Origin: an uncultured Candidatus Saccharibacteria bacterium
GTDB taxonomy: Bacteria; Patescibacteriota; Minisyncoccia; Minisyncoccales; PEYH01
Length of the DNA stretch: 38,284 bases
NCBI GenBank assembly: GCA_964422845.1
Contig: CAYRCT010000003.1
Location: 1 to 38,284, forward strand
Direction: 5' to 3'
Part shown: positions 1 to 38,284 of the stretch, piece by piece
Layout: the number at the start of each line of letters is the position of its first letter
How positions within the stretch are numbered: the first letter of the stretch is position 1
Notes under the pieces: model-generated
Told to the model about the DNA's origin: nothing
The model's database searches: none
The model's input: only the letters and a program-made list of their open reading frames with translations
Program-made: the position numbers and the translations under genes

Positions 1-67
1 ATCTAACGTCCCGCTTTTTTTATTCAAAACATTGACATTAAAAATATTTTTGTTAGTATAGATAATT

Positions 68-292
68 ATGGCAAAGAAAGGTATCCATCCAAAATATTAT
101 CCAAAAGCGCAAGTTCGATGTTCCTGTGGAAATACTTTTGAAGTTGGCTCAACAAAAGAATCTCTAGAAGTAGAGGTTTGTTCTGCGTGCCATTCTTTCT
201 ACACTGGCAAGGCAAGAGTAATCGATGCGATGGGTCAAGTTCAAAAATTCAAAGAACGAATGGCGAAAAAGGAAAAAATGAAGAAAAAATAG
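68..292 (+). CDS. rpmE: 50S ribosomal protein L31 (Zn-binding type)
   Basis: KKGIHPKY, CSCG...CSACHSFYTG motifs; TTGACA at 33-38 with a -10-like box upstream of the start. Confidence 0.97.
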   Translation: MAKKGIHPKYYPKAQVRCSCGNTFEVGSTKESLEVEVCSACHSFYTGKARVIDAMGQVQKFKERMAKKEKMKKK

Positions 293-308
293 TTTCGCGA
301 GAACAGAG

Positions 309-330
309 AACCCGCCATAAGCGGGTTTTT
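309..330 (+). terminator. Intrinsic terminator-like hairpin between rpmE and prfA
   Basis: AACCCGC-cataa-GCGGGTT followed by a T run. Confidence 0.7.
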
Positions 331-346
331 GTGTTAAGATACAATA

Positions 347-1387
347 ATGATTGATTTATTAAAAATCAAATCTGAATATGAAAAAATTGTTGAGGAACTC
401 AAACAGATTGAGTTGTCTTCTGATTGGGAAAAACTTGGGAAACTTAAAAAACAAAAAGAAGTTTACGAAAAAATTATTCAAAAACAAGACGAACTAGCAA
501 AAATAAATCAAGAAATAAAAGAAGTTGAAAAAATTCTTATCACAGAAAAAGAAGCAGAACTAATCTCTCTAGCGCAAGAAGAAAAAAAGAGTCTTTTAGA
601 AAAAAAAGTAACTGGGGAAAATAATTTAGAAAAAATATTAAAAAAATCTAATGGAGAAGGCAAGGATCCTAAATCAATAATAATTGAAATCAGGGCTGGC
701 GCTGGAGGAGAAGAAGCAGCTCTTTTCGCTTTTGATCTGTTTAATATGTATTCTAAATATGCTGAAATACAAAATTGGCAGGTTAAAACTTTAAATAGCC
801 ATCGCACAGAATTGGGAGGATATAAAGAGATAGCATTCCAGATTTCCGGACCAGAAGTGTTTGCAAAAATTAAAAATGAAGCAGGCGTCCATCGAGTTCA
901 AAGAATTCCAAGCACAGAAAAACAAGGCAGAATCCACACTTCAACCGCTTCAGTAGCTATCTTGGTAAAACCAACCAAAACACAAATTCAAATTAAACCA
1001 GAAGATTTACAGATTGACACTTTTAGATCATCTGGCCCTGGCGGACAGAATGTAAACAAGCGAGAAACAGCCATAAGAATAACGCATACTCCTACTGGAA
1101 TTGTGGTTGCTTCGCAGAATGAAAGAAATCAACTCCAAAATAAAGAAAATGCCTTAGCTATCCTGCAAGCAAAACTTCTTGTGCAACAAGAAGAAGCAGC
1201 AATAGAAAAATTAGGCACAAAAAGAAAAGACCAAATTGGACAAGCTAAAAGATCAGAAAAAATTAGGACATATAATTTTCCACAAAGCCGTGTTACTGAT
1301 CACAGGATTAAAAAAACCTGGCACAATTTAGACCAAGTAATGGCAGGCGAGCTAGATTCAATTGTTACGGAATTAAAAAATTTATAG
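347..1387 (+). CDS. prfA: Peptide chain release factor 1
   Basis: EIRAGAGGEEA, HRVQRIPSTE (PxT, RF1-type), SGPGGQNVN, RSEKIRTYNFPQ. Confidence 0.95.
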   Translation: MIDLLKIKSEYEKIVEELKQIELSSDWEKLGKLKKQKEVYEKIIQKQDELAKINQEIKEVEKILITEKEAELISLAQEEKKSLLEKKVTGENNLEKILKKSNGEGKDPKSIIIEIRAGAGGEEAALFAFDLFNMYSKYAEIQNWQVKTLNSHRTELGGYKEIAFQISGPEVFAKIKNEAGVHRVQRIPSTEKQGRIHTSTASVAILVKPTKTQIQIKPEDLQIDTFRSSGPGGQNVNKRETAIRITHTPTGIVVASQNERNQLQNKENALAILQAKLLVQQEEAAIEKLGTKRKDQIGQAKRSEKIRTYNFPQSRVTDHRIKKTWHNLDQVMAGELDSIVTELKNL

Positions 1388-1388
1388 T

Positions 1389-2840
1389 TTAGAACACCCC
1401 CTCGTCCGCCCATTTCTCCCATTGAGTGGCTTTTTCCATAACTAAATTACGATAGCCATATCCTCCTGCGTTTTTACAAACAGTAGTCATATAAGAACTG
1501 CCGCATAAATAAGCAGTTACAGCTCCGACTTCTTTGGTTAATGTTTGGCTAGCAGCTCCCCAATCTTTTAAATAAAGACCTGCTGCAAGAAAAGCATCTC
1601 TTACATTCCATGGATTTGCCATTTTACCAGTAATGTTCTCTATTTTTCTTTTATAACCATTATCTAAGTTCTTTGGATTAAGCCAGGTATTTGGCATAAA
1701 TTGAGCCGGCCCCATAGCTCCGCCCCACTGCACCTTCCCTCCACTAATAGAGCAAGAGATAGGGGTGGTGTCTGGGTTCAGCCCCAACTCTTTAGTAATC
1801 TTTAAAAAAGAATCCCATTGGTTATTGCTATTCCTCATCACTTCCATCCATCCTATCTCTGGATGTCTGCAGGAAGCGTGACCTGCGCAATTGCATTGTC
1901 CAACATTTTTACCTATGGCTGATTCAACTTGTAACAATCCTAAAACAAGAGCTGCCCTCACTCCCGTAACACTCTCAACGTATTCGGCTATCATATACGC
2001 TTCTTCGTAACTTGGCGCGTCTTCTTCCGAAACTTGAGCTAATTGAAAAATCTGTTTTCTAATTTCTGTTGCATTCTCTTCATTCTCTTTCAAATAATCT
2101 TGATACAAATCTTCTCTACCTTTTGTTTCTTGTAAAAGCGATTCTTGATCATTTTTTAAACCTTGATTTTGACTTTTCTGTAAAGTACGGACTACTACTA
2201 ATCTCTCTAAATCTCCTCTTTCACCTTCTAATGCATATTCTTCGTTCTCTAAATCTTTCTTCAACGCCTTGATGTTTACAAGAAGATCTTGATTTTTCAT
2301 GCTTAAAGCTTCTAGGTTGGCTAATTCATCAAAAAAATCAGACAGTTCTTCTTCGGCTAACATTACTTCTAATAAAGATCGTTGATCCTGCTCGTAAACT
2401 AATCTTAATAGTTCCGCTAATTTTTCTTTCATATCCTCTATTTTAATAGAATTCTGGTCGATAGAACCCTGGGTATCGTTAATTTGCAATTTGATATCCT
2501 TCACTAATAAATTACTTCTATAAATTTCATTGTTTAATCCGCTAATCTTATTCCTTAAAATATATATTTGATTTTGAAAGGTTTTTTTCTCTTTCTGCGT
2601 TTGATCTACCTTGTCGCCATAATAATCACTCCTGCCTTGATAATATTCAAGACATTTATTCAAAAATAATTGGCATTCCTGATCAGACATTTTTCCACAA
2701 GCATCGTCAGATTCTTCTAAAAACGGTTTACAACTTTGCTCTAAATTCTCTTCAGCCAAAATTGGCTTAAAAAATAAAAAGGACACAAAAAGTGTCGAGA
2801 TAATCGTTAGATAAATAATTTTTTTATAAATCCTCCGCAT
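1389..2840 (-). CDS. Exported coiled-coil protein with C-terminal lytic murein transglycosylase (SLT_2-like) domain
   Basis: Signal/TM segment, long CwlO-like coiled coil, LQVES catalytic Glu, GGAMGPAQFMPNTW. Confidence 0.85.
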   Translation of the reverse strand: MRRIYKKIIYLTIISTLFVSFLFFKPILAEENLEQSCKPFLEESDDACGKMSDQECQLFLNKCLEYYQGRSDYYGDKVDQTQKEKKTFQNQIYILRNKISGLNNEIYRSNLLVKDIKLQINDTQGSIDQNSIKIEDMKEKLAELLRLVYEQDQRSLLEVMLAEEELSDFFDELANLEALSMKNQDLLVNIKALKKDLENEEYALEGERGDLERLVVVRTLQKSQNQGLKNDQESLLQETKGREDLYQDYLKENEENATEIRKQIFQLAQVSEEDAPSYEEAYMIAEYVESVTGVRAALVLGLLQVESAIGKNVGQCNCAGHASCRHPEIGWMEVMRNSNNQWDSFLKITKELGLNPDTTPISCSISGGKVQWGGAMGPAQFMPNTWLNPKNLDNGYKRKIENITGKMANPWNVRDAFLAAGLYLKDWGAASQTLTKEVGAVTAYLCGSSYMTTVCKNAGGYGYRNLVMEKATQWEKWADEGVF

Positions 2841-2854
2841 GGAAAAACGATTTA

Positions 2855-3562
2855 TTATTTATTCTCTTTCTCTTCTTTTTTCTCTTCTTTTTTACCCTCG
2901 TCTTCCTGGCTCTCTTTTTTCTCACCCTCTTTAATAACTCCCTCTATTTCCTCAACTTTCTCTTCAATCGGTTTTTCTAATTCTTCTTCAACTCTTGCAG
3001 GCACAGCTACTAAAACCACCAATTCTTCTGGATTTTTTAAAATCTCCGCGCCTTCAGGGACTTTTAAATCTTTGACAAAAATCTCACTCCCTAATGTTTC
3101 TAACAAATTAATATTCACTATTATTTCGTGGGGAATATTTGTTGGCAAGGACTTAACTTCTAATTCATGAAAATTCTTAATCAAAGTTCCTCCCAAACTT
3201 TTTATCGCCAAAGATTCTCCTTCAAATTTTAACGGAATTAAAGTTTTAACTTCCTTTTTTAAATCAGGACTATAAAAATCAACATGAATTATCTTGCCAG
3301 ACAAAGGATGTCTCTGAATATCGTGAACTAAAACGGTCAGATCTTCTTCTTGACCCTTAATTTTTAAATTAATTAAAGATGATTCTCCTGCCTCTTTAAA
3401 AATATTCTCAAATTCTTTAAAATTTAAAGCTAGGGCCAAATTTTTCGTTTTTGAACCATAAACTACGACTGGCAAAAGTCCTTGCTCTCGCAAATTCTCA
3501 ACTTGCTTCCCCAATATTTCTCTTGGTTCGGCTGATAAAAAAAGATTAATGTTAGAAGCCAT
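2855..3562 (-). CDS. rplY: 50S ribosomal protein L25/general stress protein Ctc
   Basis: LREQGLLPVVVYG, DIQRHPLSGKIIHVDFY, TL5-type C-terminal domain and charged tail; start refined to ATG at 3562. Confidence 0.95.
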   Translation of the reverse strand: MASNINLFLSAEPREILGKQVENLREQGLLPVVVYGSKTKNLALALNFKEFENIFKEAGESSLINLKIKGQEEDLTVLVHDIQRHPLSGKIIHVDFYSPDLKKEVKTLIPLKFEGESLAIKSLGGTLIKNFHELEVKSLPTNIPHEIIVNINLLETLGSEIFVKDLKVPEGAEILKNPEELVVLVAVPARVEEELEKPIEEKVEEIEGVIKEGEKKESQEDEGKKEEKKEEKENK

Positions 3563-3683
3563 AAATATTAGCACTAAGGATATTAAAAGTCGTCCTATAA
3601 AGAGGGACTAATTGCAAAACCAGAACCGTTAGAACAACGATCATAATGGTTATCGTCAAAATGTCGATTGTTTTTGTAAACAT
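3552..3683 (-). CDS. Possible 43-aa small membrane protein overlapping the rplY start
   Basis: Read manually: MFTKTIDILTITIMIVVLTVLVLQLVPLYRTTFNILSANIYGF; one hydrophobic stretch. Confidence 0.3.
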   Translation of the reverse strand: MFTKTIDILTITIMIVVLTVLVLQLVPLYRTTFNILSANIYGF

Positions 3684-3757
3684 TTTATTAGCATCAATGA
3701 TATCGTAACTAACGAAATAAATTTAACATAAATTGAAAAATAAATCAAGAGCAAGCC

Positions 3758-3783
3758 AAAGAGCGCCGCAATAGGCGCTCTTT
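3758..3783. terminator. Bidirectional terminator-like hairpin
   Basis: AAAGAGCGCC-gcaata-GGCGCTCTTT, perfect 10-bp stem. Confidence 0.75.
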
Positions 3784-3825
3784 GTTGTAAAAAAGTTTTT
3801 GCGGTTAATTAGTGCTCTAGATGAT

Positions 3826-3936
3826 TTATTCTTGCGAGGTCTCTTTTTTCTTCCCAAATTTTATTCCTTTTTTAGTAGCAATTAAGAAAGCTATAATTAA
3901 AGCAACTAAAGCAAAAATCCAATAAATTAAATCCAT
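3826..3936 (-). CDS. 36-aa single-pass membrane microprotein (not in ORF track)
   Basis: MDLIYWIFALVALIIAFLIATKKGIKFGKKKETSQE: TM helix plus basic tail, hairpin downstream, AAAGGTCG upstream. Confidence 0.6.
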   Translation of the reverse strand: MDLIYWIFALVALIIAFLIATKKGIKFGKKKETSQE

Positions 3937-4030
3937 TTTTTTAAACAAAATTAAATACTTTGCGACCTTTTATCTTTTTATTACTCAAAAACTTTACTCC
4001 TTTAATAATATCTCATATTCTAATGCGCCG

Positions 4031-5365
4031 TCAAGTGGAAAACATTTTGGATAATTCGTAAATATTTCCAGCTCCCATAATTATTACTATTTCGTTGCCT
4101 TGAATATTTTTTTCTAAAAATAATTTTACTTCTCCGATGCTGGGGATATATAGGGCATTTTCTTTCTTTTCTTCTTTTTGCTCCCTAATCGCTTCTATCA
4201 ACTTCAAGGAACTAACCTTTTCTTTAATATCTTTTTCTTCTCTTCCAGCTACATCATAGATAGGAATAAGAATAATTTTCTTTATCTTTGCCTCAATAAA
4301 AGCTTTGACTAATCTTTTGAAAAGATAGAATGTTCGTTGGTATTGATGAGGTTGAAAAACAACCCAAATATTTCTATCCGGCCACTTCTCTTTAGCTGCT
4401 TTTAATGTGACTTTAATCTCTGTCGGATGATGAGCGTAATCAGAAACAATCGTAAACTGTTTATCTCTAATGCTCGCTTCTTTTATATCAAATCTTCTCC
4501 ATGCCCCCTGATATTCTGCAAGCGCTTTAATGGATATTTTATCTGAAATTCCTAAAGCTCTAGCCGTTGTTAAGGCGCCTAGAGCATTAGAAATGTTGTG
4601 ATCTCCAGGAACCTTTAATATATTTTTAATTTCGTTTGCATCAGGTAAACTCAAAGAAAATGGCTTTATGTTTAAATTTTTAATACCGATTGTCTGGCTT
4701 ATCTTTTTTGCGTTTTCATCGTCATAGTTTACCACCAAACATCCATCTTCGGGCAAATGATTTAAATAATCATGGAAAGCACGAAAAATATTTTCTAAAC
4801 TACCAAAGAAATCAATGTGCTCTTCTTCGATATTAGTCAAAACAATAATATCGGGCCGATAGTTTAAAAAAGATACTTGATATTCGTCTGCTTCAATAAC
4901 TAAATAATTAGAGTTGCCTAATCGAAAATTACTGTCTCCAAATTCTTTCAATTTAGTGCCCAAAATTACAGTAGGATCTAGCCCAGCTTTTATAAGAATC
5001 AAAGAAATCATTGCCGATGTTGTACTCTTTCCATGGCTGCCAGAAACAGCAATAGTAAAATAATCTTTACTTAATCTCCCAAGGGCTTGAGGATAACTTA
5101 GAGCTTCAATCCCATATTTTTTTGCCTGTTCAAATTCTGGATTATTCTCTGACACCGCTGGACTAAAAATCACTAAATCCAAATCTTTAGAAATATTTTC
5201 TTTTCTATTTTCTCCTATAAAAAGTTTTGCTCCTTTTTTTTCTAGTAAATCAGTGATTTCGGAGCGGGCCAAATCAGAACCAGAAACTTTTGCTCCTTGC
5301 GATAAATAATACTGAGCCAAAGAAGATACCCCTATTCCGCCAATGCCAATAAAATGAATTTTCAT
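4031..5365 (-). CDS. murC: UDP-N-acetylmuramate--L-alanine ligase
   Basis: IHFIGIGGIGVS, GSHGKSTT, EADE, DYAHHPTEI, FQPH. Confidence 0.95.
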   Translation of the reverse strand: MKIHFIGIGGIGVSSLAQYYLSQGAKVSGSDLARSEITDLLEKKGAKLFIGENRKENISKDLDLVIFSPAVSENNPEFEQAKKYGIEALSYPQALGRLSKDYFTIAVSGSHGKSTTSAMISLILIKAGLDPTVILGTKLKEFGDSNFRLGNSNYLVIEADEYQVSFLNYRPDIIVLTNIEEEHIDFFGSLENIFRAFHDYLNHLPEDGCLVVNYDDENAKKISQTIGIKNLNIKPFSLSLPDANEIKNILKVPGDHNISNALGALTTARALGISDKISIKALAEYQGAWRRFDIKEASIRDKQFTIVSDYAHHPTEIKVTLKAAKEKWPDRNIWVVFQPHQYQRTFYLFKRLVKAFIEAKIKKIILIPIYDVAGREEKDIKEKVSSLKLIEAIREQKEEKKENALYIPSIGEVKLFLEKNIQGNEIVIIMGAGNIYELSKMFST

Positions 5366-5368
5366 AAA

Positions 5369-5932
5369 TTAGATTAATGATATTGATTCTAAAAGCGTAT
5401 ATTTAGGTCCAGTTTTCTTTAATTGGCTTTCTACTACTTGGATCGCATCAACTTCAAAATTCAAATTTAAATCCTCGTTAACCTCTATATTTTCTCCGAG
5501 TTGCCTAAATTCAAAACTTCTAATTCTAGCCAATGTAATGTGAAAAGAAAAAATACGATTCTCTTTTATTTTATACTGATAACTGGATAAATTAAAAAGA
5601 GTATCTTCTAAATCAGTATGAAGTCGAGACAAATCATTATCTTCTTCCCCTTCTACCCAAACCATTCGCGGAGGAAATTTCTTGGGCGGACCATAACAAA
5701 TTTTATTTAATTTAATCGATATCGGATTATGCCTGGCAGCTACTTCTTTTACGGTCTCAATAGTTTCTACGAGCTGATCATCGTCAAGGTTGCCTAAAAA
5801 GCTTAAAGTGATATGGATGTTTTCCTTCTTGACCCATCGAGCAGGCAAATTAGGATATCTATTTGAAAAATTAAATAATTTTTCTTTAATATCCTCGGGA
5901 AAATTAATAGCAATAAAAACTCTGTGTAGCAT
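5369..5932 (-). CDS. thpR: RNA 2',3'-cyclic phosphodiesterase (2H family)
   Basis: RVFIAI, two HxT motifs (HITLSFLG, HITLAR); start refined to MLHRVF. Confidence 0.9.
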   Translation of the reverse strand: MLHRVFIAINFPEDIKEKLFNFSNRYPNLPARWVKKENIHITLSFLGNLDDDQLVETIETVKEVAARHNPISIKLNKICYGPPKKFPPRMVWVEGEEDNDLSRLHTDLEDTLFNLSSYQYKIKENRIFSFHITLARIRSFEFRQLGENIEVNEDLNLNFEVDAIQVVESQLKKTGPKYTLLESISLI

Positions 5933-6000
5933 ATTATCTAAAATTAACACAAAGAAAGTGGAAAATAAAGGCCCTCGTAAGAGGACCCGCCCAGATAAAG

Positions 6001-6594
6001 TTATCCCTTCTCGTAGCAATCAAGGCAAAGAGCTTGGTAAAGTTCCTCTCCACCAACAACAACAACTTCATCGTTAGCAGAGGCCGGCTTGCCGTTAATC
6101 AATCTTTGGCTACAAGTAGCTTCACCTCCACATTTTACACAGACAGCGTGCAGTTTGTCTACGTCATTTGCTAAAGCCATTAAAGCTGGCATAGAACCAA
6201 AGGGTTGTCTGGCGAAAGTGAGATCTAAGCCAGCCACGATAACACGCTTGCCTTTCCTTACTAACTCCTCGCAAAGCCCTGGTAATTTATCAGAGAAAAA
6301 CTGCGCCTCATCAAAAGCGACCACGGTAGCAAATTCAATCGCATCTACACCCGCGATAGATTCCAACACGAAGAACGACTCGCTCCCTGAAGCAAGGGGA
6401 TGAGCAATAAACTCTCGTCCATAATGAGTCATAATTGCCTGCTCGCTGTAGTGGTTATCAATCCTTGGCTTAAATATAACCACTTCCTTATGAGCGATCC
6501 GCACCCGCTCCAAGCGACGAATAAGCTCTTCTGTTTTACCAGAAAACATGCCACCAGTAACCACTTCTAATCTACCACTCTTTATTAATCCCAT
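6001..6594 (-). CDS. tdk: Thymidine kinase
   Basis: GGMFSGKTEEL, DEAQFF, VAGLD, CxxC...CxxC; start placed downstream of AAGGA. Confidence 0.95.
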   Translation of the reverse strand: MGLIKSGRLEVVTGGMFSGKTEELIRRLERVRIAHKEVVIFKPRIDNHYSEQAIMTHYGREFIAHPLASGSESFFVLESIAGVDAIEFATVVAFDEAQFFSDKLPGLCEELVRKGKRVIVAGLDLTFARQPFGSMPALMALANDVDKLHAVCVKCGGEATCSQRLINGKPASANDEVVVVGGEELYQALCLDCYEKG

Positions 6595-6753
6595 TATCAT
6601 TCCTTTTTTACTTTGAAAAAGAACCATCCCCAAAAGGGCTCAAACTAAATCTTCTATATTCTTTTTACAGTAATCCATAAAATTGTCAAAACTTGATGAA
6701 TCGTCCCGGAGGATGCATAAACGCATGAAGATGGATAAAATACGTAAAAACAC

Positions 6754-6781
6754 TTGACAAAATTCCTAAATAATATATAGT
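6754..6781 (+). promoter_or_regulatory. Sigma70-type promoter
   Basis: TTGACA then TATAGT/CATAAT at near-canonical spacing. Confidence 0.55.
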
Positions 6782-6811
6782 CATAATGTAACACGATATA
6801 ATAATATACGA

Positions 6812-6972
6812 GATGTGCCTCCTGGCACTTTCGGATCCGGAAGGAATACTCGAGTTAAGTGTGTTACGAACCTTCTTCTGGAAAATCAAGCACATTGTCA
6901 ATAAAAATGAAGGACTTCCCCCTCTCCTTCAGTCGGCCGCGTCGGGGTCGTATCGCATACAGATACGACCCC
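6812..6972 (+). ncRNA. Candidate structured non-coding RNA, family unassigned
   Basis: GC-richer than flanks; rod closed by ATGTGC/GCACAT with TCC-GGAA-GGA apex, hairpin 6908-6931, perfect 11-bp stem 6944-6972. Confidence 0.4.
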
Positions 6973-7052
6973 ATGAATATTTTATTACAGCTATTATTGC
7001 TGTTTTTTATTTTCAAAATTATGCTAGAATTAATAAAAGAATATCATATTTT

Positions 7053-7502
7053 ATGATTAAAAAATCTAACAAAAAAAAAGAAGAGAAAGAAACAGCTATT
7101 CAAGAAATTGTTAATCATTACTTTTACAGTAAGGGTTTGGTTTTGAAAGAAATTAAAGAAAACGCTAAAAAAAGAAAAATAATATATTCCAGGTTTACTC
7201 GGCCAGCTAAGCAACTTCTAGAGTTGGCTGGTTCTGTTAAAAAAGCAAAAAGAGCCATAGATATTGTGGCTAAATGGGCGAATTCCAGAAATCTAGATTA
7301 TGCTATTGAAACTGTATTTAAAAAATGGCTGGAACTAGACAGATTGAAGCCCAAAGAAATAGTAAAAAAACCCTATTTTAGGGACGATCCGATGATTTGG
7401 TCGGAAACAAAAAGAAAATGGTTTGTTATCGATAAAGATGGACAATGGTTGGAATTCGCTGGAGATGAAAAAGAAATTAAATGGAAAATTGCAAAAAAAT
7501 AG
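7053..7502 (+). CDS. Hypothetical basic protein (149 aa)
   Basis: Typical A-rich coding composition from MIKKSNK; the upstream ORF extension runs through RNA-like sequence. Confidence 0.7.
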   Translation: MIKKSNKKKEEKETAIQEIVNHYFYSKGLVLKEIKENAKKRKIIYSRFTRPAKQLLELAGSVKKAKRAIDIVAKWANSRNLDYAIETVFKKWLELDRLKPKEIVKKPYFRDDPMIWSETKRKWFVIDKDGQWLEFAGDEKEIKWKIAKK

Positions 7503-7524
7503 CGTTCATTGATGTCGTGTTTCT

Positions 7525-7554
7525 AAAACAATCCTCAATTGAGGATTGTTTTTT
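7525..7554 (+). terminator. Terminator / perfect 28-bp palindrome
   Basis: AAAACAATCCTCAATTGAGGATTGTTTT. Confidence 0.7.
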
Positions 7555-7651
7555 GATTAATCACATATACAATCTTGACAAGACCCAATTTAGGATTAGG
7601 ATTAATTTATTAAGCTTTTCTAAATAGCTCGTTTACAAAGGAGACGACAAA

Positions 7652-8269
7652 ATGAAAAGAATTCTCAAGCATTTTTTCAAAAAAACACTAAAAGGCCTTG
7701 GTTTGATATTGCTTTTGGGAATGATTATATGGTTAGTAAAACAAGGATTTAATTTCATCAGCCCGATCGTCAGTTGGTTTTTGTCCTTGGTAAAGATAGA
7801 CCCAAAATGGCAAGCTTCCGCTATGTTCGGCTTGCTAATTGTAAGTGGGTACATCGCTGGCCACATAGGACAAAGATCACATATCGTACAAACACTGTTG
7901 ATGAAAATACCGTTTCTCCGAAAGCTTTATTACGAAAAAATTCGCGGAGGGAAACCAGCCATTATCATTCCTGATGGAAAAACCTGCATCCAGGCAATAT
8001 ATATGGGCCCGCAACTTATTGAAATCCTCGGAGAAAATCCGAAAAAGATTCATTCCTCGCGCACAATATTCCAAACTTTTCCAGTGCCAATCACTGGTTA
8101 TGCGGAATATATTCCAGAAGAATGGGTGTATATGGTCACCAATATTTCTTTGTCGGAGTGGCTAGCCAATGATATAATGGGTCTTGCTCGCGAAATTCAA
8201 CCAGGCATTCAGGCCTTGCCCCTTGTTGAATTCCGAGAAAAACATAATTCAAAAAAACGTCGCGTGTAA
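7652..8269 (+). CDS. DUF502-like membrane protein
   Basis: Two TM helices, KIPFLRKLY, TFPVPITGY and ISLSEW resemble DUF502 motifs; AAGGAG SD; TTGACA upstream. Confidence 0.65.
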   Translation: MKRILKHFFKKTLKGLGLILLLGMIIWLVKQGFNFISPIVSWFLSLVKIDPKWQASAMFGLLIVSGYIAGHIGQRSHIVQTLLMKIPFLRKLYYEKIRGGKPAIIIPDGKTCIQAIYMGPQLIEILGENPKKIHSSRTIFQTFPVPITGYAEYIPEEWVYMVTNISLSEWLANDIMGLAREIQPGIQALPLVEFREKHNSKKRRV

Positions 8270-8292
8270 ATCCACGCGACGTCTCTTTTTTT
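8257..8292 (+). terminator. Intrinsic terminator
   Basis: ACGTCGCGTG-taaatc-CACGCGACGT then T run. Confidence 0.75.
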
Positions 8293-8331
8293 ACAAAAGA
8301 ATCCTTACTAATAATAAAACAGGTATACGCT

Positions 8332-9270
8332 TTATTGATTGATTCCTAAAAGTTCAACTTCAAAAATTAGAGTAGCATTTGCTGGGATAGCACCGGAAAC
8401 ACCCTGCTCTCCATATGCTAAGCTTGATGGAATGGTTAACTTTCGTTTTTCTCCAACTTTCATCCCTTTAACTCCCGTGTCCCATCCTTTAATAACTTGA
8501 CCCGCGCCTAACGTAAAAACAAATGGCTTTCCCCTGTCTATGCTTGAATCAAATTTGGAACCATCCTCTAGTGTCCCCTTATAGTGAACTGTTACGGCGT
8601 CCCCGTCTTTCGCTCCCTCTCCGCTCCCTGGTTCTAAGATTATGATATTTACTTTATTGTTTTCTTCTAAATTTTTTGTGTCCATTTCTTTATAAATATT
8701 AAATGATTCTATTGTTTCCTTAAAAACATTTCTATATCTTTCCCAATCTTTTAGACCGGTATTAAATGTTATTAACCACATGTTATCACCTATTCCCTTA
8801 ATAACAACCATAAAAATTTTAAATTCACTCCCTTCTTTATAAAGTTCTCCTTCTATCACATAACCGTCTCTTTCGTTAATTTTTTCTTCCGTTACGGAAA
8901 TGACTTTAAAATCCGGCTGACTGACCTTTATTTGATCTTCCACACCGGCAACATATGTTTCTGGATCAATTCCTGGCATATCTTCGTAAGCAACGGCAAA
9001 ATAACTTTTAAAGCCCATATTTTCTAGTGCTACACCTTCATTCTCTTCGTTAACATTGGAAATCATGGCCGAGATACCAGACACGCCGACTATTTCTTCC
9101 CATCCTTCTGGAATGTTGATAGAAAATCCGTCTTTCTCAAGAATTTCTTGTTCCTTATTGTTGTCATCAAGTTCAAGTTCTGTATTTCTATTATTGAAAT
9201 GAATAACTATGCCAACAATCAATATGCTTAAAATTATGGTTAAGCCAATAAAGATAGTTTTTTTGTTCAT
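8332..9270 (-). CDS. Membrane-anchored FKBP-type peptidyl-prolyl isomerase with extra N-terminal (PsbP/DcrB-like) domain
   Basis: [37 protein letters not shown]; N-terminal TM and FSINIPEGW. Confidence 0.9.
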
Positions 9271-9379
9271 GTCTCTTTTCTTAATTTTTAATATTCCTAT
9301 TCTACCAACTCTATATAGAATTGCAAATATGTATAGAATAAAAAAGAGAGCATTATTTTGCTAATGATAAATAATCTCT

Positions 9380-9601
9380 TTATTCTTGAATTTTAATAAC
9401 TTTTTGTTTTGATTTTGCTCCTGATACAATTTTTACCTGCGTCATCGGAATCTTAAAATGCTTTGCGATCAATTTTATGATTGCTTTATTGGCACGCCCT
9501 TTAATCGGAAATTCTTTTATAAAAACCAAGAAATGATTATCGTCAATCTTTTCAATCTTCTTTTCTTTAGCTTTCAACTTTGCTGTAACAAAAATTTTCA
9601 T
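9380..9601 (-). CDS. DUF167 (YggU/UPF0235) family protein
   Basis: PIKGRANKAIIKLIAKHF...IVSGAKSKQK. Confidence 0.85.
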   Translation of the reverse strand: MKIFVTAKLKAKEKKIEKIDDNHFLVFIKEFPIKGRANKAIIKLIAKHFKIPMTQVKIVSGAKSKQKVIKIQE

Positions 9602-9612
9602 TATTCTTAAAA

Positions 9613-10554
9613 TTAATGTATTCTCTTTCTCCGCAGTAAAAACAAAAACAAAAGAACAAACAAAAGAAAACCTGCTAGAAATAAAATTTTAGTTGAAGGC
9701 AATTCTTTGTTTTCAAAAAATCCCCTAATGGATTCAAAAATTGATGCTTGGGCCCTATTTGGATCTAAGGGAAAAATATCTTTTGAATCAATCACTCCGT
9801 CCTCATCAGTATCTACTTTTAACGGATTAGTGCCGAGCTCAACTTCTTCTTTATCTGATAACTCATCTTTATCTGTATCAATGATTAAAGGATCTGTTTC
9901 GTAAATCCATAATTCTTCCTCGTCTTTCAATCCATCGTTATCATCGTCCTCATCAGTATTGTCCCCAATGCCATCTTTGTCACTATCTTTTGACTCATTA
10001 CTATCTAAGGGAAAAATATCTTCTCCATCTATTGCACCGTCACCGTCTGTGTCTGCAATTAAAGGATTTGTGCCCCAGATAATCTCTGTATCATCAAAAA
10101 GACCATCATCGTCGTCGTCAGGATCATAAAAATTTCCTATCCCATCTTCATCAGTGTCTGTGTCAACAAAAAAATTCTGCTTAATAACAGAATTATTTTC
10201 TATATTCTCGTCTATCGGACTGGTCTCAACAATATCGACTTCAATTTCATAAGTGCCTTGCTCAACAATCCAATCAATAAAAACATCATCATAAGTGTTT
10301 GTGCGTATAGAAATTGGTTGTGGCTCGGCTAATTTCTCGCCATTATTTAAAAAAATAACCTCACCATAAACATCTTTGTCGCCAAGATTAAAAACCCGAG
10401 CAAAAATTCGTATTCTCTCTCCTTCTATGGGTTCTTCTTTGGAAAAAACCACATCTGAAGCGCTGATAGATAGATCGGTCTTGGCAAAAACGAATTGAAA
10501 AGAAAATAGAACAAAAATTCCTATTCCTAAAATAATAAAATTTAATTTTTTCAC
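9613..10554 (-). CDS. Surface protein with CARDB/Ig-like domain, thrombospondin type-3-like Ca-binding repeats and C-terminal TM anchor
   Basis: Signal peptide, DLSI...VFNLG...ENIENN, repeated DTDxDG/FPLD, terminal hydrophobic helix plus RRKR. Confidence 0.8.
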   Translation of the reverse strand: MKKLNFIILGIGIFVLFSFQFVFAKTDLSISASDVVFSKEEPIEGERIRIFARVFNLGDKDVYGEVIFLNNGEKLAEPQPISIRTNTYDDVFIDWIVEQGTYEIEVDIVETSPIDENIENNSVIKQNFFVDTDTDEDGIGNFYDPDDDDDGLFDDTEIIWGTNPLIADTDGDGAIDGEDIFPLDSNESKDSDKDGIGDNTDEDDDNDGLKDEEELWIYETDPLIIDTDKDELSDKEEVELGTNPLKVDTDEDGVIDSKDIFPLDPNRAQASIFESIRGFFENKELPSTKILFLAGFLLFVLLFLFLLRRKRIH

Positions 10555-10598
10555 TTTACTAAAAACATAAAAATAATCTATTTTGATCTCTATGTATG

Positions 10599-10919
10599 TT
10601 AACTAATTTTACTCCCACAAAGCATCTCCTTATCGGGTTTTAAAAGCGCTAACTTGCCATCGTTATTAACAGCTAGAAGCATTCCTTGACTCTCTAATCC
10701 AAATATAACTCTTGGCTCTAGGTTCGCAACTATAACAATCTGTCTGTTAATTAATTCTTCTACTTCATACTCTGTGGCGATCCCTGCTATAATCTGCTTC
10801 TCTTCGGAGCCCAAATCTACCTTCAGCTTCAAAAGTTTATTAGAGCCCTCAACTTTTTCAGCGACAATTATATTTCCAATTCTTAAATTTAATTTTTGAA
10901 ATTCTTCAAAATTAATCAT
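10599..10919 (-). CDS. Standalone tRNA-binding OB-fold protein (MetRS C-terminal/CsaA/Trbp111-like)
   Basis: FEEFQKLNLRIG, KLLKLKVDLG, VANLEPR, SQGMLLA. Confidence 0.9.
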   Translation of the reverse strand: MINFEEFQKLNLRIGNIIVAEKVEGSNKLLKLKVDLGSEEKQIIAGIATEYEVEELINRQIVIVANLEPRVIFGLESQGMLLAVNNDGKLALLKPDKEMLCGSKIS

Positions 10920-10963
10920 ATTTTTAAAAATAAATTAAGCTATTTTCAATTCTAAAATTCTAT

Positions 10964-11188
10964 TTATTCTTTGCTCTCACCATCTATGTCCTTTTTAATT
11001 TCTTCAAACTCGTTCTCGATAGATTGAAGTCTCTTCCTACTTGTTTTAATAAGTTCTGCGGCTTGTTTTACTTTTTTCAGTCCTTCTTCAATATCAACTT
11101 CTTCTTGATTATCAAACCATGTTGTAATTTCAGAAAGCTGTTTAAGATTCTTAGTTAAATTTTGAGTACTAACATCTTCTTTAGTCAT
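10964..11188 (-). CDS. xseB: Exodeoxyribonuclease VII small subunit
   Basis: Short coiled coil (DIEEGLKKVKQA) directly downstream of xseA. Confidence 0.85.
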   Translation of the reverse strand: MTKEDVSTQNLTKNLKQLSEITTWFDNQEEVDIEEGLKKVKQAAELIKTSRKRLQSIENEFEEIKKDIDGESKE

Positions 11189-11195
11189 TTTAACT

Positions 11196-12473
11196 TTATT
11201 TAATTTTATTAATTTTTTTAATCTTAGAAACAATTAATCCGTCGACTAAACGAATATCCAAATCCCCTCCCGTGCTCACGCTTCCAACACTTTTGACTAT
11301 TTTACCATTAAATCGCGCGATGCTATAGCCGAGTTTGAGTTGTCTCTCGGGATTATTGAAAAAAATTATTTTAGTAATATTTTCTATTTTTTGGCTAACC
11401 GTGGATATAAATGACTCAAATTTTAGAACAATTGATTTGCTCCACAAACTTTTTAAATTGATTTCGGTTTTTTGCAAACAATAAGCGAAATTTTGAAAGG
11501 CAATCCTTGTATTTGTGTCAATCTTTCTATATTTTTCAAAAATTAAATCTTTTATTTCATAAATGGTCCGCAATGACTGTTCTAAAATCAAAGAGGCATC
11601 AGTCACTATTTCTTCATAATTGTCTATAATATATCTTTCTCGCCTTTCTAATAATAAAATGGCTTGGTCCCATGATTGATTTAATAAATTTGCCACTGCA
11701 GTTGGGGTTGAAACCATAGCATCGGCTGCCAAAGCGATAAGTGAAATATCTTTGTCATGGCCCACACCAACTATCACGGGCACTGGAAAATCTACTATTG
11801 CCCTTACTAACACTTCGTTGTTAAAAGGCATCATTGATTCTAGTGATCCGCCTCCTCTCATTATAGCCAAAACTTCTATATCTTTATTCTCAAAACTTTT
11901 GATTGCATTAAGTATTTCTTTTACTGCTTCCTGCCCTTCAACTCTTGCGTCAATCATTTTTGTCTTAAATCCATATTTCCCCAGATTATTAAGAAAGTCG
12001 TGAATAACCGCTCCTTGTTTCGAAGTAATGACCCCAATTTTTTCGGGAAAATTAGGAATTGCTCTTTTCTTCTCTTCTTTAAAAAGCCCTTCTTCGGTTA
12101 ATTTATTCTTTAATTCATCGTACGCTTTTTTCAAAGCTCCTTCACCTTTAAGTTCAATCGTGTTTGCCTTAAAACTTAGAGTTCCTCTTGGCGCATAGAT
12201 ATCGGGACATCCGTTCATAATTAATTCCTGACCAATTTCAATTTTTACACCGCATAAATTATAATTATTTCTCCAAATTATACAATTTACGAGAGCGTTT
12301 CCAGATTTATCCTTAACAGCAAAATACACATGCCCAGTAGGGCCCATTTTTACCGAAGAGACCTCCCCCGTTATTTTTGCAGCTCCGAATTTTTTTAACC
12401 CTATGTTAAGAAATTCTATATATTCGGAAACTGAAAAAACAGGATTTAATTCTAATTCTTTTTTCTCTGGCAT
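11196..12473 (-). CDS. xseA: Exodeoxyribonuclease VII large subunit
   Basis: GEVS...GHVYF, GVITS, RGGGS, GVGH, TPTA. Confidence 0.95.
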   Translation of the reverse strand: MPEKKELELNPVFSVSEYIEFLNIGLKKFGAAKITGEVSSVKMGPTGHVYFAVKDKSGNALVNCIIWRNNYNLCGVKIEIGQELIMNGCPDIYAPRGTLSFKANTIELKGEGALKKAYDELKNKLTEEGLFKEEKKRAIPNFPEKIGVITSKQGAVIHDFLNNLGKYGFKTKMIDARVEGQEAVKEILNAIKSFENKDIEVLAIMRGGGSLESMMPFNNEVLVRAIVDFPVPVIVGVGHDKDISLIALAADAMVSTPTAVANLLNQSWDQAILLLERRERYIIDNYEEIVTDASLILEQSLRTIYEIKDLIFEKYRKIDTNTRIAFQNFAYCLQKTEINLKSLWSKSIVLKFESFISTVSQKIENITKIIFFNNPERQLKLGYSIARFNGKIVKSVGSVSTGGDLDIRLVDGLIVSKIKKINKIK

Positions 12474-12478
12474 AATAT

Positions 12479-13552
12479 TTAAGCGTCCGCTTTTATTTCA
12501 ATTACATCTCCGTCCTGAACAACATAATCCTTTCCCTCTGTTCGGATTAAACCATTCTCTCTGGCCTTAGAAAATCCTTCTGAATCAATAAGTTTCTGCC
12601 AATTAATCACTTCTGCTTTTATAAAATGAGTTTCAAAATCGCTATGAATTACTCCACCTGCTTGGGGAGCTCTTTCTCCTTTTTTTAATGTCCAGCCACG
12701 AGTTTCGTCTGGACCAGTAGTAAGAAAAGTAATTAAATCCAATAACTTATAGCATTCTTTTACTAAAGATTCTATTTGCGACTTTTCTGCCAGCCCAAAA
12801 GAAATTCTCTGCTCTACATCAAAATCAACTGCTTCAAATTCAGTTAAAATATCAATGATCAAAAATGGCCAATTATTTTTCTTAAAACCATCTATTACAC
12901 TATCTGGGATTTCGTCCTTTGAACCGTTTAATAAAAATAATCTTGGTTTTATGGTTAAAAACTGATAACTATTCAAAATTTTGCTTTCGTCCTCGTTCCA
13001 TTGTATTTCAGACAATAATTTTCCTTTTTGTAAAAATTCTTGAGCTTTACTTAAAACTTGAAATTCTTTTTCAACATTTTTTTCTTTTATTTTTGATTTA
13101 AGTTCTTTCTCTAAACTCAAAACTCTTTTCTCAACTGTTTCCAAATCCTTTAAAACCATTTCTGTATCTAGAATTTCTTTGTCTCCAAAAACGTCTATTT
13201 CTGACTGTGTATTAATAATGTTTTTATTGCTAAAACAACGCAGGATATAAAGAATCGCGTCAACTTCTCTAATGTTAGCTAAAAATTTATTACCTAATCC
13301 TTCGCCCTTGCTTGCTCCTTTTACTAAGCCAGCAATATCGACAAATTCTACTATTGTATAGATTTTCTTTGCCGACGAGGTTAATTCAGCTAATTTGTCT
13401 ATTCTTTCATCAGAAACAGCAACAACGCCGACATTTGGATCTATCGTGCAAAAAGGATAATTGGCGCAATCAACTTCTTTTTTTGTTATTGCTTGGAATA
13501 GCGTTGACTTGCCAACGTTGGGCAAACCAACAATGCCAATATGTAAAGACAT
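12479..13552 (-). CDS. ychF: Ribosome-binding ATPase YchF
   Basis: [43 protein letters not shown]. Confidence 0.97.
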
Positions 13553-13625
13553 ATTATTGTTATTAAATATAGATTTCCACGGCTAAAATCGTGGTTTTCG
13601 CTTTCTTGAAATAAAATCCTCCTTA

Positions 13626-13883
13626 TTAACCCATTAGTCCCGTCACCTGGGACATTCTACCAGCTATGGTTTTTTGTATTTTTGTCATTGCTTCGTTGAT
13701 GCAATCTTTTAATATTCTTTCTTGTTCTTCTTTCGTTAATTCTGAATTAAGCTCTATACTTTCTATATTCATCTTTCCATTAACAATTACCTTAATACCT
13801 TGTTTTTCTGCTTCGGCTGATTCCATTGAAAGAGAATCGCTCATTTTTTTAAGCTCTTTTAATTGTTGCATTTTTTCAAACAT
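13626..13883 (-). CDS. YbaB/EbfC family nucleoid-associated protein
   Basis: MQQLKELKKM...IKVIVNG...INEAMTK pattern and size. Confidence 0.8.
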   Translation of the reverse strand: MFEKMQQLKELKKMSDSLSMESAEAEKQGIKVIVNGKMNIESIELNSELTKEEQERILKDCINEAMTKIQKTIAGRMSQVTGLMG

Positions 13884-14022
13884 ATAAATTTATTAATTTA
13901 ATGATTCTTTTCAGACTAGTATTATTGTTGATTATTGGCAAATATATCATAACACTAACCACTATTCTTTCCAAAAAAAGGACCAAGCGAGCATTGCCAG
14001 CTTGGTCAAGTTGTACGGAGAA

Positions 14023-14298
14023 TTATCTGGGATCAGATATCTCACGAAAAATCCCAGCTTCTTCCATCTCTGCCAAATTTATTTCTGCTATAGACACGAT
14101 AACCCGTGACGAAGACATCTTCTCAATAACCGAAAAGTCAATCCCTGCAGTATCCAATCTCTTAGAAAAAACTAAACATTTCTCATCGGCCATCTTTCTA
14201 TCGTGAAAAAATTTACCGTAATGGAAAATGCCAACTTCCACTGGTTTTTCAATTTCCTTGTGTAATACTTGGCAATCGAAATACTTTGACTTGCCCAT
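14023..14298 (-). CDS. Hypothetical protein (91 aa), standalone transcription unit
   Basis: AGGAGG SD, TTGACA...TAAGAT upstream on the minus strand, hairpin at 13981-14007 downstream. Confidence 0.65.
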   Translation of the reverse strand: MGKSKYFDCQVLHKEIEKPVEVGIFHYGKFFHDRKMADEKCLVFSKRLDTAGIDFSVIEKMSSSRVIVSIAEINLAEMEEAGIFREISDPR

Positions 14299-14366
14299 GT
14301 TGACCTCCTATAATGTGCAGATAATAAATCTTAAAATATAACAATCTAATTGTCAAACAAAAACCG

Positions 14367-15434
14367 CCCGACTTCAAACAATCAACGCAACGACTGAATT
14401 CTGTTAGAATAAAGAAATGAAAAAATATAAGAGATTAAGTTTCGAAGAGAGAGAAGAAATTAGCAGAGGAATATGGGCGAATGAATCTTTTGCCCATATT
14501 GCTAGAAGAATTAACCGCCCGACAAGCACGGTAACCAGAGAAGTTAAGGGAAAGATAATATACAAATGGTGCTATCGAGCTGAGAAGGCCCAAAAGAGAG
14601 CGGAAAGATTAAGAAAACAAGGTCGACGGTCTAAAAAGATATACTCAAACGAGAAACTAAAAAGCTATGTCTATGATAAATTAAGAATAGAATGGTCTCC
14701 AGAAGAGATTGCCAAAAGGATTAAGCTGGATTATCCTAAAGATAAGAATATGCGCATTTCACATGAAACAATATACAGGCATATATATTGTCTTCCAAGG
14801 GGAAAATTAAAAGCTGAATTAATGAGAGGATTGAGACAGGAAAGGAAAATGAGACAACCAAGGAAATATGCTCATTACAGAAAGCAGAGAATACAAGACA
14901 TTATCAGTATTTCCGAGCGTCCGGAAGAGGTTAAAGATAGAATAGTCCCAGGCCACTGGGAAGGAGATTTAATAGTTGGAAAAAAACATGAAAGTGCCCT
15001 GGGAACGTTAGTTGAAAGAACAACAAGATTGACATTACTCGTTCCTCTTAAAACAAAGGATTCTCTTGGTGTTAGAAAATCTTTTGCCAAAGCATTCGAG
15101 AGGATACCTATACAGTTTAAGAAGACATTAACCTATGATAGAGGAACTGAGATGAGCCAGCATAAACTCTTTACCAGGGAAACGAAGATTCAAGTTTACT
15201 TTGCAGATCCTTACAGTCCATGGCAAAGAGGAACCAATGAGAATACTAATGGTTTGATAAGACAATATTTTCCCAAGGGCACTGATTTTAGGAAAATATC
15301 GCTTAAGGAAATAAGGAAAGCTGAACAGAGATTGAATTCTAGGCCTAGAAAAGTGCTCAAGTATTACACGCCATCAGAGAAATTTTACGAATTAATTACT
15401 GGTCAGAAAGTTGCGTTAGAAACTTGAATCCAGC
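14367..15434 (+). mobile_element. IS30-family insertion sequence with imperfect ~25-bp terminal inverted repeats and probable 3-bp CCG target duplication
   Basis: Left end CCCGACTTCAAACAATCAACGCAAC vs reverse-complemented right end GCTGGATTCAAGTTTCTAACGCAAC; CCG at 14364-14366 and 15435-15437. Confidence 0.85.
14417..15427 (+). CDS. IS30-family DDE transposase, apparently intact
   Basis: N-terminal HTH, ISHETIY, GHWEGDL, TYDRGTE, PWQRGTNENTNGLIRQYFPKG. Confidence 0.97.
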   Translation: MKKYKRLSFEEREEISRGIWANESFAHIARRINRPTSTVTREVKGKIIYKWCYRAEKAQKRAERLRKQGRRSKKIYSNEKLKSYVYDKLRIEWSPEEIAKRIKLDYPKDKNMRISHETIYRHIYCLPRGKLKAELMRGLRQERKMRQPRKYAHYRKQRIQDIISISERPEEVKDRIVPGHWEGDLIVGKKHESALGTLVERTTRLTLLVPLKTKDSLGVRKSFAKAFERIPIQFKKTLTYDRGTEMSQHKLFTRETKIQVYFADPYSPWQRGTNENTNGLIRQYFPKGTDFRKISLKEIRKAEQRLNSRPRKVLKYYTPSEKFYELITGQKVALET

Positions 15435-15485
15435 CCGCTTAAAAAGCGATTTTTAATAATGTTTACAAATAAAATAATTTTAAAT

Positions 15486-15932
15486 TTATTTTGTTGAAAA
15501 AGTTTTTTTATTTCTTCTGTATCTTTTGGCTACATTAATACGAGACATTTCTTTTCCTAACAATGACTGTAATACAGCATAATCAAAATCAACCTCATGT
15601 TTTCTTTCTTCCATTAAATTTTCCACTCTTTTCCTTGCTTTTTCTGCCCTCTCGAGATCAATGTGTTCAGCTCTCTCTGCTCGATCAGCTAAAATAACTA
15701 CTCCAAAATTTGGTCTAAATTCTAAAATTCCAGAAGAAATTGAAAGAGAAGTATTTTGTCCTTTTTCTGTTTTAAGAATTATTTCTCCTGATTTAATGGG
15801 AGTAACTATTGGTATATGGCCCGCTAAAATAGTCAATTCACCTGTTATAGCAGGAATGGTCGCACTAACATATCTATCACTTATAATGACTTTTTCCAAT
15901 GTTACAATTCTAACATGCAAATATTTTGCCAT
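15486..15932 (-). CDS. atpC: F1 ATP synthase epsilon subunit
   Basis: GELTILAGHIP, ADRAERAEHIDLERAE; operon position. Confidence 0.93.
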   Translation of the reverse strand: MAKYLHVRIVTLEKVIISDRYVSATIPAITGELTILAGHIPIVTPIKSGEIILKTEKGQNTSLSISSGILEFRPNFGVVILADRAERAEHIDLERAEKARKRVENLMEERKHEVDFDYAVLQSLLGKEMSRINVAKRYRRNKKTFSTK

Positions 15933-15941
15933 AAAAATACA

Positions 15942-17324
<1,383 letters not shown>

Positions 17325-17356
17325 TTATATAAAAAATAAATTGTTAATATATTTAA

Positions 17357-18259
17357 TCATTTGGAAGCTATTGCGCCAGAAGAAATCTCTAATATCTCCT
17401 GTGTTATTGAAGCTTGTCTAGCTTTATTGAATGAAAACGAAAGATCGTCAATCACGTCAGAAGCGTTTTCAGAGGCGCTTTTCATCGTTATCATTCGGGA
17501 AGAGTGTTCGCTAGCATTCGACTCAAGCAAACTATGATAGAGCTGTATATCAGCCAAGTGTGGTAAAATCTCATCTAAAACACTATTCGCATCGGGTTCA
17601 AATAAACAATTTGCTAAATTTTTATTCTCAATAATTTCTTCATCCTCGTTGCGCCCTATCCGATTGATTAATTCGTAAAGCACTTTTTCTGAAACTGGCA
17701 AGAGCTTTCTTGCTAGAACCTCATACTTAATAGAAGAAACAAAATCAGTATAAATAATATTCACCTGATCGTATGTTTTATTAATAAAACCATCAACTGC
17801 CAAACGACTACAAGGAAAAATCTCTTCAATAAGCGGCTTTTCTGAAATATCTGTAAAACTAGCTATATATTTGCCATAATTTTGTTTAATTTTCTTTTCA
17901 ACTTTTTTCCCAATAGTAATAAAATCTATTTCTGCACTGGAATGAGTTTTTACAAATTCGTCTACCTTTTTGAAAACATTGCTATTATAGCTACCACAGA
18001 GACCTTTATTAGAAGCAAACACTATAGCAAGAATTTTCTTTACTTCTCTTTGTTCTAAAAGAGGATGACTTGCTTCTCTCTCTCTGTTAATGTTCACTAA
18101 AAGTTCTAAGGCAATTTTAATATAAGCTCTCGTTGCTAACGCTTGATTTATAGCATGCTTCATTTTATAAGAAGAAACCATTTCCATAGCTCTAGTTATC
18201 TTTCCGATATTCTTAACCGACTGAATTCTTTTTTTAATTGTCTTAATCTGAATCGGCAT
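17357..18259 (-). CDS. atpG: F1 ATP synthase gamma subunit
   Basis: KITRAMEMV, GLCGSYN, ARQASITQEILEI. Confidence 0.96.
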   Translation of the reverse strand: MPIQIKTIKKRIQSVKNIGKITRAMEMVSSYKMKHAINQALATRAYIKIALELLVNINREREASHPLLEQREVKKILAIVFASNKGLCGSYNSNVFKKVDEFVKTHSSAEIDFITIGKKVEKKIKQNYGKYIASFTDISEKPLIEEIFPCSRLAVDGFINKTYDQVNIIYTDFVSSIKYEVLARKLLPVSEKVLYELINRIGRNEDEEIIENKNLANCLFEPDANSVLDEILPHLADIQLYHSLLESNASEHSSRMITMKSASENASDVIDDLSFSFNKARQASITQEILEISSGAIASK

Positions 18260-19754
18260 TATTTTCTTTTTTCACAAATTCTTCAATCGCTTGTTTTAAT
18301 TCTTTTTCTATCTCTTGATTCCAATCTTTAATTAATTTATCCAAAAGCTTTCTCTTGCTCATATCAAAAAAATTAAAAAATTTCCCTTGCCAATCTTTAA
18401 TTTTGTCGACACCTATGGTGTCGAAGTACCCATTGTTAACAGCATAGATAATGGCAATCTGATGACTCGCCGATAGTGGAAAATATTGCGGTTGTTTCAA
18501 CATCTCAACAATTCTAACCCCCCTGTTGAGTTTCTCTTTGGTCTTAGAGTCTAAGTCGCTAGCAAATTGAGCAAAAGCCTCTAGCTCACGATATTGAGCC
18601 ATATCAAGTTTCATTTGGCCAGCAACTTTTTTCATTGCCTTAAGTTGAGCATTCCCGCCAACGCGAGAAACAGATGTCCCGATATCTAGTGCGGGACGAA
18701 TACCCTTATTAAAAAGATTGGTTTCTAAAAATATTTGGCCATCAGTAATCGAAATAACATTCGTTGGGATATATGCGGAAACATCTCCCGACTGAGTTTC
18801 TATAATCGGCAGGGCTGTCACCGACCCTCCTCCGGCCTCCTTGTTTCGCCTACAAGCTCTTTCTAATAATCTAGAATGAAGATAAAAAACATCGCCGGGA
18901 TAGGCTTCTCTTCCTGATGGTCGTCTTAAAAGTAAAGAAATCTCCCTATAAGCCTGGGCGTGCTTGGAAAGATCATCATATATGATTAAAACATCTTTCC
19001 CTTGATCCATAAAAAATTCTGACAAAGCTGCTCCCGAATAAGGGGCGACATAAGAAAAAGATGCTGGCTCACCAATTCCAGCAACAATGACTATAGTATA
19101 CTCAAGGGCTCCAGTTTCTTTAAGCTTTGCAACAATGCGAGCGACCTTAGACTTTTTCTGTCCAATAGCCACATAAATACAAATCATATTCTGACCTTTC
19201 TGATTAATGATCGTATCAACTGCGACAGCTGTCTTGCCCGTTTGGCGATCACCAATAATCAACTCTCTCTGGCCTCTACCAATCGGAATCATGGAATCAA
19301 TAGACATAATTCCTGTTTGGACTGGTTCGCTAACCGGCTCACGATCCATTATTCCTGGAGCATTTTTTTCAATGGGATACAATTTTGTTGATTTAATTTC
19401 TTTTTTTCCTCCATCAATCGCTCGACCCAATGGGTCAACGACTCTTCCTATCATTTCTTCGCTTGCCGGAAAAGATAATACTTTTTTTGTTCTTTTTACG
19501 ATGTCCCCTTCTTTTATGCTCTCATAATCACCAAGTAAAATAGCTCCGACAAAATCTTGTTCTAAATTAAGAGCTACCCCTAAAATATTATTAGGAAATT
19601 CAAGCATTTCAAAAGATTGACAATTATTAAGGCCACTCAAGTAGGCAATACCGTCACCAATTTTTACAACTTCGCCGACTTCGTTAATATCAATCTCTAG
19701 CTTAAAATCATCGAGTTGTTTCTTTAAGTTTTGAATTAAATCTTCTATGGGCAT
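18243..19754 (-). CDS. atpA: F1 ATP synthase alpha subunit
   Basis: GRGQRELIIGDRQTGKT, REAYPGDVFYLHSRLLER. Confidence 0.98.
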   Translation of the reverse strand: MPIEDLIQNLKKQLDDFKLEIDINEVGEVVKIGDGIAYLSGLNNCQSFEMLEFPNNILGVALNLEQDFVGAILLGDYESIKEGDIVKRTKKVLSFPASEEMIGRVVDPLGRAIDGGKKEIKSTKLYPIEKNAPGIMDREPVSEPVQTGIMSIDSMIPIGRGQRELIIGDRQTGKTAVAVDTIINQKGQNMICIYVAIGQKKSKVARIVAKLKETGALEYTIVIVAGIGEPASFSYVAPYSGAALSEFFMDQGKDVLIIYDDLSKHAQAYREISLLLRRPSGREAYPGDVFYLHSRLLERACRRNKEAGGGSVTALPIIETQSGDVSAYIPTNVISITDGQIFLETNLFNKGIRPALDIGTSVSRVGGNAQLKAMKKVAGQMKLDMAQYRELEAFAQFASDLDSKTKEKLNRGVRIVEMLKQPQYFPLSASHQIAIIYAVNNGYFDTIGVDKIKDWQGKFFNFFDMSKRKLLDKLIKDWNQEIEKELKQAIEEFVKKENNADSD

Positions 19755-19766
19755 ATTTTAATGTTA

Positions 19767-20150
19767 TTATTTAAGAGTATTTTTAAGCTTAATAAATTGA
19801 TTTTTAATGCTGGCATCAAAAATAGAGCCATGGTAATAAGCGATGAACCCTCCTTTTATTTCTTTATCTATTTCTATATCAACATTAGATTCGTTGGCTA
19901 CACCAACAAATTTTTTAATTTTTTGAATAGTTTCTTCAGAAACCGACTCGAACAATCTAATATATAATCTGTCTTCTTTGTTTTGTTTTTTCTTCGTTCT
20001 CTCTAGCAGTTTTATTACTCTTGACAATTCGTGCATGGCCCTACTATCCTTAAGGGAACTAATAAAAATTTCAACTATTTCTTTTGTCTTGCTAGGATAC
20101 TGATTGCCAAATTCAATTAAAATTTGCGTTGTCTTTTCAACAGAAAACAT
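19767..20150 (-). CDS. atpH: F1 ATP synthase delta subunit (short form)
   Basis: IDKEIKGGF...FDASIKNQF; lies between atpF and atpA. Confidence 0.85.
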   Translation of the reverse strand: MFSVEKTTQILIEFGNQYPSKTKEIVEIFISSLKDSRAMHELSRVIKLLERTKKKQNKEDRLYIRLFESVSEETIQKIKKFVGVANESNVDIEIDKEIKGGFIAYYHGSIFDASIKNQFIKLKNTLK

Positions 20151-20656
20151 TATTGCTTTATCTTAATTATTTTTTCAATAAAATTTTTGTTTTGTTTTGC
20201 ATCAAATTTCTCTCTTAAAAATCGTTCTGCTGCGAAAATAGATAGTTCTATCGTCTCTTCTTTGATTTCAGCCATCGTCTGCTCCTTTTTGCTGTGAATT
20301 TCTTTTTTGGCTTTTTCCATAGATTGCTCAATTTTTTTCTGGGATTCTTCGTCGGCTCTTTCAATTATATTATCATGCAATTTCTGCGCTTCACCAACAA
20401 TTTTATTAGCTTCTGTTTTTGCCTTCCTTATCTCCTCCTGATACTTTTCTTTAGCCATGTTTAATTCGCTTGCAGCTCTTTTTGCATCATTAAGTCCCTT
20501 CTCAATTTTGTTTTGCCTTTCTTTCAATAATTTTTGTATCGGAGAAAAGGCAAACTTTTTTAACACAAAAAAAACAATGCCAAAGTTGACTAATTGCGCC
20601 AAAAAAATTTTCCAATCTATGCCCAAATTTTTAATAATCGGATCAAAAACATTCAT
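20150..20656 (-). CDS. atpF: F0 ATP synthase b subunit
   Basis: LGIDWKIFLAQLVNF, TM then coiled coil with ERQNKI. Confidence 0.93.
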   Translation of the reverse strand: MNVFDPIIKNLGIDWKIFLAQLVNFGIVFFVLKKFAFSPIQKLLKERQNKIEKGLNDAKRAASELNMAKEKYQEEIRKAKTEANKIVGEAQKLHDNIIERADEESQKKIEQSMEKAKKEIHSKKEQTMAEIKEETIELSIFAAERFLREKFDAKQNKNFIEKIIKIKQ

Positions 20657-20692
20657 AATCAAAAAAATGTAACATTACTATACTCTTCTCTT

Positions 20693-20917
20693 TTACATGA
20701 TTAGCGCAATAACTAACGCGTAGATAGCAGAAGTTTCTGCTAATGCTGCCCCCAAAATCATCATTGGGAAAATACGTCCGGACGCTTCCGGATTTCTACC
20801 AATCGCTTCAAGTGCTTTTCCTATTAAATATCCTTCTCCTAGGGCTGACCCTAACATAGAAAGAGTACAAATACCTTTTGCGATATATTTTGCTGCTTCT
20901 GGACTTAAACCTTCCAT
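20693..20917 (-). CDS. atpE: F0 ATP synthase c subunit
   Basis: Helical hairpin with GRNPEA loop and AETSAIY. Confidence 0.96.
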   Translation of the reverse strand: MEGLSPEAAKYIAKGICTLSMLGSALGEGYLIGKALEAIGRNPEASGRIFPMMILGAALAETSAIYALVIALIM

Positions 20918-20957
20918 AATTTTTAATTAAATATTAATTATTAATTTTCTAATCAAA

Positions 20958-21755
20958 TCAACTAATGTTATCACTGACTGGACCTAATGCCAAATTTAGA
21001 TAAACCGCACTCAAAACCGAAAATACCATTGCCTGCAATCCGCCGACCAGCAATGTTTGAGCAAGCAATAATGACGGCGCTATAAAACTCAAAAAACTTA
21101 TCATAACTACCATTAAAACCTCTCCCGCGAATATGTTTCCAAAAAGACGCAAAGAAAGCGAAATAACTCTAGCAAGCTCGCCCATGACATTAAGTAATCC
21201 CATTGCAAAATCAATAATAGAGAGAAATCCTTGTCCGATGCCTTTCTTAAATCCTAAAAAAACTCTCTTTAATTGAATATATTGACCCAAATGGCCAAAA
21301 AGGCCATTAGATTGAATGCTCGCAAGTTGAGAAAGAAAAACCACTAAAACAGCTAATGCTAAAGTAGTGTTAAAATCAGTTGTTGCTGTTCGGAATAAGG
21401 CAACATCATTAACTTTTATTGCAGTCAATCCAGGTATCAATGTTATTGTATTCAATAATAGAAAAAACACGAAAATGCTTGCTATAATAGAAAATAATTT
21501 TTCCGATCTTTTTCTATCGCTAGTAATCTGATCAAGTAATCCAAACATTGCTTCTATTATAATCTCAAAAAATGTTTGAACCTTACTTTCGGATTTTAAA
21601 TTAATGTGCTTTTTCAAAAAGAATACAAATCCTAACACCAAAACCATGGCCAACCAAGTGGATATCATAGAATTAGTCACTGGCAATCTTCCTATGTGAA
21701 AAACTACACCAGAATATAATTGAGGAATCGGTTCTACTATTTGTAAAAAATTCAT
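20958..21755 (-). CDS. atpB: F0 ATP synthase a subunit
   Basis: SLSLRLFGNIFAGE, LQAMVF. Confidence 0.95.
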   Translation of the reverse strand: MNFLQIVEPIPQLYSGVVFHIGRLPVTNSMISTWLAMVLVLGFVFFLKKHINLKSESKVQTFFEIIIEAMFGLLDQITSDRKRSEKLFSIIASIFVFFLLLNTITLIPGLTAIKVNDVALFRTATTDFNTTLALAVLVVFLSQLASIQSNGLFGHLGQYIQLKRVFLGFKKGIGQGFLSIIDFAMGLLNVMGELARVISLSLRLFGNIFAGEVLMVVMISFLSFIAPSLLLAQTLLVGGLQAMVFSVLSAVYLNLALGPVSDNIS

Positions 21756-21757
21756 AC

Positions 21758-22063
21758 CTATTCTTTCTCTCGTTTAATTGCTTCATCTATTCTCTTAATT
21801 TCTTTATTAAACTTAAAAAATTTAATTAAAATAATTGACCAAGAAAATGCCAATGCCAAAATCATAAAAATAATCATTAATCTTGGATGCATATTTTTTT
21901 CAATTCCGATTTTTTTTCCAAAATATGCTGCCAATAAAACCGGTCCACCGATAATGAAAATCATCTGAAACAAGAACTGAAACGACTGTTTTTGCAATGA
22001 ATGATTTTCTTGAGTCGCCTTTCTTAATCGTTCTTCTCTCTCTTGTGTGTTATCTTTCTTCAT
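21758..22063 (-). CDS. AtpZ/AtpI-like membrane protein heading the atp operon
   Basis: Two TM helices, first gene of the operon. Confidence 0.7.
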   Translation of the reverse strand: MKKDNTQEREERLRKATQENHSLQKQSFQFLFQMIFIIGGPVLLAAYFGKKIGIEKNMHPRLMIIFMILALAFSWSIILIKFFKFNKEIKRIDEAIKREKE

Positions 22064-22278
22064 ATTTTAATTTCTTATTATAAAGATATTGAGTTTTCAT
22101 TGTATACAAATATACTTTTATGTCAACGATATGAGCTATCTTCTAATCAATTTTAAAAAATCACAAACTTTAATTAAAAAATCGCCAAAAAACGATTTTG
22201 TAATTGATAGATTTATTTACAATATTCAATAATCCAATCTTTAAAAAACGGGCGAGGAAAAATACTTTAATTTAAATA

Positions 22279-23397
22279 TTAATCCTTATTTAAAAAATCT
22301 TTATATATTTTTAAAAGTTTGTCAAAAACTTTTTCCCAGGTAAAATCTTTTGAGAATCGTAACGCATTTTTACGCATACGTTGTCTCAATCCATCGTCGT
22401 CTAATAAAATATTTATTTTCTTCTCAAAATCCTGATAATCCCTTGGCTTTGTTAAAAATCCATTATCATTATCTTTAACAAGCGATTTAGATCCGCCAGC
22501 ATTAGCAACAACAGGCACAAGCCCAGAGGCCATTGCTTCTATAGTCACATTTCCGAATGTCTCTGTTGTGGATGGGAAAGCAAATATATCTGAAGAAGCG
22601 TAAATTTGAGAAAATTTAATACCCTCAACATGTCCGAAAAATATCGCTCCCGGCATAAGAGATTCTAATTCTTTCCGTGCTGGTCCATCTCCAGCTATAA
22701 CCATAACAAAATCTTTACGCTTTTGTTTGAGTAAATTATATGCTTTTGATAGTGTGCGGAGATCTTTTTCCCATGTGAGTCTGCAAACGCATAAAATAAT
22801 AAATTTTTTCCCTTGTTTAAGAATTTGATTTCTTAATTTTTCTGAACGAAACGAATCATTAAATTTCTCAAAATCTACTCCCCAAGGAAGAGATATTGCA
22901 TTAGACATTCCATGATCGATTAGTTCTTCGGCGATAACCTCTGAAGGAGTTGTCGTGATTTTCATCTGTCTGTATAACTTTCTTAACGAAAACCAAACAA
23001 GAGGTCTCAAAAAACCAAGATGATAATAGGAAAGATATTTGCAAAAATTAGTATGATGAGTGGCTAAAATTGGAACATTACGCTTTTTAGCATATCTTAA
23101 CGCAGACCAAGCAATAGTGTCTGGACTATGAACATGGATCAAATCTGGCTGAAATTCATCTAATTGTTTCTTAAATTTAGATATGCCGGGTAAAGAAATA
23201 CGATATGCTTTATAAAGCGGGAAGATAATTGACGGTACCTCTATGATCGGAACGGAAGAAATGGAAGCATCTTCTGCCCAACCAGTAACAATGACAGATT
23301 CAATTCCTTTTTTTCTTCCCTCATCAATAAGAGCGAGAAGTACCCTAGTTACTCCATCTTCTTTTTTTAGCGTTCCAATAAAATACGCAATTTTCAT
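22279..23397 (-). CDS. GT4 family glycosyltransferase
   Basis: DGV, HVHSP, EKD, FPSTTETFGNVTIEAMASG (EX7E). Confidence 0.92.
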   Translation of the reverse strand: MKIAYFIGTLKKEDGVTRVLLALIDEGRKKGIESVIVTGWAEDASISSVPIIEVPSIIFPLYKAYRISLPGISKFKKQLDEFQPDLIHVHSPDTIAWSALRYAKKRNVPILATHHTNFCKYLSYYHLGFLRPLVWFSLRKLYRQMKITTTPSEVIAEELIDHGMSNAISLPWGVDFEKFNDSFRSEKLRNQILKQGKKFIILCVCRLTWEKDLRTLSKAYNLLKQKRKDFVMVIAGDGPARKELESLMPGAIFFGHVEGIKFSQIYASSDIFAFPSTTETFGNVTIEAMASGLVPVVANAGGSKSLVKDNDNGFLTKPRDYQDFEKKINILLDDDGLRQRMRKNALRFSKDFTWEKVFDKLLKIYKDFLNKD

Positions 23398-23468
23398 ATA
23401 CTCTATTATAACAAAAAATCGCCCTTCTGGCGATATTTTTTCTATATTCCTTTAATTCAATTTTCTGA

Positions 23469-23537
23469 CTCTTCAATAAAAAGATGAAATCTAGGATAAT
23501 TTGAACCTTAGACAGGTCTGATACAATTAAACTCTCC
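23469..23537 (-). pseudogene. Decayed fragment paralogous to the 24858-25178 gene
   Basis: Translates GEFNCIRPV*GSNYPRFHLFIEE vs EEFNCTRPIGNMGYPRFHVFIRE (25026-25094). Confidence 0.85.
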
Positions 23538-23695
23538 CCTAGTGAAAATACATTTATTAAATTTTATATAATAATTTTAATTTCAAGTGTTCTGAGAAGT
23601 GAAGCGACGAGAATTCTTGCAATGCTGAATTATCTTTCTCAATTAATCTTCCAACTTTTCGCAAAAAAATGATAAAAATCGAAAGAGAACTCACG

Positions 23696-23983
23696 CTATT
23701 TTTGTTCTTTCTCAAATCCAATCTTTTCCTTTGCTGCGGTTTCCATTTTCGAGAGAAGTTGTGTCTCAATTGGACCAAACTTGCCCTCGTATTCACCAAT
23801 ATATTTGCCCAACAGTAAATAAATCCGTTTTGCATGCTTGGGTGATGCGCGGAATTGGCGGCCCTGACCTCCTGAAATCATTAAAAAATCAAAAACTTCT
23901 TGATTAAAACCCACATTAACATTAGACAACGCGTAAAGGGTTGGATCAAGATTTACTCTAATTTGTTTTTTTTCGTTTTCCAT
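23696..23983 (-). CDS. DUF3467-like protein
   Basis: SPKHAKR...L...I..YE..FGPI motif. Confidence 0.7.
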   Translation of the reverse strand: MENEKKQIRVNLDPTLYALSNVNVGFNQEVFDFLMISGGQGRQFRASPKHAKRIYLLLGKYIGEYEGKFGPIETQLLSKMETAAKEKIGFEKEQK

Positions 23984-24085
23984 ATTTTCAAATTTTACTT
24001 ATAAATTAATTGTTCTACTTTTATAAAAATAATAAAAAATTTTAATCTATCCTTTTATTATACTCTATTCTTCTTGAAAATTTAA

Positions 24086-24817
24086 CTAAAGAACTTTTGT
24101 TAAAACGATAAATACAGCTAATCCGACCCCAGCCAAAAAAGCAATCGAAGAATGCTTTTTCTCATACTCTCTTGCCTCGGGTAGAAGGTGAGATGCAGAG
24201 ATATAGATCAATACTCCCGCAACAAATCCCAACATTAATCCAAGTTCTGATTCCTTGATTTTAGAAACAAACGGATAGATTACAAATGCCCCTATCGGAG
24301 TGGTAAGTCCTGCTATAAAAAAAGCGTATACACCAGCAATCTTTTTATTTACACCACCCTTTATTAACATAAGATAAGTTATAACTCCTTCAGCAAATTC
24401 ATGCACCACCAGACCAATACTTACGAGAATCCCAATCAAAATTGAAAATTGAAAAGTCACTGCATAAATGATCCCATCAATAAAAGAATGAATTCCTATT
24501 CCCTCTACCGCAGTTATGCCAAACGCTACTTCCTTTTTTTTAGTATAATATTTTATTAATTTATTGGAAAAAAACATAAACAAAAACCCGAATAATGCGA
24601 ATAATCCTGCATAAACATTTTTCTGAATAGCTTTGGGTAATGTTAAAATCAAAGAACTTGAAATTAACATTCCGGCGGCGAAACACATAAAATAGGATTT
24701 AGATCGCTCTGCCCACTCCCTATATTTTATAATGGCTAAAATACCCAAACCATTTACTACCGCAGCAGCAATAGCAAACATAGACACCCAAATAAAAGTA
24801 TTAGAAAATTCAAACAT
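24086..24817 (-). CDS. ZIP (ZupT) family divalent metal transporter
   Basis: FAAGMLI, HSFIDG, HEFAEG, AGVLIYI..SHLLPEA. Confidence 0.92.
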   Translation of the reverse strand: MFEFSNTFIWVSMFAIAAAVVNGLGILAIIKYREWAERSKSYFMCFAAGMLISSSLILTLPKAIQKNVYAGLFALFGFLFMFFSNKLIKYYTKKKEVAFGITAVEGIGIHSFIDGIIYAVTFQFSILIGILVSIGLVVHEFAEGVITYLMLIKGGVNKKIAGVYAFFIAGLTTPIGAFVIYPFVSKIKESELGLMLGFVAGVLIYISASHLLPEAREYEKKHSSIAFLAGVGLAVFIVLTKVL

Positions 24818-24857
24818 AATTATTAGTTAGTTTTATACCTGCATCCTCAGAGACGAT

Positions 24858-25178
24858 TCACACACTTTGAGATACTTTCCTTAACGATTCTCCAAGAATC
24901 TTTTTTATTCTTTCTGCCTCTTCTTCAACCACTCTGCCCTCGTGTTCTCCGCTATGAGCTCGATTGCCTGAATAAGATGGTTTCTTCTGGTCTAAATGTA
25001 AATTAAAAATAAATTTACCGTTGTCTTCTCTAATGAAAACATGAAACCTAGGATAACCCATGTTCCCGATAGGTCTAGTACAGTTAAATTCCTCGCTGTT
25101 GCCAGGTTTTAATATGTATCCTAATCTCCTGACTAAACTTACGATATTTTTGTTTGGACTCTCAGCGATAAATTTCAT
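24858..25178 (-). CDS. Hypothetical protein (YPRFH / HLDQKKPSY / HSGE motifs)
   Basis: Clean ORF with His-containing motifs; a partial second copy lies nearby. Confidence 0.75.
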   Translation of the reverse strand: MKFIAESPNKNIVSLVRRLGYILKPGNSEEFNCTRPIGNMGYPRFHVFIREDNGKFIFNLHLDQKKPSYSGNRAHSGEHEGRVVEEEAERIKKILGESLRKVSQSV

Positions 25179-25443
25179 ACAGCTAAACTTAATTTTTGAA
25201 TTAATTCTTCGGCTTCTCGTTTTTTAAAACCATCTCTAATCTACCTCGTTTTTAAGAATTTTTCAATAATATAATTAATTAAACTGAAGATTTTTTAAAA
25301 AACAATTCCCTTATAGAATAAAAATTAGAGAATATCCCCAAGTTAAAATATTGACTTTTTCAAATTTTTATAATATAAAGAAAGATAGAAACTTACCTTA
25401 TTAAAGCAGTCGCACCGCTTTATAAAAAGCGGTTTTAATTTCT

Positions 25444-27234
25444 ATGGAAATAAGAAACATTGCAATCATCGCTCATGTTGACCACGGCAAAACAACTCTT
25501 ACTGATGCATTAATGCAACAGACAGGAATGTCAGAAGTCGGAGACAGCATGGATAGCGATGTCCTTGAGAAAGAAAGAGGAATAACAATCTATTCCAAAA
25601 ATACCTCTATCTACTATAAGGATACAAAAATAAATATTGTGGATACTCCAGGCCACGCTGATTTTGGCTCAGAAGTTGAGCGTGTTTTGCGTTCCATAGA
25701 CTCCGTGCTTTTAGTAGTCGATGCCCAAGAGGGTCCTATGCCTCAAACAAAATTTGTTTTAAAGAAATCGCTTGAATTGGGATTAAAACCAATCGTGGTA
25801 ATTAATAAAATAGATAAGCCCGCGGCAATGCCTGATATTGTTCAAGAAATGGTTTATGAACTTTTTCTTAATTTGGAGGCGAATGACGAACAACTTGAAT
25901 TCACTACAATTTATGCAATCGCTAGAGAAGGTATTGCTAAAATAAGCTTGGATGATGAATCTAAAAATTTGACTCCCCTCTTAGATGTAATTTTAAAAGA
26001 GGTGCCGATATCTTCAAATGAAGAAGCTAAAAATAAAGCTCTGCGCATGCAACCATTTAACCTTGCCTATGACAATTTTCTAGGACGACTTGCTATTGGG
26101 AGAATTTACGAGGGAAAAATAAAGAATAATTCTCTGGTAATTATTAAGGATATAGACGGAAAAACTCGTGAAGGTAAAATCACAAAACTGTTTACTTTCG
26201 AAGGATTAAAAAGAAAAGAAATACAAGAAGGCGAAACGGGAGATATCGTAATGACAGCCGGTCTTCCTAATATCTTTATTGGAGAAACTGTTTGTATAGA
26301 CGCAAAGCAAGAATCCTTGCCAGCTATTAGCATTGATGAACCAACAATTTCATTAAATTTATTTATCAATAACTCCCCCTTTGCGGGAAGAGACGGATCA
26401 TACGTGACCAATAGTCAGCTCAAAGAAAGGTTAAAGAAAGAACTAGAGGTTAACGTTGGTTTAAAAATCGATTTTTCTGCTGTTGATTATTATAAAATTT
26501 ACGGTAGAGGCGAAATGCATATTGCAATACTTCTAGAAAATATGCGTCGCGAAGGTTATGAAATGCAGATGTCACAACCACATGTGATTATTAAAGAAAA
26601 AGATAATATAAAATTGGAACCGTTTGAAGAAGTTACTATCAGCGTGCCAAAAGAAATGTCTGGAACTGTTATTAAAAAACTCTCTAGCAGATGCGGTAAA
26701 ATGATTGAGATGATACCCGAACGAGGTGACATAAAAATCATTTTCGAAATTCCAACTAGAGGACTGCTTGGATATCGAAATGAGTTTGTAATTGATACTA
26801 AGGGCGAGGGAATTATCTATACTCAAGTTATTGGGTTTAAACCCTATGTCGGAGATATTAAAAAAAATAATATCGGATCAATGATATCAATGGCAACTGG
26901 AAAATCTCTCGGTTTTTCGCTTTTCAATCTCCAAAATAGAGGGACTTTATATATCAAAGCCGGCGTTGAGGTTTACGAGGGAATGATTATTGGAAATACG
27001 ACAAAAGGACTTGACTTAACCGTAAATCCAACAAAGGGAAAAGAATTGTCAAATATGCGCGCTTCAGGGTCTGACGAGGCTATTACTTTAACCCCACCCA
27101 TGAAATTAACTCTTGAAAAAGGTATGGGAATTATGAATCAAGACGAATATCTAGAGATTACTCCAAATAATATCCGCTTAAGAAAACAATTCTTAAACGA
27201 AAATCAAAGAGTAAAAGCAAGTAGAAACAAATAA
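25444..27234 (+). CDS. typA: Translational GTPase TypA/BipA
   Basis: [50 protein letters not shown]. Confidence 0.97.
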
Positions 27235-27297
27235 AATCATTCCGAAAAAATAGCCCTGGTCGCTTTGACACAACCAGGACTGTCTGTGTTTGCATTT

Positions 27298-27894
27298 TCA
27301 TCTTCTTGATAGAATCTTCCGAATCAACTCTCTTTGGTCTCGAACATGGCCAAAAATGCTGAGTCCTCCTAAGATAATAGCCAGTATAGTCAGACTAAGA
27401 ATGGTTAAATTGAGCCAGCCCCATCCTTGATACCAGGATTTGGAAAAAACAAGCAGAAAGCCAGCAATAAAACAGTGGCTTCCAAACTTGAACTTACCAA
27501 ACCAATTTGAGCCCAACTTCTGTCCAATTTTCTCCCGATAGTAGAAGCCAGCTGATCCCAGAGCAATCAGTATCATTTCTTCTATCAGAACTGGCACGAA
27601 TATCCACCATAACCGGAAATCCAAGAAGACTATTGTGCATATGAGTGTTGAAGCAATAAGAATCTTGTCTGCAATAGGATCCAAGATTTTGCCGAGATCT
27701 GAAATGATCTTGTTTTTCCTGGCAATCCAGCCATCAATTCCATCGGTGGATGCTGCAACCAAAAAGACTAAAATGCCCTCTATGCGATGACCACTCAATA
27801 TGAGATAAGCCACGAGACCTGACAGAACAATGCGAGACAGTGTAATGTAATTGGCTTTTCCCTGAGGCCAAGCAAGCTGTTTTAATATATCCAT
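27298..27894 (-). CDS. CDP-alcohol phosphatidyltransferase (PgsA-like)
   Basis: NYITLSR, DGIDGWIAR...GKILDPIADK signature; AGGAGG SD. Confidence 0.92.
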   Translation of the reverse strand: MDILKQLAWPQGKANYITLSRIVLSGLVAYLILSGHRIEGILVFLVAASTDGIDGWIARKNKIISDLGKILDPIADKILIASTLICTIVFLDFRLWWIFVPVLIEEMILIALGSAGFYYREKIGQKLGSNWFGKFKFGSHCFIAGFLLVFSKSWYQGWGWLNLTILSLTILAIILGGLSIFGHVRDQRELIRKILSRR

Positions 27895-27993
27895 CAATTA
27901 TACCTCCTATTCAGTTTTAAAAAGATCTAAAAAAGCAAGTATTCTTACTGCTTCAGCTTATAGGTTTTTCTAAAAAAATCAAGCTATTCCACC

Positions 27994-28019
27994 AAAAAAC
28001 CGCCTAAAAAGCGATTTTT
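27994..28019. repeat. Dispersed palindrome family AAAAA(T/C)CGC-N5-7-GCGATTTTT; other copies near 22176, 23413, 28559, 30889, 35914, and one split by the IS at 14359/15435
   Basis: Direct comparison of intergenic sequences. Confidence 0.8.
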
Positions 28020-28321
28020 AATTTTATAAATTTCAGTAAGTAGTATTGTGCATTAAAAAACAAGAAATTAAGCAAAAGTAAATTGATATTGAAAAACAAA
28101 CAAATTTACTTGGACAAATAGAAAAAGACAGTATAATGAAATAACAATCTAATTTGCCTAAACTCTGCGGAGCATGGTAGTAAACCACCATTTAGAGCAA
28201 AAAGTTCGTCATCTCGAAGCGCTCTAGAGGAGAAAAAATTAAAGTAAACTTCTACAAAAACAAATAACTTTTACCTACTAGCTTCCAAAAGGTCACACTA
28301 AAATTAAAGTAATCAATCAAT

Positions 28322-28540
28322 ATGAATTTTTTAATAACTGGATCAATCGGTGGCATCATCTTTGGTTTTATCTGTATGGAAATGGCAAAAAAGAGAGGAA
28401 GGGAAAAATATCTGGGATTTTTAATGGGCTTCCTCTTCGGTATTTTTGCTCCAATAGGTTATCTAATTGCTGGAGATACTTCGAAAAAGAAGGCAGACCT
28501 TATCGCTGATGCGATAGAAAAGAAAAAAATATCTAACTAA
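28322..28540 (+). CDS. Small two-TM membrane protein
   Basis: MAKKRGR...GFLMGFLFGIFAPI; TATAAT promoter about 185 bp upstream; hairpin downstream. Confidence 0.75.
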   Translation: MNFLITGSIGGIIFGFICMEMAKKRGREKYLGFLMGFLFGIFAPIGYLIAGDTSKKKADLIADAIEKKKISN

Positions 28541-28585
28541 AACGACTTGCACTCAATCAAAAAATCGTCATTCTTGACGATTTTT

Positions 28586-28708
28586 TGACCCCTCTCGATT
28601 GCACTAGCGTACTGGACATCGTGGACGATGTTAAAGTTAAGATAAAAATGAATAGTGAGTATTTTTGTGTTCTGAATATAGTTTACTCACCCTCTAACTC
28701 ACTATATT
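28586..28708 (+). repeat. Junction repeat copy (tail module; its left part is shared with 35940-35965)
   Basis: CATCGTGGACGATGTTA...CTCACTATATT aligns with 29557-29653 and 30934-31019. Confidence 0.8.
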
Positions 28709-29403
28709 CAAAAATTGTCTATAATTGTACCTTCAAATTTGTTGCCACTCAGTATCTGTTGAAAATTATCTAAATTTTTCCCTTCGGCAACAATAATCTT
28801 AAGGTTCTCCTTTTGAGCTAAACGGGCAGCCACCGGATCAACTGGACTACTTAATCCCGGGCTCCACTCTGCAGGAATTAATTCTAAGTAATCCTTCCAA
28901 CTTATTCTCTCAAAGGGTTTAGCGTGCTTATCTTTTTCAAGGTCAGCCGTATAAACGTGATCTGGCTTACCAAGAACAATAACCTTTTTTATGTTGAAAT
29001 CGCAAGCAATCTGGCAAGCTACAAAATCAGTAGACCAACCCGGTTTCCAGCCACCTCCAATTATCAAAGAATATTCTCCAAATGATTTAATTCCGAAACG
29101 GTTGTCAAGTACTACTGGATGCGCTTCTTCTTTGAAAAGCGTCCGCACCAAATGGGCATTCAAACGGGTAGCATAAATACCTATCCAATCTTTATCCTCA
29201 CTGCCAACATCTGATATTTTAGAATAAGCATTCTGATACATTCTGGCAATACCTCCTCCACCGATGATTATAACGAACCTAAAACCCTCTTTTATTCTTT
29301 CTTTAATAAAAAAATGAAATTTCTTTAAAAAGTCGATATTAATATCTTTTGGCACTACCACGGAACCTCCTAGATCAATAACAAAATCTTTCTTTTTTGA
29401 CAT
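28708..29403 (-). CDS. pyrH: UMP kinase, archaeal-type
   Basis: LGGS, GGGGIAR, DWIGIYATRLNA, PGWSTD, PVDPVAA, FEGT. Confidence 0.93.
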   Translation of the reverse strand: MSKKKDFVIDLGGSVVVPKDINIDFLKKFHFFIKERIKEGFRFVIIIGGGGIARMYQNAYSKISDVGSEDKDWIGIYATRLNAHLVRTLFKEEAHPVVLDNRFGIKSFGEYSLIIGGGWKPGWSTDFVACQIACDFNIKKVIVLGKPDHVYTADLEKDKHAKPFERISWKDYLELIPAEWSPGLSSPVDPVAARLAQKENLKIIVAEGKNLDNFQQILSGNKFEGTIIDNF

Positions 29404-29417
29404 GTTTTATAATTAAT

Positions 29418-29653
29418 TATTCTATCTTACCAAAATTATCTAAAAAGTTCCATTTCCGCGCTCCCTCCAATTCAAAAACCCTCTGTTCATGAGGGTTTTT
29501 AACATTCGTTGAGGAGATAAGATTCGAATGCTTCCCGTGATGGCTCAAGTTGGCTGGCCATCGTGAACGATGTTAGAACTATAATTCAACAACAAAATGA
29601 TTCTGTTTATATTCCAAATCTAGTTTACCCCACCCCCTGACTTACTATATATT
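29418..29653 (+). repeat. Most complete junction repeat: leader module, hairpin, tRNA T-arm fragment, TGGCTG core and tail
   Basis: 29418-29479 matches 32890-32951 at 52/62 ungapped (hand count); GATTCGAA at 29521; GCTCAAGTTGGCTGGCCA identical at 33013-33030. Confidence 0.85.
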
Positions 29654-29722
29654 ACTTACGAATTAAAAAACTTCGGATATTGTATTTCTCTTTTTTCCTA
29701 AGGAATGAGACGACGTTAGAAC

Positions 29723-30169
29723 CTACCTACAATTAATTGATGTCGATGAACACATATCACCGTTTGCATCAGTTTTTACAAACCCGCTATTATCAACGCA
29801 AAAATATAAACCTAGGCTAGTGTTTAATTCAGCACTTATACAATAATTATTATCATTAGCTTGGCAATGCATATTAAGAAACCCACCCTGAACTTCAGCA
29901 ATATCCTCCTCTAAAGATCTTAGCTTGTCACCATAATCATCTCCTGCATTCTCGTTGAGGGTATCATCTGAACATAATTTTATATAAGATCCATCGTCAA
30001 ACCGAAGTATTTCTGCTTGAGCCTTAGCTTGATTAACATTGAATTTTATCATGGAATCATTGGCACGTAGAGCTGCATCATCTAACTTTGTCTTAGCTAC
30101 GACGATTACGCCTATGACGATCACCAATGTGGCGACTAATAGACCTATAATAACATTCTTCTTATTCAT
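29723..30169 (-). CDS. Type IV pilin-like protein lacking the canonical prepilin cleavage motif
   Basis: N-terminal helix, RANDSMIK..VNQAKAQAE, YCISAEL, FCVDNSG, six Cys. Confidence 0.7.
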   Translation of the reverse strand: MNKKNVIIGLLVATLVIVIGVIVVAKTKLDDAALRANDSMIKFNVNQAKAQAEILRFDDGSYIKLCSDDTLNENAGDDYGDKLRSLEEDIAEVQGGFLNMHCQANDNNYCISAELNTSLGLYFCVDNSGFVKTDANGDMCSSTSINCR

Positions 30170-30242
30170 ATTTTTTAATATTAATATTAATTATCTAATT
30201 CTAACCCAAAAACTCTCGTGAACCAAAGGTCTTTGTTATTTT

Positions 30243-30375
30243 TTGCGGGTCTAGAATTCGAACGCTCCTCGTGCTACGCACGACTTGGTTCCCTTATTGC
30301 GACTCAAAACCCCTTCGGTCACCCTAGCTCGGCCAGAATGCTCGATTTAGACAATGATATTATAACCTATTTTTG
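30243..30375 (+). repeat. Junction repeat copy with tRNA 3'-end-like fragment
   Basis: TTGCGGGTCTAGAATTCGAAC + GCTCCTCGTGCTA (also near 35976 and 37047). Confidence 0.8.
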
Positions 30376-30421
30376 CACAATTTAGACTTATTGTTATCAG
30401 CTATGACTGCTTGGATATATT

Positions 30422-30859
30422 CTAATTAAATACTCTTGGTTGAGTTGTCGATTCGGCTTCAATATCTTGCTTGACGTAAACTCTACTTAAGAAATAAAAC
30501 ATAGCCACTCTGATAACAAAGGCTATTAGCAAAACTATCGACCCTGGCCCAAATGTGCCTGCAAAAAGATTAATGGCTATCCAACAAACTACTAAATAAG
30601 TGGTTGCCAAATTTATTAGCTTCTTTCTGTCTTTTATTATATATGCCTTTCTAATATATCTTGCGGCATACATAACGCCTAGCCAAATGCTAATCACGCT
30701 AAAGATTATAGACAGCACAGTGTCCAATATTCCTTCAGCCATAAATGACGAGACGAGAAAACCATATATAAATGCAGCAACTAAAGGCACGATAAAACCA
30801 GCGGTCAAATAAAAGGTGGCTGCAGCATACCAGATCGAAACTTCTTTTTTTTGTTTCAT
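30422..30859 (-). CDS. Hypothetical four-TM membrane protein
   Basis: Four hydrophobic segments; TGGTATAGT extended -10 upstream. Confidence 0.75.
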   Translation of the reverse strand: MKQKKEVSIWYAAATFYLTAGFIVPLVAAFIYGFLVSSFMAEGILDTVLSIIFSVISIWLGVMYAARYIRKAYIIKDRKKLINLATTYLVVCWIAINLFAGTFGPGSIVLLIAFVIRVAMFYFLSRVYVKQDIEAESTTQPRVFN

Positions 30860-30920
30860 AATTTTATTGTTAATTATTTTACTATACCAAAAAACCGCTC
30901 AAACAGCGATTTTTTAAACA

Positions 30921-31019
30921 GCTCTAGGTATAAGACAACATTAGAACCATAATTCAACGACAAAATGAGCATATTTATATTCCAAATCTATTTTCTTCCA
31001 CTCCTTGACTCACTATATT
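30921..31019 (+). repeat. Junction repeat copy (tail module)
   Basis: TTAGAACCATAATTCAACGACAAAATGA...TTTATATTCCAAATCTA closely matches 29573-29622. Confidence 0.85.
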
Positions 31020-31039
31020 TGAGTAAATATTCATCAGGA

Positions 31040-32473
31040 TTATTTCTTGTCCTGGGGATTGTCTAGATTATACCATTTTTCCCACTTAGCCGAGTCTTCA
31101 TTATGACGCCAGACTTCTCGTGTGGTTTTATAATATATGCATATGTTATTAACGAGAGAAGGAGGGACCCCATAATTAAAAACTATATCACAATCAATCT
31201 CTGCCTCTCCTAAATCAGTAACCTCTATCCATTTATCTCCTACTTTCTTTAATAGGAAATAGCCATAACCAGTTCCTGTATTAGCAATTGCGAAATTACC
31301 CTCCGTTTCTATTATCTCAACACGCTTAGATAAATCTACTGCTGAATTTAAAAAATTATAGATTTCCCTATAAAAGACTGGAGTTGTATTCTTCGTAATG
31401 TCTCCACAACTCAACTCGAAATATTGAAAATCATTAGGTTGAATGCGGAAGACACATTTTATATCGCCTCTTTCAAAACTAAAAATCTTCTCGTCAATAT
31501 CAGTATTTTCTGTATTGGAAACAAAATTCTCTTCTAAACAGACAGTTATCGTATTAATACAATTATCTATAACTGACTGACTATAGTCGCCCGGGGTCCC
31601 GAAAATATACCATTGATATCCCTTAATAAGCTCAATTTCTTTATTTTGATCTATCCATGGAAAGCCTGAATACTCTTCGGTAAGTTGGCGTTCTTCAATA
31701 TTTGTGTCTACGCAATAAAGTTGTGTTATTTCTGTTAAACTGTTTGCAAGTGCTTTAAGTTTATCCGTTGATTCGTTCATTTCTTCGGCTATCTGTCCAC
31801 AATTATTAAATTCTGAGTTTACTTCCATGGGCTTTGCAGTAGTTATGGGAGAAGGCTCATTTCCAGGATATTCATATTTTACTAAATACCAAGTTCCGAT
31901 TCCAATAATAAATACTAATAAAATTATTACAAAAAAAGCTGTCTGTGTAGAAATTCTTTTATTGAAATATTGTTTAATATTCTTAGTATTTTTTCGCCGA
32001 GATTTATCTTTAAAATAAAAGCTCTCCAATTTTTTGAACTTTTTTCTTCTCTGATTCAACCAATTGCCAATCAATATAAGGAGAGAAATGAGGTACGAAA
32101 AAATTGCTGCAGGATAAAGAAACCAAGCAATCATCAAACCGAATCCCGAAACATCCTCGCTACTCGATATTCCTACACTTATCCACATCAACAATAATGA
32201 TATTACTATTACAACAATAATGGGAAGAGTCAGAATAGAACTCAAAAAAATCATTTTACTTTTTTCTTTTCTTTTTTTTCCTATCCTAATAAAATAGCAA
32301 CCAGACAAAATAGAAAATAACAATGTTAAAATCGGAGTCAAGAATTCTCCTTGTATCTGCCTATGCTGTCTCTGCAATAATAATGATTGATAGAAACTCG
32401 AACCTGCCCAAAGAATACCTGCGATTATTAAACTCCACCCAATAAATTTATAAAAATTATATCTTTTTTCCAT
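31040..32473 (-). CDS. Hypothetical membrane protein with Cys-containing extracellular domain, possibly a gene fusion
   Basis: Four TMs, Lys-rich linker, an internal signal-like segment NKRISTQTAFFVIILL, then a soluble domain. Confidence 0.7.
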   Translation of the reverse strand: MEKRYNFYKFIGWSLIIAGILWAGSSFYQSLLLQRQHRQIQGEFLTPILTLLFSILSGCYFIRIGKKRKEKSKMIFLSSILTLPIIVVIVISLLLMWISVGISSSEDVSGFGLMIAWFLYPAAIFSYLISLLILIGNWLNQRRKKFKKLESFYFKDKSRRKNTKNIKQYFNKRISTQTAFFVIILLVFIIGIGTWYLVKYEYPGNEPSPITTAKPMEVNSEFNNCGQIAEEMNESTDKLKALANSLTEITQLYCVDTNIEERQLTEEYSGFPWIDQNKEIELIKGYQWYIFGTPGDYSQSVIDNCINTITVCLEENFVSNTENTDIDEKIFSFERGDIKCVFRIQPNDFQYFELSCGDITKNTTPVFYREIYNFLNSAVDLSKRVEIIETEGNFAIANTGTGYGYFLLKKVGDKWIEVTDLGEAEIDCDIVFNYGVPPSLVNNICIYYKTTREVWRHNEDSAKWEKWYNLDNPQDKK

Positions 32474-32583
32474 AAAAATTTTTTCTATTAAATATTTTTC
32501 TGCAATAAGCTTTAACTAATTTCTTAATTTTCTTTTTATTTTTCATACTTCTCTAACTTTTATTACAGAAACTATAGAAATTA

Positions 32584-32874
32584 CTAGATAGTCATGCTAG
32601 TGGTACTCGTAAGCGCAAGAATGCCTACTGTTACCATTGCAATTAGAAGTAAAATGGCGAATAACGATACAATGGACCGGACGCTATCTTTTTGTTTAAG
32701 CGATTGAATAAAATTATAAAATGAATACAATAATAGAAACATAAATGTTCCCAGAGAAAAAGAAGAGATAAGCTTTAGGTCTATTCCTATCCCTGCTCTC
32801 AGATAAAGTAAAAATATTAGGGGAAATAGGATATAAGAAATTATTATAAATATAATAGTTGTTTTTTTGTCCAT
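32584..32874 (-). CDS. Hypothetical three-TM membrane protein
   Basis: Hydrophobic 96-aa ORF; upstream region homologous to that of pyrH. Confidence 0.7.
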   Translation of the reverse strand: MDKKTTIIFIIISYILFPLIFLLYLRAGIGIDLKLISSFSLGTFMFLLLYSFYNFIQSLKQKDSVRSIVSLFAILLLIAMVTVGILALTSTTSMTI

Positions 32875-32889
32875 ATTTTTATCATTGGT

Positions 32890-33111
32890 TATTCTATTCT
32901 ACCAAAGATATTAAAAAAGTTCCATTTCTACACTCCCTCTAATTCAAAAACTTTTTGTCTATAAGGGCTTTGCGGGATTAGGATTCGAACCCGTCTCGGT
33001 CGCGAGAACTGCGCTCAAGTTGGCTGGCCAACTCGGGCTAGAACCGTATTTATTTCAGGCCCAGCAAGGCTTTTCTGTCTTATCTTTAGTATAATGCAAC
33101 GACGGGTCTCG
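32890..33111 (+). repeat. Junction repeat copy: leader module, tRNA 3'-end fragment and TGGCTG core
   Basis: TTGCGGGATTAGGATTCGAACC 32970-32991; ACGACGGGTCTCG at 33099 and 37124. Confidence 0.85.
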
Positions 33112-33403
33112 AGCAGACTAAAAAGTGACAAAAGTGACACAGGATTAACAATAAAATTACACGCGAATGTCATTATTTTATAATAAACCCGATTCTCGAA
33201 GGAGTTATATCAACGGGTTTTATCATATTTATTTTTTTCTTTTAATAGGAGATAAAAAAATTCTGTCTTGGGTTCCTTTTAATCAGAGGAAAGTGAAAAC
33301 GCTCTAATTCTAATCGCAAAAGAGCAAAAATTCCTTTCCCCATTCCCCTCTTCTTTCTTGCCCTTTTGCAAAAACGAGTGCGAAACGAGTGGGGCGACGG
33401 GGG

Positions 33404-34540
33404 TTATGTTTCTAAATTATCCTTGATTTCTCTAATTTTTTCAACTTCGCTCACTCTTTGCCGTAAAATTTGTAATTTACTAAGCTGTTCGGCAATTCCT
33501 GACTCAATTCCAGCTACGTCCAGCACAACCCTCTGGATGGCTTCTGGCGATTTGTCGTCTTGTTCCGCAATCAGTTCTGCCAATTTTCGCACACGCTCTT
33601 TATCTTCTTCTTTTGTTACTTTTCCAGCCACATCTTCATCTTGCATAAGCACTCCAAAAATTTCTTCTGGTTTCGACTCTCCCGTAATGTTCGGTGTTAT
33701 ACGCTCAACAATGGTCGAAATTGTCACTTTCCTGTTTTTAAATTCTTCTTCCAGTACACTTTCAATTTCTATTACATCATCCATTGTTAATCTGCCCGTC
33801 TCGGCCAAATAGCGAAGATCGCTTTGGTCAAATCCGCGCTTTCCGTGAAGTTTGAAATATGCCACTTTCGCGGGATGAGAGAGATTGATTTCTGCTCCCT
33901 GATAAATTGTCAACTGTGGTTCATACCATTTTTCAGGTAAAGGTACTCCACTAAAGCCAAGTGGCCTGCCTTGTTCGTCTCTCTTTATCAAATGAACATC
34001 AAGGAAATTCAGTGATTCGCCCTCGCGAATTTTCCCTTGATCATCTACTGCCGCAATCATCGAGTGTTCCTCTGGAGCCTCTCTAAATTCACTAGCCGAG
34101 ACCCATTCCATTTTGCGCTTTTTTGGGTTTTCGTGTTCGGAAGACAAAAACAAGCCATATCTTTTTGAAAAAAGTTGCTGCTCTAGTCTTTCCAAGTCAT
34201 CTGGGTCAACTGTTAGATCAACGTCTTTATGAACACCAATGTAATCACCTTTCATCAACGAAACATTGAGTGCTCCGTCCAACTGCCACCGCACATCCGA
34301 ACCCTCAAAAATATCACCAAGTTTCTTTATATCTCCGTCCATCTGCTCTTTCTCTACGTCTGTTGGTTGACGACGTTCGTCTCCTTTGTCTTGATCTAAA
34401 ACCGTTTCATCAAAAAATGCCGGCCGGTCCTGATGGCGAAATTGCTCGCGAACTGATTCAAGCTTTATTTGCTCTTCTTCGATTTTTGTACTTTCTTGGG
34501 GCTGTTCTTGTGAAAATGTAAATTTCTCTGGCGATGTCAT
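33404..34540 (-). CDS. Nucleotidyltransferase, ANT(2'')/Lnu-like pol-beta superfamily, with extra C-terminal helical region
   Basis: WQLDGALNVSLMKG...HKDVDL (G...DxD), third acidic residue in LDVH, RGFDQSDL. Confidence 0.75.
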   Translation of the reverse strand: MTSPEKFTFSQEQPQESTKIEEEQIKLESVREQFRHQDRPAFFDETVLDQDKGDERRQPTDVEKEQMDGDIKKLGDIFEGSDVRWQLDGALNVSLMKGDYIGVHKDVDLTVDPDDLERLEQQLFSKRYGLFLSSEHENPKKRKMEWVSASEFREAPEEHSMIAAVDDQGKIREGESLNFLDVHLIKRDEQGRPLGFSGVPLPEKWYEPQLTIYQGAEINLSHPAKVAYFKLHGKRGFDQSDLRYLAETGRLTMDDVIEIESVLEEEFKNRKVTISTIVERITPNITGESKPEEIFGVLMQDEDVAGKVTKEEDKERVRKLAELIAEQDDKSPEAIQRVVLDVAGIESGIAEQLSKLQILRQRVSEVEKIREIKDNLET

Positions 34541-35847
34541 AAGTAAACAGATTTTAATTTTTTGATAAACTGAAACGATTCTTTTATATCATCGCTTGGT
34601 TCTTCCCAGCGTTGTTTGAATGCTCCATAGTCAACTAATTTTATATCCAATTCGCCGTCCTCGGAAACACTGAAAAATAAATTATCACCAATCGTATCAA
34701 TCATCAGTTTGTGCTCCTCATATAATTTCTCAACCCCTTCGACAAAAGCCCTCAGTTTTTTCTTGTTCTTATCCTGTTTCAACGCTTCGACTATTTCTTG
34801 CCCATATTCTCCAGAAATTAAGCCATCAATATTATTGTTTCTTACGCTCGTCATTTCCGATAACGGCATTTTTTCTTGAAGAACGTGTAGTTGCTCTGAG
34901 TCTCCAGTCTGCAAAACGGCCTGCTTTGGTAAAAATTCTTTTCCAATATTATCTCTAATGATTGGATACCGAAGTAAAGATTCTCTACTATATTTTATTT
35001 CTTTTAGATCTTTTAGTTTGCGTTCAGTTTTTAAAACATATTCTAGGTCTTTCGGCACCAAAACATTCCAAAACATACCTTGGCCCGCACTGCTTTCTTT
35101 ATCACGCAAAATACTGGCAATTATGTGCTTAATCTCATCTTCACCGAGACTAGCTATTTCAGAATCGCTAAGCTCCGCAAGATCAATCGTCTCATCGTCA
35201 ATTTGCACTTCTTGTCCACCTGCCAATTTAATATCAGCACCCAAAAACATTTCTTGGTTTTCTCCTACCAACTGTTCTCTCAGAAGTTTGCCATATTTAT
35301 CAAAAAATGCTCTATCTCGCGATAGGCGCTGTATCAATTCCTTGTCATTTTTATCGATGCCTAACAGTTCTATTAATTCTCGTCTATCAACGTGCACTAT
35401 TTGTGGTGATGATAACAATTCGATTGCTTTTGTTTTTGATTCATCGCTCATTTTAGCGCCAAGTGATTCCAGGCTTGTAATCATATCTTCGGATCTAAGT
35501 CGATTGACCTCTAGACGATTCTCTTCAAATCCATTCATTCGCTCCTTAAAAGCCGCAATCTCTCCTTCCATTTTTTGAGATAATTCTTCTCTCGTATTGT
35601 CTGATACTGCAACATTTTCTGTCGCGCTAACGTACTGATGACGAATATCTTCTAGACGTTGAGCAAGCTCTTGGTCACTTCTTGGACCTTCATAATTATC
35701 TAATTCTTGGCCCAAAGAATTGATGTGCTCGGTGCGAAGCTGTTCAGGTGTTTTCTCTTCTTCTGTTATTATTGTTTCATTCGGCTCAATAGATTGCTCT
35801 ATGTTATCCTTGGGCCCTTCCCCTCCTGATAATTGTTCTTCCTCCAT
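34537..35847 (-). CDS. Protein-kinase-like (PKL fold) enzyme with N-terminal acidic coiled coil
   Basis: GQGMFWNV (Gly loop), YVLK, VLQE hinge, DTIGDN catalytic loop, LVDYG. Confidence 0.75.
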   Translation of the reverse strand: MEEEQLSGGEGPKDNIEQSIEPNETIITEEEKTPEQLRTEHINSLGQELDNYEGPRSDQELAQRLEDIRHQYVSATENVAVSDNTREELSQKMEGEIAAFKERMNGFEENRLEVNRLRSEDMITSLESLGAKMSDESKTKAIELLSSPQIVHVDRRELIELLGIDKNDKELIQRLSRDRAFFDKYGKLLREQLVGENQEMFLGADIKLAGGQEVQIDDETIDLAELSDSEIASLGEDEIKHIIASILRDKESSAGQGMFWNVLVPKDLEYVLKTERKLKDLKEIKYSRESLLRYPIIRDNIGKEFLPKQAVLQTGDSEQLHVLQEKMPLSEMTSVRNNNIDGLISGEYGQEIVEALKQDKNKKKLRAFVEGVEKLYEEHKLMIDTIGDNLFFSVSEDGELDIKLVDYGAFKQRWEEPSDDIKESFQFIKKLKSVYL

Positions 35848-35939
35848 AATTTTTAATTAATTATAGCCCAGAACGTTTAATAACTTCTTTTTCCATACTG
35901 TCTTTACTTTACCAAAAAAATCGCTTTTTAGCGATTTTT

Positions 35940-36078
35940 TGGCCCTCTCTTGATCGCACTAGCGTGTTATCCGAACGCTCCTCGTACTAGCTCTAAATGG
36001 TTGGCCGTCGTGAACAACGTTAGAACTAAAATTCAACAATAAAGTGAGTCTATCTGTATTTCTAATTTGGCTCTGTAA
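35940..36078 (+). repeat. Junction repeat copy with TGGTTG core and tail
   Basis: GAACGCTCCTCGTACTAGCTCTAAATGGTTGGCCGTCGTGAACAACGTTAGAACTA. Confidence 0.85.
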
Positions 36079-36130
36079 TTTTAATTGGCTGGCTACTTCG
36101 AACTAGAGCTTATTCTGAATGAAAAGGAAA

Positions 36131-37030
36131 TTATGAAGCTTGATATACTTTCTCTTTAAAATCACTAAAAGTTAAAATAGGTACTTTTATTATTTTAGCT
36201 ATTTTTTGTAAAAGCACATAATCATTATAGGCATTCATTCCATGTCCGGTATATCCTTTCCAACCTAATTCATTAGCTTTTTTAACTATTGGAATTTCTA
36301 TATGAGGTCTTAAATCAACAAATATATAATTCATATTTTTAAATTCCTCAAGAAAAATATTAATAGTTTCCTGATTTTCAACACCCTCTTTCCCTGCAGC
36401 ATTAATAAAAATTAAATCAGATATATCTTTAGTATCGATATTATTAATAGCTTCAGAATATTCCACATTTCCCTGATCTGATAACTCTTCTTTTAAATTA
36501 TTCTTATTGACAGGATCTATTAGGAATAGTTTTTTAGGACTTTCTTTAATAATCGCTCTTGCCAGTGGTTCTCCCACTCCCCCAACCCCTAAAAGAAAAA
36601 CAATTTTATCTTTGAAAGAACCTATATCGTCTTTATACCAACTAATAAAAGAAGGACCATTTAAATCATATGGTATCAATTTATTTTGATTATCTTTTAT
36701 TAAAGAATCAACATTATTTGGAAGAGTAATATTTTTAAAATATTCTTTTAATACGGGATTACTTTTATGAGGCTGTGTTTGATTTATTGCAATAATATTA
36801 TTTCTTTCCTCTACAAGCTCATATATTTCTTTTAATGAATTGTGATCTTCTTTTTCAATATCTATTGGTTGATAAATAAAATCTTCTATAAGATTATTCA
36901 TGTAGATTCTACTAGTAGATCTTTCCCATCTTTTTTTATCCTTATGGGCTAAATATAAACAATAATATTTTTTATCATCTATATTTCTTTTTAGTTCTTC
37001 AACTGAATAATAAATATTTATTCTTTCCAT
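36131..37030 (-). CDS. Divergent shikimate dehydrogenase-like oxidoreductase
   Basis: NQTQPHK (cf. NVTxPxK), LLGVGGVG Rossmann motif, INAAG, DLRP, TGHGM. Confidence 0.7.
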   Translation of the reverse strand: MERINIYYSVEELKRNIDDKKYYCLYLAHKDKKRWERSTSRIYMNNLIEDFIYQPIDIEKEDHNSLKEIYELVEERNNIIAINQTQPHKSNPVLKEYFKNITLPNNVDSLIKDNQNKLIPYDLNGPSFISWYKDDIGSFKDKIVFLLGVGGVGEPLARAIIKESPKKLFLIDPVNKNNLKEELSDQGNVEYSEAINNIDTKDISDLIFINAAGKEGVENQETINIFLEEFKNMNYIFVDLRPHIEIPIVKKANELGWKGYTGHGMNAYNDYVLLQKIAKIIKVPILTFSDFKEKVYQAS

Positions 37031-37044
37031 GATGTTTTTATAAT

Positions 37045-37149
37045 AACGCTCCTCGTGCTAACTCAAGGTTGCTTACCGGTCCAAAAATCGAACGCGTCTC
37101 GGGCGCACAGGACCCATCAAATTACGACGGGTCTCGTGCTAGCTCAAAA
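37045..37149 (+). repeat. tRNA-proximal junction repeats, including a degenerate tRNA 3'-end copy
   Basis: CTCGTGCTA(A/G)CTCAA occurs twice (about 37052 and 37133); TTGCTTACCGGTCCAAAAATCGAAC resembles TGGCTGCCGGGCTAGGATTCGAAC. Confidence 0.8.
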
Positions 37150-37223
37150 TGGCTGCCGGGCTAGGATTCGAACCTAGATTGATGGAGCCAGAATCCATTG
37201 GCCTACCGTTAGCCGACCCGGCA
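37150..37223 (-). tRNA. tRNA-Gln(CTG) with encoded CCA
   Basis: Acceptor TGCCGGG/CCCGGCA-GCCA, anticodon arm ATGGA-TTCTGGC-TCCAT, T arm CTAGG-TTCGAAT-CCTAG. Confidence 0.96.
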
Positions 37224-37259
37224 AAAAATTAACAATCTTGAAATTTTAAATATCTGGAC

Positions 37260-37348
37260 TTGACAAGAAATCTGGATTTAGTATACTAAAAATATCATGA
37301 AGGGGAAAAGTCTTTAAGGTTCTGTCCTTAAAGCGACACCCTTTTTTT
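37260..37348 (+). other. Promoter-like TTGACA-16-TATACT followed by an interrupted hairpin and T run (candidate small RNA, or NYN 3' element)
   Basis: AAGGG..GTC-TTTAAGG-ttctgt-CCTTAAA..GAC..CCCTT then T tract. Confidence 0.4.
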
Positions 37349-37847
37349 ATTTAGAACGCTTACCGAGTTTGTTTCTTAAATTATTTACATAATCCATATA
37401 TTCTCTAAATTTCCATAAAAGCTGAGAATAGACTTTTCTATTTGGGATAATAACTCGTCCCAATTTTTCTTTTTTCTCCAAATATTCAATTAAGCAGTGG
37501 AAATCACCATCTCCAGAAACAATAATTGCTTTATCATAATTTGGATATTCAATCATTGCGTGTAAAACCAACTCTGCATCAACATTGCCTTTTGTATGTA
37601 TCTTTCCTTGTTTTTTATACTTTAAAGTTGGCTTAAACACCACAACATAACCAACTTTTTGCAAAAATGTATACAATGCTTAATTGCCAACGACATAGCC
37701 AATAAATAAAAAAGCTCTTTTTACTTTATACTTATCTTTGAGATAGACATAAAACCTGGCAAAATCTAAACTCCAACCGCAGTCTTTAACCGCCAAATTA
37801 AGATTTTGGCTATCTATAAATGCGTAAATTTTTTGATTTTTAACCAT
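37347..37847 (-). pseudogene. NYN-domain (LabA/PIN-like) nuclease gene with in-frame TAA at codon 56
   Basis: MVKNQKIYAFIDSQNL...GYVVGN*ALYTFLQ...KGNVD...SGDGDF, all in one frame; stop at 37680-37682. Confidence 0.88.
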
Positions 37848-37862
37848 TTAGAGAAATTCTTT

Positions 37863-38284
37863 TTATGCTATTAGATATCTTCTGATCGCAACGAGGGAAG
37901 AAACAACTCCCAGAACAATGCCACAGGCGAGTTGAAGAAAGAATATGCCAAATGCACGAGCGCCAAACCAGGCAAATAGATTAAAGCCATTGGTAAGGGA
38001 TTCTATCTTATCTGCTGAAAAGTAAGCAGTCAAGAATAAAATCAGAAAAGATATAAGAGCGGCTATAGTGCCTGCAATAATTCCTTGGACAATAAATGGT
38101 CCCCTAACAAAGCTGTTTGATGCACCGACTAGCTTCATAATGGAAATCTCTTTGCTGGAATCGTAAATTGCGACTCTAATAGTATTAAAAGTAATTAAAA
38201 CCGCTATGATGCCCAAGGTAATTGCTAGAAAAAGGCCAGTTGCATTAATGTTGGAAATAAATGTTGAAAGTTTTTCAATAACTG
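37863..38284 (-). CDS. ftsX: Cell division permease FtsX, 3' part (truncated by window edge)
   Basis: FNTIRVAI...EISIMKLVGAS..FVRGPF..QG, C-terminal AIRRYL; frame stays open to the edge. Confidence 0.9.
   Translation of the reverse strand, partial: VIEKLSTFISNINATGLFLAITLGIIAVLITFNTIRVAIYDSSKEISIMKLVGASNSFVRGPFIVQGIIAGTIAALISFLILFLTAYFSADKIESLTNGFNLFAWFGARAFGIFFLQLACGIVLGVVSSLVAIRRYLIA

Follow-up and report, generated by a model that had tools for sequence, protein, structure and literature searches.

A probable integration hotspot at a tRNA-Gln gene, with spacer repeats that correspond to the 3' ends of large serine recombinase genes

Background

Large serine recombinases (LSRs) are known from prophages and integrative elements of the phiC31, Bxb1 and A118 type. 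In archaeal elements of the SSV type it is a tyrosine integrase gene that is partitioned on integration into tRNA genes, and its split position in the gene differs from that of the LSR gene considered here. In the integration-dependent immunity of mycobacteriophages, which relies on a tyrosine integrase, it is the repressor gene that harbours attP, and its product loses a C-terminal tag on integration.

The locus reported here, an array of small genes behind a tRNA-Gln gene in an uncultured Candidatus Saccharibacteria bacterium, recalls each of these systems in part. As in the phiC31, Bxb1 and A118 type, the recombinases concerned have Resolvase, Recombinase and Zn-ribbon domains, and the att sites are short, with a fixed chromosomal site and no long target duplication; however, attP here seems to lie inside the recombinase ORF so that integration would remove the last ~27 codons, several tRNA 3' ends are targeted, the elements measure 2.9-9.1 kb, and the severed tails accumulate in arrays. 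In the literature searched we found no description of an LSR with attP in its own ORF and arrays of tails, which does not prove that none exists. With the SSV type are shared an attP inside the integrase gene, a tRNA target and gene fragments left beside tRNAs as footprints of integration, but there the enzyme is a tyrosine recombinase of archaeal viruses and plasmids, and here it is a serine recombinase. Likewise in mycobacteriophage immunity attP sits in an ORF and integration alters the C-terminus of an element-encoded protein, though the split gene is there the repressor and here the recombinase itself, with a putative regulatory role for the tail. Integrons and their integrase-less clusters (CALINs) also accrete co-oriented small units at one site with recombination sites between them, whereas the units here have their own promoters and terminators, neither IntI nor an attC fold is present, and the recombination site consists of a recombinase gene end and a tRNA end. 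Finally, in the tycheposons of Prochlorococcus older elements are displaced inward as new ones integrate at the same tRNA, and fragmented integrases and partial tRNAs are scattered throughout the islands; 910 of 937 elements carry tyrosine recombinases and a minority LSRs (10.1101/2020.12.28.424599). The pattern of serial integration at a tRNA is thus alike, but a split recombinase gene is not among the features described in the available portion of that source (10.1101/2020.12.28.424599).

Results and discussion

Layout of the array

The window, that is the whole stretch of 38,284 nucleotides analysed (contig CAYRCT010000003.1), belongs to a 613-kb assembly of 63 contigs which is 98.8% complete (GCA_964422845.1, labelled G000; relatives are labelled likewise). 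The initial annotation had described eight minus-strand genes between 28708 and 37030, which the ORF list confirms, and the junction strings that it quoted were found in place by a sequence check: GCTCAAGT-TGGCTG-GCCATCGTGAACGATGTTAGAAC at 29543-29579, GCTCAAGT-TGGCTG-GCCA at 33013-33030, GCTCTAAA-TGGTTG-GCCGTCGTGAACAACGTTAGAAC at 35990-36026, and GCTCAAAA-TGGCTG followed by the tRNA body at 37142-37155. The array is anchored by an intact tRNA-Gln(CUG) gene with encoded CCA on the minus strand (37150-37223; ARAGORN; Rfam tRNA model, 58.6 bits, E 2.5e-10), and the core shared by the junctions is, as had been supposed, the tRNA 3' end: the final hexamer CAGCCA (37150-37155), which on the plus strand appears as TGGCTG.

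The genes are separated by pieces of a single repeat family, also as described before, which is low-copy and limited to few array-like places in the genome. A repeat search in the window paired 29522-29619 with 35969-36066 (77% over 98 nt), 29573-29650 with 30941-31018 (83% over 78 nt) and 29374-29499 with 32846-32971 (72% over 126 nt), and found three AACGCTCCTCGTGCTA-like 27-mers at 30254, 35967 and 37038. The repeats are longer than first described, extending for about 110-150 nt from each gene's stop codon to past the core. Genome-wide, they occur only at C3:28.5-37.2 kb and on the small contigs C35/C39 (a pair with overlapping ends), C21, C60, C46 and C22, and are therefore not scattered. 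In a search of 26 family genomes the left arm, as a 20-mer with three mismatches allowed, has nine sites in four genomes with none for the reversed control, and the 22-mer hairpin arm 19 sites in ten genomes with one for the control; this recurrence exceeds chance. The units have one or two genes apiece. By direct reading of the sequence, most junctions hold terminator-like hairpins followed by T-runs and extended -10-like boxes (TGGTAnAAT-like); a generic scan was uninformative, with 33 promoter-like sites against 33.7 expected and three terminators against 4.9 expected.

The repeats as recombinase gene ends

On the plus strand the repeats encode W-L-x-I-V-[DN]-[DN]-V-R-T…Y-I-P-[DN]-L-stop with conservation of the codon type, and their sequence identifies them as the 3' ends of an LSR gene. 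In 26 copies of the Y-I-Y-I-P-D-L block from many genomes, the entropy by codon position is 0.66/0.17/1.05; the tail copies differ in length by whole codons, and the opposite strand, read by hand in one copy from G021, has stops in all three frames. A profile of the tail peptide is found in 77 of the 301 genomes of the order, with one to nine copies each and always in short open frames of 19-176 aa. Against 1.84 billion representative proteins it gave 294 matches, and among the best 150 of these the match ends at most 10 residues from the C-terminus in 133. For example P0240, an LSR of 514 aa with Resolvase, Recombinase and Zn-ribbon domains, ends …W-L-R-I-V-D-D-V-R-T-V-I-Q-Q-S-N-E-Y-I-Y-I-P-D-L-K, and in P0020 a Resolvase N-terminus is joined to the tail. 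The LSR family is widespread in this order of small-genome bacteria, which literature sources name Parcubacteria/Patescibacteria: 134 of the 301 genomes have LSR genes.

The window itself contains an attL-like joint at the tRNA, four tails variously decayed, and native tRNA flank at the far end. The earlier statement that no recombinase is in view remains correct for an intact gene, since genome G000 including the window has no match to PF00239 or PF07508 and only 3' LSR remnants, but it fails inasmuch as the repeats themselves are the end of such a gene.

Recombinase genes split at tRNA genes in relatives

In relatives the LSR gene is split at tRNA genes, as three complete integrated elements demonstrate. 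In G018:C10 it spans 9401-10891(+) and ends K-W-L-R-G-stop, 15 nt inside the antisense tRNA-Gln, with its tail on the same strand 9.1 kb away; in G306:C1 the tRNA is tRNA-Asn, in which the gene closes with …Y-W-L-R-R-stop, and the tail is found at a distance of 3.9 kb; and in G260:C5 the gene reads on into L-R-G-Q-D-S-N-L, taken as tRNA T-loop antisense although ARAGORN finds no tRNA there, with the tail ~2.9 kb away. All three have the gene intact as to its Resolvase, Recombinase and Zn-ribbon parts. Because such LSRs stop after W-L at the tRNA and the missing tail lies 2.9-9.1 kb away, attP is predicted inside the LSR gene, ~27 codons before the stop, with the crossover at or next to the W-L codons TGG CTG, which are the complement of the tRNA …CAGCCA. 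When 120 close homologues of the G018 LSR were sorted by their 3' ends, 13 kept the unsplit tail (P0181, assigned by eye, would make it 14), 49 continued into strings interpreted as the antisense of a tRNA T-loop, 37 stopped at most four residues after [WVLM]-L, and 21 were other or truncated; moreover at 7 of 20 sampled LSR loci the 3' end of the gene overlaps an antisense tRNA.

With attP within the recombinase gene, integration would split that gene: its bulk, convergent with the tRNA, would end a few codons into the antisense tRNA, and the last ~27 codons (the tail, I-V-D-N-V-R-T…Y-I-P-D-L) would be left at the far end of the element, to be rejoined by excision.

Junctions and cargo genes along the array

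From the tRNA inward, with junctions read on the plus strand and cargo genes lying on the minus strand, the array begins with an attL-type joint (37121-37155; left-arm block 37128-37149), which reads D-G-S-R-A-S-S-K-W-L and then antisense tRNA (P-G-stop), in the layout of the intact LSR/tRNA joints of G018 and G306. Next to it is an older, decayed joint (37045-37120) whose second left-arm block (37045-37066) is followed by a decayed tRNA-3'-end-like stretch and pre-W-L codons (…E-R-V-S-G-A-Q-D-P-S-N-Y… in the translation of 37045-37161). Behind g8 (36131-37030, 299 aa), which has a weak Rossmann/shikimate-dehydrogenase-like match with all scores below curated cut-offs, junction J7 (35941-36066) comprises a native-flank-like block B' (35941-35967), a left-arm block (35974-35997), the core TGGTTG (35998-36003) and, starting with this core, a tail remnant with a premature stop, W-L-A-V-V-N-N-V-R-T-K-I-Q-Q-stop (35998-36039; profile E 9.5e-10), with a hairpin and T-run at 35911-35939. 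The genes g7 (34537-35847, 436 aa) and g6 (33404-34540, 378 aa, with a weak nucleotidyltransferase match) have no NCBIfam or PADLOC match and probably form one operon, because their start and stop overlap. In junction J6 (32973-33141) a tRNA-3'-like piece and a left-arm variant precede the core TGGCTG (33021-33026) and a third kind of arm, in which the GTTCTAGC motif is retained but the frame is interrupted by a stop; this element of ~130 nt is multi-copy, and its read depth is raised.

Further inward g5 (32584-32874, 96 aa) and g4 (31040-32473, 477 aa) are without family assignment. Directly behind the stop of g4, junction J4 (30919-31018) is a decayed LSR tail (…I-Y-I-P-N-L…; profile match 30919-30996, E 1.7e-10, two stops inside), with a hairpin and T-run at 30886-30914. 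The membrane-like g3 (30422-30859, 145 aa) is followed by junction J3 (30243-30330), which lacks a tail but has a left-arm block (30261-30276) between a tRNA-3'-like piece (30243-30260) and a decayed CCA-end-like stretch, and by g2 (29723-30169, 148 aa), which has a paralogue (38% identity) on contig C11. The best-kept attP-like site is junction J2 (29510-29722), with a tRNA-3'-like piece (29510-29528), the left arm, the core TGGCTG (29551-29556) and an intact 29-codon tail (29551-29637), W-L-A-I-V-N-D-V-R-T-I-I-Q-Q-Q-N-D-S-V-Y-I-P-N-L-V-Y-P-T-P, which matches the profile at E 1.7e-13 and the C-terminus of LSR P0240 with 67% identity (E 3e-11); a short extra D-D-V-R-T fragment lies at 29709-29722. 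Then g1 (28708-29403, 231 aa) is an archaeal-type, pyrH-like UMP kinase (TIGR02076, 172.6 bits, cut-off 158) and the only AA_kinase-family gene found in G000. The attR-like far end J1 (28559-28707) has a hairpin and T-run (28559-28589), block B' (28590-28615) and a decayed tail (~28616-28700), and B' is native downstream flank of tRNA-Gln, with 90% identity across 30 nt to the sequence immediately 3' of tRNA-Gln in G012:C1. PADLOC found no match in seven cargo proteins, and g2-g8 have weak matches or none in NCBIfam and Pfam.

Variation among congeners and mobility of the cargo

The gene content behind tRNA-Gln differs between congeners, as the initial annotation had led us to expect. The distance between FtsX and TypA/BipA around the tRNA is 1.58 kb at the near-empty site of G003 and 10.6 kb in the window; the tRNA allele and flank of G003 differ from those of the window, and therefore the breakpoint cannot be placed to the base. 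At the same site G001 has different cargo and one tail. Relatives of the cargo lie beside tails elsewhere: that of g3 is the first gene behind tRNA-Gln in G021 (57% identity) and sits just past the LSR element in G018 (44%), that of g4 (37%) adjoins a tail in G004:C48, and pyrH does so in G012. The pyrH-like gene, which had been taken for the array boundary, is cargo and not flank. It sits inside the array, and its occurrence is patchy: G000 and G012 have it, and no copy was found in G001-G003 or G004.

Origin of the array

Taken together, we consider it probable that the locus is an integration hotspot at the tRNA-Gln 3' end, built by mobile elements of the LSR family with attP in the recombinase gene, whose tails form the repeats. 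The mosaic att-like repeats would then be LSR tails together with the codons just before W-L. The junctions present an attL/attR/attP-like pattern derived from recombinase att sites: the joint at the tRNA passes from …K-W-L into antisense tRNA, like that of G018, at the far end (28590-28700) a tail is fused to native flank, and the internal junctions are attP-like as had been claimed, those at 29543-29640 and 35974-36040 as candidate attP-like joints and those at 30243-30330, 30919-31018 and 32973-33141 as putative decayed ones. We infer that integration recurred at the tRNA-proximal site and so enlarged the array, which now looks frozen: G000 yielded no LSR gene, and four other metagenome runs show the array in identical order (these runs are kept as contigs, in which neither coverage nor its lack counts as evidence). 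Some points speak against the model. Canonical LSRs are not known to recombine attP with sites other than attB, and further insertions at a site of attL type would therefore call for homologous recombination or a non-canonical reaction. No intact LSR was found with pre-W-L codons matching the left arm of the window: the 26 metagenome sites with the left arm have no long upstream frame (maximum 124 aa), and blastp-short of the pre-W-L peptide against the 120 LSRs of the G018-type set gave no significant similarity and nothing beyond W-L.

The model also does not account for two features: the tRNA-3'-end-like pieces, whose cut lies within the T-loop, and the third type of arm (33027-33141). In addition, window-type copies show a site symmetry, with TTCGAAC 21 nt to the left and GTTAGAAC 21 nt to the right of the centre, and the T-loop at 15 nt from the site centre in the tRNA fits this reading; the symmetry is only a lead, because it is absent from the copies of G018 and G021.

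It is possible, though we rather doubt it, that the units never had a recombinase and are mini-cassettes, each of attP, one or two genes, promoter and terminator, which a visiting LSR excises as circles and re-inserts, giving an integron-like accretion at tRNA genes. Such a process would suit the 640-bp one-gene unit of G012:C48 between identical left-arm 20-mers (no mismatches in both; shared flanking stretch ~30 bp), the direct repeat of ~75 nt after the tRNA and after cassette 1 in G021:C37, the left arm cut at the same place in many copies, the lack of an LSR upstream of all 26 left-arm sites, and the pyrH gene with its flanks, shared at 86% nt / 88% aa across two genera and not found in congeners. 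However, the reaction of attP with attL is non-canonical for LSRs, and a search for reads across circular junctions, as had been proposed, revealed no reliable excision joint, circular form or empty/filled polymorphism in the four metagenome runs; the 14 joints obtained have an unreliable shorter side of 20-29 nt, lie mostly in repeats and are not counted as excision. Moreover small autonomous elements of 2.9-3.9 kb exist, and decay of full elements therefore needs little deletion.

Homologous recombination after DNA uptake with duplication of junction modules, without a site-specific recombinase at the locus, is improbable as the sole origin, because the W-L/CCA position is where breakpoints lie in many genomes and at a number of different tRNAs, and because native flank and a tail are fused at the far end. 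Nevertheless the tRNA-Gln(CUG) allele of G000 matches G012, G008 and G016 and not its congeners, discordant with phylogeny, and between FtsX and tRNA-Gln lies an NYN pseudogene whose counterpart in G012 is on the other side of the tRNA; homologous replacement has therefore also shaped the locus. The promoter/terminator modules repeated at 29374-29499 and 32846-32971 point the same way.

That the repeats are regulatory or structured RNA (3'-UTR motifs, sRNA genes or self-spreading REP/MITE-like repeats) seems very improbable. They do sit exactly between stop codons and terminators, with a small hairpin (four predicted pairs, one compensatory) and a TATAGT-G-A-G-T block behind stop codons, which in G251 also precedes a cassette gene; but the copies are few and not dispersed, conservation tracks codon positions, what is encoded is the terminus of a protein whose domains are known, and an Rfam scan of the whole window with E up to 1 gave the tRNA only and nothing at the repeats. 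We dropped this reading after RNAalifold on 18 copies yielded four pairs on one strand and none on the other.

A sedentary integron remnant (CALIN), in which an integron integrase would act on the GTTCTAAC/GTTAGAAC motifs as attC cores, has next to no chance and was rejected, for although the genes are co-oriented, GTTAGAA fits GTTRRRY at six of seven positions and G021, G251 and G012 have an inverted partner at a distance of 60-90 nt with a hairpin in between, there is no IntI (the sole tyrosine recombinase of the genome is Xer-like, with 220 bits for the XerD model and 94 bits against a cut-off of 265 for the integron-integrase model TIGR02249), the motif corresponds to the V-R-T codons of the recombinase tail, all GTTAGAAC copies in the window run in the same direction with no inverted attC cores, no attC-type consensus pairing goes beyond 4 bp (both strands, RNA parameters), and the genes have their own promoters and terminators; the term integron-like, used at first, is thus an analogy only. 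As to an Islander-type island, the genome has no island tyrosine integrase, and the far end of the array is a recombinase tail with native flank instead of a tRNA 3' copy.

Conclusions

Under the LSR hotspot reading, which we prefer, the apparently recombinase-less cassette array is explained by spacers that are the recombinase's own gene end, and it points to an LSR family with the attachment site embedded in the ORF, frequent in the order. We would only tentatively go as far as an integron-like accretion system at tRNA genes in which such a serine integrase toggles between full-length and tail-less forms on integration, recombinase-less units are moved in trans and a UMP kinase is spread between genera; that integration alters the C-terminus of the recombinase is however a testable idea. 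The family may also offer natural pairs of att site and enzyme aimed at tRNA 3' ends. For these very small genomes the tail peptide provides a simple sequence marker of past integrations and variable regions, and pyrH, usually taken as a core gene, is here mobile cargo.

Repeats at the junctions encode a recombinase tail

The window is contig C3 in full, taken from an assembly of 613 kb in 63 contigs (34% G+C, rated 98.8% complete). In the window, eight ORFs (g1-g8, 28708-37030), all on the minus strand, stand behind a tRNA-Gln(CUG) that was located by tRNA prediction and Rfam at 37150-37223, also on the minus strand. A firm name can be given to g1 only, an archaeal-type UMP kinase (28708-29403; TIGR02076, 172.6 bits against a cut-off of 158); for g2-g8, family matches are weak or absent. 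The repeat strings by which the initial annotation had linked the junctions of this array are indeed in place and are real repeats common to the junctions, and a genome search found their pieces confined to the array and the small contigs C35/C39, C21, C60, C46 and C22. The pieces are rare in the taxonomic family and restricted to some lineages: of 26 genomes, 4 have the left arm (control 0) and 10 have the hairpin arm, at 19 sites in total (control 1 site).

No Rfam family matches the repeats. When 18-19 copies, drawn from seven genomes, were aligned, consensus folding of either strand gave nothing larger than a hairpin of 4 pairs. Outside the array, at 28155-28254 on the plus strand, LOOT RNA scored weakly and below threshold (25.7 bits against a gathering score of 46.4, E 0.56), probably by chance. 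The alignment shows substitutions at every third base and indels of whole codons, the open strand being opposite to the cargo genes. The encoded peptide reads W-L-x-[IV]-V-[DN]-[DN]-[VI]-R-T-x-I-…-[YI]-[IV]-Y-[IV]-P-[DN]-L, and the frame closes with a stop after a further 2-8 residues; codon-position entropy is 0.66/0.17/1.05 (n = 26 copies). A profile of this tail is positive in 77 of the 301 genomes of the order, with 1-9 copies per genome, all of them in open frames of 19-176 aa and often arrayed, adjoining tRNA-Asn, tRNA-Ser or tRNA-Gln. Against 1.84 billion representative proteins it gave 294 matches; for 133 of the best 150, no more than 10 residues separate the end of the match from the C-terminus, and 131 of these 150 proteins have at most 120 aa. 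We read the longer matches as C-terminal parts of large serine recombinases (LSRs); Pfam confirmed this identity in one of the ten tested, P0020, which begins with a Resolvase domain.

Split recombinase genes in relatives

In G018, a genome of the same taxonomic family, an LSR of 496 aa that has the Resolvase, Recombinase and Zn-ribbon domains ends in K-W-L-R-G-stop, which is the antisense of the tRNA-Gln(CUG) 3' end (overlap 15 nt), and the matching tail S-V-L-N-K-I-R-T-F-F-R-E-N-P-N-A-D-F-stop lies 9.1 kb off on the same strand, preceded by non-LSR sequence. Over 120 close homologues of this LSR, the tail is unsplit in 13 (14 with P0181, added by eye), for example P0160 (512 aa) and P0240 (514 aa), the end of the latter being 67% identical to the window tail peptide (E 3e-11); 49 continue into D-S-N / G-F-E-P strings, taken as antisense of the tRNA T-loop, 37 stop within 4 residues past [WVLM]-L, and 21 have other or truncated ends. 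Of 20 LSR loci sampled, 7 have a gene whose 3' end overlaps a tRNA on the opposite strand (Ile, Val, Gln twice, Asn, Ser and Leu). Two further complete elements have both ends visible: one of 3.9 kb at tRNA-Asn (G306, contig C1), and one of about 2.9 kb (G260, contig C5) whose LSR runs into T-loop-antisense-like codons and for which ARAGORN called no tRNA. These findings therefore place attP within the LSR gene, at the W-L codons. Integration separates about 27 codons from the gene.

LSR genes occur in 134 of the 301 genomes of the order, and the domain search found none in the genome of the window (G000) or in G001, G003 and G021. Many of these genes have a contig end at a distance of 400-1100 nt; assemblies of such genomes tend to break at LSR elements, and arrays are therefore probably under-assembled. 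The 9.1-kb G018 element at tRNA-Gln (contig C10; locus L021, 1700-10950) carries defence-type cargo, namely an OLD-like AAA_15/TOPRIM protein, a type I specificity subunit, an N6 methylase, DUF5655, RadC and a Cro/C1-type HTH protein, and within it, at 9144-9476, lies a second LSR C-terminus that is inverted, unsplit and truncated.

In SSV-type elements the integrase gene is split, and the present locus works alike. It also works like the tycheposons and other tRNA-anchored islands with serial integration (10.1101/2020.12.28.424599). Here, however, a serine recombinase is the enzyme, and its gene is split close to the C-terminal end. The literature search found no description of such a split; supplementary tables, outside its range, might hold some.

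Attachment-like joints in the window

On the plus strand, the joint at the tRNA is attL-like, reading …S-R-A-S-S-K-W-L and then antisense tRNA. Two attP-like sites read …A-S-S-[SK]-W-L and then tail, which is intact at 29529-29640 and has a premature stop at 35974-36040; decayed tails are found at 30919-31018 and about 28616-28700, also on the plus strand. The segments 28590-28615 and 35941-35967 match sequence directly 3' of tRNA-Gln in contig C1 of the relative G012, where no such array follows the tRNA. Because 28590-28615 matches this native flank, the far end (28590-28700) is attR-like, and g8 to g1, pyrH included, thus lie inside inserted DNA. A TATAGT-G-A-G-T…GGTGGGGTAAA block stands between cargo-gene stop codon and tail at 28695-28707, 29638-29650 and 31006-31018; in G251 (L052:7150-7185) it is directly upstream of a cassette gene start, like a -10 box and leader, and its plus-strand reading presumably resembles the promoter core of a phage single-subunit RNA polymerase.

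The left arm extends to a conserved segment before W-L, F-E-P-V-S-G-A-Q-D-P-S-N-Y-D-G-S-R-A-S-S-K, which has no significant similarity to G018-type LSRs, and none of 26 metagenome left-arm sites has a long frame upstream. Past TGGyTG, the contig ends at one of these 26 sites; the others continue into an intact tRNA-Gln (8), a third arm (8), a tail (5), tRNA-like fragments (2) or other sequence (2). The left arm is abutted by pieces resembling the tRNA 3' end that begin in the T-loop. In the third arm (33027-33141) GGTTCTArC is kept despite an in-frame stop, and the motif is therefore conserved as DNA too. A multi-copy, non-coding conserved element of about 130 nt with a TATACT/TATAAT box lies at 33013-33141, with other copies in G000 at C35:1-63 with C39:1-117 and at C21:4737-4831. 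Assembly is interrupted at this element, in which C35 and C39 overlap; the element's depth in run X3 is about five-fold up (69 vs about 13), and at 8 of the 26 metagenome sites it is what the core is joined to.

The array is present in salt-lake samples. Contigs of four other runs (2017-2019) span the junctions with order unchanged, for example 29489-31136, 35184-37120 and 35930-38284; the joints listed in four runs have a shorter side of 20-29 nt in all cases and were left uncounted. As G000 is without an LSR gene, the array looks fixed.

Comparison with relatives at tRNA-Gln

Upstream synteny is conserved as tRNA-Gly, tRNA-Thr, about 2.7 kb, FtsX and tRNA-Gln. The FtsX fragment used as a query (37863-38282, by the right-hand edge of the window) begins with 17 residues that recur unchanged at the end of contig C24 (38232-38282 vs C24:8302-8352). 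That contig carries tRNA-Gly and tRNA-Thr; C24 and the window contig are probably neighbours. Among the same-genus genomes, G003 has the order FtsX, tRNA-Gln, MatE gene and TypA/BipA (83% aa identity), with an FtsX-TypA distance of 1.58 kb vs 10.6 kb in the window, in G001 this site holds different cargo together with one tail, and the G002 contig stops 0.7 kb past tRNA-Gln. Relatives of g3, g4 and the NYN gene occur in other arrays or positions.

Between FtsX and tRNA-Gln, the window holds an NYN-domain gene (37347-37847, minus strand) broken by one in-frame stop into ORFs at 37347-37676 and 37680-37847; an intact NYN gene lies just past the tRNA in contig C1 of G012, and the remaining relatives that were compared have FtsX directly next to the tRNA. 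A weak 202-bp skip at 37592-37795, its shorter side just 29 nt, appears in contigs of three runs. Two very different tRNA-Gln(CUG) alleles exist in the taxonomic family (compared at window 37150-37223, L083:1848-1919, L036:7179-7250 and L014:7324-7395): that of G000 is common to G012, G008 and G016 (97-99% identity), and the other is found in G001-G003 and G004. The positions of the tRNA-Gln allele and of the NYN pseudogene are discordant with phylogeny, and the tRNA-Gln may have been replaced along with the array.

The sole AA_kinase-family gene of G000 is g1. The family model, run on five genomes, detected such a gene in G000 and G012 only (88% aa identity), and a protein query found none in G004. 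None was found in G001-G003, which belong to the same genus and are 93-97% complete, which makes the UMP kinase an accessory gene of this lineage.
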